Assembly: GCA_030540435.1 (NCBI GenBank)
Contig: JAUNWG010000002.1
Span: 8,276-72,275, forward strand
Direction: 5' to 3'
DNA from: Eubacteriales bacterium
GTDB taxonomy: Bacteria; Bacillota; Clostridia; Oscillospirales; Butyricicoccaceae
DNA: 64,000 nt
Numbering within the stretch: position 1 is the first letter of the stretch; each line of letters opens with the position of its first letter. A program made the position numbers and the translations under genes. The notes beneath the pieces are model-generated. The model made no database searches, was not told the origin of the DNA, and worked only from the letters and a program-made list of their open reading frames with translations. Shown one piece after another: positions 1 through 64,000 of this stretch.

Positions 1-276
1 CAGTGCAACCTCGACATTCATATGGATGTCTTCATATTCCGGATTGAACACATCCAGCTCGCCGTTATCGACCTCTTCGAGTATCTCCTTCAATCCAGCG
101 ACGATCTTCTCCGCCTCATGCTCCTCAATAATGCCCTGTCTGCCCAGCATTGTGGCATGTGCAATCGAGCCTGTGATATCCTCGCGGTACAGGCGTCCGT
201 CAAACTGGATCGAGGAGTTAAAGTCGTTGACTACGTCATTGGTTTCCTTCTGGAAACGTCCTGCCCAAAGCTTCAT
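1..276 (-). CDS. argH: argininosuccinate lyase, N-terminal 92 codons (gene runs off the left edge)
   Basis: Reverse translation from ATG 276-274 gives MKLWAGRFQKETNDVVNDFNSSIQFDGRLYREDITGSIAHATMLGRQGII, the conserved ArgH N-terminus. It lies directly downstream of argG on the same strand. Confidence 0.85.
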   Translation of the reverse strand, partial: MKLWAGRFQKETNDVVNDFNSSIQFDGRLYREDITGSIAHATMLGRQGIIEEHEAEKIVAGLKEILEEVDNGELDVFNPEYEDIHMNVEVAL

Positions 277-419
277 GGGGAATTTCTCCTTTTTTCCGGC
301 AGATTTTGTGCCGGTGATTCGTAATTTATGCGGTAATTTCTACAGTATGCAATACGCTTGAAAAACGCACAATGGGCGGGCGCTCACGCCCGCCCGATTG
401 CATCAATCGTGTCGATTCA

Positions 420-1679
420 TTATTCAACCGTCGGGAACGACAGGCCCTGTGTCTTCTGCAGCGCTGCGTCGTTCATTGCGCGCACCTTCAGCGGCAGGCC
501 ATACAGGTTGATAAAGCCTTCGGAATCCGCATGGTTATATGCCTCGTCCGCATCGAACGTAGCCATTGCCTCAGAGTGCAGGCTGTACGGGGAGGTTACG
601 GATGCCGGGATGATGTTGCCCTTGTACAGCTTCAGCTTGACATCGCCGGTAACCGTCTTCTGTGTCTCATCGACAAATGCGCTCATTGCCTTGCGCAGCG
701 GGGTGTACCACTGGCCGTTGTATACCAGCTCGCCGAACTTCATTGCCAGCTGTGCCTTGTAGTGTGCAGTCTCACGGTCGAGGGTGATCTCCTCCAGCTT
801 CTTGTGCGCTGCATACATGATCGCGCCGCCCGGAGTCTCATATACGCCGCGGCTCTTCATGCCGACCAGACGGTTTTCTACAACGTCCAGCAGGCCGATG
901 CCGTTTGCGCCGCCCAGCTCGTTGAGCTTGGTGAGCAGTGCGACGGATTCCATCTCTTCGCCGTCGACAGCGGTCGGAACGCCCTGCTCGAAGTGGATGG
1001 TGACATAGGTCGGCTTATCCGGCGCAGCTTCCGGAGAAACGCCCATCTCAAGGATCTCATCATACTTCGGCTCGTTTGCCGGGTCCTCCAGATCCAGACC
1101 CTCATGGGACAGATGCCAGATGTTCTTATCCTTGGAGTAATTGGTCTCGCGGTTGATCTTCAGCGGGATATTGTGCGCCTCTGCGTAATCAATTTCCTTG
1201 TCACGGCTGTCCAGATCCCAGAAACGCCACGGAGCCAGTACCTGCATCTCCGGTGCAAACGCCTTGATCGCCAGCTCGAAACGAACCTGGTCGTTGCCCT
1301 TGCCGGTGCAGCCATGTACGATGGTGTCGCAGCCCTCTGCCTTTGCGATCTTGACCAGTTCCTTGGCGATGATCGGGCGTGCAAAGGAGGTGCCCAGCAG
1401 GTAGCCTTCGTAATCTGCGCCCGCCTTCATGGTCGGGATGATGTAATCATCGACAAATTCCTTTGTCAGATCCATGACGTACAGCTTGGAAGCGCCAGTC
1501 TTGAGTGCCTTCTCCTCCAGACCGTCCAGCTCGCCTGCTTGACCGACGTTGCCGGAGATTGCGATGACCTCGCAGCCGTAGTTTTCCTTCAGCCACGGGA
1601 TGAGGACGGAAGTATCCAGACCGCCGGAATATGCGAGTGCGGCCTTCTTGATTTTGATATCACTGGTAGCAATAGACAT
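420..1679 (-). CDS. argG: argininosuccinate synthase
   Basis: 419-aa ORF starting [32 protein letters not shown] (ATP-binding AYSGGLDTS motif). GGAGG RBS lies upstream of ATG 1679. Confidence 0.97.
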
Positions 1680-1776
1680 TTTCTATAATCCTCCACTCTA
1701 AAGGGCGGTTTGTTTTGTATAAACCGTGAAATCAGTCATTTCACGCCACATTCGCCCGGTTTTTTGTCATGCCCCT

Positions 1777-1805
1777 ATTATAAGCCCACGATGTCAGGAA
1801 TGCAA
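1777..1805 (-). promoter_or_regulatory. putative sigma-A promoter of argGH
   Basis: On the minus strand, TTGCAT (1805-1800), a 17-nt spacer and TATAAT (1782-1777), about 95 nt upstream of the argG start. Confidence 0.45.
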
Positions 1806-1958
1806 GAAAAACTTTTAAATATTTTGATAAATGTATATTTATGCATTCAGTCTATTACTCTTGCGCCGTGTGCGCACGGACATCCGCCCCGCTGTTCCGG
1901 ACTTTGCCCATTTTCTGCCAAAATAATGAGAAAATCGGACATTTTTTCGCGTAATCGC

Positions 1959-1987
1959 TTGCAAATTCCCTGTTTTTGCCCTATGAT
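1959..1987 (+). promoter_or_regulatory. putative promoter of the lipoprotein gene
   Basis: TTGCAA (1959-1964), 17-nt spacer, TATGAT (1982-1987). Confidence 0.4.
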
Positions 1988-2106
1988 AATCATGATACGT
2001 GGAATGATAATTTATAAGGTATGCCCGGGCAGGTATCTGCCGGTTCCCCCTTACAGGGCTTATGCATCCCCTGTATACAATCCATATGAATAAAAAGGAG
2101 TCTGCC

Positions 2107-2637
2107 ATGAAACGCTTTCTTTGTGTCCTGCTGTCCGCTGTGCTGATGCTGGGTATGCTCGCCGGCTGCGGCGGCAAAAAAAATGATACAGACGATCCCG
2201 CCACAGAACCGGCTGCTTCTGCGCCGCTGGAGGTGCAGGAAGACGATACCATGCATATGAATATGCTGTTCTCCATGATGGGTACACCGGATAACGGCGT
2301 GACCGAGCTGCTGGGTGACGGCAACCATCAGAAGTACCGCGCGGACGGTTCCCTGCTCCAGCGTGAATACGACGGTGTGGTCTATGGCAGGGATATCGTC
2401 TTTTCGGTATCGTATGATGAATACGGCGATGTCGATGAGATCGATGTGGATTTTGACGATTCCGTCAGCGAGGATCAGCTGGCAGAGGAAATTTCCACGC
2501 TGACCGGACGCGAACGGGACAGCGAAGGGAAATGGACTGCAGAAACCGCTGTTGTTTCCCTCACGGATACAGCCGACGGCATCTGCGTTACCTTGACACA
2601 GTTTTCCGCAGAGTCGGAGGACGATGTGGAGTATTGA
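2107..2637 (+). CDS. lipoprotein of unknown function
   Basis: AAAAGGAG RBS then ATG 2107. N-terminus MKRFLCVLLSAVLMLGMLAGCGG carries a lipobox (LAGC). The rest is an acidic mature domain. The longer tracked ORF (from 2062) lacks an RBS. Confidence 0.75.
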   Translation: MKRFLCVLLSAVLMLGMLAGCGGKKNDTDDPATEPAASAPLEVQEDDTMHMNMLFSMMGTPDNGVTELLGDGNHQKYRADGSLLQREYDGVVYGRDIVFSVSYDEYGDVDEIDVDFDDSVSEDQLAEEISTLTGRERDSEGKWTAETAVVSLTDTADGICVTLTQFSAESEDDVEY

Positions 2638-2662
2638 CGTTCCATTTTTTCTCTGATATCAT
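2634..2662 (+). promoter_or_regulatory. putative promoter of the 27-codon ORF
   Basis: TTGACG (2634-2639), 17-nt spacer, TATCAT (2657-2662). It overlaps the stop codon of the lipoprotein gene. Confidence 0.4.
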
Positions 2663-2750
2663 AATAACTGTCCTTTACTGGACGGAAAGAGCATTGCATT
2701 ACATAAACGGTAGGCGGTTTTGCTACATCTCCGGAAAGGAGGTGGTGTGT

Positions 2751-2834
2751 ATGCCAGTTACACTGACATTTCACATTCTCAAATGGACAATTACCATTCG
2801 AGTAAAAAGCAGCAACCGCCACTCGGCAAAGTGA
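2751..2834 (+). CDS. 27-aa mini-protein MPVTLTFHILKWTITIRVKSSNRHSAK (candidate type I toxin-like peptide)
   Basis: AAAGGAGGTGG (2735-2745) lies 5 nt before ATG 2751. The ORF is in frame with the tail of tracked ORF 2532..2834. Its 3' end sits inside a 12-bp hairpin that is the terminator of a convergent sRNA. Confidence 0.35.
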   Translation: MPVTLTFHILKWTITIRVKSSNRHSAK

Positions 2835-2898
2835 CGGTTGCAAAATAAACTGTAACTAATTGTTGAGCCAAACCGCTTATCGGCAATGCTCTTTTTCT
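2803..2898 (-). ncRNA. candidate ~95-nt cis-antisense sRNA overlapping the 3' end of the mini-ORF
   Basis: Starts about 7 nt downstream of a perfect consensus promoter and has no ORF. Ends at hairpin 2841-2812 (GCAACCGTCACT / AGTGGCGGTTGC, one mismatch), followed on the minus strand by TGCTTTTTA. Confidence 0.45.
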
Positions 2899-2904
2899 AG
2901 TTTT

Positions 2905-2933
2905 ATTATACCGACTGCCCGCAGCTTTGTCAA
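2905..2933 (-). promoter_or_regulatory. consensus sigma-A promoter (TTGACA-17-TATAAT)
   Basis: Forward tgtcaa 2928-2933 and attata 2905-2910 are separated by exactly 17 nt. On the minus strand this reads TTGACA-N17-TATAAT. Confidence 0.6.
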
Positions 2934-3151
2934 GGAAGGCAGCGGACTGTTTGCGGTACATCACCTTGGAACACCTGACAAAAATACAAAAACTTCTTAT
3001 AAAAAAACAATAAAATTGCACAATTCTCTCTGGCATCTGCTGGGAAGTCATGGTATACTATATATGGTTCTACAGTTTTATGATCCGCTGTAGACGGCAT
3101 CATGTGGGAAAACAAGAAAATTATATTATTTATTAAAAAGGTGGAATTGCA

Positions 3152-4489
3152 ATGGAACTGAAAATGACAGGTCTTACCTCTTTCCTGAACGAAGAGGAAA
3201 TCAAGTATATGAATCCGCTGGTAAATACAGCGAATCAGATGCTGCTGGAAAAATCCGGTCAGGGAAATGATTTCCTCGGCTGGGTCAATCTTCCGGTTGA
3301 TTATGACAAGGAAGAATTTGCACGCATTCAGGCTGCTGCCAAGAAGATCCAGAAGGACTCTGACGTTCTGGTTGTCATCGGTATCGGCGGCTCCTATCTG
3401 GGCGCACGCGCTGCAATCGAATTTGTAAACGGTCAGATGTACAATGCAGTCCGCGAGGAAGGCATCCCGGAGGTTTACTTCGTCGGCAACAACATCAGCT
3501 CTGCACAGGTAAACGATATCATCAAGATCATCGGCGACCGCGATTTCTCTGTGAACGTCATTTCCAAGTCTGGCAGAACGACCGAGCCGGCAATCGGTTT
3601 CCGCATCTTTAAGGCACTGTGTGAAAAGAAATACGGTAAGGAAGGCGCAAAGGACCGCATCTATGCAACCACCGATAAGGCACGCGGCGCACTCAAGGAA
3701 CTGGCTACCGCAGAAGGCTATGAGACTTTCGTTGTACCGGATGATGTAGGCGGCCGTTTCTCTGTTCTGTCCGCTGTTGGCCTGCTGCCGATCGCTGCTG
3801 CCGGCATCGACATTGAAGCAATGATGAAGGGTGCTGCTGATGCACGCGAGGCATTCCAGGATGGCACCACCTCGGATAATGACTGCTTCCGCTATGCAGC
3901 GATCCGCAATATCCTGTACCGCAAGGGCAAGACGACTGAGATCCTCGTCAACTATGATCCGTCCCTTGTGATGTTTGGCGAGTGGTATAAGCAGTTGTAC
4001 GCTGAATCCGAAGGCAAGGACCTGAAGGGCATCTTCCCGGTATCCGCTGCATTCTCCACCGACCTGCATTCCATCGGTCAGTTTATCCAGGACGGCACCC
4101 GCAACCTGTTCGAGACTGTCGTATGGGTCAAGGAGCAGCGCTCCGATATCACCATCGAGGAAGCAGAGGGCGATCTGGACGGCCTGAATTATCTGGCTGG
4201 CAAGACCATGCAGTTTGTCAACTCCAAGGCATATGCAGGCACCCTGCTGGCACACGTTGACGGCGGTGCACCGAATGTCCTGATCGAGGTCGAAAAGGCT
4301 GATGCATATAACTTCGGTTATCTGGTATACTTCTTCGAGAAGGCATGTGGCCTGAGTGGTTATCTGCTGGGCGTTAACCCGTTCAACCAGCCGGGCGTTG
4401 AGAGCTACAAGAAGAACATGTTCGCTCTGCTTGGCAAGCCGGGCTTCGAGGAAGAAAAGAAGATTCTGGAAGCTAGAATGGAAGGCTGA
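3152..4489 (+). CDS. pgi: glucose-6-phosphate isomerase
   Basis: 445 aa of the Firmicute-type Pgi family ([33 protein letters not shown]). AAGGTGGA RBS. Confidence 0.97.
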
Positions 4490-4510
4490 TTGGTCAGCTG
4501 AAAATAACAA

Positions 4511-4545
4511 GTCCCGCCGGGAAACCCGGCGGGACTTTAATAAAT
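4511..4545 (+). terminator. rho-independent terminator of pgi
   Basis: GTCCCGCCGGG / CCCGGCGGGAC 11-bp stem followed by a T-rich tail. Confidence 0.7.
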
Positions 4546-4557
4546 CTTTGGTTTTGG

Positions 4558-4587
4558 AACAGGCAGCCGCACGGTTGCCTGTTTTTT
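4558..4587 (+). terminator. second tandem terminator
   Basis: AACAGGCA / TGCCTGTT stem followed by TTTTTT. Confidence 0.6.
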
Positions 4588-4597
4588 GCGTATATAC

Positions 4598-4785
4598 CAC
4601 TCGCGCGGGAGCGCGTAAGGCCCCTTTTGAAAGGGGCTGTCAGCGAAGCTGACTGAGGATTGTTTCCGACTAAGTGTCTCGCCGCAGAGTTAATTCAGTG
4701 CCGCTTAGCGTGCTACAATCCTCAGTCTGCCCTTCGGGCAGCCAGCTCCTTTCAAAAGGAGCCTAAGGGCATAGCTATAAATCCG
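4598..4785. repeat. family-A composite palindromic intergenic repeat, copy 1 (unit U1 4617-4697 then inverted unit U2 4715-4783)
   Basis: Shares long near-identical blocks with 5112-5280: CCTTTTGAAAGG-type palindromes, GAGGATTGTTTCCGACTARGTG..TCGCCGCAGAG.TAATTCA, and AGCTCCTTTCAAAAGGAGCCTAAGGGCA.TAGCT.TAAATC. Confidence 0.85.
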
Positions 4786-4806
4786 GCATATCGCGGCAGA
4801 ACAAAT

Positions 4807-5019
4807 TTAGATTCGTTTTCCAGTTTCCCTATCCGTAAACACCGCTTCATAGTCATAATTTAATATATCAGCGATTTCCTTCAAGTCCTTTTCTGAAAAA
4901 TTATCCCGCGTCATTTTACCACTCATTGTTGAAACCGTTTTATTCAACCGCTTCGCTAACTCTGTGAGTGTCATTTCGCGTTCTACCAAAAGCATTTTTA
5001 TTTTCTTTGCAGCAGACAA
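4807..5019 (-). CDS. XRE-family helix-turn-helix protein (70 aa)
   Basis: LSAAKKIKMLLVEREMTLTELAKRLNKTVSTMSGKMTRDNF. TTG start 5 nt after GAGGTGA. Paralogue of 5276..5488. Confidence 0.8.
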   Translation of the reverse strand: MSAAKKIKMLLVEREMTLTELAKRLNKTVSTMSGKMTRDNFSEKDLKEIADILNYDYEAVFTDRETGKRI

Positions 5020-5111
5020 GATATCACCTCATTTTTGTGATAGCGTTTCCTATTCTTTTGCGCTTCGCGGAATGTAAGCGTTTCAGATTTGGCTTATTCT
5101 ATACCACCTAG

Positions 5112-5280
5112 AAAACAATCCTCAGTCAGCTTCGCTGACAGCTCCTTTCAAAAGGAGCCTAAGGGCAATAGCTGTAAATCTGACGCACCAAAGCCTCCTT
5201 TTGAAAGGAGGTGGCGCGGCGCTTGCGCCGTGACGGAGGATTGTTTCCGACTAGGTGATTCGCCGCAGAGCTAATTCAAA
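5112..5280. repeat. family-A composite palindromic repeat, copy 2 (U2 5114-5180 then U1 5190-5278)
   Basis: Contains the same blocks as copy 1 but with the unit order swapped. The terminal TAATTCA contains the stop codon of the XRE gene at 5276. Confidence 0.85.
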
Positions 5281-5488
5281 TTTGTTTCCCAGTATCTCTA
5301 AATGTAAAAATACCATCGTAATCGCAGTTTAATGCGTCAGCTATCATCCTTAACTCCGTTTCCGTCATCTTATCACGAGCGAGCTTATTATAAAGATACG
5401 ATCCTTCATATCCTAATTTGTCACTCAATTCTTTAATTGTCATATTTCGTTCAATCAAAATCGTCTTAATTTTTTTGGTCATGCTCAT
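5276..5488 (-). CDS. XRE-family helix-turn-helix protein (70 aa)
   Basis: MSMTKKIKTILIERNMTIKELSDKLGYEGSYLYNKLARDKMTE. GGGAGGAAAA RBS. Confidence 0.85.
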   Translation of the reverse strand: MSMTKKIKTILIERNMTIKELSDKLGYEGSYLYNKLARDKMTETELRMIADALNCDYDGIFTFRDTGKQI

Positions 5489-5508
5489 CGCTATTTTCCT
5501 CCCTATAT

Positions 5509-5652
5509 AGAGTAATTGTACCCTAAAAAATAGAAAAACTCAAATATTAAAACAATTTTACTCTTATACGAGATAAATTACTCTTGACGTATTACTCAAA
5601 TAAGAGTAATATATTTCATATATGATTATTTTTCTTCTTTTTAGAGTAAATC
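5509..5652. promoter_or_regulatory. divergent promoter / operator region with six TTACTC/GAGTAA sites
   Basis: Sites at 5510-15, 5558-63, 5578-83, 5592-97, 5604-09 and 5644-49. Plus-strand promoter: TTGACG (5584-89), 17 nt, TAATAT (5607-12). The perfect palindrome ATTACTC-N6-GAGTAAT (5591-5610) fills its spacer. Minus-strand promoter: TTGAGT (5543-38), 17 nt, TACAAT (5520-15), abutting site 5510-15. Confidence 0.6.
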
Positions 5653-5707
5653 AAGACATGTAAATTTTTTATAAACACATTTTCTTCTGTAAAGGAGTTG
5701 AACACGC

Positions 5708-6040
5708 ATGGAAACAAAGCAAGAGTTCCACCGCCGCCCGGAAAGCTATTATTCAGCAATGAAGCAGCGGCTCAATCTTCAATCGATCGGTTCGTTTATT
5801 CGAGAGGAAGGCATCAAAACCGAAATCAGCAGGGACAGCTTTGAACTCAGAGAAAAAAACGCATTTTCAAAGCTGGAAACATGGCTGACCGAAACATACG
5901 GCAAAGAAGAAACAGATTCTATCATCGACTATATCCTTGACTACATGTGTGTGGTACAAGAAATCTATTTTAATTTGGGGATGAAAGCCGGAACGACCTT
6001 GTTTTGCAAGTTGACAGATAACTTTGAAACCGATATCTAA
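5708..6040 (+). CDS. hypothetical 110-aa protein (low-GC accessory gene)
   Basis: AAAGGAG RBS. METKQEFHRRPESYY...VQEIYFNLGMKAGTTLFCKL. No family recognised with confidence. Confidence 0.6.
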   Translation: METKQEFHRRPESYYSAMKQRLNLQSIGSFIREEGIKTEISRDSFELREKNAFSKLETWLTETYGKEETDSIIDYILDYMCVVQEIYFNLGMKAGTTLFCKLTDNFETDI

Positions 6041-6144
6041 TTGCCCCATTCAATAACGAAAAAAGTAGAGGTATATCCGCAGACATGCCTCTACTGTACA
6101 TTTCCTCATCCTGCACACGGTTTGCCGCGCACAGGGCTTTTATT

Positions 6145-7878
6145 TCACATCAGCGGCTGCACCGCAATCTGTGCGGTATCTGGCAGTATATCCTCTGATG
6201 TTGTTTCTTCCAACGTGACAAACACGGTATGCTCCAGCGCTTCCTCCGCAATGCCCGCGCAGCTGTCCACCATACGGTCTAAGCCATATAAGATATTGGC
6301 AAAGTCAGCTGTCAAGGATGCATCGCATTCACCCTCCTTGACACGTGCCAGATGCGCTTTTTGAAAACGCTTCTGTGCCTTGCGCATCTTCTTCCGGTTC
6401 TGAAGCATCTTTTGCGCCAGCTCTGTGTCATTGTTCCGCACAGCCTGCATAGCACTTTGCAGCATATGGATTGCAATAACATAGCATTTCTCCAAATCCC
6501 TGTATGCCGTGCCGGAGAGGTTTTTATCGGAGCTTTGCAGCGCTCTGACCTGCTGTGTGACTTCCTCACTGCGGTCTGCAATGCGGTCGATGCTGTTTGC
6601 AATATAGAGCAGCCCGGCCGTCTGTTCTGACTGTGATTCTGTGAGTACACCACGTGCAAACAGCTTGGTGATATACGTTGTAATGCTGTTTTGCAGCCGC
6701 TTTACCGTTTCATGCAGTTCATCAAAGCCGCCAGCCCCACTCTCCTTCCCGCTGAGCACTTCCTTTGCGGAAACAAGCATGGATTCAGCAAAGTCTGCAC
6801 AGCGGTTGATCTCCTGTGAGATCACATACATTGCCGCTACCGGCTGGTCGATGATCTTATTATCCAAAAACTGCGGCTGGAATGCTTCGCGTTCTCTGGT
6901 ATCCTCGCCGCGGACGAGCGTCGTTACGATCTTTACCATCAGCGGGATGAGCGGCAGCCAAATCAGTGTACATACAACATTGAATGTCGTGTGCGCATTT
7001 GCAATCTGGCGTGCAATCACGTCGACCTCATTGCCGCTCGGAGAGATAAAGGTGATGAACGCCGCAAACGGCTTAAGCAGGAAAGCAAATACGATGCTGC
7101 CTGTGATATTAAAGATACTATGGGAAAGCGCCGTGCGCTTTGCACTCTTGGACTGTCCGATCGATGCCAGCAATGCGGTGATCGTCGTGCCGATGTTATC
7201 GCCCAGCAGGATCGGGATCGCACCAGTCAGACCCATGACGCTGGTCACGCCATCCGGCCCCGCCTGCGACGCAAAGTTCTGCAGCACCGCAATAGTCGCC
7301 GAGCTGCTCTGTACAACGAGCGTCATGACCGCGCCCAGCACGATACCCAGTGCCGGGATCTCCGATACCTTACCCATCAGGTCGATAAAGACCGGGCTGC
7401 TCGCCAGCGGCTTCATCACGCTGCCCATGATCTCGATACCTTCAAACAGCAGGCCGAACGAGAGGATAACCATACCGATGTTCTTAACCCGTTCCTTCTT
7501 GCCGACAAAATAAATCATAAAGCCGATAAAGATGATCGGGTAGATATAATCGGTGATTTTAAACGCCATCAGCTGTGCCGTCATCGTCGTACCGATATTG
7601 GCGCCGAAAATAACGGAAATGGCCTGCGGCAGTGTCATCAGGCCTGCGCTGACAAAGCCAATTACCATAACGGTCGTCGCTGAACTGCTCTGCAAAACCG
7701 CTGTTACCAGCGCACCTGCCAAAGCACCCATAATTGGATTTTTCGTGAGAAATCCAAGGATTTTTTTCATCTTTTCGCCTGCAGCCTTCTGCAGCGCGTC
7801 ACTCATGCTGTTCATACCGAACAGGAACATAGCCAGGCCGCCAATAAGTCCGAAGACTGTCATTACCGCTTCATTCAT
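6145..7878 (-). CDS. Na/Pi cotransporter family protein with C-terminal PhoU-like domain
   Basis: MNEAVMTVFGLIGGLAMFLFGMNSMSDALQKAAGEKMKKIL...QSSSATT (the motif occurs twice). Start chosen at ATG 7878, which follows AGGAGGA. The tracked ORF extends to 7992 without an RBS. Confidence 0.9.
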   Translation of the reverse strand: MNEAVMTVFGLIGGLAMFLFGMNSMSDALQKAAGEKMKKILGFLTKNPIMGALAGALVTAVLQSSSATTVMVIGFVSAGLMTLPQAISVIFGANIGTTMTAQLMAFKITDYIYPIIFIGFMIYFVGKKERVKNIGMVILSFGLLFEGIEIMGSVMKPLASSPVFIDLMGKVSEIPALGIVLGAVMTLVVQSSSATIAVLQNFASQAGPDGVTSVMGLTGAIPILLGDNIGTTITALLASIGQSKSAKRTALSHSIFNITGSIVFAFLLKPFAAFITFISPSGNEVDVIARQIANAHTTFNVVCTLIWLPLIPLMVKIVTTLVRGEDTREREAFQPQFLDNKIIDQPVAAMYVISQEINRCADFAESMLVSAKEVLSGKESGAGGFDELHETVKRLQNSITTYITKLFARGVLTESQSEQTAGLLYIANSIDRIADRSEEVTQQVRALQSSDKNLSGTAYRDLEKCYVIAIHMLQSAMQAVRNNDTELAQKMLQNRKKMRKAQKRFQKAHLARVKEGECDASLTADFANILYGLDRMVDSCAGIAEEALEHTVFVTLEETTSEDILPDTAQIAVQPLM

Positions 7879-7992
7879 TATTTTCCTCCTGCATTTACAA
7901 CCATTCATATCATTATCTTTTCCCATTTTATCGATGTAATGTAAAGTCTGAAACCATATAATCGTAAAATCTGCGTAAAACAATTTTTGCAC

Positions 7993-8039
7993 AAAAAAAG
8001 CCGCGCAGCCAGCAGCATTTCTGCTCTGGTCTGCGCGGT
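7993..8039 (-). terminator. terminator downstream of ptsH copy 1
   Basis: On the minus strand, ACCGCGCAG...CTGCGCGG hairpin followed by CTTTTTTT. Confidence 0.65.
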
Positions 8040-8056
8040 AAATACCGGATGTAAAA

Positions 8057-8314
8057 TTACAGGTTCGCCTTCAGGAATTCCTGCAGTCCTGCTGCAGCCT
8101 CAGCCTCCTGCTCACCGTCGCACTCAATGGTGATCGTCTCGCCACCCTTAATGCCAAGACCCATCAGTCCGAACATTTTGCGGGCATCTGCACGCTTATT
8201 TTCCTTGACAACCGTTGTAGTGCACGCATACTTCTTTGCTTCCTTGACAAACATACCTGCTGGACGTGCATGGAAGCCTTCCGGATCTGTTACAGTAAAT
8301 ACAAAGCTCTGCAT
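8057..8314 (-). CDS. ptsH: HPr-family phosphocarrier protein (copy 1)
   Basis: 85 aa. His15 motif GFHARPAG is present. Position 46 is Lys (ADARKMFGLMGLG). Confidence 0.93.
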   Translation of the reverse strand: MQSFVFTVTDPEGFHARPAGMFVKEAKKYACTTTVVKENKRADARKMFGLMGLGIKGGETITIECDGEQEAEAAAGLQEFLKANL

Positions 8315-8349
8315 ATAATCAATCTCCTTTGCTTTTCTAATGTATTCTC

Positions 8350-8378
8350 AGTATAGCATTTTTTCGTCAAAGTGTCCA
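8350..8378 (-). promoter_or_regulatory. putative promoter of ptsH copy 1
   Basis: On the minus strand, TGGACA, 17-nt spacer, TATACT, preceded by TGc (extended -10). Confidence 0.45.
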
Positions 8379-8438
8379 TTCTATTCTATAACTTTTTCCA
8401 ATTTTTTCACAACATGACCACATATGCACAAAAAGTTA

Positions 8439-9257
8439 TCACTCCAACAGATAGTCCACGATTGCCTGCTTTACGCCGCAGCTGTCATTATCCGCCACAA
8501 CAGCGTCGCAGACCGCTTTGACTGCCTCCTCTGCATTCCCCACTGCGACTGCCAGCCCAGCCTTGCGCAATATGGTCATATCATTAAACCCATCCCCGAC
8601 AGCGATGGTCTGTGCCAGCGGGATATCCAAATACGCACACAGTATTTCCAGCCCGGCGCCCTTGTCCGCCCCCACCGGGGTAAGCTCCAACGAGGTCTGC
8701 TCGGAAAACGCCGGTGTGACAGGCATGTCCCGTACGAAGGCAAGCGTCTGCTCCCGCGCCTGCTGTGATGGATGATACAGGCAGAGCTTTTCCACCTGCC
8801 AGCCCGCCTGCCGGCAGTAATCGCAGACGTCCTCTACAAATGTGCCGGTCTTCCGGAAGTGGTTTTCATAATGGGACATATAAAAATGCCCCAGTCTTGC
8901 TATATCCGAGGCATTCATGACCGCCTCGCCATGCACCAGCGCCTGCACCATAATATCTTTCTGCCGAACATAGCGGATCACCTGCTCTGTCACAGACGGC
9001 TCCAGCTCCAGCTGCCGTATGACCTTCTGCTCCGCCAGATCGTAAATACACGCGCCGCTTTCCCCCAGCACATAACGCATCCTTGGAAACAGCGGAAAAA
9101 ATTCCTTCAATTCTGCCATACACCGCCCAGTGGACATGACGATATGCTTCCCCATCTCCAGCGCCCGATTGATCGCCTCACGATTTTCCGCAGGGATCTC
9201 CTTTTTCGAATCGAGCAGCGTGCCGTCCATATCCGTCGCCAAAAGCTGATAGCCCAT
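8439..9257 (-). CDS. Cof-type HAD-IIB family hydrolase
   Basis: 272 aa. MGYQLLATDMDGTLLDS (DxDGT motif) and GDGFNDMTIL near the C-terminus. Confidence 0.9.
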   Translation of the reverse strand: MGYQLLATDMDGTLLDSKKEIPAENREAINRALEMGKHIVMSTGRCMAELKEFFPLFPRMRYVLGESGACIYDLAEQKVIRQLELEPSVTEQVIRYVRQKDIMVQALVHGEAVMNASDIARLGHFYMSHYENHFRKTGTFVEDVCDYCRQAGWQVEKLCLYHPSQQAREQTLAFVRDMPVTPAFSEQTSLELTPVGADKGAGLEILCAYLDIPLAQTIAVGDGFNDMTILRKAGLAVAVGNAEEAVKAVCDAVVADNDSCGVKQAIVDYLLE

Positions 9258-9407
9258 GTAATCCTCCTGTTATAATCTGTTTTCCATATTGTACATCATC
9301 CGCGCGCCGGAAACAAGCATATTGACCCATTTGCCATCTTCTTGATCACTTTTTGCTGGCAAACAAGTCTCCCGTGTGTTTACACACAGGCAAAATACTC
9401 ACGTCCC

Positions 9408-9462
9408 ACAAACAAAACCGCACGATCGGAAAGTGGTTTTTTCCAATCGTGCGGTATTTTCT
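9408..9462. terminator. bidirectional hairpin terminator, about 210 nt downstream of ptsH copy 2
   Basis: 13-bp stem ACCGCACGATCGG / CCAATCGTGCGGT (one mismatch) with an A-run on the left and a T-run on the right. Confidence 0.6.
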
Positions 9463-9670
9463 CATTTCAACCGTTTATCCTGCTGTCAGGTGTATGTTGT
9501 TGCGTTGTTCCATTGTTTTTGTTTGTTTTGTTTTTATTTTTTGTTCCAGTAAAAATTATTGTTGACAACCGGACGCACAACTGAAATGTTACGTACTTTT
9601 CCAGTGTGCCCCATAGGGGCACACCAGGAATTGGGAATAAATAAAATAGATAGAGTGGGCTGAATATAAC

Positions 9671-9928
9671 TTACAGATTTTCCTTCAGGAATGCTTCCAG
9701 TGCAGCAGCAGCTTCTGCTTCCTGCTCGCCTTCGCACTCAATGGTGATCTGCTGACCGCCCTTGATGCCAAGACCCATCAGGCCGAACATCTTGCGGGCA
9801 TCTGCACGCTGACCGCCCTTGATAACGTGAATGGTGCACGGGAACTTCTTTGCTTCTTTGACAAACATGCCAGCCGGACGTGCGTGGAAACCTTCCGGAT
9901 CCGTGATAGTGTAGGTAATGGTCTGCAT
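9671..9928 (-). CDS. ptsH: HPr-family phosphocarrier protein (copy 2, last gene of the mannitol operon)
   Basis: MQTITYTITDPEGFHARPAGMFVKEAKK. Very similar to copy 1, with Lys again at position 46. ATG 9928 follows GGAGAG. The tracked start 9934 is TTG. Confidence 0.93.
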   Translation of the reverse strand: MQTITYTITDPEGFHARPAGMFVKEAKKFPCTIHVIKGGQRADARKMFGLMGLGIKGGQQITIECEGEQEAEAAAALEAFLKENL

Positions 9929-9973
9929 AATCAATCTCTCCTTTTGTCTGAATATTGTTGTGGAACAGGCTGC

Positions 9974-11128
9974 TTACAGCTTGGTCACTGCGTCGTATGC
10001 ATTCACAATACGTCCAAGCAGATCGCCATCCGTAATGCCGGTGACTTCCTTGACTGCCTCAAGCAGACCGCGCTCCTGGAGCTTGCTCTGCAGCTGGACA
10101 CTCTGTGCATCGTCCGGATTGTTGTAACGGAGCGCTGCACCCATGCCAAGGATCAGGTGGTCAACCGGCAGACCGTAGCCGTAAGCGGTCATCATCGGTT
10201 TTGTGAGACGGTCTGTTGCGCTCAGCTTGCGCAGCGGTTCACGGCCGACACGGGTAACATCGTCCTTCAGATAGGGGTTCTTGAAGCGTCCGATGATCTT
10301 GTCGATGTAGTGGTAATGCGCCTCTGCATCGAAACCATGTTTGCGGATCAGGCCGTCGCCGCTCTCCGTCATTGCTGCATGAACGATCTCATAGATCTTC
10401 TCGTCAGCGATCGCCTCATCAATGGTGCCGTAGCCCTTGAGGGTGCCCAGATATGCCGTGATCGCATGACCAGTGTTCAGCGTAAACAGCTTGCGTTCGA
10501 TATATGCCATCAGATTGTCTGCCAGATTCATGCCGGTGATCTGCGGGATCTCGCCCTTGAACGAAGCCTTTTCAACGTTCCACTCGTAGTAGTTTTCTAC
10601 CACAACGTCGATAAAGTTTTCGCTCTTGACCGGCGGAACAATGCGGTCGACCGAGCAATCCGGGAAGCCAATATACTGATCGGCATATGCGCAGCCTTCC
10701 TCGCTCAGCGACTTGTAAACAGCCTCCTTCAGCTGGGAGCTTGCGCGGATCGCATTCTCACATGCGATGATATTCAGCGGCTTGTCACAGCCTGCTTCCA
10801 TACGCTTGGTAATGCCCTGTGCGATCGTCGGTGCGATGCGCGGCAGGATGACCAGACCAACTGCCGTGGTGAGAATCTCTGTCTCCTCATTGGCGATCGC
10901 GTCTACGATAGCCGGTGTAGCGGAATTGATCGCGCTGATATTGGTGATCGGGATATCCTGGCATTCCACGTCCATAACATGTACCGTGTAGCAGCCGTCT
11001 GCATTGATCTTGTCAACGACCTTATCTACAACATCGCCATAGATGACGTGATAGCCTGCCTGCGACAGCAGCATACCGATGAAGCCGCGGCCGATATTAC
11101 CAGCACCAAATTGAATCGCTGTTTTCAT
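9974..11128 (-). CDS. mtlD: mannitol-1-phosphate 5-dehydrogenase
   Basis: 384 aa. MKTAIQFGAGNIGRGFIG Rossmann N-terminus typical of MtlD. Confidence 0.95.
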   Translation of the reverse strand: MKTAIQFGAGNIGRGFIGMLLSQAGYHVIYGDVVDKVVDKINADGCYTVHVMDVECQDIPITNISAINSATPAIVDAIANEETEILTTAVGLVILPRIAPTIAQGITKRMEAGCDKPLNIIACENAIRASSQLKEAVYKSLSEEGCAYADQYIGFPDCSVDRIVPPVKSENFIDVVVENYYEWNVEKASFKGEIPQITGMNLADNLMAYIERKLFTLNTGHAITAYLGTLKGYGTIDEAIADEKIYEIVHAAMTESGDGLIRKHGFDAEAHYHYIDKIIGRFKNPYLKDDVTRVGREPLRKLSATDRLTKPMMTAYGYGLPVDHLILGMGAALRYNNPDDAQSVQLQSKLQERGLLEAVKEVTGITDGDLLGRIVNAYDAVTKL

Positions 11129-11152
11129 AATCTATTCGCTCTCCTTTGTATC

Positions 11153-13039
11153 TTAGCTAAACGTCTTGATGATCAGATCAACATCGTTGGTCTTCTTCAG
11201 CTCTTCCAGAAGGTCCTCGTCCTCGAGCGCATTGGAGATGTTTGCCAGCAGGTCGAGATGCTCATCGCCGACACCTGCAATGCCGAATACCAGCTGTGCC
11301 TTTTCGTCGCCGAACGGTACGCCGTCCGGATACTGAAGCATAACGATGCCGGATTTCTTTACTGCGCCCTTTGCCTGTGTGGTGCCATGCGGGATCGCAA
11401 CGCCCAGACCCATATAAGTGGTGACCAGCTTCTCACGCTCAAGCATTGCGTCAATATAGGAATCGTCTACACAGCCGATCTCCTTGAGCAGTGCGCCTGC
11501 TGCACGGATTGCATCTTCCTTGGCTACGGATGCCTGACCCAGCTTGACGCCTTCGCGGAGCATTACGGTCTTGTTGGTCTTCTCTTCTGCCTTTTCTTCC
11601 GCCTTCGGCTCTACGGTAGCAGTAGCTACGCCGCCCTTGCCTGCGCTTGCCAGTGTATTGTACAGGGTATCCAGCTTCGGGTCAGCCAGGAAGTTGCCGA
11701 TGGTTACGAGCTGTGCCTGCGGTGCGCTCTTTGCAGCACGCTCCTGCAGGATGGTCTGGCATACAACGATATCTGCGTCGCCCGGAACATTATCAACAGA
11801 AGTGTTGGTAACAACGATATCCGGACGGTCGCCCTTGATGCGGTTGCGGAACTTGGTTGCGCCCATTGCGGAGGAGCCCATGCCTGCATCACAAGCGAAG
11901 ATAACCTTCTTTACAGCTGCCGGGTCCTTTGCGCCGCCGCCAACAGAAGCTGCTGCTGCCGCGCCAGTGCCCTTTGCCTCTGCCTTCATGGAAGCCATCT
12001 GGCTCTGGGACTCTTCCAGACTCTTGCCACCGGACATCTTGATGATCGGAGCGGAAATCACAAACGATACCGCAGCCGCAATCGCTACGCCGATAATGGA
12101 AATCAGCATCGAATCACGCGGGGTCATCATCAGGAATGCGATGATGGAACCAGGTGCTGCCGGGCCAAGCAGGCCAGCATTGGTGATGGAGAAGAACAGG
12201 ATTGCGCAGAAGTTACCGACGATCGGGCCAACGATAACCAGCGGGTTCATCAGGATGTACGGGAAGTAAATTTCGTGGATACCGCCAAACAGGTGGATAA
12301 TGATCGCGCCGGGAGCGGAGTCCTTTGTCATCTTATCCTTGCAGAACATCCAGTAAGCCAGCAGGACGCCGAGGCCAGGACCAGGGTTGGTCTCCAGCAT
12401 ATACATGATGGACTTGCCAGCTGCCTCAACCTGCTCTGCACCCAACGGGGTAAATACGCCGTGGTTGATCGCATTGTTCAAGAACAGTACCTTTGCCGGC
12501 TCCAGGAAGATCGATACCAGCGGCAGCAGGCCGTGGTTAATCAGGATGTTGACGCCAGCGGACAGGATCGCCAGAAGTGCTGCCATGATCGGGCCAATGG
12601 CATAGAAGCCAATGATCGCCATGATCATGCCGAGGATACCAACTGAGAAGTTGTTGATCAGCATCTCGAAGCCTGCCGGCATATGTCCGTCCATTGCCTG
12701 GTCGAACTTCTTGATGACCCAGCCAGCCAGCGGGCCCATAATCATAGCGCCCATCAGCATGGTCGTGTCAGGCTTACCAGCAATACAGCCCATGACTGCA
12801 ATTGCACCCATAACGCGTCCGCGGTCGCCGCCAATCATCTTGCCGCCCTGTGCCGCGATCAGGATCGGCAGCAGATAGCTCAATATATACGGCTGAATCG
12901 AAACCAGCTGTTCGTTCGGGAACCATCCGCCCGGACTCAGGAACAGGGCTGTAATAAAGCCCCAGGCAATAAATGCGCCAATATTCGGCATGACCATGCC
13001 GGACAAGGCTTTGCCCATTGCTTGCACTTTTTGTTTCAT
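11153..13039 (-). CDS. mtlA: PTS mannitol transporter, fused EIICBA
   Basis: Membrane IIC domain (MPNIGAFIAWGFITALF), a IIB Cys region (IFACDAGMGSSAMGA) and a C-terminal IIA domain (GLGVAIPHGT). ATG 13039 lies 9 nt after GGAG. The tracked TTG start is at 13048. Confidence 0.95.
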   Translation of the reverse strand: MKQKVQAMGKALSGMVMPNIGAFIAWGFITALFLSPGGWFPNEQLVSIQPYILSYLLPILIAAQGGKMIGGDRGRVMGAIAVMGCIAGKPDTTMLMGAMIMGPLAGWVIKKFDQAMDGHMPAGFEMLINNFSVGILGMIMAIIGFYAIGPIMAALLAILSAGVNILINHGLLPLVSIFLEPAKVLFLNNAINHGVFTPLGAEQVEAAGKSIMYMLETNPGPGLGVLLAYWMFCKDKMTKDSAPGAIIIHLFGGIHEIYFPYILMNPLVIVGPIVGNFCAILFFSITNAGLLGPAAPGSIIAFLMMTPRDSMLISIIGVAIAAAVSFVISAPIIKMSGGKSLEESQSQMASMKAEAKGTGAAAAASVGGGAKDPAAVKKVIFACDAGMGSSAMGATKFRNRIKGDRPDIVVTNTSVDNVPGDADIVVCQTILQERAAKSAPQAQLVTIGNFLADPKLDTLYNTLASAGKGGVATATVEPKAEEKAEEKTNKTVMLREGVKLGQASVAKEDAIRAAGALLKEIGCVDDSYIDAMLEREKLVTTYMGLGVAIPHGTTQAKGAVKKSGIVMLQYPDGVPFGDEKAQLVFGIAGVGDEHLDLLANISNALEDEDLLEELKKTNDVDLIIKTFS

Positions 13040-13040
13040 T

Positions 13041-15179
13041 TCATCCAACTCCTATCTTTTTCTCTATGATTTGTTTATAATACGCTCCCAGACCGTTCTC
13101 GATGGAAACACGGCTCCCGTTCCAGTTTCCAGCGTGAAGTTGATCCAGAAGAGTCTTATCCTCTACCAAGAGCGCGCTGATCGCCCCGACCAGATGGTGC
13201 GGGATGGAATCCTCTTGATCCTCCGGCGCCAGCATAACCAGTGCACCGAAGATCACACGCGCTTTTTCATAAATCGGCGGGTCCAGCTTGATGTAACCGA
13301 ACCGCGCATGGCTGACCATGTTCGTACGACAGTGCAGCATCAGCGCATGGAACTGCCGGATATACGTATCTGCAAGCTGGTCGCGCTCATATAGTCCCGT
13401 TTCGATGTCCGCCGCCATGCGGTCATCCGTTGCAAACAGGGCGCCTGCCCGCGCGATCACCTCGCTGCGGGTGCGTGCTGCCCGAAAGCAGTCGAATTTG
13501 ATATGCTCTACCAGGTCGAGCAGCTCCGTGCCGTAGCGTGTGAGCTGCCGCACTTCATCAAGCTGCAGCGGCTGCCTGCTCCGCGGTTCGGGGTTCTCCC
13601 GCCGCTTATCCTGCATTGGGATCAGTATACTCTCGATCTGCCGCCTGTCCTGCGCCTGCAAAATGGGGCTGACACAGATCCACGGAAAATCCGTCGTCAG
13701 GCTGACAGTGGAAATAATCAGGTCGATGCCCTGCTTTTTCAGCTGCTCCGTATCAATGTGGAAGGCTGATATCGTGCCATGCACGTGAATGCAGGAAAAA
13801 TTCTTTTTCAAGCTCGCTTCTAAAATGCGCGAGGTGCCGATGCCGGTCGGACACACGACCACGACTGAAATCGTCTTCATCTGTTGGAGTTTTTTCTCCA
13901 TTGCCGCACCAAAGTGCATCGCAAAGAAGGAAATCTCCGCATCCGGAATTTCTTCCAGACCGGTCGCCTGACACAGTATCTCGGAGGCGTCCTTTGCCGC
14001 CTGCATGATTTCGGGATATTCCTCCCGGATGCTCTCCAGCTGGGAGTTCTCAATACGCACACCCATGGACAGACGGCTGATCGCCGGCGCCATATGGTTG
14101 CATAAATCTTCCATCAGCTGCTCATCATCATGCAGGGTGAAGCCGATGCTCTCCTCCACCTGCGTGATCATCTCTGTGATAAGCTGGCGCAGGTTGATGC
14201 TCTCAATATTCTGGTTGATACGTTCTCCGTCCGACCAAATGCGCGCCGAAGACAAATGTACCGTAATATAACCAATTTCACCGCGCGGAATACGGATGTG
14301 AAAGGCTTCCTTGAGCTGGTCGCATATTTCCTCCGCGACAGAAAACTCCGGCAGCATCATCAGCTTTTGCAGCCGTTCTGCCTCCATCTCAATGCGCTCA
14401 TTGTTGCGGATGCGCTTGATGGCAAGCCCGATATGGATAATCAAACCGACAAACGCGCTGTCCGTATAATGGATATGCAGACGCTTTGCGGCGTCCAGCA
14501 GGATTTTTTCGATCTGTGCGGTCATGTCTGCATCCAGCAGGCTGAACACCTGGCTATGCACTTTGGCAGACATCTCCTCCTGCTGCGGCCTGCCGTGCAG
14601 CAGCTGCATGATCTGGTTTTCATCCATGCTTTCGTAGACGATATTGGCGATCGCCTGTCTGCGGCGTCCCTCATCGCCTTCAATCAGGATACCCAGCCCG
14701 GGGCGGCGGATAAGCTGAATGTCATAATTATGCAGCCACTCTGCCGCCTCATCGAGGTCCTTCGTCAGCGTCCCTTCGGAAATGCGAAACTTGGACGTGA
14801 AATAATAGGATTTCAGCGGCCCCTCTGCATACAGCAGATCGCCGAGGATGCATCTACGGCGTTCCTCCTTGGAGTATTCCTTCTGGATATTCTCCACTTC
14901 CAGCAGCTCCAAAATGAGCTTCTGGTTTTCCACACTCTCATCCAGAATCAGGCCGACACCCGGCTTGCGCACAAAATGAAAATCATTCTGTGACATCCAT
15001 TCCTTGATGTGCGGGATCTCACGCAGGATCGTCCGTGAGCTGAGACCCATCATTTCAGAGATCATGGAAACAGTTACCGGATGGGAAGCAGTGGATTTTG
15101 TCAGTATTTGAATGATCTCTTTCTGTCTGGACGTCAGCTGCTTTTTTTGGCTTGCACCTTGCTGCTGCATTGGTGACAT
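13041..15179 (-). CDS. mtlR: PRD-domain transcriptional regulator, MtlR/BglG family (HTH + 2 PRD + EIIB-like + EIIA-like)
   Basis: 712 aa from ATG 15179, preceded by GGAGGG. The stop TGA lies 1 nt before the mtlA ATG, so the operon order is mtlR-mtlA-mtlD-ptsH. Confidence 0.88.
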   Translation of the reverse strand: MSPMQQQGASQKKQLTSRQKEIIQILTKSTASHPVTVSMISEMMGLSSRTILREIPHIKEWMSQNDFHFVRKPGVGLILDESVENQKLILELLEVENIQKEYSKEERRRCILGDLLYAEGPLKSYYFTSKFRISEGTLTKDLDEAAEWLHNYDIQLIRRPGLGILIEGDEGRRRQAIANIVYESMDENQIMQLLHGRPQQEEMSAKVHSQVFSLLDADMTAQIEKILLDAAKRLHIHYTDSAFVGLIIHIGLAIKRIRNNERIEMEAERLQKLMMLPEFSVAEEICDQLKEAFHIRIPRGEIGYITVHLSSARIWSDGERINQNIESINLRQLITEMITQVEESIGFTLHDDEQLMEDLCNHMAPAISRLSMGVRIENSQLESIREEYPEIMQAAKDASEILCQATGLEEIPDAEISFFAMHFGAAMEKKLQQMKTISVVVVCPTGIGTSRILEASLKKNFSCIHVHGTISAFHIDTEQLKKQGIDLIISTVSLTTDFPWICVSPILQAQDRRQIESILIPMQDKRRENPEPRSRQPLQLDEVRQLTRYGTELLDLVEHIKFDCFRAARTRSEVIARAGALFATDDRMAADIETGLYERDQLADTYIRQFHALMLHCRTNMVSHARFGYIKLDPPIYEKARVIFGALVMLAPEDQEDSIPHHLVGAISALLVEDKTLLDQLHAGNWNGSRVSIENGLGAYYKQIIEKKIGVG

Positions 15180-15211
15180 TTTTGCTTCCCTCCTTTTCTT
15201 TCCCAATTCAA

Positions 15212-15240
15212 ATTATGATGTCAGAAATGTGTCAGCTCAA
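15212..15240 (-). promoter_or_regulatory. putative promoter of the mtl operon
   Basis: On the minus strand, TTGAGC (15240-35), 17 nt, CATAAT (15217-12). The spacer contains two TGACA repeats spaced 11 bp apart. Confidence 0.4.
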
Positions 15241-15471
15241 CGGAGAACTGCGTCATTTTTGTCCACAACCATTGCTGACACCCTTGTCACCTTGTATAAT
15301 ATTGCCGAAATCCCTCTCGCAGTTTTAGACAAGATGCGCAAATATTTTTTAAAATAAACGTATTTTCTTCGAATTGCTGACAGTTTTATTTTATTTTTGT
15401 CCGTATTTCTTCGGTGCTTTGTATTGCTTTCTATCATACCATATTCTTTCTCAAAATGCTAGTGACAAAAC

Positions 15472-15517
15472 CAAAGAAATGAAAATAGCCGCACCGCTGA
15501 CAAAGCAGCGGTGCGGC
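15472..15517 (-). terminator. strong hairpin terminator downstream of ansA
   Basis: Perfect 12-bp stem GCCGCACCGCTG / CAGCGGTGCGGC, followed on the minus strand by TATTTTCATTTCTTT. Confidence 0.6.
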
Positions 15518-15697
15518 CGGTGTATAAAAGGAGAATCTATAACTTGTCCACCTTTAGTATAGCATGTCCGGGTGACAATGTGAGACTTTTTTTCCACATT
15601 TCTGTCACCAGCGTCTGCTGACAGCCAAAACAAATACACATACGATATATAGCACAAGCCTGCCCGGCAGTGCCGGACAGGCTTATTACCATACAAA

Positions 15698-16690
15698 TTA
15701 TTTCTTTTCAAACTCGCCGACGTAGCAGGTTTCCATCATGCGGCGTACTTCATCCAAATCGCTGGTGTGCCCAAGAACCCACATCAACTTGACCGCTGCT
15801 GCTTCCGTCGACATATCGTATGCCGACATCGCGCCCAGCCGCGCCGCCTGCACGTTGACATCGTAGACGCTCAGGTCAACAAAACCGTACTTGCACTGGG
15901 TCGCAATAAGCACGGCAACGCCGAACTGCTGTGCACGCTTCAGGCACGGCAGCAAATCTCTGCCCTGATTCGGGATACCACCGCAGCCGAATGCCTCCAG
16001 AATAATGCCGTGATAGCCCATGCCGATCATGGACTCCAGCTGCTTCGGCTCGATGCCCGGCAGCAGCTTGATCTGCACAACCCGCCGCTCCAGTCTGGTA
16101 TCCAGCACCAGCTCGCCTTCCGGCATCGGCGACATGTGATTGATCACGACCTCGCCGTTTACGACTGCGCCGGTGTCCTCCGCATTGATGCTGTGAAACG
16201 CATCCAGACCACGGGTGTTGGTCTTCTGGGAGCGCACGCCTTGAATGATCCTGCCGTGGAATACGATATAGACGCCCGGAATGCCGGAGCAGGCCGCACG
16301 GAACGCATCCATCAGGTTCTGCTTGCCATCTGTGTCCGGGTCGATCATGGCGATCTGCGAGCCGGTCAGGATTACCGGCTTTTTCAGGTTTTGTACCATG
16401 TAGCTGAGTGCACATGCCGTATATGCCATCGTGTCGGTACCATGTGTAATGACAATGCCGTCATATTCCTGCTGTGCATCATATACCGCCTCTGCCAGGA
16501 TCGTCCAATCCTCCGGCTGGATATTGGTTCCATCCAGCTGCAGCACATCCTTGCATTCTACCTCGCACAGCTCCCTGACCTCCGGGATTTTTGATACCAG
16601 AAAATCGCCCGAATATACTGGCACCAGTCCAGTCTCTGTATGTTCTCCGGCAATTGTGCCGCCTGTGGACAGCATCAGAATCTTTTTCAT
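15698..16690 (-). CDS. ansA: type I L-asparaginase
   Basis: 330 aa. MKKILMLSTGGTIAG catalytic motif and HGTDTM motif. Confidence 0.93.
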   Translation of the reverse strand: MKKILMLSTGGTIAGEHTETGLVPVYSGDFLVSKIPEVRELCEVECKDVLQLDGTNIQPEDWTILAEAVYDAQQEYDGIVITHGTDTMAYTACALSYMVQNLKKPVILTGSQIAMIDPDTDGKQNLMDAFRAACSGIPGVYIVFHGRIIQGVRSQKTNTRGLDAFHSINAEDTGAVVNGEVVINHMSPMPEGELVLDTRLERRVVQIKLLPGIEPKQLESMIGMGYHGIILEAFGCGGIPNQGRDLLPCLKRAQQFGVAVLIATQCKYGFVDLSVYDVNVQAARLGAMSAYDMSTEAAAVKLMWVLGHTSDLDEVRRMMETCYVGEFEKK

Positions 16691-17062
16691 TGATCGCGCT
16701 CCTTTTTTCCATTGAAACCCAATTCAAGCAGGAAAAGTCCTGCCCCCCAGCCGCATTTCCGAAGGGAGATAAGAAATACGGGCCTGCCGGGCAGAACGAT
16801 CACCTGCATGATACCTCATTTTAACCGACGTTTGAACGATGCTTTCCGGAGCACACGTCAGCGGCAGCTCCCTGCCCGCCGGTATTTACAGCAATAGAAA
16901 TGGTAGTTCGTATCACTGATTCTATTATACGTATCCTGCTTCCATATATCAAATATATATTAGTTATAGTAGATATAACGAAAAAGTTATAATATATCTT
17001 GCATTCCGGTCATAGGGCTGATAAACTGATACTATCCACCCCATATATGGAGGTTTACCGTT

Positions 17063-18007
17063 ATGTTCCGCAATATGGAATATGTTTATGCAGTTTATCA
17101 GGAGATGAGCTTTTCCCGCGCCGCAGAACGGCTGTTCATCTCCCAGCCCGCCCTGAGTACAATGATAAAAAAGATCGAAGCGCGGGTCGGCAGCCCGATC
17201 TTTGACCGTTCCTGTTCCCCTATCCGCCTGACAGCGTGCGGCAGGGAATATATCAGCTGTGTGGAGCAGATCATGGACATCGAAACACAGTTCCGGCAGT
17301 ATCTCAACCAGACGGAAAGCCTTGCTGTCGGCTCGCTCTCCATCGGTGCAAACAGCGTGTTTGCCTCCTATCTGCTGCCCGGTTATATCTTCGCCTTTTC
17401 CCGGCGGCATCCCGGCGTGCAGGTATCCATGACCGAGGGCAACACCGACGACCTGCTGACGTCGCTGAACACCGGCGACATCGATATCGTACTGGAAAAT
17501 TACGAGCTGCCGGACGATCTGTACGAAAAACACTATCTTTTCACCGAGCATCTTATTATCGCCGCGCCCAAAGCGCTGGTACAGGACAATCTGCCGCAGC
17601 AGTACCGGCTGGATATGCAGCAACCCGGCATCGCAGCAAACTGGGACAGCACGCCGTGCATGCCGTTCTCCATGCTGGCGGATATCCCGTTCCTCACGCT
17701 GCGCACAGGCAATGATACGCGCCAGCGCTTCAACCGGCTGTGTACGCGCTACGCCGTCCATCCGAAAATACGGCTGGAGCTGGATCAGCTGACCACCGCC
17801 TACCAGATTGCCCGCAGCGGCATGGGCGCCACCGTTGTCAGTGACACGATCCTCCAACATGCGCCCGCCTGTGATTCCCTGTACTATTTCCGGGTGGACG
17901 AGGACATCTCGCACCGCCCGGTATATTTCTATTACCGTCGGAAAAAGCATATTACCCGCGCAATGGAGGAATTTTTCCGCATCTGCGCAGAAGAAGCTGC
18001 AAAATAA
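17063..18007 (+). CDS. LysR-family transcriptional regulator
   Basis: 314 aa. N-terminal HTH: MEYVYAVYQEMSFSRAAERLFISQPALSTMIKKIE. GGAGG RBS. Confidence 0.92.
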   Translation: MFRNMEYVYAVYQEMSFSRAAERLFISQPALSTMIKKIEARVGSPIFDRSCSPIRLTACGREYISCVEQIMDIETQFRQYLNQTESLAVGSLSIGANSVFASYLLPGYIFAFSRRHPGVQVSMTEGNTDDLLTSLNTGDIDIVLENYELPDDLYEKHYLFTEHLIIAAPKALVQDNLPQQYRLDMQQPGIAANWDSTPCMPFSMLADIPFLTLRTGNDTRQRFNRLCTRYAVHPKIRLELDQLTTAYQIARSGMGATVVSDTILQHAPACDSLYYFRVDEDISHRPVYFYYRRKKHITRAMEEFFRICAEEAAK

Positions 18008-18017
18008 ACGATACCAT

Positions 18018-18057
18018 AAAAAATGCTGCCCTCCACACCGGAGAGCAGCATTTTTTC
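18018..18057. terminator. bidirectional terminator between the LysR and hydrolase genes
   Basis: AAAAAA-TGCTGCCCTCC...GGAGAGCAGCA-TTTTTT. Confidence 0.7.
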
Positions 18058-18115
18058 ATTTAGGCGTATTTGTAGAAATAGTCAAATTTTTCGACTTTTC
18101 CGATGCGCCCTAATT

Positions 18116-18796
18116 TTAATTTTCAGGGTGAGTTTCCCTATTTCCACGCACGCGGGAACAAAACTGGAAAATATCGCTGCACACGGCAAGCACGGTACGG
18201 CTCGTAAGTACATCATGGCCGCCCTCCTGATAAAACCGGATATTTTTATCCGGCATATGCAGCTGATCAAACAGATCCTCTGCATTAGATGGGCTGCATA
18301 CACGGTCATCCATTGACTGTAGGATGAGCGCCGGACATTTCGCGTCCTGTACGCCGCGTGCCCGCGTCTTTTCCACCAGCTGGTTCAGCTGACGCTTTCC
18401 CAGCGGGGTGCGCACGACACCGTTCAGCTTTGCCTGCAAGTCTGCCTGAAAAATGCGATTCCATGCGCGGCCATGCATCCGTGCACACGGTGCATTGACA
18501 AATACAATGGCTGCGGGCTTCAAATCGAGCAGATGTACCAGCAGCAGTCCGCCCAGTGACAGGCCGATCAATGCGACACGCTGATACTCCTTGCGCAGTG
18601 TCAGATATTCCATGCGGATGCCATGGATCCAGTGCTCATGGTCGATCCGCGGTGTTTCTTTCCCGGAAGGCGTGGTAAGAAATGCATCTATGCCGCTGTC
18701 CCGCAGATGGTCGCGCAGGATGATACCAGCCTGGCTTCCTGCACCAAAGCCGCTGATAATCAGACAGCAAAAGTCCTTTTTCGTTTGATTCGGCAC
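18116..18796 (-). CDS. alpha/beta-fold hydrolase (esterase/lipase-like)
   Basis: Nucleophile elbow GLSLGG. The start is uncertain. I prefer GTG 18796, which lies 9 nt after GGAGG. The tracked ORF extends to 18931. Confidence 0.75.
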   Translation of the reverse strand: MPNQTKKDFCCLIISGFGAGSQAGIILRDHLRDSGIDAFLTTPSGKETPRIDHEHWIHGIRMEYLTLRKEYQRVALIGLSLGGLLLVHLLDLKPAAIVFVNAPCARMHGRAWNRIFQADLQAKLNGVVRTPLGKRQLNQLVEKTRARGVQDAKCPALILQSMDDRVCSPSNAEDLFDQLHMPDKNIRFYQEGGHDVLTSRTVLAVCSDIFQFCSRVRGNRETHPEN

Positions 18797-18993
18797 GTTC
18801 AATTTCCTCCACACGTTACACTTGATGTCTTTTGACTGTATAGCGGGAAGCATGCCCGCTGTCAACGCCGCGGCGCGTATCTTCCCACGAATTCCATTAT
18901 AGCACGCTGTCCTTTGGAATGAAATGAACAATGCGTGAACAATTCAGCAACAGTTCGGTTACACAAACAAATCCGCCCGCAACCGCGGGCGGA

Positions 18994-19030
18994 TAAAAAA
19001 GGTACGCCGCGGCGCACCACAGCGTACCTT
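18994..19030 (-). terminator. terminator of aspS
   Basis: AAGGTACGC / GCGTACCTT 9-bp stem followed on the minus strand by TTTTTTAT. A second hairpin follows at 18971-18994. Confidence 0.65.
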
Positions 19031-19036
19031 GATTTT

Positions 19037-20836
19037 TTACTCCTCTTCGTTGATCGCAATGGCGAGGCTCAGCTCATCCAGCTGCTTCTGGTCAACAGCA
19101 GACGGGCAGGCTGTCATCAGCTCGGAGGCATTCTGTACCTTCGGGAACGCAATGACGTCGCGGATGGAATCCAGGCCGGCAAGCAGCATACACAGACGAT
19201 CAAGGCCATATGCCAGTCCGCCATGCGGTGGTGCGCCGTACTTGAACGCTGTCAGCAGATGACCGAAGCGCTCCTGTGCATCCTCATCCGAGAAGCCCAG
19301 TGCACGGAACATGCGCGCCTGCGTCTCTGTGGAATGGATACGGATGGAACCGCCGCCCAGCTCACAACCGTTGAGAATGATGTCATATGCCTTCGCGCGT
19401 ACCTTCGCCGGGTCGCTCTCCAGAATATCCAGATCCTCGTCCATCGGTGCAGTGAACGGGTGATGCATGGCAACATAGCGGTTTTCTTCCTCACTGTATT
19501 CAAACTGTGGGAACTCAACAACCCACAGCAGCTTGTAGTCCTTCGGATCGATCACGCCGAGACGCTTTGCCAGCTCACAGCGCAGTGCGCCCAGCGCGAC
19601 AACCGCGGTCTGCCAGTCGCTGTCCGCCACGACAAACAGGATATCGCCGTCCTTTGCCTGTGCGCGCGCCTTGATCGCCTCGACCTCGTCCTCGCTCAGG
19701 AACTTTGCAAACGAAGAGGTCATCTTGCCGTCAGACGCCAGCTTCATCCATGCCAGACCCTTTGCGCGGTAGGTCTTGACGAAATCCTGCAGCTTGTCGA
19801 TCTCCTTGCGCGGGAACTTGTCCGCCGCGCCGTTGATGTTGATCAGACGGACGGTGCCGCCGTTTTCAACCGCGCCGCTGAATACCTTAAACGAGCAATT
19901 CGCTGCAATATCGGAAATATCCTGAATCTCATAGCCAAAGCGCAGGTCCGGCTTGTCCGAGCCGTATTTGTCCATCGCGTCCTTCCACTTGATGCGCGGC
20001 AGCGGCAGCTGGATATCAACATCCAGCACCTCCTTGAACACGCGCTGCAGGAAGCCTTCGTTGACTGCGATCACATCGTCCTGCTCGACAAAGGACATCT
20101 CCAGGTCGATCTGCGTAAATTCCGGCTGTCGATCCGCGCGCAGGTCCTCATCGCGGAAGCAGCGGGTGATCTGCATATAGCGGTCAACGCCGGACAGCAT
20201 GAGCAGCTGCTTATACTGCTGTGGGGACTGCGGCAGCGCATAGAACTTGCCCGGATGCACACGGGACGGCACGAGATAGTCGCGCGCGCCCTCCGGCGTG
20301 GATTTCTGCAGCATCGGCGTCTCGATCTCAAGGAAGCCCTGTTCATCGAAATAATTGCGGGCTACCTGTGTGACGCGGTGGCGCAGTGCCAAATTGCGCT
20401 GCATGGACGGACGGCGCAGGTCAAGATAGCGGTACTTCAGGCGCAACTGGTCATTGACCTCCTTGCCGTCGGTGATCTCAAACGGCGTTGTCTCCGACTT
20501 GGACAGCACGCGGATATTGGTCACGATGATCTCAATTTCACCGGTCGCCATCTTTTTGTTGACTGCGCGCGCGTCACGGAGGACGACGTTGCCCTCGATC
20601 GCCAGTACATACTCAGTGCGCACACCGAAGGCGATATCAAACAGGTCTGCGTCCACCGACTTGTCAAACGTACACTGTACGATGCCGGTGCGGTCACGCA
20701 GCAGCAGGAACAGAACGCCGCCATTGTCGCGGGTGCGGTCACACCAGCCATTGACGATGACCTTCTTGCCCTCATCCGCTGCACGCAGCTCGCCGCACCA
20801 TGCCGTGCGCTTCATGCCGTGAATGGATGTATTCAT
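19037..20836 (-). CDS. aspS: aspartate--tRNA ligase
   Basis: MNTSIHGMKRTAWCGELR...FRDEDLRADRQPEFTQIDLEMSF (class II motif). ATG 20836 follows GGGGAGG. Confidence 0.96.
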   Translation of the reverse strand: MNTSIHGMKRTAWCGELRAADEGKKVIVNGWCDRTRDNGGVLFLLLRDRTGIVQCTFDKSVDADLFDIAFGVRTEYVLAIEGNVVLRDARAVNKKMATGEIEIIVTNIRVLSKSETTPFEITDGKEVNDQLRLKYRYLDLRRPSMQRNLALRHRVTQVARNYFDEQGFLEIETPMLQKSTPEGARDYLVPSRVHPGKFYALPQSPQQYKQLLMLSGVDRYMQITRCFRDEDLRADRQPEFTQIDLEMSFVEQDDVIAVNEGFLQRVFKEVLDVDIQLPLPRIKWKDAMDKYGSDKPDLRFGYEIQDISDIAANCSFKVFSGAVENGGTVRLININGAADKFPRKEIDKLQDFVKTYRAKGLAWMKLASDGKMTSSFAKFLSEDEVEAIKARAQAKDGDILFVVADSDWQTAVVALGALRCELAKRLGVIDPKDYKLLWVVEFPQFEYSEEENRYVAMHHPFTAPMDEDLDILESDPAKVRAKAYDIILNGCELGGGSIRIHSTETQARMFRALGFSDEDAQERFGHLLTAFKYGAPPHGGLAYGLDRLCMLLAGLDSIRDVIAFPKVQNASELMTACPSAVDQKQLDELSLAIAINEEE

Positions 20837-20891
20837 AAAAACCTCCCCGGAACGCATGCGATGCGTCCCATAATGCTTGAAATTTCTTGTT

Positions 20892-22157
20892 TTATGCCAT
20901 GACGACGGCTGCAATGGCGTCCGCGGTCAGCGGGGCCTCTGTCTGCTCGCCAGTCTCCATATTTTTGATGCGCAGCGTGCCGCCCTCCAGCTCGCCGTCA
21001 CCGATGACAGCGGAGAAGCGTGCGCCGATGCGGTCCGCATGCTTCATCTGTGCGCGCAGGCCGCGGCCCACGAGGTCACGCTCTGCGGAAACGCCCAGCT
21101 GACGCAGGTCATATACCAGCTTCTGTACCGGCCGGTCTGCCGCATCGCCCAGCGGCGCGATATAAATATCCGTCTTCGGCGGCTCCGGGAACGGTGCACC
21201 CACCGCCTCCATGACCATAATCAGGCGCTCCAGACCGCAGCCAAAGCCCATGCCAGGTGTCTGCTGTCCGCCCAGCTGGGAGATCAGACCGTCATAGCGC
21301 CCGCCGCCGCAGATGGTTCCCTGCGCGCCGATATTGCCGGAAACAAACTCAAATACCGTCTTGGTATAGTAGTCCAGACCGCGAACGATGCTGGTATCGA
21401 TCTCATAGGCGATGTCCATATCATCCAGATATGCCTTGACCTTCTCAAAGTGGTCGCGGCAGTCGTCGCACAGGTAGTCCAGCGCCACCGGCGCATCGGC
21501 TGCGACCTTCTTACAGGATTCCTGCTTGCAGTCCAAAATACGCATCGGGTTGCGGTCCAAACGGTTCAGGCAGTCCTCACACAGGCAGTCCTTGTGCTGG
21601 TTCAGGTAAGCGGTCAGCGCCGAATAGTACTTCGGGCGGCAGTTCGGGCAGCCGATGGAATTGATGTGCACCTTGACCTCATGGATACCCAGACGCTTGA
21701 GCGCGGTATCCGCAAGCGAGATGATCTCCGCGTCCGTCGCCGGCGTCGGCGCGCCGAATACCTCGACGCCAAACTGATGGTGCTCACGCAGGCGGCCCTT
21801 CTGCACGTTCTCATACCGGTAATTCGGGACGATATAATAGCCCTTGAACGGCAGTCCCTTTGCGTACAGGGAATTTTCCAGATACGCGCGGACGGTGGAC
21901 GCGGTGCCCTCCGGACGCAGTGTCACCGAGCGTCCGCCCTTGTCGTTGAACGTGTACATTTCCTTCTGCACCACGTCGGTCGTGTCGCCGATGCCGCGGT
22001 TAAACAGCTCGGTGTGCTCAAAATTCGGGAAACGGATTTCCTCAAAGCCATACTGCATGGCAATCGTGCGCAGTACGCCTTCTACATAGTGCCATTTATA
22101 TACCTCGGACGGTACGATGTCCTTGGTGCCCTTGGGGGCTTTGATGAGTTCTGCCAT
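20892..22157 (-). CDS. hisS: histidine--tRNA ligase
   Basis: MAELIKAPKGTKDIVPSEVYKWHYVE...LRPEGTAS. 421 aa from ATG 22157. The tracked ORF has a 127-codon spurious extension. Confidence 0.96.
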   Translation of the reverse strand: MAELIKAPKGTKDIVPSEVYKWHYVEGVLRTIAMQYGFEEIRFPNFEHTELFNRGIGDTTDVVQKEMYTFNDKGGRSVTLRPEGTASTVRAYLENSLYAKGLPFKGYYIVPNYRYENVQKGRLREHHQFGVEVFGAPTPATDAEIISLADTALKRLGIHEVKVHINSIGCPNCRPKYYSALTAYLNQHKDCLCEDCLNRLDRNPMRILDCKQESCKKVAADAPVALDYLCDDCRDHFEKVKAYLDDMDIAYEIDTSIVRGLDYYTKTVFEFVSGNIGAQGTICGGGRYDGLISQLGGQQTPGMGFGCGLERLIMVMEAVGAPFPEPPKTDIYIAPLGDAADRPVQKLVYDLRQLGVSAERDLVGRGLRAQMKHADRIGARFSAVIGDGELEGGTLRIKNMETGEQTEAPLTADAIAAVVMA

Positions 22158-22219
22158 ATCAATCGGTTGTTCCTTTCGTAATTGATGTTGTTTCTGCCGC
22201 GAACAAAATGCACGCGACG

Positions 22220-22244
22220 AAAAACAGGCGGTTTGCACCGCCTG
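22220..22244 (-). terminator. terminator of mgsA
   Basis: On the minus strand, CAGGCGGTGCAAACCGCCTG followed by TTTTT. Confidence 0.7.
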
Positions 22245-22254
22245 ATGATATTCG

Positions 22255-22665
22255 CTATCTCTTCGGCTTCGGGTTGACGATATCACGCCAATCCAGATCG
22301 CCGCGATCCAGACCGAGTACCAGCATTTCCGCCGTCGCCACGTTGGTAGCGATCGGGATATTATGCATATCACAAAGGCGGACAAGCGTATGCAGATCCG
22401 GTTCATACTCGCTGTTTGAATTCGGATCGCGGAAGAACAGTACCATATCGATCTCGTTATACGAAACGCGGGCGCTGATCTGCTGTTCGCCGCCCTGCAT
22501 ACCTGCAAGGTATTTTTCAATCTCCAAACCGGTTGCATCTGAGACCAGTCTGCCGGTCGTGCCGGTGGCGCACAGCCGGTGCTTGGATAAAATGCCGCAG
22601 TATGCCATACAGAACTGAACCATCAGCTCCTTCTTCTTGTCGTGTGCAATCAGTGCGATATTCAC
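22255..22665 (-). CDS. mgsA: methylglyoxal synthase
   Basis: 136 aa. NIALIAHDKKKELMVQF...ATGTTG. GTG start after AAGGAAGGTG. Confidence 0.93.
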   Translation of the reverse strand: MNIALIAHDKKKELMVQFCMAYCGILSKHRLCATGTTGRLVSDATGLEIEKYLAGMQGGEQQISARVSYNEIDMVLFFRDPNSNSEYEPDLHTLVRLCDMHNIPIATNVATAEMLVLGLDRGDLDWRDIVNPKPKR

Positions 22666-22725
22666 GCAGACACCTTCCTTCTCTATACAGTTCCCATTCT
22701 ATGCTCTTAGTTTTCTCATGCTGCA

Positions 22726-23475
22726 TCACAGGCGCAGGAGCGGAACCTCCTCGCCCTCAAGGCGCAGCGCAATGTTGCGGTAGGCGGTCGCTGCACTGCG
22801 CAGCTTGTCGGAGCAAACCGGCACGCCGTTTCCTGCGGCGACCGAAACCTCCTCGTCCTCCGGGACGATGCCCAGCAGGCACAGCCCGGTAGCGTCCATT
22901 GCGTCGTCCACTGTGCCGATTGCACCGCGCCGGATCAGGCGACGCCGGATGCGGTTGACGACCAAGCGCACCTGCGGCACGCCGTCATCCTCCAGTACCC
23001 GCGCCATGCGCTCCGCACCGCGCAGGCTGCCGCTGCCGCCGCAGGTCACGATGATCGCTTCCGAAGCCTCTGCGGCAAATGCGCCAAATTCCTCTGCCAG
23101 CCCCGCCGGGCCGTCGATGAGGATATAATCAAACGCTGCATCCATCGCCTGCCCTGCAAGCCGATGCATGCCCTCCGCTGTAAATGCACCGGGGGAAAGC
23201 GGTTCAGCGGGTGCAGTCAGCAGGAACAGTTGTTCCAACGAGGGATGGCGCGCTGCCGCCTCCATCAGCGGTATCATGCCAGCCGCAACATCTGCAAAGC
23301 TGAATACCACGCGGTCACTCATCCCCATCACGATATCCAGATTGCGCAGCCCGGAATCACCGTCGATCGCAAGGACCTTCCGCCCCCGCTTCGCCAGCGC
23401 AGCGCCTACGCCCGCCGCCAGCGATGTCTTGCCGGTGCCTCCCTTGCCGGATGCAATGATAATGGTTTTCGTCAT
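22726..23475 (-). CDS. MinD/ParA-family P-loop ATPase (MinD-like, short C-terminus)
   Basis: Deviant Walker A IIIASGKGGTGKTS and DGDSGLRNLDIVMG. Ends ...GEEVPLLRL with no amphipathic tail. Confidence 0.85.
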   Translation of the reverse strand: MTKTIIIASGKGGTGKTSLAAGVGAALAKRGRKVLAIDGDSGLRNLDIVMGMSDRVVFSFADVAAGMIPLMEAAARHPSLEQLFLLTAPAEPLSPGAFTAEGMHRLAGQAMDAAFDYILIDGPAGLAEEFGAFAAEASEAIIVTCGGSGSLRGAERMARVLEDDGVPQVRLVVNRIRRRLIRRGAIGTVDDAMDATGLCLLGIVPEDEEVSVAAGNGVPVCSDKLRSAATAYRNIALRLEGEEVPLLRL

Positions 23476-23607
23476 AACTCCTCCTGCCAGTTAAAAAAAT
23501 TATATACCAATTAAAGTTTTTACACAAGTGTTTCTGTTATCTTTTTTCACATTTGTCCCAAATGAAACAGTTTTTTGTATCCGTTTTTCAGCTGCCACCG
23601 TGCGCTG

Positions 23608-25680
23608 TCAGGCGATGACGTCGTAGTTTCCGGTGTCATCGTCCGTCTCCTCCGCGCCGCTGTTAGAATAAAAATACGCATTGTAAATATCGCGGATGAC
23701 CGGCGCTACGTTGTTGCCGGAGTCGCCGCCCTCAATGACAACGCACACGGCGATCTGCGGGTCGTCATACGGTGCATACGAGATGAAAACGCCGTTGTCG
23801 ATCTCCGTGCCGGTAATCTGCGCCGTGCCCGACTTGCCCGCGACCTTGATCGGATAATTCTCAAAGACACTTGCCGCCGTGCCGTCCTCGCCGGTTACCT
23901 TCGCCATACCCTGATGGACCAGCTCCCATGTACTGTCTGCAGCCTCAATGCGGTTGAGCACAGCTGCTTCCTTGGTAAACACGGTGCTGGAATAGTCGTA
24001 TGCCTTAACAGAGCGCAGCAGATGCGCTTCATACTGCGTGCCGCTCGTGGCGATTGCCGCACAGTAATTTGCCAGCTGCAGCGGGGTATAGGCGTTGTCG
24101 CCCTGTCCGATCGCTGCCTGTAACGTATCGCCACCCTGCCAGTCGCGCAGGGAGGAATCGTTTTCCTGTGCCGCCGCACGCGCAGTCGGACCTGCAACAC
24201 GGCCCTTCCGTTCGCCCGAAAGCTCCAGGCCGGTATACTCGCCGAGGCCAAAATTCTTTGCATATTTCTCCAGCCTGTCGCCGCCAAGCAGCCGACCAGT
24301 CTCAAAGAAGAAATAGTTACAGGAATCCTGTATCGCGCCGGTGACATCTTCCCAGCCGTGTCCGCTGCCGGTGGAGGAATAGATCCAGCACCGCGGCTGA
24401 TAGCTGTCATAATAAGTGTACACGCCTTCGTCGTAGATCTTGGTATCCGCGTCGATCACGCCTTCCTCCAGACCGGCGACAGCCGTACAGATCTTGAACG
24501 TCGAGCCAGGCGCATAGATGCCCGCGATCGAACGGTTGAGCAGCGGGGTCCGGGAATCCTGACTCAGCTCATTGTAGTCCTGATTGAACGTCTTGAGGTT
24601 ATAGGTCGGGTAGTTCGCCAGCGCAAGGATTTCACCATTTTTCACGTCAATGACTGCCGCTGCGCCGCCGCGTGCCGTGCCGATACTTTGGCACCGCGAT
24701 GCCAGCGACCGCTCTGCGACCTCCTGCAGTGCAAGGTCAAGCGTCAGCACGACATTATTGCCCGACAGGGCCTCCGCCGTCTCCTGCTCGCTGACCACAT
24801 TGCCGCGGGAATCCGTTTCGATCGAACGCTCGCCGTCCGTGCCGCGCAGGTATTCCTCAAACGCCTGCTCTGCGCCGGTCTTGCCGACCCTGGCGTTCAT
24901 GGAATATCCCTCTTCCTTATATTTGTCCCAGTCCTCTGAGAAGATCGGGCCGACATAGCCGAGGATATTCGCCGCGGAATCTGTCTTAATATCGCGCTCC
25001 GCCGTGGTCACGACCTCGACGCCGGCAAATTTCTCATGCTGTTCGCTGATCGTTGCGACCAGCTCCATCGAAATGCCTCTCGCCAGATTGAAGGTATTGT
25101 ACAGGGAGAACTGCTCCTGCTCCATCTGATAGCGGATGCCGACGACCTTGCGTGCATCCGTCGCGCTGTAGTCCTCCGGGATCTCATACCGCTCACGCAG
25201 GGCCGCTATGATGCTGTCCGCGTCCATATCCTCCGCCAGTCCTTCTTTTTCACAAAAGGTCTGCATGCTGGTAAAATCGGAGGAATCCTCGTCCTTTGTA
25301 TACGAAAAGCTGCCGCTGGCGCCGGAGGACACCGGCAGGGAATCGTTGAGCGTAACATCCTCTCCGTCATCGTCGAGCATGTCCACCAGCTGCAGAATGG
25401 TATCGTTCTGGTTTTGCTTGTCCCAAAAGGCATAGGTGATCTGCAGGCCGTAGACCGTTGTATTGGTGACCAGCGTCTTGCCATTGCGGTCAAGAATATC
25501 GCCGCGCGAGGCTGCGATCGTGCTGGTATAGGTATACAGATGGTTTGCCTTATTCGCATATTCATCTCCGTGGATCACCTGCAGGGAAAACAGGTTCGCC
25601 GCGACCACCATGCCGCCGAGCACACCCACACCGCACAGCACAGACAGACGGTGGAGCAGCTGCTTCTTATGAATATCCAT
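23608..25680 (-). CDS. mrdA: penicillin-binding protein 2 (elongation-type class B transpeptidase)
   Basis: 690 aa. N-terminal TM anchor and STFK active-site motif (APGSTFKICTA). Lies downstream of mreCD. Confidence 0.92.
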   Translation of the reverse strand: MDIHKKQLLHRLSVLCGVGVLGGMVVAANLFSLQVIHGDEYANKANHLYTYTSTIAASRGDILDRNGKTLVTNTTVYGLQITYAFWDKQNQNDTILQLVDMLDDDGEDVTLNDSLPVSSGASGSFSYTKDEDSSDFTSMQTFCEKEGLAEDMDADSIIAALRERYEIPEDYSATDARKVVGIRYQMEQEQFSLYNTFNLARGISMELVATISEQHEKFAGVEVVTTAERDIKTDSAANILGYVGPIFSEDWDKYKEEGYSMNARVGKTGAEQAFEEYLRGTDGERSIETDSRGNVVSEQETAEALSGNNVVLTLDLALQEVAERSLASRCQSIGTARGGAAAVIDVKNGEILALANYPTYNLKTFNQDYNELSQDSRTPLLNRSIAGIYAPGSTFKICTAVAGLEEGVIDADTKIYDEGVYTYYDSYQPRCWIYSSTGSGHGWEDVTGAIQDSCNYFFFETGRLLGGDRLEKYAKNFGLGEYTGLELSGERKGRVAGPTARAAAQENDSSLRDWQGGDTLQAAIGQGDNAYTPLQLANYCAAIATSGTQYEAHLLRSVKAYDYSSTVFTKEAAVLNRIEAADSTWELVHQGMAKVTGEDGTAASVFENYPIKVAGKSGTAQITGTEIDNGVFISYAPYDDPQIAVCVVIEGGDSGNNVAPVIRDIYNAYFYSNSGAEETDDDTGNYDVIA

Positions 25681-25695
25681 TGTGCTCTCCTTCCG

Positions 25696-26223
25696 TCATT
25701 CGCTGCGCAGCACGGCGTTCCGCCTGCGTTTTCTACCGCTGAGTTTCCGCACGACCCACAGCATGACCGGGCTGAATACCGCCACCAGCGCCGCCTGCAG
25801 CAGGATGCCGCGTGCAAACAGCAGGATATCCGCACCATAAAACTGGAGCTGGAACAGATAACGCAGCAGCGCGATGACCGCCATCATGCCCACTGCGCAT
25901 ACCATCGTGCAGCGCAGCTCACGTGTGCGGTACCGCTCCCCTGCAAAGCCGCAGCCGATGCCACACATCATATAATACAGCGGAAAAATGCCGTCCACAC
26001 CGCTGCCGGAAATATCCCAGAGGATCCCGGCGGCAAGGCCGCATACCATGCCGGTGCCGCTGCCCATCACAACGCCTGCCGCTGCCAGCAGCGGTGAAAG
26101 CAGGTCGATGTGTGCGCCAAGGACGGAAATGCGCAGTCCCAGACTGGTCTGGAGTACATATGCTGCTATAAGCAGCACCACGCACAGCACCGTTCGGAGG
26201 GAGCCGAAGTGGTTATGTTTCAT
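25696..26223 (-). CDS. mreD: rod shape-determining protein MreD
   Basis: 175-aa polytopic membrane protein directly after mreC. Confidence 0.8.
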   Translation of the reverse strand: MKHNHFGSLRTVLCVVLLIAAYVLQTSLGLRISVLGAHIDLLSPLLAAAGVVMGSGTGMVCGLAAGILWDISGSGVDGIFPLYYMMCGIGCGFAGERYRTRELRCTMVCAVGMMAVIALLRYLFQLQFYGADILLFARGILLQAALVAVFSPVMLWVVRKLSGRKRRRNAVLRSE

Positions 26224-26237
26224 GCCGCGCCTCCTTA

Positions 26238-27071
26238 TCAGTCAACCGTTACGTCCGTAATGATGTACACATGCGTCAGCGTCGTGATATCTACCAGCGG
26301 TGTGAGCACCGCGTAATTCGTCATGCCGTCGCTCTCCGTCTGAATGCTCTCCACTGTGCCGATGGCAAGCCCCTTCGGAAACAGCCCGCCGGAGCCGGAG
26401 GTCTGCACCGTATCGCCGACCACGACATCCGCATCCTTGTTCAGATAGCTGATCTTGAGCTTGCCGTCCGCCATCAGCTGGTAATCGCCCTCCGCGACGG
26501 CGATCTCACCGGTGCGCACCAGGCGCGCCGCCGCTGACATATTGCTGTCGATGATGGCCGTCACCTTTGCGGAATGGTCGCTCAGCTCGCTGATATAGCC
26601 GACCATGCCCTGCGCCGTGACCACGCAGTCGTTCTTTTCCAGACCGTCCGCGCTGCCTGCATCGATCGTCAGAACGCGGGACCACTCGTCCAGTGTCCGT
26701 CCGACGACCTCCGCCCCGGCGTAGGTAAACTCTGTATTGCGCTCTGCAACGCCCAGCATAGCGCGCAGGTCTGCATTTTCACTGACCGCCGCCTGCGCGT
26801 CCTCCAGCTGGCTCGTCAGCTCCGTGACCTGCTGCTTGAGCGACTCGTTTTCCGCGACCAGCTCATCATACCGGAAATATTTATTATACGTGTCCGCCAC
26901 TTTGACCGCCATGTGCGTAACCGCACGCTGCGCCGGCAGCAGCACAGTACCGGCGGCATTGGTCACCGGGCTGCTATTGCCCGAAATGCCGCTGTAAACC
27001 GCCACTGCGATGCAGAGCACCGCTGCCGGAAACCATCTGGCGTGGACAGCCTTCTTCCATATCTTTCGCAA
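26238..27071 (-). CDS. mreC: rod shape-determining protein MreC
   Basis: 277 aa with an N-terminal anchor, a coiled coil (LVAENESLKQQVTELTSQLEDAQ) and a beta-rich C-terminal domain. TTG start. Confidence 0.88.
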   Translation of the reverse strand: MRKIWKKAVHARWFPAAVLCIAVAVYSGISGNSSPVTNAAGTVLLPAQRAVTHMAVKVADTYNKYFRYDELVAENESLKQQVTELTSQLEDAQAAVSENADLRAMLGVAERNTEFTYAGAEVVGRTLDEWSRVLTIDAGSADGLEKNDCVVTAQGMVGYISELSDHSAKVTAIIDSNMSAAARLVRTGEIAVAEGDYQLMADGKLKISYLNKDADVVVGDTVQTSGSGGLFPKGLAIGTVESIQTESDGMTNYAVLTPLVDITTLTHVYIITDVTVD

Positions 27072-27077
27072 GTCTCA

Positions 27078-27680
27078 TCAACCTTTCTGCGTGTCCGTGC
27101 CGCCGCACACCTTGCGCAGCAGCTCGCCCAGCATACATACCGGCAGTCCCATGACGCCGTAATAATCTCCATCAATGCGCGGGATAAACAGACCGCCTGC
27201 ACCCTGGATGCCGTAGGCGCCCGCCTTGTCCATCGGTTCGCCGCTCGCGGCATATGCTTCCGCCTCTCCGTCATGCAGCGTGCGGAACGTCACGTCCGTC
27301 ACAGATACCTCCGCCAGCTCTGTGTCCGCCGTTTTGACGCACACCGCCGTCATGACCTGGTGCGTCCTGCCGGACAGCAGCTGCAGCATACGCACGGCGT
27401 CCGCCTGATCGGCGGGCTTGCCAAGTATCTCGTCGTCACAGACGACGATGGTATCCGCCGCAATGACCAGCGCCCCGGATGCCGCCTGCTGCGCAACTGC
27501 GCGTGCCTTGCGCCGCGCAAGCTGTTCCACATTCTGCTCTGGGGAGCAGTCCGGCGACAAGCTCTCGTCCGCGTCCGCAGGCTGTACTTCAAATTCTGGT
27601 ACAATGCGTCCCAGCAGCTCCCGCCTGCGTGGGGACTGCGATGCCAATATAATCGGATGATACGGCAGTATCATCATCAT
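27078..27680 (-). CDS. maf: Maf-family nucleoside triphosphate pyrophosphatase
   Basis: ILASQSPRRRELL motif. The start is among the ATGATGATG at 27680-27672, after AGGAGG. Confidence 0.9.
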   Translation of the reverse strand: MMMILPYHPIILASQSPRRRELLGRIVPEFEVQPADADESLSPDCSPEQNVEQLARRKARAVAQQAASGALVIAADTIVVCDDEILGKPADQADAVRMLQLLSGRTHQVMTAVCVKTADTELAEVSVTDVTFRTLHDGEAEAYAASGEPMDKAGAYGIQGAGGLFIPRIDGDYYGVMGLPVCMLGELLRKVCGGTDTQKG

Positions 27681-27687
27681 TCCTCCT

Positions 27688-28143
27688 TTATTGCCGCCCG
27701 GTGGAGCCGAATCCACCTGTGCCGCGGCCTGTCTGCGCCAGCTCCTCCGCTTCCACAGCGGTAAACTGCATAACCGGCAGGATACACAGCTGTGCGATGC
27801 GCTCCCCCGGCTGGATGGTATACGCCCGGTCGGACAGATTGACCAGTCCGACGGACACCTCTCCGCGGTAATCGCTGTCGATCACGCCGACACCGTTGGA
27901 CAGCGTCAGCCCGTGCTTGATGCCCAGCCCGCTGCGCGCAAACACAAACGCGCCATAGCCCGCATCTGGCAGCTCCATCGCCAGCCCGGTGGGGATGACC
28001 GCCCGCGCCATGGGAGCCAGCGTCAGCGGCGCGTCGATATTTGCCGTCAGATCTGCCCCCGCTGCGCCTGCCGTTGCATGGCGCGGCAGCTGCGGTACCC
28101 TGCCCTGCGGCGTTGGGATACGCCGGAATCGTACGGTCATCAT
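27688..28143 (-). CDS. dut: dUTP diphosphatase
   Basis: 151 aa. AGADL, RSGLGIKHG and GVIDSDYRGE motifs. Confidence 0.93.
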   Translation of the reverse strand: MMTVRFRRIPTPQGRVPQLPRHATAGAAGADLTANIDAPLTLAPMARAVIPTGLAMELPDAGYGAFVFARSGLGIKHGLTLSNGVGVIDSDYRGEVSVGLVNLSDRAYTIQPGERIAQLCILPVMQFTAVEAEELAQTGRGTGGFGSTGRQ

Positions 28144-28149
28144 ACTGCG

Positions 28150-30258
28150 TTACTCCACTCCTCTGCGGTATAAGCCCCGTGTTGCCGGCGCGCCGAAATC
28201 CGGCTGCCGTCCGTCCAGCACAGCCTGCGCAATGTGCAGCGCCGTGCGCGGGGTTTCATCGGTAAACAGCAGGCGCGCATAGGTGATGCCCGTCTGCTGA
28301 TATTCATTTCGTTCCAAATAAAGCGGCTGGGAATTGTACAGGCTGTTGCGGCAGTGCTCCTCGCGGAATACCGGGAACCGCGCGCCCCTGCGGTCGGTCA
28401 GGTAATACGCGCCCTTGGCGCAGACGCCCTTCCCGTCCCGTTTGCAGCCACCCTTGGCGCCTGCGATCATGCAGTTTTCGGTCAGCATGAGGGGCAGACG
28501 TCCACAAACAATCAGCTCTGTCTCCAGCGGCTTGCGCATATCGCGTATCTGCGGCAGGCGCAGCTCAAACGACAGCGTTTGCCGCTGCACGCCCATATCA
28601 TACAGCGCGTCAAGTGCGGCTGCATTGAACACATTCAGCCCGAAATCGCCGTATGCCGTCAAGCCCATGCGCTGTACCAGCGCGACCTGCGCGATATTGC
28701 CGCACAGCGCCGCCGTGCAGCCCAGCGTTTTGCACGCTTCCAGCTGCCGCAGGACCTCCGTCTGCTCCCTGTCCCACACAATGCGCGGCAGGACGGGTAC
28801 CAGCGTGCAGCCCAGGCTTGCCAGCTGTGCCGCGCGCACCGGATGTCCGGCAAGCTGTGCCGCCGGTACATAAAACGCCTGTATTGGAAGCGCCGCCATT
28901 TCATCTGTGATTTGCGCCAGCGTGCGCACCTGCACGGTATAACCGGAAAACGGCGTATGTTTCGCCAACATTTCCGCTGTCTGCGTATGTTCCCGCACCG
29001 GCGGTACCGTCGTCCGCGCCTGCGTGAGCGCGCCCAGCGTTTGGCGGCGCAGGTCATTGAGCTGCTTTGCCGCAATGCGCAGCCCGCTGTCCAGCTCGAC
29101 TGTCACACGCTCTGCGTTAAACACGGTGCCGCCCATCCGGCGCAGCGAGCCTTCCACATCCGCCGCCGTGGTTTCGCGTTTCTGTGCCCGCTCCGGCACC
29201 CCTGCGGTGATACAGACGGTATGTGTTCCATCGTCCGCCTGTAACTGCATCGGCGCACCGTCATGCGCGGTAAAGTGCAGCTGTACCGGTACGTGCCCGC
29301 ATTCCTGCCCTTCGGCAAACGAACGCGCCGCGACGTCATACAGCGGTTTCAGCCCGCTCTCCGGTGCGGCGGGACGTGTGCCAAACATCGACGGGCCTGG
29401 CTGATCGTCGAGATAGCCCTGCGTAAATCCGTCGCGCGAAAACACCTTCGCAAGCGTATCCATTTCCTCCTGCGTCGGCGCGCGACCTTCGCGCAGCACG
29501 GCTGCATAAATACGCGTGACGATGGCGACATATTCCGGGCGCTTCATGCGCCCTTCGATTTTGAGCGAGGACACGCCCGCCTCGCACAGCGCACGCAGGC
29601 GCGGCAGCAGGCACAGGTCCTTCAAGCTCATTGGATAGTTATTTTTCCCGCCGTACGGCAGGCGGCACGGCTGTGCGCACAGGCCGCGGTTGCCGCTTCT
29701 GCGTCCAATGACGGCGGACAGCCCGCATTGACCCGAATAGCACATGCACAGCGCACCGTGGACAAAGACCTCCGTCTCCACACCGGCATGTTCCGTGATA
29801 TGCCGGATAGCGTCCAGCGGAAGCTCGCGCGCGAGCACCACGCGGGAAAAACCCAGTTCCTTCGCCGCCCGTGCGCCCTCCAGCGAATGAATGGTCATCT
29901 GCGTCGACGCGTGCAGCACAGCCTCCGGGAACGCCTGATGGATACGGCGCGCCGCGCCCAAGTCCTGTACGATAAGCGCATCCGCACCGGCTTCCAGCAG
30001 CAGGCGCACATCGTCCAGCAGCGCCGGAAGCTCGCGGTCGGATGCCAGCGTATTCACTGTCACATTGGTCTTCACGCCGCGCAAACGGCAATACAGCAGC
30101 GCCTCCCGCATTTCCTCTGCGGAGAAATTTTTCGCGCCGCGCCGCGCGTTAAACGTGCCAAAGCCCAGATAGACCGCATCCGCGCCGTTTTGCACCGCCG
30201 CGCGCACCGCCTCCATCGAGCCGGCAGGCGCCAGCAGCTCCGGCAGGGAAGCCCGCAT
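28150..30258 (-). CDS. U32-family peptidase-like protein (long form)
   Basis: About 700 aa. MRASLPELLAPAGSMEAVRAAVQNGADAVYLG is the U32 N-terminus. ATG 30258 overlaps the zapA-like stop (TGATG). Confidence 0.88.
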   Translation of the reverse strand: MRASLPELLAPAGSMEAVRAAVQNGADAVYLGFGTFNARRGAKNFSAEEMREALLYCRLRGVKTNVTVNTLASDRELPALLDDVRLLLEAGADALIVQDLGAARRIHQAFPEAVLHASTQMTIHSLEGARAAKELGFSRVVLARELPLDAIRHITEHAGVETEVFVHGALCMCYSGQCGLSAVIGRRSGNRGLCAQPCRLPYGGKNNYPMSLKDLCLLPRLRALCEAGVSSLKIEGRMKRPEYVAIVTRIYAAVLREGRAPTQEEMDTLAKVFSRDGFTQGYLDDQPGPSMFGTRPAAPESGLKPLYDVAARSFAEGQECGHVPVQLHFTAHDGAPMQLQADDGTHTVCITAGVPERAQKRETTAADVEGSLRRMGGTVFNAERVTVELDSGLRIAAKQLNDLRRQTLGALTQARTTVPPVREHTQTAEMLAKHTPFSGYTVQVRTLAQITDEMAALPIQAFYVPAAQLAGHPVRAAQLASLGCTLVPVLPRIVWDREQTEVLRQLEACKTLGCTAALCGNIAQVALVQRMGLTAYGDFGLNVFNAAALDALYDMGVQRQTLSFELRLPQIRDMRKPLETELIVCGRLPLMLTENCMIAGAKGGCKRDGKGVCAKGAYYLTDRRGARFPVFREEHCRNSLYNSQPLYLERNEYQQTGITYARLLFTDETPRTALHIAQAVLDGRQPDFGAPATRGLYRRGVE

Positions 30259-30968
30259 CACTTGAACAGGCGCGACAGGCGCGAACGCATCTCATTCAGC
30301 TGGCGCTCGGTGGAGGCCAGCTCCTTTTCCAGCTCGTCGATGCGGCGCTGCATTTTTTCACTGTCTACGACCTTCTCGCGTAGCTCACGCATTTCACGCT
30401 CCTTGCGCTCCGCCTGCTCCAAATCGTTGCGGTGGCGCGCATCTGCGTCTGTGACCTGCTGCTCCAGCTCGCTAACGCGGCGGGCACGCGCTTCCGCGTC
30501 CTTCTTCGCCAGCTGCATCCGCTTCTCGGTGTCGCTCAGCTTTTCCTCCAGCTCATTGATGCGCAGCTTGTCGCCCTCGTTGGCCTCTACCTGTGCCTCC
30601 AGCTCGGCAATGCGGTCCTTGAACTGGTTGACAGACGCCATTTCCTGCTCGCGGTCCGCCGCACTTTTTTCCATGCCGCTGATCTCCTCGCGGGCATCTG
30701 CAAGCTCCTGTGTCAGGCTCTTGTTTTCCGCCAGATAGCTGGAGATCTGCGTGCGCAGGTTTTCCGCGCCCTGCACGGCCTGCACATAGTTATCTGCCAT
30801 ATCACATGCCGCCAGCGTGACCGCCTGCAGCATGTTTACACCGTTTTCCCGAATCTTGCTGACGCGGCTGTCCACCAGCGCCGCGATTTTGGTCATATAT
30901 TCTTCATCCTGCTCGCCGGTCATGGTGAACCGGTTGCCGGCGATAACGACTTCGACTCTGTTTTTCAT
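30258..30968 (-). CDS. zapA: ZapA-domain cell-division protein with long C-terminal coiled coil
   Basis: MKNRVEVVIAGNRFTMTGEQDEEYMTKIAALVDSRV (ZapA fold) followed by about 150 aa of heptad-like E/K/L-rich sequence. ATG 30968 follows GGAGGCAGGG. Confidence 0.8.
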   Translation of the reverse strand: MKNRVEVVIAGNRFTMTGEQDEEYMTKIAALVDSRVSKIRENGVNMLQAVTLAACDMADNYVQAVQGAENLRTQISSYLAENKSLTQELADAREEISGMEKSAADREQEMASVNQFKDRIAELEAQVEANEGDKLRINELEEKLSDTEKRMQLAKKDAEARARRVSELEQQVTDADARHRNDLEQAERKEREMRELREKVVDSEKMQRRIDELEKELASTERQLNEMRSRLSRLFK

Positions 30969-31166
30969 GAATCCCTGCCTCCAGTTGTCCGCTCTCACGG
31001 GATATCGCGGGCGGATTTCTTCATACACGGATATTATAGCACAGCATTTGTATTTTTGTGAACAGTTTGTTCGCGGAATAGTGGTTTTTTTGCACGCAAT
31101 CTGCATCTATCCCGGAAAATTGCCGCTGTGTGTGCATCCTGCACAGAAAATCTGCCTAAATGGAAA

Positions 31167-31195
31167 TTGTATCCGGCGCTTTTTCGTGCTAAAAT
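31167..31195 (+). promoter_or_regulatory. putative promoter of proBA
   Basis: TTGTAT (31167-72), 17 nt, TAAAAT (31190-95), preceded by TGc (extended -10). Confidence 0.5.
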
Positions 31196-31232
31196 GAAAG
31201 CGTAAATACTGATTATAAGGAGAACCCCCATT

Positions 31233-32036
31233 ATGATGAATCTGAGTCAGGTGCGCCGTATCGTGGTCAAGGTGGGCACCTCGACCCTCACCTACCCGAC
31301 CGGCCGGCTGAATATCCGCGGCATCGAGCGCCTTGTCCGCTGCATTGCAGACCTGCACAACCGCGGCTGTGAAATGATCCTCGTGTCGTCCGGCGCGATT
31401 GGCGTCGGCGCCTCCAAGCTGCGGCTGACCGAGCGCCCTAAGACGCTGCGCATGAAGCAGGCGGCGGCAGCTGTCGGACAGTGTGAGCTGATGCATGTAT
31501 ATGATAAAATATTTGCGGAATACGGCATCCACACCGCGCAGATCCTGCTGACTACAGAGGACACCGAGCACGAGAATCGCCGCCGCAATGTGCACAATAC
31601 CTTTGACGCGCTGATGGAGACGCGCGCGCTGCCCATCGTCAATGAAAACGACACGGTCGCCGTCGAGGAGATCGAATTCGGTGACAACGACCAGCTGGCA
31701 GCTGTCGTCGCGCGCGTCGCACAGGCCGACCTGCTCATTATCTTTACCGATATGGACGGCCTGTATGACGACAACCCGCGCGAGAACCCGGAGGCGCGCC
31801 TGATCCCGGTGGTACATGAGATCACTGACGAACTGCGCGCCATTGCAGGCGGCGCAGGTACGGCAAACGGCACCGGCGGTATGGCGACCAAGCTGGGCGC
31901 CGCCGCGCTGTGCATGGATGCAAACATCCCGATGTTTGTCGTCAACGGCGCAAAACCGGAAATTTTATACGAGCTGACGGAGGGGCGCCTTGCCGGAACG
32001 CTGTTCCTTCCCCCGGAGGCCGCTGGAAACAAGTGA
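31233..32036 (+). CDS. proB: glutamate 5-kinase (short form, no PUA domain)
   Basis: 267 aa. RIVVKVGTSTLT and LVSSGAIGVG motifs. Confidence 0.94.
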   Translation: MMNLSQVRRIVVKVGTSTLTYPTGRLNIRGIERLVRCIADLHNRGCEMILVSSGAIGVGASKLRLTERPKTLRMKQAAAAVGQCELMHVYDKIFAEYGIHTAQILLTTEDTEHENRRRNVHNTFDALMETRALPIVNENDTVAVEEIEFGDNDQLAAVVARVAQADLLIIFTDMDGLYDDNPRENPEARLIPVVHEITDELRAIAGGAGTANGTGGMATKLGAAALCMDANIPMFVVNGAKPEILYELTEGRLAGTLFLPPEAAGNK

Positions 32037-32052
32037 AGCGAAAGGAGCTGCT

Positions 32053-33303
32053 ATGACGACTACTGTACTGGATACCTGCAAGCGCGCTGCCGCTGCAAAG
32101 CATGAAATCGGCACGCTGGGTACAAACGAGAAAAACCGCGTCCTGCTCGCCATTGCCGACGCGCTGCAGGCCCGCCGCGAGGAAATCAAGGCTGCCAATG
32201 CGCTGGACATCCAGGCCGGGCGTGAAAATGGCCTGAATGACGGCCTGATCGACCGTCTGACACTGGGCGACGACCGCATTGACGGCGTGGCGGAGGGCTG
32301 CCGCCAGGTCGCTGCCCTGCCCGATCCGGTGGGTGAGGTTACGGAAATGAAGGTCACCCCCGGCGGTCTGAAAATCGGCAAAAAGCGCGTCCCGATGGGC
32401 GTCATCGGCATTATCTATGAATCCCGCCCGAATGTCACCGTGGACGCCGCTGCCCTGTGCTTCAAGGCAGGCTCCGCCTGCGTGCTGCGCGGCGGCAAGG
32501 AGGCATTCCGCTCCAACCTGTGCCTGATGAATATTATGCGCGATGCCGTTGCTTCCTGCGGACTGTCGCCGGACATCCTCAACCTCGTCGAGGACACCAC
32601 CCATGAGGGCGCAAATGTTATGATGCAGGCAAACGGTCTGATCGATGTGCTCATCCCGCGCGGCAGTGGTCGTCTGATTCAGGCGGTCGTGCACAATGCG
32701 ACTGTACCGGTCATTGAGACCGGCGTGGGCAACTGCCACATCTATGTCGACGCTTCGGCAGACATCGACATGGCGCTGGATATTTTGGAAAACGCCAAGT
32801 GCCAGCGCGTCTCGGTATGCAACGCCGCGGAAAGCCTGCTGGTGCACCGCGATATCGCGCAGCAATTCCTGCCGCTGGCAAAGGAACGGCTGGACAGGCA
32901 CAATGTCAAGTGGCATGGCTGTGCGGATACCTGTGCCCTGCTGGGCGACGGCGTTATCCCGGCGACCGACGAGGATTACGGCACGGAATATCTGGATTAT
33001 GAGATCTCATGCAAAATCGTGGATTCTGCCGACGCTGCCATCGATCATATCAACCGGTACAACACCGGTCATTCCGAGTGCATCGTCACCCGCGACTATT
33101 TTAACGCACAGCGCTTCCTCGACCGTGTGGACGCTGCTGCTGTCTACGTCAATGCTTCCACCCGCTTCACCGACGGCGGTGAATTTGGCTTCGGCGCGGA
33201 GATCGGCATTTCTACCCAGAAGCTGCACGCACGCGGCCCGATGGGCCTGAAGGAGCTGACCTCCAACAAATATATCATTTACGGCGAAGGCCAGATTCGC
33301 TGA
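32053..33303 (+). CDS. proA: glutamate-5-semialdehyde dehydrogenase
   Basis: MTTTVLDTCKRAAAAKHEIG... with the CNAAESLLVH catalytic Cys region. ATG 32053 follows AAAGGAG. Confidence 0.95.
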   Translation: MTTTVLDTCKRAAAAKHEIGTLGTNEKNRVLLAIADALQARREEIKAANALDIQAGRENGLNDGLIDRLTLGDDRIDGVAEGCRQVAALPDPVGEVTEMKVTPGGLKIGKKRVPMGVIGIIYESRPNVTVDAAALCFKAGSACVLRGGKEAFRSNLCLMNIMRDAVASCGLSPDILNLVEDTTHEGANVMMQANGLIDVLIPRGSGRLIQAVVHNATVPVIETGVGNCHIYVDASADIDMALDILENAKCQRVSVCNAAESLLVHRDIAQQFLPLAKERLDRHNVKWHGCADTCALLGDGVIPATDEDYGTEYLDYEISCKIVDSADAAIDHINRYNTGHSECIVTRDYFNAQRFLDRVDAAAVYVNASTRFTDGGEFGFGAEIGISTQKLHARGPMGLKELTSNKYIIYGEGQIR

Positions 33304-33333
33304 CCCTTTGCGCTGACAGAAAGGAACGTTTGC

Positions 33334-33936
33334 ATGGAACGTGAATTTAAGTGGAATATCCCGACCCCTGCAGATTTCAGCCGCATCGCAGACAGTGCGC
33401 TCGTTGCCCCGCTGATGCAGTCCTCCGGCGATATTCAAATGCAGGCAGTGTATTTTGATACAGCGGACAAGCAGATCGCCCGGGTACGCGGCGGGCTGCG
33501 CCTGCGCCGCGAAAACAGCGAGAGTATCGTCTGCCTCAAGCTGTCTGCGCAGGAGAGCTTTGACGGTGCGTGCAAGGCGCGGGAGGAATACGAATGCGCC
33601 GCGCCGGATATCCGCACCGGTATCCGCAATCTGCCATCCGTCGGTGCACCGCAGGCGTTCTGTGACACCCTTTTCAAATCCAACCTGCTGGAGATCGGCC
33701 GCATGGAGTTCACCCGCCACGCCTACCAGCTGGCATACCGCAGCTGCACGTGTGAACTGGCGCTGGATTCCGGCAAGATGCTCCGGTGCGGACGCGCCGC
33801 CCCCATCTGCGAGATGGAGCTGGAGCTGAAAAGCGGCAGCGAAGCGGACTTTGACGCCCTGGCGCTGGAGCTGCAAAATACCTTTTCCCTCCAGCCGCAG
33901 CCGCTGTCCAAGCTGGCGCGGATGATGCAGCTGTAA
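33334..33936 (+). CDS. CYTH-domain (triphosphate tunnel metalloenzyme) protein
   Basis: 200 aa. Starts MEREFKW (ExExK signature) and has EMELELK near the C-terminus. Confidence 0.8.
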   Translation: MEREFKWNIPTPADFSRIADSALVAPLMQSSGDIQMQAVYFDTADKQIARVRGGLRLRRENSESIVCLKLSAQESFDGACKAREEYECAAPDIRTGIRNLPSVGAPQAFCDTLFKSNLLEIGRMEFTRHAYQLAYRSCTCELALDSGKMLRCGRAAPICEMELELKSGSEADFDALALELQNTFSLQPQPLSKLARMMQL

Positions 33937-33947
33937 AACAAAAAGCA

Positions 33948-33984
33948 ACTCCCGCAGAAGCGTAGACCTCTGCGGGAGTTTTTG
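33948..33984. terminator. terminator shared by the CYTH gene (+) and rubrerythrin gene (-)
   Basis: ACTCCCGCAGA / TCTGCGGGAGT stem then TTTTT, with an A-run on the other side. Confidence 0.7.
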
Positions 33985-34041
33985 CGTTCTGTTTTATTGT
34001 TTTGCGTCACATGTCGCACTGTCCATGCGCAGTCCGCGCGA

Positions 34042-34578
34042 TCAATAATTCTCTGCGCGTACCTCGAAATAGCTCTTCGGATGTGCGCAGGTCGGGCAGA
34101 TCTCCGGTGCTGCGGTGCCAACGATGATATGTCCGCAGTTACGGCACTCCCAAACCTTTACTTCGCTCTTTGCGAATACCTCTGCCATCTCGACATTCTT
34201 GAGCAGTGCACGGTAGCGCTCTTCATGATGCTTCTCGATGGCAGCTACCAGACGGAATTTTGCAGCCAGCTCCGGGAATCCTTCTTCCTCCGCTGTCTTG
34301 GCAAAGCCAGCATACATGTCTGTCCATTCGTAGTTCTCGCCTTCGGCAGCAGCTTCGAGGTTTGCAGCCGTATCGCCGATACCGTTCAATTCCTTGAACC
34401 ACATCTTTGCGTGCTCTTTCTCATTTTCAGCAGTCTTTAAAAACAGTGCAGCAATCTGCTCATAGCCTTCCTTCTTGGCTGTGGAAGCAAAAAAGGTATA
34501 TTTGTTGCGTGCCTCAGATTCTCCCGCAAAAGCAGTTTGCAGGTTCTTTTCGGTCTGTGTTCCAGCGTACTTAGACAT
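34042..34578 (-). CDS. rbr: rubrerythrin
   Basis: 178 aa. Ferritin-like ExxH motifs plus C-terminal rubredoxin CRNCG...CPTC. Confidence 0.95.
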
Positions 34579-34591
34579 AATGGTATCCTCC

Positions 34592-34999
34592 TCATTTTGT
34601 CAATTTTGAATGGTTTTCCTTGCAGTCAGGGCAGTGCCCTTCAAACAGTATCTTACAGGTAAAAAGTTCAAAGTCTTTATCCGCAGCCTGCTCCATCTCC
34701 AAGAGCCGGGGCATATAGGGCAGCGAAGCATCAAAAATCCTGCCGCAGCAGTTACACTTGATGTGGTAATGGTCCTGCTTTTTGGCTTCAAAATAATCGG
34801 CGCCGTCCGGGACATTGATCCGTATGACTTTCCCCTGTCCTACCAGTATCTTGAGATTTCTGTAAACAGTAGCCCGTGAAATCGACGGGTAAGACGCATG
34901 GATCCTGTCATAGATCATATCCGCTGTGGCATGCCCCTGTATCCGAAAAATCTCCTGAAGAACGACTTCCCGCTGCAGTGTGTGTCTGGGACTGTTCAT
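34592..34999 (-). CDS. Fur-family transcriptional repressor (PerR-like by context)
   Basis: 135 aa. Winged-helix SRATVYRNL. CxxC pairs (CNCCG and CPDC). Upstream of rbr in the same operon. Confidence 0.88.
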
Positions 35000-35019
35000 A
35001 TCTCACCTCTTTATCGATA

Positions 35020-35048
35020 TTATATACTAATTAGTACAAAATATCAAT
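35020..35048 (-). promoter_or_regulatory. promoter of the Fur/PerR-rbr operon with embedded palindromic operator
   Basis: On the minus strand, TTGATA (35048-43), 17 nt, TATAAT (35025-20). The 16-bp palindrome TATACTAATTAGTACA (35024-35039, one mismatch) overlaps the -10 and the spacer. Confidence 0.6.
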
Positions 35049-35118
35049 AGTTTTTTGAAAAAGCGGAAATCATTTCATAAGCACCTGCCATTCGGTGCAT
35101 ACCGCTATGATACAAAAG

Positions 35119-35156
35119 TAAATCCCGCAGAAGTACAAACCTCTGCGGGATTTTTC
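35119..35156 (-). terminator. terminator of carD
   Basis: ATCCCGCAGA / TCTGCGGGAT stem flanked by an A-run and a T-run. The stem is nearly identical to the hairpin at 33948-33984. Confidence 0.7.
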
Positions 35157-35158
35157 TG

Positions 35159-35674
35159 TTATGCCTGTTTCTTTTCCAGTTCCGCGACACGGCGCTTGAT
35201 ATATGGCTGGATCTGGTTGAATTCCATGCCCAGCGCAACTGCCAGCTCGCCATACAGCATTTTCTCTGCGCGTTTCATATACTGCTGGTCGGTCTGCCCC
35301 ATATGGCGACCCGCCTTGATGGAGCGCTTATTTTTCATATATACGCTTTTAATGAGCCGTACCAGATCATCATTTTCGTGGGTATTCAGGCAGGCGCGGT
35401 AACGTTCATTGAGCATTTTCATATCGCGGTTATCGCAAATCGTTTCCGGTATCTCCGGGATACGGTCGATCAGCTTTTCCGCCTGCTCCTTCGACATAAC
35501 CGGGCGCATGAATGCCTTGGTATCCACAGGCGTATAGATCACTTCGGTATCATAGACCGGCGACAGCTTATAGTACAGCGTATCGCTGTCCGAAATATAT
35601 TCCGGTTTGCCAATCTCCTCGACACGGCACACACCGGTATTACCATACATAATAAAATCTCCTGCTTGATACAT
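35159..35674 (-). CDS. carD: CarD-family transcriptional regulator
   Basis: 171 aa. MYQAGDFIMYGNTGVCRVEEIG is the CarD_CdnL_TRCF N-terminal domain. Confidence 0.9.
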   Translation of the reverse strand: MYQAGDFIMYGNTGVCRVEEIGKPEYISDSDTLYYKLSPVYDTEVIYTPVDTKAFMRPVMSKEQAEKLIDRIPEIPETICDNRDMKMLNERYRACLNTHENDDLVRLIKSVYMKNKRSIKAGRHMGQTDQQYMKRAEKMLYGELAVALGMEFNQIQPYIKRRVAELEKKQA

Positions 35675-35863
35675 ATCAGCATTCCTCCCTTATCAGAGCA
35701 TGAAAAAATGCGTATTCCGCCACATTTTACATCATTTGTCCTACTATTATTATACCACCTTTCCATTGTCCCGCGTAAGTACATTTTTTCGCCAATCGGA
35801 CCAAAAACTGTAAAAATTTCGGCAGTTTCATGCGCTTTTCGCCCGAAAGCAGTGCATTTGCGT

Positions 35864-35893
35864 AAAAAAACACCTGCGGCGCTCCTGCCGCAG
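35864..35893 (-). terminator. terminator of the barnase-barstar operon
   Basis: On the minus strand, CTGCGGC-AGGAGC-GCCGCAG hairpin followed by GTGTTTTTTTA. Confidence 0.6.
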
Positions 35894-35904
35894 ATGTCTG
35901 CATT

Positions 35905-36156
35905 TTATTTGATGATGTGTACTGTGAGCGCTGTATTCTCCCGCTCCGCCGCGCGGAATACCCGCTGCACACGCCGGAAATAGTCATCCGCCTGCGCCGC
36001 ATGCTCGATCACAACCACAGTCTCCGGCAGATCGGTCAGGCAGTCATACAGCGCATCCAGATTGTTCCCGTACCATGCCGGCAGGGACAGCTTTTCCTTT
36101 ACATACGCATGTACCTCATCGCGTCCCATCCGGCGCGCATCCAGTTGTATCGGCAT
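35905..36156 (-). CDS. barstar-family ribonuclease inhibitor
   Basis: 83 aa. LPAWYGNNLDALYDCLTD matches the barstar core (YGENLDALWDCLTG in B. amyloliquefaciens, from memory). The RBS lies inside the end of the barnase gene. Confidence 0.88.
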   Translation of the reverse strand: MPIQLDARRMGRDEVHAYVKEKLSLPAWYGNNLDALYDCLTDLPETVVVIEHAAQADDYFRRVQRVFRAAERENTALTVHIIK

Positions 36157-36158
36157 CG

Positions 36159-36683
36159 CTATTCCTCCCCGTACAGCAGGTCAAACGTTTCATAATGGTC
36201 TTCAGTATAATAGATCAAGCCGTCATTGGAAAAGACGATGCGCTTTGCGCCGCGATAGCCGCCGGTGCTGTCGATGTCACATTCGTGGTATTCCCGCCCG
36301 GTTTTCTCCGGCAGGAGTCCCTCATAATTGCCAAAGTAATCACCGCCAATGCTCTTGCCTGGTGCGACCTCGCCCAGATTGCCCTTTGCGCTGTCCCAGC
36401 CAAGCGCTTTTGCTTCCTTCTTGGTGATAAAGTTGTCCGGCAGATGTTCGTAGGTCCACAGATAGGCCGCAACCTCGTCCTTTGCGGTATACGTCCCGTC
36501 CTCGTCGATATCCACCGCCTGCGACGTATCCGCCGCGTTTGCGCTGCCCGTATCCCTGATGTCCGCCGTTTGCACCGCATCCGCGCTGCCGTAGTCCTCC
36601 AATGCAACTTCTACACTGCACCCTGTCAGCAGCAGCGCCGCCATCAGCAGCAGGGCGAGTATCTTCTTCCATGCCTGTTTCAT
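36159..36683 (-). CDS. barnase-like guanyl-specific ribonuclease with lipoprotein signal peptide
   Basis: MKQAWKKILALLLMAALLLTGCS lipobox. The C-terminal domain VAAYLWTYEHLPDNFITKKEAKALGWDSAKGNLGEVAPGKSIGGDYFGNYEGLLP...ECDI...YTEDHYETF aligns with barnase. Confidence 0.9.
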   Translation of the reverse strand: MKQAWKKILALLLMAALLLTGCSVEVALEDYGSADAVQTADIRDTGSANAADTSQAVDIDEDGTYTAKDEVAAYLWTYEHLPDNFITKKEAKALGWDSAKGNLGEVAPGKSIGGDYFGNYEGLLPEKTGREYHECDIDSTGGYRGAKRIVFSNDGLIYYTEDHYETFDLLYGEE

Positions 36684-36864
36684 AATGCGTTACCTCCATC
36701 GCTCTACTGTAGCATAAATGCGGATGGGATGCAATGTTTCAAAAATCGGAAAAGCCAGCTGTCCTGAACCAGCCGGCTTTTCCTTTGGAGTTGTTGTGGG
36801 AGAGAGTAGTACAAAAAGGCGTTGTGTCGCTTTTTTGTCTCTATGTAAAAGGTGGTAAGCGATT

Positions 36865-38529
36865 TTATGCGCCGAAGCCCAGCGGGGAGAATGCTGCGTA
36901 AACGACGATGCAGCAGATTACAATTGCAACGGCGCAGACCTTGCGGTATTTCCACGGGGTCAGGTCAACTGCATGGACATCTTCCTGGGTCCACGGCTCC
37001 ATCTCCGGATGCGCCTTCTTGTTTCTGCTGTTCATGAATGCCATGATGAGCAGTTCAATCGGCCACAGGATCATGATCGCATACAGATAATGGATGGTAC
37101 CATCGCCGGCGCCAAACAGCGAGTAGCTCGGAGCGATCAGCAGGAACGCGCCGTAGCAAACGACATGGAATACCATGATAAACTTCGCTGCATACTTCGG
37201 CAGGTACTTGAAGAAGAAGCCGCCGAATACTGCGGACAGAACCGGAAGGCCGATCAGCATAACAAAGGAATCGAGGAAGGTCTTCAGACCTGCCGGGAAG
37301 AAGTAGACCATCGGGCCGACGATCGTGGTAGCGACAGCAAATACAATGCCGATATTCTTGCCGACCTTGACCAGCTTGTCCTCCGATGCGTCTTTGTTGA
37401 TATATTCCTTATAGATATCCATCGTGAACATGGTGTTTACCGAGTTCAAAACGGAGTTGAACGAAGACAGGATCGCGCCGAACATAACAGCTGCGAAGAA
37501 GCCCATCAGCGGCGCCGGGATAACCTCCGTAACCAGCTGCGGATATGCAGCGTCCATCATGGTAACCTGATTGCCTTCGATCTCGAACAGTGCGAATGCG
37601 ATAACGCCCGGCAGAGCCAGATACATAAAGCCGATGATCTTGAGGAATGCGCAGTACAGTGCGCCCTTCTGTGCTTCCTTGAGGTTTTCCGCAGCAAGTA
37701 CGCGCTGGATAAACGACTGGTGCGTACACCAGGACTGCAGGCCGAGGAAGATCAGGCCGGTGAATACCGTAACCCACGGGACCTCCGGTGCTTCTGCATT
37801 CAGTCTGCCGATGGAGTTCAGCTTCTCCGGATAATTCTGTACCAGATACTTGAAGCCGTCGATGATTGCAACGCCGTCATAGCCAGCTGCATTGCCCAGT
37901 ACGTGCAGTGCAAAGAACGGGATCATGAAGCCGCCGATCAACAGGCCGACGCCATTTACGGTATCCGATACGGCAACCGCCTTCAGACCGCCGAAAATTG
38001 CATAGATCGAACCGACCACGCTGATGAGGATACACAGGATAACGACCGACTGGAAAGTCGTAATGCCGAACATGTCGGATACATGGAAAATGTTCTCAAA
38101 TACCAGAGAACCGGAATACAGGATAACCGGAATCTGTACCACCAGGTACAGGATAATGTATGCGATCGAGAACCACAGCTTGGTGCTGCGGTCAAAGCGC
38201 AGGCCGATCAGCTCCGGGATCGTGGTGATGCCGCTCTTGAGGTAGCGCGGCGCTGCAAACAGTGCGAGGAAAATACAGCACGGCGCTGCAACGATCTCAA
38301 ATGCCATCGGGCTCATGCCGACAAACCATGTCTGACCGTTGGTTCCTACGAGCTGCTCTGCCGAAAGGTTGGTCAGCAGCAGCGAACCTGCAATGACAAA
38401 GCCCGGAAGTCCGCGGCCTGCCAAAAAGTAACCATCAGCTGTCGTCTGGTCGTCACCTTTGGTTTTAAAATAAGAAATGACTGCTACCAGGATCGTGAAG
38501 CCGATGAACGTAATAAATGTCCAAAGCAT
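36865..38529 (-). CDS. sodium:solute symporter (SSS/SGLT family)
   Basis: 554 aa with about 13-14 TM segments. YFLAGRGLPGFVIAGSLLLTNLSAEQLVG is the SSS signature. Confidence 0.9.
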   Translation of the reverse strand: MLWTFITFIGFTILVAVISYFKTKGDDQTTADGYFLAGRGLPGFVIAGSLLLTNLSAEQLVGTNGQTWFVGMSPMAFEIVAAPCCIFLALFAAPRYLKSGITTIPELIGLRFDRSTKLWFSIAYIILYLVVQIPVILYSGSLVFENIFHVSDMFGITTFQSVVILCILISVVGSIYAIFGGLKAVAVSDTVNGVGLLIGGFMIPFFALHVLGNAAGYDGVAIIDGFKYLVQNYPEKLNSIGRLNAEAPEVPWVTVFTGLIFLGLQSWCTHQSFIQRVLAAENLKEAQKGALYCAFLKIIGFMYLALPGVIAFALFEIEGNQVTMMDAAYPQLVTEVIPAPLMGFFAAVMFGAILSSFNSVLNSVNTMFTMDIYKEYINKDASEDKLVKVGKNIGIVFAVATTIVGPMVYFFPAGLKTFLDSFVMLIGLPVLSAVFGGFFFKYLPKYAAKFIMVFHVVCYGAFLLIAPSYSLFGAGDGTIHYLYAIMILWPIELLIMAFMNSRNKKAHPEMEPWTQEDVHAVDLTPWKYRKVCAVAIVICCIVVYAAFSPLGFGA

Positions 38530-38635
38530 GAATTTCTCACTCCTTCTATTTTGTTTATCTCCAATTCTGTTCCAACCGCAAAAATATAGTTTTATGTGGT
38601 TTTTCTACTCCGTTCTCTCCCTCCTTATGTTTCAT

Positions 38636-38663
38636 ATTATACCATACTGCTTGTTTTTGACAA
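38636..38663 (-). promoter_or_regulatory. putative promoter of the symporter gene
   Basis: On the minus strand, TTGTCA, 16-nt spacer, TGgTATAAT (extended -10). Confidence 0.5.
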
Positions 38664-38791
38664 TGTGCTGTGTTGCGGCAAAATTGCGTGTTTTTGCTCG
38701 AATTGTTGTGGCATTTTTCATCATTTATGGGTATATCCCCGGTGCAGCAAACGCGCTGTATTTTTCGGCAAGCCGCATGAATGATATACGC

Positions 38792-38838
38792 AAAAGGAAA
38801 AAGGCGCCCAGACCAGTTTCCCAGCCTTGGCGCCTTTT
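38792..38838 (-). terminator. terminator after the TIM-barrel gene
   Basis: AAGGCGCC / GGCGCCTT stem followed on the minus strand by TTTTTCCTTTT. Confidence 0.6.
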
Positions 38839-38869
38839 CTATTGAAAAAATGAGAATAAAGGATATGCT

Positions 38870-39835
38870 TTATCTGCTGATGGTAGCCTTGAGTGCATCG
38901 ATAGAGGTCTCCAGACCAGCCTCAACGCTCATGGTCAGGTCTTCCATCTCAAGCGATACATAGCCGTCGTAGCCCATCATATGGCATACAGAGAAGAATT
39001 CCTTCCACCACTTGAGGTCGCGGCCGCAGCCAACTGCTACGTAGTTCCAGGTGCGATCCTTGGAGCAGTCAACCGGCAGGTTCTCCAGCAGGCCGTCAAC
39101 ATCGACATTGTACTGCTCCGGACGTGCGTCCTTGCCGTGTACATAGAAGATCTTGTCGCCCAGTGCGCGTGCAGCTGCGATCGGCTCTGCGCCCTGAATC
39201 ATCAGGTGGGACGGGTCAAGGTTCAGACCGAGTACATCGGAATCCTCGCCTACTACTTCACACAGCTTGTTGAAGGTGCGGACGTTGTGAACCAGTGCGC
39301 CCGGGAACTCCTCAATTGCGATCTTCTTGACGCCAGCTTCCTTTGCGATGCGGCAGGTTTCCTTCCACCACTCTGCTGCTACTTCCCACTGGTACTTTAC
39401 GCCTTCTGCCATGTAGTTGAAGCCGTCGTACTCCGGCCAGGATACGGTGGATACGAACCAGTTCGGGGTCTTGTCGCCCGGTGCGCCTGCCGGCAGGCCG
39501 GACATGGTAACAACGGTGTCAACGCCCATCTTGCCAGCCAGAACCATGGTATCACGCATGGTCTTGGAATGTGCATGGCCCATTGGGGTGTCAATCAGCG
39601 GGTTGCCGGAGCAGTTCAGTGCGGAAATTGCCAGACCGCGCTTCTCGATCTCAGCGAGGAATGCTTCGCGCTTTGCGTCGTCCTTGATGTAGTCCTCAGC
39701 ACACTCGATGAAGTTGCAGCCGCCCCAGCCGCCAGCGGTCATTTCAATTGCATCAAGGCCGTATGCTACAACCTTGTCCAGCATTTCAGTAAAAGGAATC
39801 TTGCCGAATACGTCGGTGCAGATAGAAAGTTTCAT
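38870..39835 (-). CDS. sugar phosphate isomerase/epimerase (xylose isomerase-like TIM barrel)
   Basis: 321 aa. AP_endonuc_2 / IolE-like pattern (MKLSICTDVFGK..., HGKD). Confidence 0.85.
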   Translation of the reverse strand: MKLSICTDVFGKIPFTEMLDKVVAYGLDAIEMTAGGWGGCNFIECAEDYIKDDAKREAFLAEIEKRGLAISALNCSGNPLIDTPMGHAHSKTMRDTMVLAGKMGVDTVVTMSGLPAGAPGDKTPNWFVSTVSWPEYDGFNYMAEGVKYQWEVAAEWWKETCRIAKEAGVKKIAIEEFPGALVHNVRTFNKLCEVVGEDSDVLGLNLDPSHLMIQGAEPIAAARALGDKIFYVHGKDARPEQYNVDVDGLLENLPVDCSKDRTWNYVAVGCGRDLKWWKEFFSVCHMMGYDGYVSLEMEDLTMSVEAGLETSIDALKATISR

Positions 39836-39932
39836 AATATATCTCCTCTATTTAGGAATGTGCCGGGGCGGCCGATGCCGCCCCGGCAGGTTTTATGTTG
39901 TATGAGAATAAGCGAATAAGCGGTTATTCAGA

Positions 39933-41114
39933 TTACTTAACGTCTACCCAAACAGCGCCCTTGTCAGCGGACTCAGCACAAGCGTTGATCCACTTGATGC
40001 CTTCGATGCCGTGCTCCAGATCCGGGTAAACCAGGTTCTTCAGGGTCTCTTCGTCGCCGCGATCCTTTGCGTCCATTGCGATCGCGAAGCGCTTGTACAG
40101 GTTGGACCAGGAATCGATCAGACCGGTGTAGTGCAGTGCGCCCAGACGCTCGTCTTCCAGTGCTTCCGGTGCGAGGTAATCCATCGAACGATACAGGATC
40201 TGCTCCGGCTGACCCTGTACCTGATAGTGCAGTTCGTCCGGATGCATGTCGTTCCACTCCAGGGAAGCCTTGGAGCCTACGATACGGATGTGCTGGGAGG
40301 AATGGTCGCCAGCGTTAACAGCGGAAGCCCACATACGGCCTACAGCGCCGCTCTCGTAACGCATCAGAACGTAAGCGTTGTCCTCCAGCGGGTAACGGGA
40401 GCCTACGAATGCCTGACGGTCACACAGAACCTGCTTCAGCTTCTCATCCGGGCAGATCAGCTCAGACATGTAGTAGGTATGGGTGGACAGGTCGCCCAGT
40501 ACGAAGGAACGGCCAACCTTAGACGGATCAACACGCCACTTCTGGCCCTCAGCCTTAACGTCAGCCTCTGCGTCACAGCCAAAGCCGTGTGCGTAGCGCA
40601 GGTCGATCATGTTTACCTTGCCGATGTCGCCGTTCTTGATCATAGCGCGCATCTGCTGCAGCAGTTCAAAACCGGAGAAGCCATAGGTTACGCAAACGAT
40701 CTTGCCCTTTTCCTCAGCCAGCTTCTTGATCTCTTCGCCCTGCTCTACTTCGAAGAACAGCGGCTTCTCGCAGATAACATGCAGGCCAGCTTCCAGAGCA
40801 GCCTTGGTTACTTCATAATGCAGGAAGTTCGGGGTAGCTACGTCAACAGCCTCGATGCCGTCCTCGCGCTTTGCCTCTTCCTCGAACATGGTCTTGTAAT
40901 CCGGGTACAGACGATCCTCGTCCATGCACAGGTTCAGGCCGAACTGCTTGCCGCGCTCGAAATCAACGTCAAATGCAGCTGCCTTGAGTACGAAGGATGT
41001 GTTGTCGCGCATAGCGCCCAGACGATGCTTGTAGCCTACGCCACTGGTGGAGCCGCCGCCTACGATGCCCCAACGGAACGGTTCTCTCTCAAAATTCTTT
41101 TCGCCGATGTACAT
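39933..41114 (-). CDS. Gfo/Idh/MocA-family NAD(P)-dependent oxidoreductase
   Basis: MYIGEKNFEREPFRWGIVGGGSTSGVGYKH Rossmann N-terminus and the EKPL motif (ICEKPLF). ATG 41114 follows an AAGGAAAGGAAG RBS. Confidence 0.9.
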   Translation of the reverse strand: MYIGEKNFEREPFRWGIVGGGSTSGVGYKHRLGAMRDNTSFVLKAAAFDVDFERGKQFGLNLCMDEDRLYPDYKTMFEEEAKREDGIEAVDVATPNFLHYEVTKAALEAGLHVICEKPLFFEVEQGEEIKKLAEEKGKIVCVTYGFSGFELLQQMRAMIKNGDIGKVNMIDLRYAHGFGCDAEADVKAEGQKWRVDPSKVGRSFVLGDLSTHTYYMSELICPDEKLKQVLCDRQAFVGSRYPLEDNAYVLMRYESGAVGRMWASAVNAGDHSSQHIRIVGSKASLEWNDMHPDELHYQVQGQPEQILYRSMDYLAPEALEDERLGALHYTGLIDSWSNLYKRFAIAMDAKDRGDEETLKNLVYPDLEHGIEGIKWINACAESADKGAVWVDVK

Positions 41115-41352
41115 AATGTTACTTCCTTTCCTTGTCTTGATGGCCTTTTTTCTCATGAATTTTTTGGGTTTGCGCAAGCGATATGCAATTACATTGAATT
41201 ATATGTATATAATCTAAAAATTCAATGTTTTTTGTATATTTTGTCTCTTGCGTTCTTTCTGGTATTAGTATAATATAATATCATGCAATCGTAAATATTT
41301 ATAGTTGCTTTGAAATTCATCGATATTGCTTTTTGATTGAGGTGTGAAAATT

Positions 41353-42231
41353 ATGAAGAGTGTTGACCCTGGTATTTTGCCACATTCCCACTGCGCTACG
41401 TTCCAGCCATCTGAATTTGCACGGAAAAATCTTATCTACATGACATGGTGCGGCCATTATTTCTGCACCGACAAGTATTATATGGACCGTGAATCCTATC
41501 CGGAAAACCTGCTGCTGTTCATCCGCAACGGCGAGATGGATGTGCGGTACCAAGGTTCGGAGTATACCATCAGCAAAGGCGACCTGCTGCTGTTGGACTG
41601 CCTGCATCCGCATTACTACCGTGCACATAACGAATGTGAATTTGTTTACGTTCACTTTGACGGGAACAATTCTCATGTGCTTGTCAATTACATCATCGAC
41701 CTGAATGGCAGTCCGGTATTCCGCCAGGAATCCAACATGGAAATCGGCAAGGCGCTGTATGACAACGCCCTGCTGCATGAAAAGGGCGCTGTCCAGCCGC
41801 CGCTCCAGATCGCCACATGGATCACCCAGCTACTGTACCAGCTTTCGCTTGTCGCCGTCCCGCCTATCCAGGAAAACTCCCCTGTCAACCAGGCAATCAA
41901 ATACATCCTGGAGCATGTCGGCGAACCGATCACGCTGGACGACCTCGCCCGGCTGACGAATTTCAGTACCTACTACCTGTCGCACCTGTTTAAAAAACAA
42001 ACCGGCTATTCTCCCACAGAGTACATCATCAACACCCGTTTGGAAAAAGCGGAGCGCCTGCTGACCCATACCGGCAAATCCGTCAATGAGATCGCCTATG
42101 AGGTGGGCTACAGCTCCGCCAGCAGCTTTATCAATGTATTTACCAAAAAGGTCGGTTTTACGCCAAAGAAGTTCCGCACCCTGCACCAGAACGGCGATAC
42201 CCTCGCAGGTGATCCGCTGTCGCGGTTTTAA
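41353..42231 (+). CDS. AraC-family transcriptional regulator (cupin sensor + HTH)
   Basis: C-terminal dual HTH (LSHLFKKQTGYSPTEYIINTRLEKAERLL...SVNEIAYEVGYSSASSFINVFTKKVG). ATG 41353 lies 9 nt after GAGGTG. Divergent from the oxidoreductase operon. Confidence 0.92.
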   Translation: MKSVDPGILPHSHCATFQPSEFARKNLIYMTWCGHYFCTDKYYMDRESYPENLLLFIRNGEMDVRYQGSEYTISKGDLLLLDCLHPHYYRAHNECEFVYVHFDGNNSHVLVNYIIDLNGSPVFRQESNMEIGKALYDNALLHEKGAVQPPLQIATWITQLLYQLSLVAVPPIQENSPVNQAIKYILEHVGEPITLDDLARLTNFSTYYLSHLFKKQTGYSPTEYIINTRLEKAERLLTHTGKSVNEIAYEVGYSSASSFINVFTKKVGFTPKKFRTLHQNGDTLAGDPLSRF

Positions 42232-42249
42232 GGCGCGCGGCACTACGCA

Positions 42250-42278
42250 ACACGGTCCATCCCGGACCGTGTTTTTTT
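42250..42278 (+). terminator. terminator of the AraC gene
   Basis: ACACGGTCC / GGACCGTGT stem followed by TTTTTTT. Confidence 0.75.
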
Positions 42279-42465
42279 GTCCGCAGACATAAGAACAGCC
42301 GCTGTCAGTGGGGAACTGACAGCGGCTGCCTGCCGCGTTGTATGCAGCGCCATAATCCCAAATAGGCAACTGCAGAAGTTTTTTTCCAAAAGTTGAAGAG
42401 AAAATCTAATGAATCCTAAGAGAACTCTTGTGTGAACTGATTACTCTTGTTGAAACAGAAACAGA

Positions 42466-43497
42466 TTACATATAATCTGCAACGTTGTCCTTGGTTACCG
42501 GCTCGAACGGAACCCAGCAAGTGGAGTCGCTATAATCCTCACCGGAGTCATCCAGTGCGTACTCTTCCATGCCCTTGTTGATCGGGTCGCCAGCGATCAG
42601 GTTCATTGCTGCAATAACAGAGCCCTTGCCCTGACCAACCGGATTCTGGAATACGGTCATAGCCAGCGTGCCTTCGGTGATTGCCTGTGCGCCGTCCTTG
42701 GTGCAGTCGATGCCAACGATCGGGAAGTCGATCTCAACGCCTGCATCCTTACAAGCCTCAACAGCACCCAGTGCCATTGCGTCGTTGTTTGCGATGATGC
42801 AGTCATAATCAATACCGGAGGTCAGCAGCGGCTGAATCATTTCCTGTGCGGTCGGACGGTCATAGTCTGCTACTACCGGTGCAGAAGCCTCGGTTGCCTT
42901 GATACCATTGTCCTCCAGCGCTCTCAGAACGCCAGCGGAACGCTTGGTGGTAGAAACCTGACCCAGTGTGCCCTGAATCATCAGGTACTTGATCTCGGTC
43001 TTGCCAGCATCCTTGAAGTACTGCGCCAGATACTCGCCCTGGAAGTAGCCGGAGGTATCCTCATCAGAGCCTACATAAGCTACGTTTTCCGCTGCGATCT
43101 CATGCATATTCGTAGGCGGGCGGTTAACAAAGACGAGCTTTGCTTCGCCAGCAGCGTCGATCAGGGACTGTGTGCCGTCTGCATCGACCGGAAGACAGAT
43201 AACTGCTTCTGCGCCGCCGTTTACTGCGGTCTCGATGTACTGAATCTGCTTTGCAGAGTCATTCTGCGCGTCCTGCGTAACGATGTTATAGCCGAGCGGT
43301 TCTGCCTCTGCCTTCATAGCAGACTCGATAGAAGACATAAACTCATCACGAGCTGCGATGACAAAGGTTAAATCCTTCAGCCCCTTTTTATCAGAAGCTG
43401 CAGAGCCGCCGTCGCCGCCTGTGCTGCCACAACCAGCCAACAAACCAGCGCTCATTACGCCTGCCATAACCAGGGCCATTGTTCTTTTCAGTTTCAT
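42466..43497 (-). CDS. sugar ABC-transporter substrate-binding lipoprotein (type-1 periplasmic-binding fold), orphan
   Basis: MKLKRTMALVMAGVMSAGLLAGCGS lipobox. Ribose/galactose-type SBP body. No permease or ATPase gene is adjacent. Confidence 0.85.
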   Translation of the reverse strand: MKLKRTMALVMAGVMSAGLLAGCGSTGGDGGSAASDKKGLKDLTFVIAARDEFMSSIESAMKAEAEPLGYNIVTQDAQNDSAKQIQYIETAVNGGAEAVICLPVDADGTQSLIDAAGEAKLVFVNRPPTNMHEIAAENVAYVGSDEDTSGYFQGEYLAQYFKDAGKTEIKYLMIQGTLGQVSTTKRSAGVLRALEDNGIKATEASAPVVADYDRPTAQEMIQPLLTSGIDYDCIIANNDAMALGAVEACKDAGVEIDFPIVGIDCTKDGAQAITEGTLAMTVFQNPVGQGKGSVIAAMNLIAGDPINKGMEEYALDDSGEDYSDSTCWVPFEPVTKDNVADYM

Positions 43498-43855
43498 CCT
43501 TAAGTTCCTCTCTTTCTGTAACAATAGACAGATTCTTCTAAATAAAAGCGTGTCCGCCGCGGCATGACTGAGGCACCCTTTTATTTCGTAGATTCCAACA
43601 AAAAAATGTTCTTTTTCAGCACTTTTCTGTTGTTGCCCTTATTATACAGGATTCATTAAATTTTAAAATATTGCTTTTTGTTGTAAAGTTTATCTTTCTT
43701 GCTGTTTTCACAATAATTTGCGTATTTTCCCAGAAAAAAGTACACTATAATTTCCCATTCTTGCGAAAAATCAACCAATCTTGCTTTTCATTCCCAGTAA
43801 AATTGTGTGTTTTTGCTGTGGTGCGGCAGCCGCCCAGACGGCCTGCATCTGTATA

Positions 43856-43883
43856 CAAACAAAGACCCGGACATCCGTCCGGG
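43856..43883 (-). terminator. terminator of the MATE gene
   Basis: CCCGGAC / GTCCGGG stem followed on the minus strand by TCTTTGTTTG. Confidence 0.55.
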
Positions 43884-43891
43884 CCTCCGCC

Positions 43892-45256
43892 TTATTCCTC
43901 ATCGAATCGTTTGAAATATCTTCTATATGTGATGACAAATAGCACTGCTGCAAGCATGGTCGCCAGATAGTCCGTGACCGGCTGCGCCAGTGCGATATGA
44001 TTCGCCTGTGTGAAAATCCGGTTGAACGTATACAGGATCGGCAGGAATAGCAAGCCCTGTCTGCTGATGGACAGAATCAACGCCGGGATCGCCGCACCGG
44101 TGGACTGGATGGCATTGATAAACACAAACAGGAAACCGATGATCGGGCCGGAAAGGATATAGGCGCGCGAGAAGGAAAAGCCGAACTGAAACGCCTCCGG
44201 GTCCTGTAGGAACACCGTGACCAGCGGTCCCGCAAATACATAGCATATGATCGTCATAATAATGCTCAGGCAAAAGGCCAGCATCAGGGAGAACTTCATG
44301 ACCGCAACAAAGCGTTTTTTATTGCCCGCGCCGAAGCAATAGCCAAGCAGCGGCTGGATGCCGCTGCCCAGTCCGATCAGCAGCATGACAACAATCATAT
44401 TGACCTTCATCGCAACGCCCAGACCGGCAACCGCCATATCACCATACTGCGCCATGACATTGTTGATAAAGATATTGGACACGCTCATGAGGACACTGTT
44501 CAGCGATGCCGGAATGCCGATCGCCATAACGCCGGTGGCAATGCTGTCGCCCGCCCGATAATCCCGCGGATGGATGGACAGCATGGACTTTTCTGAAACC
44601 AGATGCGCACAATAAAACAAAACGGAAACCACATTGCCCACAACGGTTGCCGCCGCCGCGCCCGCAACGTCCCAGCCAAGCGCCAGAATAAACACCGGGT
44701 CAAGGACAATATTGAGCACATTGCCGATGATCATACCCATCATTGCCTTCTGCGGCTTGCCCTCAGCACGGATAATATTGCTGAAGGTATTGCCGATGAT
44801 GGTAAACGGGATGCAGATCGCAATAATGCCCATATACTGCGTGGTATAGGCAAGGGTATCTTCGCTCGCGCCGATCAGACGGCAGATGGGTTCATTGAAC
44901 AGCCAGATAAAGACCATGGAAATGACGCCGATGACTGCGCCTGTCCAAAAGCAAAAGGACGAAATATGCCGCGCCTTCTTCTCGTTTCCCGCGCCAAGCA
45001 TACGGGAGATGAGCGAGGTGCCGCCAATGCCAAACAGCATTCCAACTGCCATAAAGATCAGGAACGCCGGTGTTGCGACCGATACGGCTGCAACCATCAG
45101 GGCGTCCTTTGTCTGGGAAATAAAGAATGTATCCGCAATATTATAGATAAGTACCATGATCATGCTGACCATCGACGGGATGGCATTGCTGATGACCGCT
45201 TTGGGTACCGGAGCGTCGCGGAACAATTCTATCGCTTTTTCATTCTGCATTGTCAA
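43892..45256 (-). CDS. MATE-family efflux transporter
   Basis: 454 aa with 12 TM segments. N-terminus ...PKAVISNAIPSMVSMIMVLIYNIADTFFIS is typical of NorM/DinF-type MATE proteins. Confidence 0.93.
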   Translation of the reverse strand: MTMQNEKAIELFRDAPVPKAVISNAIPSMVSMIMVLIYNIADTFFISQTKDALMVAAVSVATPAFLIFMAVGMLFGIGGTSLISRMLGAGNEKKARHISSFCFWTGAVIGVISMVFIWLFNEPICRLIGASEDTLAYTTQYMGIIAICIPFTIIGNTFSNIIRAEGKPQKAMMGMIIGNVLNIVLDPVFILALGWDVAGAAAATVVGNVVSVLFYCAHLVSEKSMLSIHPRDYRAGDSIATGVMAIGIPASLNSVLMSVSNIFINNVMAQYGDMAVAGLGVAMKVNMIVVMLLIGLGSGIQPLLGYCFGAGNKKRFVAVMKFSLMLAFCLSIIMTIICYVFAGPLVTVFLQDPEAFQFGFSFSRAYILSGPIIGFLFVFINAIQSTGAAIPALILSISRQGLLFLPILYTFNRIFTQANHIALAQPVTDYLATMLAAVLFVITYRRYFKRFDEE

Positions 45257-45693
45257 ATCTCCTTTATGTTATGCTTTTCCAGATTGTCATTGACCTGCTT
45301 GAGCAGCCGCAGAAGCTCCTGCCGCTCCTGTGCCGTCATGCCGGCAAACATGATCCCGTCAACAATTTCCGTGTTGTTCTCATTGCGCTGCACCAGCGCA
45401 ATGCCGCTGTCTGTCAGCCGGATCGGCCTGCTCCGCCTGCCCTTTTCCGCCTGCCCGCGGACGATATACCCCTTGTCTTCCAGCAGCCGCAGCACGTGCA
45501 ATACGCTCGTATGCTTGACGCCAAAGTAGGCGGAAATATGTGAAACTGAGCTGGTCTCCTCTGTACACTCGTACAGATATTCCAGCATACGCAGCTGTGT
45601 GCCGGTGATACCCATGCTTTTCAGCGCGGCATTCCAGCCCGCGTCCAGTTGATTTGATATCTTCTTCATGTAATATCCAAAATTACCGTCCAT
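45253..45693 (-). CDS. MarR-family transcriptional regulator
   Basis: MDGNFGYYMKKISNQLDAGWNAALKSMGITGTQLRMLEYL. The stop overlaps the MATE start (ATGA). ATG 45693 follows GGAGGG. Confidence 0.88.
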   Translation of the reverse strand: MDGNFGYYMKKISNQLDAGWNAALKSMGITGTQLRMLEYLYECTEETSSVSHISAYFGVKHTSVLHVLRLLEDKGYIVRGQAEKGRRSRPIRLTDSGIALVQRNENNTEIVDGIMFAGMTAQERQELLRLLKQVNDNLEKHNIKEI

Positions 45694-45927
45694 GGTTTCC
45701 CTCCATATGTAGCATGCTACATATATTAGCATACCTTCTCCTTCTTTGCAAGGGGGAAGTTCCCTGATTTGTAGCGTTTTCTGCTGGGACGTATCGTTCT
45801 CACAAATAAAGACAGAAATCCGTCCAAATCCATGCATTTCTTATCTATCCTGCACCTGTTTTTTTGCTTTCGGTTATGTTATACTAACCTTCAAAGTGTT
45901 TTTCTATCTGGAAAGGAGTGACCTGCT

Positions 45928-46785
45928 TTGCTGGAGGTTTGGACAGAATGTATTCTGGACCTGATCAAGACCATCCCGATTTTATTTATTGTATATTTTG
46001 TTATCAGCTGGCTGGAGACGCGTATGGATTCCGTCGCCCGTGTCGTCACAAGTACAGAGCCGGTCGGCCCAATCATCGGTGCATTGATCGGTGCGATCCC
46101 GCAGTGCGGCTTTTCCGTTGGCTGTTCGGCATTATACTGCCGCGGCTTCCTCGCACCGGCAACGCTGATCGCGGTATACCTTTCCACGTCAGATGAAGCG
46201 ATCCCTGTCCTGCTGGCAGGCGGCAGCGACTGGAAAACCGTATTCACGCTGATCGCAATTAAAATCGCGATTGCCGTCATCGCCGGTTATATCTATTATT
46301 TCCTGCTGTTCCGTGGCCGCTGGAATCTGGACGAATGGCCGGAAGAGGATGAGATCGACATGGACGAGGTCAACGCAGGCTGTTCCTGTTGCAATGGGCA
46401 GTCCCTGCTGGGCGCAGCGATTACCCGCACTGTCAACACCACGGTTTTCCTGCTCGTCACCATGCTCATCTTAAATACGATCATTTACCTGATCGGTGAA
46501 GATACGTTGTCCGGCCTGCTGCTGAACGGTTCGATCTTCCAGCCTGCGCTGTGTGCGCTCATTGGACTGATTCCCGGCTGCGCGGTATCCGTGCTGCTCA
46601 TCGAGCTGCTGACCTCCGGCGCCATCAGCTTTGGCAGCGTGATCGCCGGATTGTCCGCCGGTGCAGGCTTTGGCTTTGTCCTGCTGGTCAGCGAAGCGCC
46701 CAAGCGCCGCTATGCCTTTCAGATCATCGGCTGTACCTACATCGCCGCAGTCATTGCAGGCATGCTGATCGATTTTATCATGTAA
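45928..46785 (+). CDS. polytopic membrane protein, putative 10-TM metal exporter (ArsP_2-like, from memory)
   Basis: 285 aa. The IPQCGFS / IPGCAVS repeated motif suggests an internal duplication. TTG start 9 nt after AAAGGAG. TGtTATACT extended -10 at 45877-45885. Confidence 0.6.
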   Translation: MLEVWTECILDLIKTIPILFIVYFVISWLETRMDSVARVVTSTEPVGPIIGALIGAIPQCGFSVGCSALYCRGFLAPATLIAVYLSTSDEAIPVLLAGGSDWKTVFTLIAIKIAIAVIAGYIYYFLLFRGRWNLDEWPEEDEIDMDEVNAGCSCCNGQSLLGAAITRTVNTTVFLLVTMLILNTIIYLIGEDTLSGLLLNGSIFQPALCALIGLIPGCAVSVLLIELLTSGAISFGSVIAGLSAGAGFGFVLLVSEAPKRRYAFQIIGCTYIAAVIAGMLIDFIM

Positions 46786-46813
46786 CGATATCAATTGTTC
46801 GATAGGAGAAACT

Positions 46814-48406
46814 ATGCTTACTGTCAATCATCTGAGCATCAATTTTGATGGAGAAAATTTATTTTCCGATGTCAACCTGAAATTTACCGAAGGCAACTGC
46901 TATGGCGTCATCGGCGCCAACGGCGCAGGCAAGTCCACCTTCCTGCGTATGCTGTCCGGCGATCTGGAGCCGTCTACCGGCACAGTAGAACTTGATCCCA
47001 AGCTGCGCATGTCTGTGCTGCGGCAGGACCACTTTGCCTTTGATGAATTTACCGTTCTGGATACCATCATCCAGGGCAATCCGCGCCTGTATGAGATCAT
47101 GCAGGAAAAGGATGCGCTGTATGCGAAGGACCCGTTTACCGAAGCGGACGGCATCCGCGCCGCTGAGCTGGAAGCGGAATTTGCCGAGCTGGACGGCTGG
47201 AACGCCGATACCGAAGCCGGACGCCTGCTGCAAGGTCTTGGCTTAAAGGCAGATGATATCCTCTACAGCGGTATGAAATACCGTGCAGATACCGAAAAGG
47301 TCAAGATCCTGCTGGCGCAGGCATTGTTCGGCAAGCCGGATATCATGCTGCTGGACGAGCCGACCAACCATCTGGACGAGCGTTCCATCCGCTGGCTGGA
47401 GGATTTTCTGGCAGAATATGAAGGTACCGTCATCGTTGTATCGCATGACCGTCACTTCCTGAACAATGTATGTACCCACATCGTCGATATCGACTATGGC
47501 AAGGTAAAGCTGTATGTCGGCAACTATGAATTCTGGTATCAGTCCTCCCAGCTGGTTCAGCGCACGCTGAATGACCAGAAGAAAAAGGCAGATGAAAAAA
47601 TCCGCGAATTGCAGGAATTTATCCGCCGCTTTTCTGCGAACAAATCCAAGTCCCGACAGGCGACCAGCCGTAAAAAGCTGATCGACAAGCTGTCAGTTGA
47701 GGAGCTGCCCGCATCCTCCCGCCGCTATCCGTTTGTCGGCTTTACGATGGACCGCGAGCCGGGCAAGGATATTCTTGAGGTGAACGATATCTCCAAGACG
47801 ATCGACGGCGAAAAGATTCTGAACCATGTTTCGTTCCGCGTTGCGCGCGGGGATAAAATCGCATTCGTTGGCAAGACCGAGCAGGCGGCTACCACGCTGT
47901 TCCAAATCCTGATGGGTGAAATGGAGCCGGATGAAGGCTCGTTTAAGTGGGGCGTTTCCACCAGCCAGTCGTATTTCCCGAAGGACAACTCCGCGTTCTT
48001 TAACGATCATGAGGAAAACATGCTGGATTGGCTCGCGCCCTATTCCCGCACGGATACGCTGGAAACCACGCTGCGTTCGTTCTTAGGCAAAATGCTGTTT
48101 TCCGGCAACGATGTATACAAGTCGGTCAGCGTGCTGTCCGGCGGTGAAAAAGTCCGCTGTATGCTGGCGCGCATGATGCTGTTCGGCTCGAATGTCCTCG
48201 TCGTCGACCAGCCGACCAACCACCTCGATCTGGAATCCATCACCGCAGTCAACAACGGCCTGATCGATTTCAAGGGCAATGTGCTGTTTGCTTCCCATGA
48301 CCATGAGTTCACGCAGACCATCGCCAACCGCATCATTGAGATCAACGAAAACGGCGTGTGGGACAAGCAGTGCACGTATGATGAATATTTGGAAATTAGA
48401 GGATAA
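46814..48406 (+). CDS. ABC-F family ATPase (two ABC domains, no TM domain)
   Basis: 530 aa with two Walker A / signature sets (GANGAGKST ... LSGGEKVR). Confidence 0.93.
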   Translation: MLTVNHLSINFDGENLFSDVNLKFTEGNCYGVIGANGAGKSTFLRMLSGDLEPSTGTVELDPKLRMSVLRQDHFAFDEFTVLDTIIQGNPRLYEIMQEKDALYAKDPFTEADGIRAAELEAEFAELDGWNADTEAGRLLQGLGLKADDILYSGMKYRADTEKVKILLAQALFGKPDIMLLDEPTNHLDERSIRWLEDFLAEYEGTVIVVSHDRHFLNNVCTHIVDIDYGKVKLYVGNYEFWYQSSQLVQRTLNDQKKKADEKIRELQEFIRRFSANKSKSRQATSRKKLIDKLSVEELPASSRRYPFVGFTMDREPGKDILEVNDISKTIDGEKILNHVSFRVARGDKIAFVGKTEQAATTLFQILMGEMEPDEGSFKWGVSTSQSYFPKDNSAFFNDHEENMLDWLAPYSRTDTLETTLRSFLGKMLFSGNDVYKSVSVLSGGEKVRCMLARMMLFGSNVLVVDQPTNHLDLESITAVNNGLIDFKGNVLFASHDHEFTQTIANRIIEINENGVWDKQCTYDEYLEIRG

Positions 48407-48435
48407 TGATTGATCGCTGAAAGATTTTCTCCGAT

Positions 48436-48657
48436 GCGTTTGGAAATTTTATGCAATCAACAATTTTACCGCGATTAAAGAGAGGGAACCGACGTCGGTT
48501 CCCTCTCTTCGCTCTCCTTCGACGCCAAAGAACCTATGGTTCTCTGGACTCTCCTTTACCTAGCCGCGCTTGCGCTCCATGACACCAAAAGCGCCGCGCG
48601 CGGCATGTACCGCGATGGCTGAGAGTTCGTGTAAGCGACAGCGCCCGTTCATCTCAG
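48436..48657 (+). repeat. family-B modular hairpin repeat, copy B1
   Basis: Modules a (diverged), b (AGAGAGGGAACC-GACGTC-GGTTCCCTCTCT), c (..GCCAAAGAACCTATGGTTCTCTGGACTCTCCT) and d (..AGCCGCGCTTGCGCTC.ATGACACCAAAAGCGCCGCGCGCGGCAT). Near-identical to 58960-59090. Confidence 0.85.
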
Positions 48658-48775
48658 CATACAGAATGATCTCGCCTTCTGATAAAAATTTCCAGTCATA
48701 TTTTGTAAGGTATTCCCATTCCCGTGATACATGTAGTATGCTATACTATAAATATAGCATAAAGGAGGGATTGGA

Positions 48776-49312
48776 ATGAAAGTGAAAAACACCCGCGTAA
48801 TCGGCGTTGTAGCACTGATTCTGTCAACTTTTTTGATTCTGTTTGATATTCATCACCTTGAAGTGGAACTGGCCTCTCCCGAATACAAAGCTAAGCAGTT
48901 TCTCGCGCAATATGGTTGGTCGGCGGGGCAGATCGAAAAGCGATCCTCTACCCTGTGCGATACGTTTGTAGGAGAGTACGCGATCATCCTACCGGAGGAA
49001 ATTGAACAGGCAAATGCCGCCGTCGGTTTTCCCGCAAATATGGATTTTCTTACACAGGAAACGCCCATGGTATATCTTGCAAATAATCTCACGTATCTTG
49101 AAACACAGACAGATCTTTTTTACAACGGAACAAATCCGCCAGATAACGATATGGCATATGCTTGGACCTACTATGGAATTTACTGCTTTTTTGATCCGCA
49201 TTCGTCCGAGTTGACCGGTGCGTTCCTGTACCGCTTCTGCACAGATTCCCAGCAGGGCGCAGTCTATCCGCTGACGCTCAGCGCAGAGGAAGTCACCGCG
49301 CTGCCGCAATAG
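48776..49312 (+). CDS. membrane-anchored hypothetical protein (possibly DUF4830-like)
   Basis: AAAGGAGGG RBS. N-terminal TM segment VIGVVALILSTFLILF then ...AKQFLAQYGWSAG. GC looks lower than the flanks. Confidence 0.6.
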   Translation: MKVKNTRVIGVVALILSTFLILFDIHHLEVELASPEYKAKQFLAQYGWSAGQIEKRSSTLCDTFVGEYAIILPEEIEQANAAVGFPANMDFLTQETPMVYLANNLTYLETQTDLFYNGTNPPDNDMAYAWTYYGIYCFFDPHSSELTGAFLYRFCTDSQQGAVYPLTLSAEEVTALPQ

Positions 49313-49324
49313 AAAAATTAGTAT

Positions 49325-49588
49325 ATGAAAATGAAAGAAAAACGATGTCCCTACTGCGGAAAGCCGCTGGCACAGGGTTATATGCAAAGCCCACGCCCGA
49401 TCAGCTGGCTTCCAAAAAAGCTAAAATTATTTACTGATTCCGGATTCCGCGAGAATGGCGCCATCGTATTGTCCGAGGGCAAGCCGCTTGCCGCGCCCTG
49501 CGTCATCGCCTATCACTGCGCTGACTGCAAAAAGGTAATCATTGATTACACGGACAATGCCTGCGACTACTATGCGGATCAGACCTAA
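49325..49588 (+). CDS. small zinc-ribbon protein (87 aa)
   Basis: CPYCG ... CADCK four-Cys pattern. Weak RBS. Confidence 0.5.
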   Translation: MKMKEKRCPYCGKPLAQGYMQSPRPISWLPKKLKLFTDSGFRENGAIVLSEGKPLAAPCVIAYHCADCKKVIIDYTDNACDYYADQT

Positions 49589-49713
49589 AACGCAATACTG
49601 CAAATAACAGGGGTCTGTGCCCGACGCGGCGCAGGCTCCTGCTGCATTTCCCGCGTTTTCCTGCATATCCTACTCCCCTGTCCGCATAGGTTTAGGACAA
49701 AGGAGGGATGACT

Positions 49714-52323
49714 ATGACCGGAAGCGGCGGACTGAGTGCAGGGGAAGTACGTCTGTCTCGGCAACAGCATGGTTCCAACTGCCTGGAAAAGCAGGCCGGC
49801 AGCAGTCTGCTGTCCCGCTTTCTGGAAGGCTTTTCTGACCCGATCATCCGCATTTTGCTCATTGCACTTGCGATCAACGTTGTCTTTATGCTGCGCGGTG
49901 CGCCGTGGTTCGAAACAGCGGGCATTGCGATTGCGGTATTTCTAGCTACCTTTGTCTCTGCGCTGTCCGAATATGGCAGTGATGCTGCTTTCCGACGGAT
50001 GCAGGCGGAAGCCGCTGCCATTTCCTGTCGCGTGCGCAGAGACGGCGGTACCGTCTGTATCGTGCCGTCCGATGATATCGTCTGCGGCGACCTTGTCCTA
50101 TTACAGGCCGGGGAACGCATTCCAGCGGATGGCTTCCTGCGCGAAGGTAGTCTGGAGGTCGACCAATCCGCCCTGACGGGCGAAAGCCGGGAGGTTCACA
50201 AATACCCGCAGGAGAAAAACACGCCTGCGGATCACCCCGGCCTGCTGTTCCGCGGCAGTGTCATCCTGTCTGGTGAAGGGCTGATGGAGGTCACAGCAGT
50301 CGGCAGCAAGACCATGTATGGCGATATGGCAAAGCAGATGCAGGCGGATACGCGGGAAAGCCCGCTGCATGTACGTCTGGACGCACTCGCCGGCATGATC
50401 AGCAGACTGGGCATTGCGGCAGCTGTCCTTGTCGCTGCCTCCGATCTGTTTCTCTCCCTGTTTGTACAGCATGGGCTGTCACAGGGCATTGCAGCCATCT
50501 TCCAGCATGTCCTGCATGCGATTACCCTTGCCGTGACAGTGCTTGTTGTCGCTGTGCCGGAGGGTCTGCCGATGATGATAACCGTCGTTCTGTCCTCCAA
50601 CATGGTGCGCATGATGCGCGACCACGTGCTGGTGCGCCGCCTGACCGGCATCGAAACCGCAGGCAGTATGAATATCCTGTTTACCGATAAAACCGGTACG
50701 CTGACCTGCGGCCGCATGACAGCGGAGCTGGTCTTTGCCGGCGATGGCACGCGGTTTGACGGCATTCCCTCCCTGCGCGCCAGCGCTGCTGCACTGTACC
50801 GGCAGGTCTATGCCGATTGCCGCTATAATTCCGGTGGTTCGATCTCTGCGGGCGGTGTTTCCGGCGGCAATGCGACCGACCGCGCCCTGCTATATGCCAT
50901 CCTGCCGATGGCAGCGGCGGAAGCGCCCGAACAGCTTGGGGATAAGGTTTTGTTCGATTCCCGCCGCAAATATGCAGCGGTACGTCTGCCGTCGCGTGCG
51001 TTGACGCTGGTGCGCGGCGCGCCGGAGATCCTGTTGCCGCGCTGTACACAGTTTCTCGCGCCGGATGGCACGGCACATCCGCTGTCCAAGGCAATCCCGC
51101 AGCGTATCCTACAGGAACAGGCGGCAGAGGGCGGGCGCGTCATCGCCATGGCAGTCACCGACCGTACGGTGACGGCGGACAGCATCCCATCCGGTTTGAC
51201 GCTGACCGCGCTCATCGTCCTGCGCGACCCGGTGCGGCAGGAAACGCCGGAAGCGGTCTATCAGCTGAAAACCGCCGGCATCCGCACGGTCATGCTGACC
51301 GGCGATCACCCAGACACGGCACGTACCGTTGCACGGCGGTGCGGGCTTTTGGAGCCGGGGCATGACCTCATTGTGGACAGCGCCACACTTGCCGCGTGGT
51401 CAGACATAGAACTGGAACAAAAACTGCCGCAGCTGGCGGTTGTCGCGCGCGCCATGCCCTCCGACAAGGTGCGGCTTGTACAGGCGGCACAGCGCTGCGG
51501 TATGGTAGCAGGCATGACCGGTGACGGCGTAAACGACGCCCCTGCCCTCAAGCTGGCGGACGTCGGCTTCGCTATGGGCAGTGGGACGGCGGTGGCACGG
51601 GAGGCCGGGGATATTGTCATCACCAACGACAACCTCGCTTCCATTGCACGTGCGGTGCTGTACGGACGCACGATTTTTAAAAGCATTCGGAAATTCCTTG
51701 TTTTCCAGTTGACGATGAACGTCTGCGCCGTCGGTGTGTCCATCGTCGGGCCGCTGCTCGGGATCGACACGCCGGTTACAGTCATGCAAATGCTGTGGAT
51801 CAACCTGATTATGGATACACTTGCCGGGCTTGCTTTTTCCGGCGAACCGCCGCTGGCGGAATATATGCGTGAGCCGCCCAAACGACGGGATGAACCGGTA
51901 CTCAACCAGTATATGAAAAGCCAGCTCATTGGAACTGGAGTATATACCATTTTGCTGTGCGTCGTGTTTCTGTGGGCGCGACCGGTGCGGATTTTCTTCG
52001 GCTATGCCGCTGACCCGCTGCGCTTTTTGACCGCATTTTTCGCACTGTTTATCTTCTGCGGCATTTTCAATGCGTTCAACGCCCGCACCCATCGGCTGAA
52101 CCTGCTGGCGCATATTGCAAAAAACCCGCTGTTTGTATGCATTATGGCGGCTGTCACCGTCGTACAGCTCGCACTGATCTATTTCGGTGGTGCGCTGTTC
52201 CGCACGACACCGCTGGCACTGGTCGAGCTTGCCGCAGCGGCGATCCTTGCCTTGTCTGTCATTCCGGCAGATATCATACGGAAGCTGAGCCTGCGCATGC
52301 GCGGTCGGGAGCGGAATTTTTAA
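49714..52323 (+). CDS. cation-transporting P-type ATPase (Ca2+-type, P2)
   Basis: DKTGTLT phosphorylation motif and TGDGVNDAPALK hinge, with about 10 TM segments. ATG 49714 lies 7 nt after AGGAGG. The tracked start 49708 is too close to the RBS. Confidence 0.94.
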   Translation: MTGSGGLSAGEVRLSRQQHGSNCLEKQAGSSLLSRFLEGFSDPIIRILLIALAINVVFMLRGAPWFETAGIAIAVFLATFVSALSEYGSDAAFRRMQAEAAAISCRVRRDGGTVCIVPSDDIVCGDLVLLQAGERIPADGFLREGSLEVDQSALTGESREVHKYPQEKNTPADHPGLLFRGSVILSGEGLMEVTAVGSKTMYGDMAKQMQADTRESPLHVRLDALAGMISRLGIAAAVLVAASDLFLSLFVQHGLSQGIAAIFQHVLHAITLAVTVLVVAVPEGLPMMITVVLSSNMVRMMRDHVLVRRLTGIETAGSMNILFTDKTGTLTCGRMTAELVFAGDGTRFDGIPSLRASAAALYRQVYADCRYNSGGSISAGGVSGGNATDRALLYAILPMAAAEAPEQLGDKVLFDSRRKYAAVRLPSRALTLVRGAPEILLPRCTQFLAPDGTAHPLSKAIPQRILQEQAAEGGRVIAMAVTDRTVTADSIPSGLTLTALIVLRDPVRQETPEAVYQLKTAGIRTVMLTGDHPDTARTVARRCGLLEPGHDLIVDSATLAAWSDIELEQKLPQLAVVARAMPSDKVRLVQAAQRCGMVAGMTGDGVNDAPALKLADVGFAMGSGTAVAREAGDIVITNDNLASIARAVLYGRTIFKSIRKFLVFQLTMNVCAVGVSIVGPLLGIDTPVTVMQMLWINLIMDTLAGLAFSGEPPLAEYMREPPKRRDEPVLNQYMKSQLIGTGVYTILLCVVFLWARPVRIFFGYAADPLRFLTAFFALFIFCGIFNAFNARTHRLNLLAHIAKNPLFVCIMAAVTVVQLALIYFGGALFRTTPLALVELAAAAILALSVIPADIIRKLSLRMRGRERNF

Positions 52324-52333
52324 AACAAGGGTC

Positions 52334-52362
52334 TTGTGTCATAAACTTCTCTGTGCTATAAT
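52334..52362 (+). promoter_or_regulatory. putative promoter of the antitoxin-like sRNA
   Basis: TTGTGT (52334-39), 17 nt, TATAAT (52357-62), preceded by TGc (extended -10). No ORF follows. Confidence 0.5.
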
Positions 52363-52368
52363 ATACAT

Positions 52369-52445
52369 GCAATAAGAAAAGATTGTTTATTATGTACCAT
52401 CTATAGGTGGAGAAAACCCCGGAGTTGCCGCTCCGGGGTTTTCAT
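52369..52445 (+). ncRNA. candidate ~77-nt antitoxin sRNA (RNA II-like)
   Basis: Contains three blocks (52374-88, 52391-99, 52402-10) identical to the plus-strand sequence of the toxin translation-initiation region, and therefore complementary to the toxin mRNA. Ends in the bidirectional terminator ACCCCGGAG-TTGCCG-CTCCGGGGT + TTTT (52416-52442). Confidence 0.45.
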
Positions 52446-52458
52446 TATAGGCTGATTG

Positions 52459-52566
52459 TCACTTCTTGTCAGATCTCTTGACAAATCTTCTGTCCAGCCA
52501 CTTGCAAATATAGTACGCGGCTATACTCGCTCCGACAGAAATAAAAAAAGAAAAGATTGTTTCCAT
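52459..52566 (-). CDS. 35-aa hydrophobic peptide, Fst/PepA1-like type I toxin candidate
   Basis: GGAGGGAGGTGG (52585-52574) lies 7 nt before ATG 52566. METIFSFFISVGASIAAYYICKWLDRRFVKRSDKK has one TM helix plus a basic tail. Confidence 0.55.
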   Translation of the reverse strand: METIFSFFISVGASIAAYYICKWLDRRFVKRSDKK

Positions 52567-52614
52567 ATATGTACCACCTCCCTCCGCGTCAGTATAGGTG
52601 GTGACAACAGCATG

Positions 52615-52643
52615 ATTATACCATATCTCGACAGACTTCCCAA
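52615..52643 (-). promoter_or_regulatory. putative promoter of the toxin mRNA
   Basis: On the minus strand, TTGGGA (52643-38), 17 nt, TGgTATAAT (52623-15). Confidence 0.5.
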
Positions 52644-52659
52644 GCCTTTCCATCTAATT

Positions 52660-52694
52660 CTGTGGAAACCTCCCCGTTTCCACAGGATTTTTTT
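52660..52694 (+). terminator. strong plus-strand terminator upstream of the rib promoter
   Basis: 10-bp stem CTGTGGAAAC / GTTTCCACAG followed by GATTTTTTT. Confidence 0.7.
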
Positions 52695-52713
52695 GTAACA
52701 TTTCACGAAGCTA

Positions 52714-52742
52714 TTGCATTTCCTGTGGCTATGTAGTATACT
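52714..52742 (+). promoter_or_regulatory. putative promoter of the rib operon
   Basis: TTGCAT (52714-19), 17 nt, TATACT (52737-42), about 25 nt before the riboswitch. Confidence 0.55.
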
Positions 52743-52764
52743 TGTAATCGTCAAGAAAATAACA

Positions 52765-52886
52765 TTGTTCTTCAGGGCAGGGCGAAATTCCCTACCGGCG
52801 GTACAGCCCGCGACCCGCTGGAGTTTTCCAGCGGCTGATCCGGTTTCATTCCGGAGCCGACAGTTATAGTCTGGATGGAAGAAGAC
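52765..52886 (+). promoter_or_regulatory. FMN riboswitch (RFN element) aptamer
   Basis: GTTCTTCAGGGCAGGGCGAAATTCCCTACCGGCGGTACAGCCCGCGA...GCCGACAGTTATAGTCTGGATGGAAGAAGAC matches the conserved RFN core. Lies upstream of ribD. Confidence 0.93.
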
Positions 52887-52922
52887 ACAATCGGGGCATG
52901 TATCATGTCCTTTGTTTCTGGT

Positions 52923-52957
52923 GCCCTGTTCCGCAACATGCGGCAACAGGCTTTTTT
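52923..52957 (+). terminator. riboswitch expression-platform terminator
   Basis: GCCCTGTTCCGC...GCGGCAACAGGC hairpin followed by TTTTTT. Confidence 0.65.
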
Positions 52958-52966
52958 ATTTCGTCT

Positions 52967-52999
52967 GCCCTGTTTTGCTGCGTAAAACAGGGCTTTTTT
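52967..52999 (+). terminator. second tandem terminator hairpin before ribD
   Basis: Perfect 10-bp stem GCCCTGTTTT / AAAACAGGGC followed by TTTTTT. Confidence 0.6.
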
Positions 53000-53020
53000 G
53001 TTTGGAGCTGATATATAAAA

Positions 53021-54124
53021 ATGGCAGATCAAACTGATATTACCTATATGCGCCGCGCGCTGGAGCTTGCTGTCCGCGGCGCCGGACATGTTTCCCCTAA
53101 CCCGATGGTCGGCGCAGTGATCGTAAAGGATGGGCGCATCATTGGCGAGGGCTGGCATGAGCGCATCGGCGGCCTGCACGCGGAGCGCAATGCCTTCAAG
53201 CACTGCACCGAGGACTGCACCGGTGCAACAATCTATGTCACGCTGGAGCCGTGCTGCCACTGGGGCCGCACACCGCCCTGCACCGATGCGATCATGGAGC
53301 ATAAAATCTCCCGTGTGGTTGTCGGCTGTCTGGACCCAAATCCGCTGGTCGCGGGCAAGGGCCTGCGCATCCTGCGCGATGCAGGCATCGAATGCGTTGC
53401 CGGTGTGCTGGAGGATGAATGCCTTGCAGTCAACGAGATATTTTTCCACTATATTACAACAAAAACTCCGTTCGTCGTGATGAAATACGCCATGACGCTG
53501 GACGGCAGGATTGCCGCCTTTACCGGCGATTCCAAATGGATCACCAGTGAAACCGCACGCAAACACGCGCACGAAACACGCAAACGCCTGAGCGCCATCA
53601 TGGTCGGCATCGGTACGGTACTTGCCGACGACCCGATGCTCAACTGCCGCATTGAATCCGGCGTTGACCCGCTCCGTCTGGTGTGCGACAGCCATCTGCG
53701 CACACCGCTGAACAGCCAGCTTGTCCGCACAGCAAAGGACATCCCGACGTGGATTTTCTGTGCGGATGCCGACGTCAGCCGCAAAACCGCATTGGAGGAT
53801 GCCGGTGTCACCGTCATCCCGATGCCGGACGAAACCGGCACACATGTCGATCTCGCCGCCGCGATGCAGTATCTTGGGCAGCAACAGGTGGACAGCATCC
53901 TGCTCGAAGGCGGCGGCACGCTCAACGGCGAAGCGCTGCGGCTCGGCCTAGTACACCGCGTACAGGCCTATATTGCCCCCAAGCTGATCGGCGGCAGTGC
54001 AGCACATGGCCCGGTCGGCGGCGCAGGCATTGCCCGTATGGCGGATGCGCTGCAGCTGGATGAGCTTACCATTACACGGCTGGGAGAAGATATCCTCATC
54101 GAAGGCCGTATCCGAAAGGACTGA
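53021..54124 (+). CDS. ribD: bifunctional riboflavin biosynthesis deaminase/reductase
   Basis: 367 aa. HAERNA and TLEPCCHWGRTPPC deaminase zinc motifs plus a C-terminal reductase domain. Confidence 0.96.
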   Translation: MADQTDITYMRRALELAVRGAGHVSPNPMVGAVIVKDGRIIGEGWHERIGGLHAERNAFKHCTEDCTGATIYVTLEPCCHWGRTPPCTDAIMEHKISRVVVGCLDPNPLVAGKGLRILRDAGIECVAGVLEDECLAVNEIFFHYITTKTPFVVMKYAMTLDGRIAAFTGDSKWITSETARKHAHETRKRLSAIMVGIGTVLADDPMLNCRIESGVDPLRLVCDSHLRTPLNSQLVRTAKDIPTWIFCADADVSRKTALEDAGVTVIPMPDETGTHVDLAAAMQYLGQQQVDSILLEGGGTLNGEALRLGLVHRVQAYIAPKLIGGSAAHGPVGGAGIARMADALQLDELTITRLGEDILIEGRIRKD

Positions 54125-54128
54125 GAGT

Positions 54129-54788
54129 ATGTTTACCGGAATTGTCGAAGAAGTCGGTGAGATCACCGGCCTGCGCCAGACGGCGACCAGCGCGGTACTC
54201 GGTGTGCGCGCAAAGACCGTCCTTGGCGGCACAAAGCTGGGCGATTCCATCGCAGTCAACGGCGTATGCCTGACCGTCGTCCGGCTGACTGGCGACGGCT
54301 TTGAGGGCGATGTCATGCCGGAGACGCTGCGCCGTACCAACCTCGGCGCGCTGCGCCCGAAATCCCGCGTCAATCTCGAACGTGCCATGGCGGCAGACGG
54401 ACGCTTCGGCGGGCATATCGTCGCCGGGCATGTGGATGGCACCGGCACCATCACCGACCTGTCGCCGGAGGGCAATGCGGTCTGGGTGACCATTTCCGCC
54501 GCGCCGGAGATCCTGCGCTACATTGTAGAAAAAGGCTCGATCACCATTGACGGCATCAGCCTGACCGTCGCTTATGTTGACGATACCTGCTTTAAGGTTT
54601 CCATCATTCCGCACACCGGGCAGGAAACCACCCTGCTCACGCGAAAGTCCGGTTATATCGTGAATCTGGAATGCGATATCATCGGCAAATATATTGAAAA
54701 GCTCATGAAACCCGCACCGGAGGAGGAAACCAATTCCGCTGGCAGCGGAATCTCGGTGGAGTTTTTGACACAGAACGGATTTCTATAA
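54129..54788 (+). CDS. ribE: riboflavin synthase (alpha chain)
   Basis: [12 protein letters not shown]... with the internal repeat [15 protein letters not shown] 54129. Confidence 0.95.
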
Positions 54789-54811
54789 TGTCCTTTGAGG
54801 AGGCGTCTAGT

Positions 54812-55447
54812 ATGATGGAATATGATACTGTGGAACAAGCCCTCGCCGCACTGCGCGCGGGAAAAAATATTTTGGTCATCGACGACCCGGACCGTGAAAA
54901 CGAAGGGGATGTGATCTGCGCCGCAGAATTTGCTTCGACGGAAAATGTCAACTTCATGGCGACCCATGCCAAGGGTCTGATCTGTATGCCGATGAGCGGC
55001 GACTACTGTGACAAGCTCGATCTTCCGCAAATGGTCGAAAAGAACATGGACAATCACGAAACTGCATTTACGGTTTCCATCGACCATGTTTCCACTACCA
55101 CGGGTATTTCCGCAGAGGAACGCGGTATGACTGCCCGTGCGGTTGTTTCGCCGGATGCCAAGCCGGACGATTTCCGCCGTCCGGGGCACATGTTCCCGCT
55201 GCGCGCCAAGGAAGGCGGCGTATTTGTCCGCCGCGGTCACACGGAATCCACCGTCGACCTGTGCCGCCTTGCCGGTTTGCAGCCGGTCGGCCTGTGCTGT
55301 GAGATCATGCGGGACGACGGCACCATGATGCGCACCACGGAGCTAAAGGAATTTGCCAAACGGCACGGGCTGTGCATGATTACGGTTGCTGATCTGATCG
55401 CGTACCGCAAGCGTGTCGAAGCGCCGGCAGCACAGAAAACAGCTTAA
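54812..55447 (+). CDS. ribB: stand-alone 3,4-dihydroxy-2-butanone-4-phosphate synthase
   Basis: About 211 aa. [17 protein letters not shown] and [11 protein letters not shown] motifs. Ends at the DHBPS / GTP-cyclohydrolase II domain boundary. GAGGAGG RBS lies 8 nt upstream. Confidence 0.9.
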
Positions 55448-55498
55448 CGAGAAACAATATAAAATCCCACTGTGGATTTTCATAAAGGAGGAGCCTAT

Positions 55499-56707
55499 AT
55501 GGCTGATTTTGCAACGATTGAAGAAGCGCTGGAGGCGCTGCGGGCCGGAAAGAATATTCTGGTCATCGACGACCCGGATCGTGAAAACGAAGGCGATATC
55601 ATCTGCGCCGCCCAGTTTGCAACAACGGAAAATGTCAACTTTATGGCGACCTACGCCAAGGGCCTGATCTGTATGCCGATGAGCGGCGACTACTGTGACA
55701 AGCTCGGTCTGCCGCCAATGGTGGAAAAGAATACCGATAACCATGAGACGGCATTTACCGTTTCCATCGACTATATCAAGACAACCACCGGTATTTCCGC
55801 CGTCGAGCGTTCGCTGACAGCAATGATGACCGTCAATCCCGAAGCAAAGCCGGAGCATTTCCGCCGTCCGGGGCATATGTTCCCGCTGCGCGCACGTGAA
55901 GGCGGCGTTCTCATCCGCTCCGGTCACACCGAAGCTACCGTTGATCTGTGCCGTCTGGCTGGTCTGGCGCCGGTGGGACTGTGCTGTGAGATCATGCGGG
56001 ACGACGGCACGATGATGCGCACGACTGAGCTGGTCGAATTTGCAAAAGAGCATGATCTGGTCATGATCTCCATTGCCGACCTGATCGCGTACCGTATGCG
56101 CGACAAGGAAGAATCTCTGGTGGAAGAGGTCGCCTGCGCAGATATGCCGACCAAATATGGCCATTTTAAAATCCACGGCTTTGTCAACAAGCTGTCCGGC
56201 GAGCACCATGTCGCCCTGACGATGGGAGATATTGCAGACGGCAAGCCGGTACTGTGCCGTGTCCACTCGGAATGCCTGACCGGTGATACCTTTGGCTCCG
56301 CACGCTGCGACTGCGGCGAGCAACTGTCCGCTGCGCTGACTGCCATTGCAAAGGAAGGCAGAGGTATGCTGCTGTACCTGCGGCAGGAAGGCCGCGGCAT
56401 CGGCCTGATCAACAAGCTGCGTGCCTATGAGCTGCAGGAGCAGGGCTATGACACCGTCGATGCAAACATCAAGCTCGGCTTTGCGCCTGACCTGCGCGAG
56501 TATGGCATGGGTGCACAGATTTTGGTTGCGCTTGGCGTCCATCAGCTCCGTCTGATGACCAATAATCCCACCAAGATCCACGGCCTGTCCGGCTATGGCC
56601 TGGAGATTGTAGAACGTGTTCCGATTCAGATCGCTGCCAATCCGGTGGATGCCTTTTATCTGAAAACCAAGCAGGAACGCATGGATCATATGACAGAATA
56701 CAAATAA
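55499..56707 (+). CDS. ribBA: bifunctional DHBP synthase / GTP cyclohydrolase II
   Basis: About 402 aa. The N-terminal half is highly similar to the preceding gene. The C-terminal half has the HSECLTGD...CDCG cyclohydrolase II zinc motif. Confidence 0.96.
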
Positions 56708-56728
56708 GATAGCAGGAGGAAATCGATT

Positions 56729-57190
56729 ATGAAGCTGTTAGAAGGAAATGTAGTAGGTACTGGTTTAAAGGTCGGCATTGTTGCTGCCCGTTTCAATGAA
56801 TTTATCGTCGGCAAGCTGGTTTCCGGCGCACAGGATGCACTGGTCCGTCACGGCGTAGACGATGCGGACATCGAAATCGCATGGGTTCCGGGTGCATTTG
56901 AGATCCCGCTGGTCGCACAAAAGATGGCGCAGTCCGGCAAGTATGACATGGTTCTTTGCCTTGGCGCAGTTATCCGTGGTTCGACCTCGCATTATGACCT
57001 TGTATGCAATGAGTGCGCAAAGGGCATTGCACAGGTCAGCCTGTCCGCTGGTATTCCGGTGCTGTTTGGCGTTGTCACCACCGATACGATCGAACAGGCG
57101 ATCGAGCGCGCTGGCACCAAGGCTGGCAACAAGGGCTATGATGTGGCATGCTCCGGCATTGAGATGGCAAATCTGCTGCGCAAGCTGTAA
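56729..57190 (+). CDS. ribH: 6,7-dimethyl-8-ribityllumazine synthase
   Basis: 153 aa. [11 protein letters not shown] and WVPGAFEIP motifs. Confidence 0.96.
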
Positions 57191-57209
57191 TTTTATTTCC
57201 AAAAAAGCG

Positions 57210-57242
57210 ATTCCCCCGGCTGGCTCAGTCGGGGGATTTTTA
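57210..57242. terminator. bidirectional terminator between ribH (+) and dpaB (-)
   Basis: A-run, TCCCCCG / CGGGGGA stem, then TTTTT. Confidence 0.7.
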
Positions 57243-57270
57243 TGTTTTCATTTTCATTCAAATTTAACAT

Positions 57271-57840
57271 TTACAAAAAAATCGGCTGCGCCTGTTTTCC
57301 TTCCACTGCCGCCTTAGCAGTTTCCGGGATATTTTCCATCACGGCGACGAGTGAGCGCGGCTTGGTATGCGGTGCATCCTGCCGCATGGAAACGAAATAA
57401 TAGTTTTTGCGGTTGAGCAGCGCGGCAATGTTTGGCGCGGAGCCTGCCAGCGCATCATTGCTCGACACAGCGACCACCACCGGACGCTCCACCCGCAGCT
57501 GTGATTTTGCGGCAAGGGTAACCGGTGTATCACTCAGTCCATTTGCCAGCCGGGCAAGCGTCGTCCCGGTGCATGGTGCGATAATCAATACATCCATCAT
57601 CGCCTTTGGGCCGATGGGTTCAACCTCCTGTAAGGTACACATGGGCTTTCTGCCGCAGATATGGGTGATCTGGTCCAGTGTATCCTGTGCGGTTCCAAAA
57701 CGGGTATCCTGTGCACTGACCTGTTCGGATACGATGGGGATCAAATTCCATCCATCCTTCGCCATGCGTTCCATGACGCCCAGCACACGGTCTATCGTAC
57801 AGAAGGACCCGCACAATGCGAATCCTGCAGTCAGGCTCAT
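57271..57840 (-). CDS. dpaB: dipicolinate synthase subunit B (flavoprotein family)
   Basis: 189 aa. GFALCGSFCT and IAPCTGTTLARLANG motifs of SpoVFB. Confidence 0.88.
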   Translation of the reverse strand: MSLTAGFALCGSFCTIDRVLGVMERMAKDGWNLIPIVSEQVSAQDTRFGTAQDTLDQITHICGRKPMCTLQEVEPIGPKAMMDVLIIAPCTGTTLARLANGLSDTPVTLAAKSQLRVERPVVVAVSSNDALAGSAPNIAALLNRKNYYFVSMRQDAPHTKPRSLVAVMENIPETAKAAVEGKQAQPIFL

Positions 57841-58703
57841 AATAGTCCTTCCTCCTCCAGCATATGGCAGATCGTTTCATGAATGGCAGCTGCTGCACTG
57901 CGCGGAGCGACCCGCCCGGGTAATGATAAGGCATGGATAACGCGGCACAGTTCGGTTGCATCCGCTGCGGTCCCGCCCTTGCCGGATGCAAGGTCGATGA
58001 TCAGCACATCCGGTTTGCAGCCCGCCAGTACAGTCCGTGTCAACACCGGATATGGTACGGTATTGATAATCAAAGGGAATGCGGACAGCTGCCCTGCAAG
58101 CCTGCGCGTATCCATACAGCCATACCCGGCACTGCGGATACGGGCAAAATCGGTATACTTCCGGGCGGAAACTGTAACCTTAGCGCCCAGGCCATGCAGC
58201 CTTGAGGCAAGTGCGGAACCGATTCGTCCTGCACCGATGATTAACACAGGCAGTTCATGCAGCGTGACAGGCAGCTCTTCCATTGCGATCTGGATGGCTC
58301 CCTCCGCAGTCGGGATCGCATTGAGCAGTGCCAACTCCTCCCGCTTTAAATAATCCTGTACTTCTATGCCGCGGCGGGAAGCCATATCTGTCACCATCTG
58401 CGGTACAGAACCGCCAAAAACCGGCTTTCCTGCCGGTATTGCATCCAGAATATCGACCAGCTTATATGGTGCATTGGCAAGCGGTGCGTTCAATCTGCCG
58501 CGCACGCCCATAACCGGCATGGGGAATAATATCACATCCGCTTCCACAAACAAGGCACGCAGGTCGCTGCTGGCCGGCAGCCCGGTGTCATGCCGTTCCA
58601 GTCCGATGGTTTTTACCTTCGCGCCATCTGCTGCCAACAGTTCGCCCAGATATGCCTGCCGAACATCACCGCCCACCAGCGCAAATGTCAGCGTGTGTTT
58701 CAT
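57837..58703 (-). CDS. dpaA: dipicolinate synthase subunit A
   Basis: MKHTLTFALVGGDVRQAYLGELL..., IIGAGRIGSALASRL Rossmann motif and IIDLAS..GGT. Collinear with B. subtilis SpoVFA (from memory). ATG 58703. Confidence 0.88.
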   Translation of the reverse strand: MKHTLTFALVGGDVRQAYLGELLAADGAKVKTIGLERHDTGLPASSDLRALFVEADVILFPMPVMGVRGRLNAPLANAPYKLVDILDAIPAGKPVFGGSVPQMVTDMASRRGIEVQDYLKREELALLNAIPTAEGAIQIAMEELPVTLHELPVLIIGAGRIGSALASRLHGLGAKVTVSARKYTDFARIRSAGYGCMDTRRLAGQLSAFPLIINTVPYPVLTRTVLAGCKPDVLIIDLASGKGGTAADATELCRVIHALSLPGRVAPRSAAAAIHETICHMLEEEGLL

Positions 58704-58792
58704 ACGCCCCGCCCCCTCTTTTCCTTCTGCACCTATTCTATGCGGGAACCGCGGGTTTGACACTGCTGTGTTTGTTGTCTTTGCAACACAGC

Positions 58793-59095
58793 GCGTTTGG
58801 AGATTTCATGCAGTTATCATTTTTACCGCGAATGAAGAGAGGTCGCGTCCTGCCAGTGGCAGGCGAGCGCAGCGAGAGCGAGCCCCCGGCCAACGTAACT
58901 AACCGTGCCGTGTTTGGAGATTTCATGCAGTTATCATTTTTACCGCGAATGAAGAGAGGGAACCCGCGATGGTTCCCTCTCTTCGCTCTCCTTCCGCCGC
59001 CAAAGAACCTATGGTTCTCTGGACTCTCCTTTATGCAGCCGCGCTTGCGCTCAATGACACCAAAAGCGCCGCGCGCGGCATTTCACTGGTTGCAC
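58793..59095 (+). repeat. family-B modular repeat, copy B2 (partial unit a+e, then full unit a+b+c+d)
   Basis: The 48-nt segment GTTTGGAGATTTCATGCAGTTATCATTTTTACCGCGAATGAAGAGAGG is perfectly duplicated (58795-58842 and 58912-58959, period 117 bp). Modules b-d match B1. Confidence 0.9.
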
Positions 59096-59149
59096 GGAGA
59101 TTTACATTTATTTTTTTCTTTGTTTTTCCGTTTCTTTTTCAGGTATACC

Positions 59150-61366
59150 TTATTCCAACAAGCTCATCTGCCCTTTATCCTCATCCTTGAGCAATGCGCC
59201 AATGGACGGGATGAAATGCGATACATACCGTCTCGGCTGGGCAAAGGTCAGCTCTGCCGTATCCGTGACATGCGTAATGGTATGGCTGCCGCGCAGCGTC
59301 ATGACCTGTACGCCGACTGTTGTACGTGTGCTCTTTTCTGGGATAATAGAAGTATTGACCGTCAGGGCGCGCCCATTGGTCGAAAACAGGGTGATATCAC
59401 GATCCTGCATGATGTGGAAGAACGCCTTTGCCGGTGAACGGTCAGAATATGCGCCAGTCAAGCGACGGCGGTTGGTCTTTGTCGCAAAGCTGGACAGCTC
59501 AAATTTCGCTGCCTTTCCATTTTCAAAAATAACCACCAGCTTGCCGGTATATTCACCCGGCAGCAGCATAAATACCACATGCTCGTCCGCATCCATCGAC
59601 AGCTTGGACTGCAAATACTCGCCCAGTACGCTTGCCTTGGCATCATCAAAATCATACAGATGTGCCTTATATGCCTGCTGCTTGTCCGTCAGGAACATAA
59701 TTTCCTGCTTATTGGTGGCATCCATTGCCTGCAGCAGACTGTCGCCTTCCTTAAATTTCTGGTCGGATGCGCCGCGGAGCGACTGAGTTGTGATCTTTTT
59801 AAAGTAGCCCTCCTGTGTCAGGAACAAGTGTACCGGATAATCCTCAATATGGTCCTCCGCATCAAACTGCTCAATTTTATCCGCATCCAAAATGACCGAA
59901 TGGCGGGGAGATGGATATTTTTTGATGATATTTTCCAGCTCACGGATAATCAGGCGACGCATTTTTGCATCGCTCTTTAAAATGCCCTCCAGCCGTGCGA
60001 TCTCCTTTTCCAGATCCTCGGTTTCATCAATGCGTTTTAGGATGTACTCCTTATTGATATGGCGCAGCTTAATCTCTGCGATAAATTCCGCCTGCACCTG
60101 GTCAATGCCAAAGCCTTCCATCAAGTTCGGAACGACCATCGCATCCTTCTCCGTCTCGCGGATGATGCGGATCGCCTTATCGATATCCAGCAGGATGACC
60201 TTTAAGCCGTGCAGCAGGTGCAGTTTTTCTTTTTTCTTGGCAAGATCAAAACGGATGGTACGCCGCTTGCATTCCATGCGCCACTTGACCCATTCCTCCA
60301 AAATCGCACGGATGCCCAGAACCTTTGGCATACCGTTGATGAGTACATTAAAATTGCACGAGCAGCTGTCCATCAGCGGCGTCATCTGCATCAGGCGGTC
60401 CATCAGCTTATCCGGGTCTGTACCGCGCTTCAAATCGATTGCAATTTTCAAACCAGACAGATCACTCTCATCGCGGATATCCGAAATCTCACGGATCTTG
60501 CCGCCCTTTACCAAATCAGCAATCTTATCAATGATCGCTTCAATGGTCGTCGTATACGGAATTTCTGTAATCTCAATGAGATTTTCCTTTTTGATATACT
60601 GCCACTTGGAGCGCACCTTAAACGAGCCGCGTCCGGTGTCATAGATCCGGCGCATGGCCGCCCGGTCGAGGATGATCTCGCCGCCGGTCGGAAAATCCGG
60701 TGCTGGCAGAGTTTCCATCAAGTCGCAGTTTTTGTCCTCAAGATACGCGATCGTCGTGCGGCAGACCTCTTCCAGATTAAATCCGCAGAAGCTGCTTGCC
60801 ATACCGACTGCAATGCCGGTATTGGCGGAAACAAGGATATTCGGAAATGTCGTCGGCAGCAGCGTCGGCTCTTTCAGCTCGCCATCATAGTTATCCACAA
60901 AGTCGACGGCGTCGTTGTCAATATCGCGGAACAGCTCTGCGCATACCTTGTCCAGCTTGGCCTCAGTATAACGCGATGCAGCATATGCCATATCACGGGA
61001 ATATACCTTGCCAAAGTTGCCCTTGGAATCGACAAATGGTACGAGCAATGCTTCATTGCCGCGGGTCAGGCGCACCATTGTCTCATAAATGGCACCATCG
61101 CCATGCGGGTTCAATTTCATTGTCTGACCGACAATATTGGCGGACTTGGTACGGGTATTGCCCATCAGTCCCATTTTATACATTGTAAACAGCAGCTTAC
61201 GGTGCGACGGCTTAAAGCCATCCAGCTCCGGAATTGCACGCGATACAATGACGCTCATTGCATACGGCATATAATTTTCCCGCAGCGTTTCTGTAATCCG
61301 CTGAGAAGTCGGCTCCAGCGGATGATATTCCTTCACCGGCTCCTGTTTTTTCTTTTTCTTTGGCAT
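59150..61366 (-). CDS. parC: type IIA topoisomerase subunit A (ParC/GyrA-like, short 738-aa form)
   Basis: YMPYAMSVIVSRAIPELDGFKPSHRKLLF and the active-site region AASRYTEAKL. Paired with a subunit B gene upstream. A ParC versus second-GyrA assignment cannot be made from sequence alone. Confidence 0.9.
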   Translation of the reverse strand: MPKKKKKQEPVKEYHPLEPTSQRITETLRENYMPYAMSVIVSRAIPELDGFKPSHRKLLFTMYKMGLMGNTRTKSANIVGQTMKLNPHGDGAIYETMVRLTRGNEALLVPFVDSKGNFGKVYSRDMAYAASRYTEAKLDKVCAELFRDIDNDAVDFVDNYDGELKEPTLLPTTFPNILVSANTGIAVGMASSFCGFNLEEVCRTTIAYLEDKNCDLMETLPAPDFPTGGEIILDRAAMRRIYDTGRGSFKVRSKWQYIKKENLIEITEIPYTTTIEAIIDKIADLVKGGKIREISDIRDESDLSGLKIAIDLKRGTDPDKLMDRLMQMTPLMDSCSCNFNVLINGMPKVLGIRAILEEWVKWRMECKRRTIRFDLAKKKEKLHLLHGLKVILLDIDKAIRIIRETEKDAMVVPNLMEGFGIDQVQAEFIAEIKLRHINKEYILKRIDETEDLEKEIARLEGILKSDAKMRRLIIRELENIIKKYPSPRHSVILDADKIEQFDAEDHIEDYPVHLFLTQEGYFKKITTQSLRGASDQKFKEGDSLLQAMDATNKQEIMFLTDKQQAYKAHLYDFDDAKASVLGEYLQSKLSMDADEHVVFMLLPGEYTGKLVVIFENGKAAKFELSSFATKTNRRRLTGAYSDRSPAKAFFHIMQDRDITLFSTNGRALTVNTSIIPEKSTRTTVGVQVMTLRGSHTITHVTDTAELTFAQPRRYVSHFIPSIGALLKDEDKGQMSLLE

Positions 61367-61442
61367 ATAGAAAAACTACCTTTTCATAAATTTGATTAAC
61401 AATCCGAGATAGAAATAATCCCCAATCAGCTTCGGCGTTGTT

Positions 61443-61710
61443 ACTCTGGCCGGGGACTCACTCTCACTGTGCTTGCCGGCCACTGGCAGGACGCGACTCT
61501 AAGCCCGCGCAATGATATGCCGCGCGCAACGCTTTTGGCGTCATGGAGCGTGCGCGCGGCACGGCAGAGGAGAGTCCAGAGAACCATAGGTTCTTTGGCG
61601 TCGGAGAGAGAGCGAAGAGAGAGAACCAACGTTGGTTCTCTCTCTTCATGCAGCAGAAACAACCATAACTGCATGAAATCTCCAAACGCTCCGCAGAAAC
61701 AATCCCCTTT
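61443..61710 (-). repeat. family-B modular repeat, copy B3 (inverted; modules a+b+c+d+e)
   Basis: The reverse complement reads GGGGATTGTTTCTGCGGAGCGTTTGGAGATTTCATGCAG...AGAGAGAGAACCAACGTTGGTTCTCTCTCT...CCAAAGAACCTATGGTTCTCTGGACTCTCCT...GTCGCGTCCTGCCAGTGGCCGG. It fills the parE-parC spacer. Confidence 0.88.
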
Positions 61711-61711
61711 C

Positions 61712-63703
61712 TTACGAAATATCCGCAAACTCCAGATACTGCCATCCATTTTCCGCGATATATTCCTTCCGGCCGGACAGGTTTTCGCCCAGCAGCAGAT
61801 CGAACATCTCACCCGTTGCAGCGATATCCTCCGGCATGACACGGATGAGCCGCCGGGTTTCCGGATTCATCGTGGTTTCCCACATCATGTCCGCTTCATT
61901 CTCGCCCAGACCCTTGGAGCGCTGGATGGTATATTTTTTACCTGCCAGCTCCTTGAGGATCGCTGCCTTTTCGCTCTCATCAAAGGCGAAATACGACTTG
62001 CCCTTGCATTCGATCTCATACAGCGGGGATTCCGCGATATACACATAGCCTTCATCGATCAGCGTCGGCGTCAGGCGGTACAGCATCGTTAAAATCAGGG
62101 TGCGAATCTGGAAGCCGTCAACGTCGGCATCGGTACAAATGATGACCTTATTCCAGCGCAAATTTGCCAGGTCAAACGTCGACAATTCTTTGTTTGCCTT
62201 GACCTGCACCTCAACGCCGCAGCCCAGTACCTTTAACAAATCGGTAATGACATCGCTTTTAAAAATTTTATCATAATCCGCCTTCAAGCAGTTGAGTATC
62301 TTGCCGCGGATCGGCATGATCGCCTGAAATTCCGAATCGCGCCCCTGCTTACACGAGCCGAGTGCGGAGTCGCCCTCCACGATATACAGCTCGCGGCGTG
62401 TGACGTCCTTGGTGCGGCAATCGACAAACTTCTGTACGCGGTTGGCGAGGTCAAGCGAACCGGACAGCTTTTTACGGATATTCAGGCGTGCTTTTTCCGC
62501 CTGCTCGCGCGAACGCTTGTTAATCAATATCTGTTCGGCTATTTTATCCGCTTCTGCTTTGTTTTCAATAAAATAAATTTCAAGACCGGAGCGCAGGAAT
62601 TCTGTCATTGCCTCCTGGATGAATTTATTGGTGATCGCCTTTTTTGTCTGGTTTTCATACGATGTGTACGTAGAAAAACAGTTGGTAACCAGAATCAGGC
62701 TGTCCGAAACATCCTGGAAGGAGATCCGGCTCTCATTTTTATTATATTTGTTATTCTGCTTGAGATATGCGTCAATTGCCGAGACAAATGCCGAGCGCAC
62801 CGCCTTATCCGGCGCACCGCCGTATTCCAGCCAGGAGGAGTTGTGGTAATACTCCGTGCGTGAAATGCTGGAAGAAAAGCAATAGGCACAGTTTAACAGC
62901 ACCTTATATTCCGGCTTATCCGAACGGTCTTTGCCGCTGCGCTCGCTGTGCAGCGACTGGATGGAGGTCAGGGCTTTGTCCTCTGCGATCTCAGCGACAT
63001 AATCCGTGATGCCGTTTTCATAACAGAACGTGGTTTCTGTCATGCCCTCCGGCGTTTCATTGCGGAAAACAAATTTCAGATGCGGATTGACCACAGCCTG
63101 CCGCTTTAACACATCCAGATAGTACAGTTCCGGAATGGCGATGTCGGTAAACACCTCCAAATCCGGGCGCCAGCGGATGATCGTACCGGTATCCTTGCCG
63201 GTATATTTTTTCTTGCGGAAGCCGGTCTTGGTGCCGGTCTGGTTTTCGCCCTTCTCAAAATGCAGCGTATATTCTGCACCATCGCGGCGAACCGTGACGT
63301 CCATATACTCCGAAGAATACTGTGTCGCGCACGTGCCAAGGCCGTTCAGACCGAGCGAGAACTCATAATTCTCGCCGTCCATGTTCTTATACTTACCACC
63401 GGCATACAGCTCACAGAACACCAGCTCCCAGTTATACCGCTTCTCATTGGCATTAAAATCTACTGGTATGCCGCGCCCGTGGTCTTCCACTTCAATGGAA
63501 TGGTCGGCAAAGCGTGTGACCACGATCTCGCTGCCGTAGCCCTCACGCGCTTCATCTATGGAATTGGATAGGATCTCAAATACTGCGTGCTGACAGCCGT
63601 CCAGACCATCCGAGCCGAAAATAACGCCCGGACGCTTTCGCACACGGTCTGCGCCCTTTAGGGCGGATATGCTCTCATTGCCGTATTGATTTGTCTTTTT
63701 CAT
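61712..63703 (-). CDS. parE: type IIA topoisomerase subunit B (ParE/GyrB-like)
   Basis: 663 aa. LKGADRVRKRPGVIFGS, ILSNSIDEA (GHKL ATPase) and EGDSALGS (Toprim) motifs. Confidence 0.92.
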   Translation of the reverse strand: MKKTNQYGNESISALKGADRVRKRPGVIFGSDGLDGCQHAVFEILSNSIDEAREGYGSEIVVTRFADHSIEVEDHGRGIPVDFNANEKRYNWELVFCELYAGGKYKNMDGENYEFSLGLNGLGTCATQYSSEYMDVTVRRDGAEYTLHFEKGENQTGTKTGFRKKKYTGKDTGTIIRWRPDLEVFTDIAIPELYYLDVLKRQAVVNPHLKFVFRNETPEGMTETTFCYENGITDYVAEIAEDKALTSIQSLHSERSGKDRSDKPEYKVLLNCAYCFSSSISRTEYYHNSSWLEYGGAPDKAVRSAFVSAIDAYLKQNNKYNKNESRISFQDVSDSLILVTNCFSTYTSYENQTKKAITNKFIQEAMTEFLRSGLEIYFIENKAEADKIAEQILINKRSREQAEKARLNIRKKLSGSLDLANRVQKFVDCRTKDVTRRELYIVEGDSALGSCKQGRDSEFQAIMPIRGKILNCLKADYDKIFKSDVITDLLKVLGCGVEVQVKANKELSTFDLANLRWNKVIICTDADVDGFQIRTLILTMLYRLTPTLIDEGYVYIAESPLYEIECKGKSYFAFDESEKAAILKELAGKKYTIQRSKGLGENEADMMWETTMNPETRRLIRVMPEDIAATGEMFDLLLGENLSGRKEYIAENGWQYLEFADIS

Positions 63704-63756
63704 ACTATATTAACTCCAGATCGAACGATTCTTTTGTTTTTTCTCGAATACTCGGT

Positions 63757-63785
63757 ATTATAACGCAATTCTTTCGTTCCGTCAA
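63757..63785 (-). promoter_or_regulatory. putative promoter of the topoisomerase operon
   Basis: On the minus strand, TTGACG (63785-80), 17 nt, TATAAT (63762-57). Confidence 0.55.
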
Positions 63786-63840
63786 ATCACACATGTAAAT
63801 TTATATGACCATATTCTATCATCGCTCTGTTAAGCTGTCT

Positions 63841-63869
63841 TTGACAAACAGCTTTCCATATGGTATAGT
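63841..63869 (+). promoter_or_regulatory. near-consensus divergent promoter at the window edge
   Basis: TTGACA (63841-46), 17 nt, TATAGT (63864-69), preceded by TGg. Confidence 0.55.
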
Positions 63870-63910
63870 AAAAACACAAAGGATGAAGTGCATTGTTTCG
63901 TGCACAGCGA

Positions 63911-63950
63911 AGCCCCCTCCGAGTGGTCTGGACTCAAGGGGGCTTTTCTC
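63911..63950 (+). terminator. hairpin plus T-tract about 40 nt downstream of that promoter (attenuator or sRNA terminator)
   Basis: AGCCCCCT / AGGGGGCT outer stem with inner GAGT / ACTC stem, followed by TTTTCTCATATTCTTTTTT. Confidence 0.5.
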
Positions 63951-64000
63951 ATATTCTTTTTTCAAAGACTACGTTCGCCGTGGCTGTTTGTTGCCTTTAC

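Follow-up and report, generated by a model that had tools for sequence, protein, structure and literature searches.

A candidate chromosomal par-type toxin-antitoxin module and its relatives, the widespread AYYICKWLD peptide family

What is encoded in the short intergenic stretch that lies directly 3' of a P-type cation ATPase gene and ahead of an FMN riboswitch in the window (the whole 64 kb stretch of DNA analysed here)? An earlier note, written from the letters of the sequence, had placed a par-like toxin-antitoxin locus at this site, between a Ca-ATPase gene and the rib riboswitch. Both flanks were recovered in our analysis, the gene through its Pfam families and the riboswitch with 113 bits. 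Our results indicate that the intergenic module is highly likely to be a chromosomal type I toxin-antitoxin system of the par (Fst/RNA I-RNA II) design, with expression and toxicity predicted from sequence, and that its 35-aa ORF and antisense RNA very probably add a new, diverged member to the Fst/par kind. The kind itself is well known; this branch of it occurs very widely among gut bacteria but has hardly ever been annotated.

Anatomy of the intergenic locus

On re-reading, all coordinates and sequences given in the earlier note agreed with the sequence. The features on which our analysis builds are the following:

52615..52643, minus strand: toxin promoter TTGGGA-17-TGgTATAAT with extended -10 (promoter scan, 10/12 with TG)
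52409..52608, minus strand: predicted toxin mRNA of ~200 nt, RNA I equivalent (ends inferred from promoter and terminator)
52597..52603, minus strand: leader CACCACC, anti-Shine-Dalgarno, pairing with GGUGGUA at the 3' end of the Shine-Dalgarno sequence (SD)
52574..52585, minus strand: SD GGAGGGAGGTGG (read from sequence)
52459..52566, minus strand: candidate toxin ORF, 35 aa plus stop, METIFSFFISVGASIAAYYICKWLDRRFVKRSDKK (translation, family alignment)
52545..52608, minus strand: target region with the toxin-side copies of repeats D1, D3 and D2, the SD core between them left unpaired (RNAduplex)
52412..52443, both strands: shared bidirectional intrinsic-terminator hairpin GAAAACCCCGGAG-6 nt-CTCCGGGGTTTTC, with 13-nt arms that are 100% complementary
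52334..52362, plus strand: antitoxin promoter TTGTGT-17-TGcTATAAT with extended -10 (read from sequence)
52369..52446, plus strand: predicted antitoxin RNA of ~78 nt, RNA II equivalent (from promoter and terminator)
52371..52388, plus strand: repeat D1, antitoxin copy, 17/18 identical to 52545-52562 with a 15/15 core, complementary to toxin codons 2-7
52391..52402, plus strand: repeat D3, antitoxin copy, 11/12 identical to 52568-52579
52402..52417, plus strand: repeat D2, antitoxin copy, 14/16 identical to 52593-52608, complementary to nt 1-16 of the toxin mRNA

The minus-strand promoter that had been proposed for the toxin gene was recovered by the promoter scan, including the TG upstream of its -10 hexamer, and the 35-codon ORF behind the very strong SD translates as had been stated. 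The encoded peptide has the one-helix, basic-tail layout ascribed to it, in that residues 3-21 have a GRAVY of 1.7, the tail DRRFVKRSDKK carries a charge of about +3.8, and W23 is invariant among its relatives. Two other candidates on this strand were rejected. One is an upstream-extended ORF of 64 aa, which has the toxin promoter inside it and the SD before its internal ATG, from which family conservation also starts; in a word search against 5.8 billion proteins this extended ORF matched only two mis-called ORFs. The other is an internal minus-strand promoter at 52472-52444, which is present in the window only and absent at the other family loci.

The predicted toxin mRNA folds with -66.9 kcal/mol (z = -3.96), and CACCACC is paired with GGUGGUA in both its minimum-energy and its centroid structure. 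The leader-SD pairing suggested earlier is thus predicted for the window, with a moderate enrichment across the family: the SD is at least 70% paired in 38/80 family leaders, compared with 19/80 shuffled leaders, which lends moderate support to the idea that a 5' stem-loop may sequester the ribosome-binding site (RBS) in the family at large.

The plus-strand promoter that the earlier note had described as lacking a downstream ORF is present in the sequence, and the ORF list behind it is empty. The promoter scan did not list it, because its -35 hexamer fits at only 3/6 positions. It faces the hairpin at 49 nt, a distance typical of the family, and the predicted antitoxin RNA (-31.9 kcal/mol, z = -5.62) consists of a mostly open 5' tail followed by the terminator hairpin. 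This hairpin dominates the folds of both predicted RNAs, begins 15 nt past the toxin stop codon and has A-rich and T-rich flanks, in keeping with the proposal that it serves both transcripts. With the RNA ends as predicted, the two RNAs overlap at the shared terminator only, outside the ORF. The terminator scan missed the hairpin, probably because the A/T ends of its stem use up the T-run. An extra plus-strand terminator lies at 52656-52689, beyond the toxin promoter, and it had been suggested that a second, fully overlapping antisense RNA might end there; we rejected this as a family feature, as a terminator at that place was found in only 13/88 family units, several of them contributed by adjacent tandem units.

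The three repeat blocks reported in the earlier note are all exact, and a repeat search extends them to 18, 12 and 16 nt in collinear order. Together they make the short RNA complementary to the toxin initiation region; D3 can pair with the SD at its 3' end and with the spacer directly upstream of the AUG. Within the 64 kb window the 15-mer of D1 is confined to its two copies here, where 0.01 matches would be expected, and a local alignment of the toxin 5' region with the region past the hairpin scores 42, compared with a mean of 14 and a maximum of 19 for shuffled sequences. In RNAduplex, the antitoxin 5' tail and the toxin initiation region form a predicted duplex of -43.5 kcal/mol from which the SD is looped out. 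The complementarity claimed earlier thus stands, with the refinement that pairing flanks the SD core and leaves the core itself free.

A conserved design across the AYYICKWLD family

A genome scan with the pattern [AVS]AYYICKW revealed related peptides, here termed the AYYICKWLD family, at a minimum of 494 confirmed loci across species-representative genomes. The family is also found on 418 plasmids, 362 of which are from Enterococcus, and on 83 viral contigs, and is represented by 73 cluster representatives among 1.84 billion proteins. Cultured carriers include Faecalibacterium prausnitzii UT1 (L004), Holdemanella biformis DSM 3989 (L063), Butyrivibrio hungatei DSM 14810 (L073) and an E. faecium plasmid strain (L083). 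In an alignment of 47 peptides, residues Y19, C21, K22, W23 and L24 do not vary, and F7, S10, A13, A17, Y18, I20 and D25 are at least 90% conserved, although the apparent invariance of the AYYICKW motif is partly built in because this motif defined the scan pattern. The 94 family ORFs that were analysed encode 26-37 aa and have strong SD sites, of the GGAGGTG or GGGGGTG type before nearly all of them; TTG or GTG starts are frequent, and so are tandem copies.

The surrounding non-coding elements recur with the ORF. A GC-rich hairpin with A/T-rich flanks follows the stop codon in 90/91 units with enough flanking sequence, and in 84/90 parsed units a direct repeat of the toxin start region, located past the terminator, beats all 30 shuffles, while a reverse-complement control stays at shuffle level. 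In most units this repeat maps to about -10 to +22 of the toxin start and lies past the hairpin by 0-40 nt. On the antitoxin strand, 78/90 units have a promoter with a score of 11 or more, compared with 1/90 on the control strand, and the antitoxin -10 ends 35-55 nt from the hairpin. On the toxin side, most units have 40-50 nt between the end of the -10 and the start codon, and TG is present in 73/90. The co-conservation of repeats, terminator and ORF, on which the earlier note had staked its reading, is therefore a property of the homologous loci, and the par-like architecture that it proposed is kept at fixed geometry across a large set of them.

The repeats also change together with their targets. 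Across family units, the predicted duplex between cognate RNAs has a mean energy of -35.8 kcal/mol, compared with -17.5 for non-cognate and -16.7 for shuffled partners, which puts the predicted stability of cognate pairs at roughly twice that of non-cognate ones, and the cognate partner is the best of nine in 75/87 units. We take the conservation of convergent promoters, shared terminator and repeats, together with the co-variation of the repeats with their cognate toxin gene, as support for the par-like reading. What the analysis shows directly is how the locus is built, that this anatomy is statistically significant, and that it is conserved and co-varies across many homologous loci.

Near-identical cassettes occur in unrelated hosts. 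Tentatively, and with rather more doubt than confidence, we suggest that the AYYICKWLD clade may be among the most abundant type I toxin-antitoxin families of gut bacteria, essentially invisible to current annotation and spread as a self-contained cassette of ~330-400 bp between distantly related hosts; if true, this would run counter to published opinion, which holds that type I modules do not spread horizontally. The hosts named for this suggestion are Clostridia, Negativicutes, Erysipelotrichia, Enterococcus plasmids and phages. No annotated feature lies under any plasmid match shown, in a plasmid gene table that is itself incomplete, and a literature search with YYICKWL and ICKWLD returned no papers.

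Relation to Fst/Ldr toxins and other type I systems

The Fst family signature and the par design have been defined by Weaver 2020 (PMC7472228). Members of the Fst/Ldr group share a conserved W between the helix and a charged C-terminus and, in the majority, a P/D/S/T-X-X-X-G(C) motif within the helix (PMC7472228, PMC2887945). The window peptide has such a W between its hydrophobic transmembrane helix and charged C-terminus, and carries S10-V-G-A-S14 at the positions that would correspond to the motif, S10 being one of the residues conserved in at least 90% of the family. At position 14 the family has S, N or G, and some members, such as those with SVAAG, fit SXXXG literally.

The earlier note had described the peptide as Fst/PepA1-like and proposed a search with Fst models as a check. 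In this search neither Pfam PF13955 (Fst_toxin) nor NCBIfam NF033608 matched the window peptide or five relatives, whereas the controls passed the NF033608 cut-off of 26 (Fst, 34.7 bits; PepA1, 58.3 bits), and a sequence search of solved structures turned up neither Fst nor PepA1 and gave only chance matches to transmembrane sequences. The link to Fst runs instead via a peptide encoded by an RNA family. The consensus of Rfam RF02442 (Streptococcus "SpF66 sRNA") encodes the peptide MSLILELVLTIIADVIAGIILYFVCKWLDGKE, which the AYYICKWLD profile matches in hhalign with 97.6% probability (E = 4e-12), ...ADVIAGIILYFVCKWLDGKE of the RF02442 peptide aligning with ...ISVGASIAAYYICKWLDRR; the RF02442 peptide in turn matches NF033608 weakly (18.9 bits, E ~1e-3, below the cut-off of 26). 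In these alignments S10-S14 falls on D-V-I-A-G of the RF02442 peptide and, in the comparisons with PepA1 and Fst (neither of them significant), on the G of PXXXG. The likeness proposed earlier would thus rest on the RF02442 peptide and not on the Fst models, and the kinship of the window peptide to Fst/PepA1 is distant.

At the RNA level the window itself matches RF02442 weakly (18 bits at 52400-52605, E = 0.034 on 381 nt; gathering score 42), while three relatives exceed the gathering score, L083 (49), L076 (48.6 and 44.6) and L012 (46.6); the toxin mRNAs that pass come from E. faecium, Ruminococcus and Dialister loci. In Rfam, the putative toxin mRNA carries the label of a Streptococcus "sRNA". 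When plasmids were searched with the RF02442 peptide, two unannotated matches were obtained, and a literature search for "SpF66" returned only malaria-vaccine papers. RF01797 (fstAT), which we take to be the Rfam family for the Fst antitoxin RNA, had no match in the window (to E = 10) or in 12 relatives (to E = 1). Judging from its encoded peptide and a remark on DXXXG in PMC7472228, RF02442 probably corresponds to the pneumococcal Fst-like (DXXXG) clade.

These pneumococcal loci (fst-A/B/C; SPV_2131/2132 and others in D39; probably RF02442) are probably the closest sequence relatives of the window module. For one of them, fst-B, Fozo 2010 reported an antisense sRNA and toxicity in E. coli, and the same study placed a Clostridium bolteae sequence in its Ldr/Fst alignment (PMC2887945). 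For srf-07, a pneumococcal antitoxin of the Fst family, the annotated length is 76 nt (PMC6212727), close to the ~78 nt predicted in the window. The two groups differ in that the window peptide has S-x-x-x-S where the pneumococcal clade has D-x-x-x-G, and in their hosts, gut anaerobes here and pneumococcus there.

The par locus of Enterococcus faecalis plasmid pAD1 (Fst, RNA I/RNA II) shares with the window convergent promoters, RNAs that overlap at a bidirectional terminator only, oppositely transcribed direct repeats that create complementarity at the toxin initiation region, and a single-helix toxin of ~30 aa whose tail is charged (PMC7472228). A 5' stem-loop sequesters the RBS in par, and one is predicted in the window. 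In contrast to Fst, the window peptide is unrecognised by the Fst models, and its hhalign probability against Fst is 8%, not significant alone. Moreover, its three repeat blocks flank the SD core rather than covering it, its site is chromosomal, between housekeeping genes, and the YUNR U-turn motif is absent from its terminator loops, which read CGGCAA in the toxin RNA and UUGCCG in the antitoxin RNA. Terminator loops in the family are variable and often xGCxA-like.

With SprA1/SprA1AS of Staphylococcus aureus, which encodes PepA1, the window shares the ...W-L-x-R-R basic-tail layout of the peptide and an antitoxin encoded on the 3' side of the toxin gene whose activity lies (here, would lie) in a region outside the overlap (PMC8594479). 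In the hhalign register, S14 falls on the G of the PepA1 motif PXXXGC and W23 on its W, with a probability of 28.6% that is not significant. PepA1 passes NF033608 at 58 bits, whereas the AYYICKWLD family gives no match and lacks PXXXGC. The CD toxins and RCd antitoxins of Clostridioides difficile, type I systems from within the Clostridia that are often found on prophages, likewise combine small hydrophobic toxins with charged tails and antisense RNAs (PMC6563280); these toxins are longer (model NF047374 has 51 positions), and matches to NF047374 were at chance level only (E 0.04-0.12).

Proposed mechanism, alternative readings and reach of the family

From this anatomy we infer the transcripts and their ends, translation of the ORF, its toxicity and a biological role at the chromosomal site. 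The minus strand would give rise to an mRNA of ~200 nt for a 35-aa single-helix membrane peptide, and the plus strand to a convergent untranslated RNA of ~78 nt. The 5' tail of the short RNA would repeat the toxin leader, the start region and codons 2-7 directly and in condensed form, and as such be complementary to the toxin mRNA. We propose that the antitoxin pairs on both sides of the SD and adjoining the start codon, with the AUG in a small internal loop, so that ribosomes cannot load, and that the 5' stem formed by CACCACC and GGUGGUA may provide a second block on translation. A drop in antitoxin would then allow the peptide to be made and to insert into the membrane, leading to cell arrest or death.

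The position of the locus directly 3' of a cation ATPase gene suggests another reading, in which the ORF encodes a harmless small membrane protein, such as an accessory subunit of the Ca-ATPase, whose level is tuned by the antisense RNA without any toxin-antitoxin pair. Single-helix peptides that regulate P-type ATPases do exist, including KdpF, sarcolipin and phospholamban. However, neither an ATPase nor a RibD homolog was found near any of 164 other family loci (~3 kb fetched on each side), and we have rejected a functional link to the ATPase or rib genes on these grounds; furthermore, the family occurs on plasmids, viral contigs and in tandem arrays, as addiction modules typically do, and the predicted tight double block on translation, along with the link to a clade with shown toxicity, favours a toxin. 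We therefore regard an ATPase accessory role as unlikely.

The frequent tandem duplication in the family raises the further question of whether the plus-strand repeats are simply a decayed toxin copy, leaving no functional antitoxin and a locus that is a relic or a toxin that is otherwise silent. On the minus strand the repeat region does resemble a toxin 5' region from which the SD has been deleted, yet an extended -10 promoter faces the hairpin at 49 nt, as antitoxin-strand promoters do in 78/90 units against 1/90 controls, and the repeat blocks are exact or nearly so even though sequences differ widely between loci, which argues for continuing selection on pairing. We consider decay very unlikely, and partial duplication, far from competing with an antitoxin, is likely to be how the antitoxin arose. 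A chance coincidence of ORF, promoters, hairpin and repeats deserves mention because the module region has a G+C content of 42-45%, compared with 54% for the window, and AT-rich intergenic DNA yields more promoter-like matches. The probability of such a coincidence is nevertheless negligible: the 15-mer repeat is far in excess of expectation, the repeat score lies far above all shuffles, the whole arrangement is repeated in hundreds of homologous loci, and the family promoters and cognate-pair energies refute it as well.

Taken by itself, the candidate toxin-antitoxin locus in the window is of modest importance, one more par-type module in a gut anaerobe. The family matters more, being present in hundreds of species-representative genomes, on plasmids and on viral contigs while hardly annotated. 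Modelling the protein and the RNA and taking a census would close this annotation gap for gut Firmicutes and supply candidates for plasmid-stabilising or phage-related functions in Enterococcus plasmids of clinical relevance. The cassettes that are nearly identical in unrelated hosts would, in addition, allow a test of the horizontal movement of type I modules.

Anatomy of the window locus

Both strands of region 52300-52720 were inspected, and the candidate module and its neighbours comprise the following features.

52643-52615, minus strand: toxin promoter TTGGGA-17-TATAAT with TG upstream of the -10 (promoter scan)
52566-52459, minus strand: toxin ORF with product METIFSFFISVGASIAAYYICKWLDRRFVKRSDKK and SD GGAGGGAGGTGG (sequence reading and ORF call)
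52412-52443, both RNAs: shared hairpin, 13-nt arms with perfect complementarity (repeat finder)
52334-52362, plus strand: antitoxin promoter TTGTGT-17-TGcTATAAT (sequence reading)
End at 52323: neighbouring P-type cation ATPase gene
52764-52891: FMN riboswitch (113 bits)

The two promoters, the ORF with its SD and the shared terminator are thus present as the earlier note had described them; the plus-strand promoter is absent from the scan output solely because its -35 hexamer has 3/6 matches. The hairpin is the dominant structure in the folds of both predicted RNAs, namely the 78-nt antitoxin RNA (-31.9 kcal/mol, z = -5.6) and the 200-nt toxin mRNA (-66.9 kcal/mol, z = -4.0). The three repeat blocks that had been named are exact, and an independent repeat finder lengthens them to 18 nt (17/18), 12 nt (11/12) and 16 nt (14/16), in identical order on the toxin and antitoxin sides. 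The 15-mer AAGAAAAGATTGTTT has no further copy in the 64 kb window, where 0.01 matches would be expected by chance.

The duplex calculation proposed for these RNAs places the antitoxin tail on three parts of the toxin mRNA (the opening 16 nt, the final SD bases with the spacer, and codons 2-7), at a predicted total of -43.5 kcal/mol and with the SD core looped out. By analogy with par of pAD1, the short RNA would block ribosome loading on the toxin mRNA, and the peptide would act at the membrane once the antitoxin is lost (PMC7472228). We infer transcripts, translation and toxicity for the window locus. The suggested sequestration of the SD by the leader appears in the predicted toxin mRNA fold, which pairs CACCACC (52603-52597) with GGUGGUA at the SD 3' end and also joins the 5' end to sequence near the stop codon; across the family, support for leader sequestration is moderate (38/80 vs 19/80 shuffled).

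Several side observations concern the surroundings. The 3' end of the toxin ORF contains a near-consensus promoter-like site, CTGACA-17-TATAAT (11/12; 52472-52444, minus strand), whose start site would lie in the terminator stem and whose transcript could run on antisense to the antitoxin; it was found in the window alone among 77 family units and is probably due to chance or lineage-specific. On the plus strand no terminator separates the ATPase stop codon (52323) from the shared hairpin (to 52443), so that ATPase read-through transcripts would bear the entire antitoxin sequence in their 3' UTR; a link between toxin locus and ATPase was rejected, as none is seen in flanks of about 3 kb per side at 164 other family loci. 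The operon behind the FMN riboswitch (52764-57190) comprises ribD, ribE, a ribB-like gene, ribBA and ribH, and since the ribB-like gene stands alone (54788-55447, 219 aa) beside a full ribBA (55472-56707), it has an additional DHBP-synthase paralog.

Conserved architecture across the family

We parsed 94 ORF instances (26-37 aa) from loci encoding relatives of the toxin peptide. Ribosome-binding sites of the GGAGGTG or GGGGGTG type precede nearly all of them, TTG and GTG starts are frequent, and up to four copies stand in tandem. A GC-rich hairpin with A/T-rich flanks lies 3' of the stop codon in 90/91 units with enough flanking sequence. The toxin promoter mostly lies 40-50 nt 5' of the start codon (TG in 73/90), and a convergent promoter scoring at least 11 occurs on the hairpin-facing strand in 78/90 units versus 1/90 on the other strand, with 35-55 nt from the end of its -10 to the hairpin and TG in 66.

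The earlier note had made its reading depend on conservation of the repeats together with the ORF, and this is what we found. Local alignment of the toxin 5' region against the 130 nt past the hairpin exceeded all 30 shuffles per unit in 84/90 units, whereas the reverse-complement control stayed at shuffle level; in most units the repeat joins about -10 to +22 of the start codon to 0-40 nt past the hairpin. When each antitoxin 5' tail is paired with the initiation region of its own toxin, the predicted duplexes have a mean of -35.8 kcal/mol, compared with -17.5 for non-cognate pairs and -16.7 for shuffled tails, and the cognate pair ranks best of nine in 75/87 units. Cognate pairing far stronger than non-cognate pairing means that the repeats co-vary with their own toxin gene, as expected under selection for RNA-RNA pairing.

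The second, fully overlapping antisense RNA that had been envisaged, ending at the plus-strand terminator at 52656-52689, did not hold up as a family feature because only 13/88 units have a terminator at the equivalent place; this terminator more likely keeps plus-strand read-through from reaching the rib promoter and FMN riboswitch.

Relationship to Fst and Rfam RF02442

No direct match to Fst models was obtained: the window peptide has no match in Pfam, NCBIfam or the sequences of solved structures, and the curated Fst models do not match the family, while Fst and PepA1 controls pass NF033608, the NCBIfam Fst model. Profile alignments of the family with PepA1 and with pAD1 Fst fall in the expected register but do not reach significance. 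Fst/Ldr peptides share a conserved tryptophan between hydrophobic helix and charged tail and, in most members, a P/D/S/T-XXX-G(C) motif (PMC7472228, PMC2887945). In the window family, W23 is invariant and corresponds to the signature tryptophan, and S10-x-x-x-[S/N/G]14 occupies the expected position of the motif. Unlike par, neither window terminator loop has a YUNR motif.

A connection is offered by RF02442, the Streptococcus sRNA SpF66 of Rfam. Although typed 'Gene; sRNA', its consensus includes an SD and, over 32 codons, encodes an Fst-like peptide, MSLILELVLTIIADVIAGIILYFVCKWLDGKE; it probably represents a toxin mRNA, not a non-coding sRNA. The family profile matches this peptide with 97.6% probability, and the peptide itself scores a sub-threshold 18.9 bits against NF033608. 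The RF02442 match to the window toxin mRNA is weak (18 bits), and the gathering score is passed by relatives' toxin mRNAs from an E. faecium plasmid (L083, 49 bits), Ruminococcus (L076, 48.6 and 44.6 bits) and Dialister (L012, 46.6 bits); consensus matches were seen at window 52400-52605 and at L083, L076, L012 and two further family loci, L015 and L084. Weaver 2020 noted an S. pneumoniae DXXXG clade (PMC7472228), Fozo 2010 demonstrated that pneumococcal fst-B is toxic and has an antisense sRNA, and listed a sequence from C. bolteae among those aligned as Ldr/Fst (PMC2887945), and Slager 2018 annotated three such loci in D39, one with a 76-nt antitoxin (PMC6212727). We infer from the encoded peptide and the DXXXG remark that RF02442 models the toxin mRNAs of pneumococcal fst loci. 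RF02442 is the bridge between the family and Fst. The window locus thus very probably belongs to the Fst/par kind as a diverged member that existing protein models miss, rather than forming a new kind.

Distribution and possible horizontal movement

The ORF extended upstream to 64 aa, used in a word-based search against 5.8 billion proteins, matched two of them, both mis-called ORFs containing ...SFFISV.AS..AYYICKWLDR, whose contigs repeat the window layout of terminator hairpin, convergent extended -10 promoter and toxin-start direct repeat, with a different repeat sequence in each. Scanning species-level genomes, one for each species, with a sequence pattern gave at least 494 confirmed loci, in hosts including Oscillospiraceae, Lachnospiraceae, Ruminococcus, Faecalibacterium, Veillonella, Dialister, Phascolarctobacterium and Erysipelotrichaceae; since the pattern was [AVS]AYYICKW, the invariance of the motif is partly built in. 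Relatives occur on 418 plasmids (tblastn), 362 of them from Enterococcus, with no feature listed beneath any of the 30 matches shown in an incomplete plasmid gene table, and on 83 predicted viral contigs. Of 1.84 billion cluster representatives searched exhaustively with HMMER, 73 matched at E <= 1e-3, many inside over-long ORF calls.

The Fst/par kind is already known, and one or two Clostridiales members of this clade had probably been noticed in 2010. Three points are apparently unreported in the literature searched: how widely the clade occurs in gut anaerobes and on Enterococcus plasmids, how rarely it is annotated, and its cassette-level identity across unrelated hosts. A cassette of ~330-400 bp, 96-98% identical, is found in Holdemanella biformis DSM 3989, Eubacterium sp. 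TM05-53, an uncultured bacterium and a Gastranaerophilales MAG (L063 2940-3290, L052 2450-2800, L053 1995-2340, L059 2940-3242), with homology running from the toxin promoter to just beyond the antitoxin promoter. The flanks are unrelated, a pattern suggesting horizontal movement of the cassette itself, with binning errors possible for the MAGs. In this subfamily a back-to-back pair of terminators replaces the single shared hairpin. The ~6 kb around the unit common to a Fusicatenibacter saccharivorans bin (L011) and the Dialister isolate (L012), at 96-97% identity, reflects either a large mobile element common to two classes or a binning error.

On E. faecium plasmid pUCH1-1 (NZ_CP096212.1; L083 1430-1700) the homolog MKILFDFVFAIMAEVAAHYICKWLDCKFAKKDSKPTR has terminator, direct repeat and convergent promoter as in the family and adjoins ssb and an AbiEii-family gene. 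Tandem arrays of 3-4 complete units, diverged within one array, occur in Ruminococcus, Faecalibacterium prausnitzii and Phascolarctobacterium (L076 2275-3440, L004 2652-3454, L005, L046 2148-3078). In Clostridium sp. AM58-1XD (L022 2406-3576), the unit (ORF 3001-3087) is flanked by two tRNA genes (2406-2478 and 3504-3576) that score an equal 74 bits each, which may indicate insertion or duplication.
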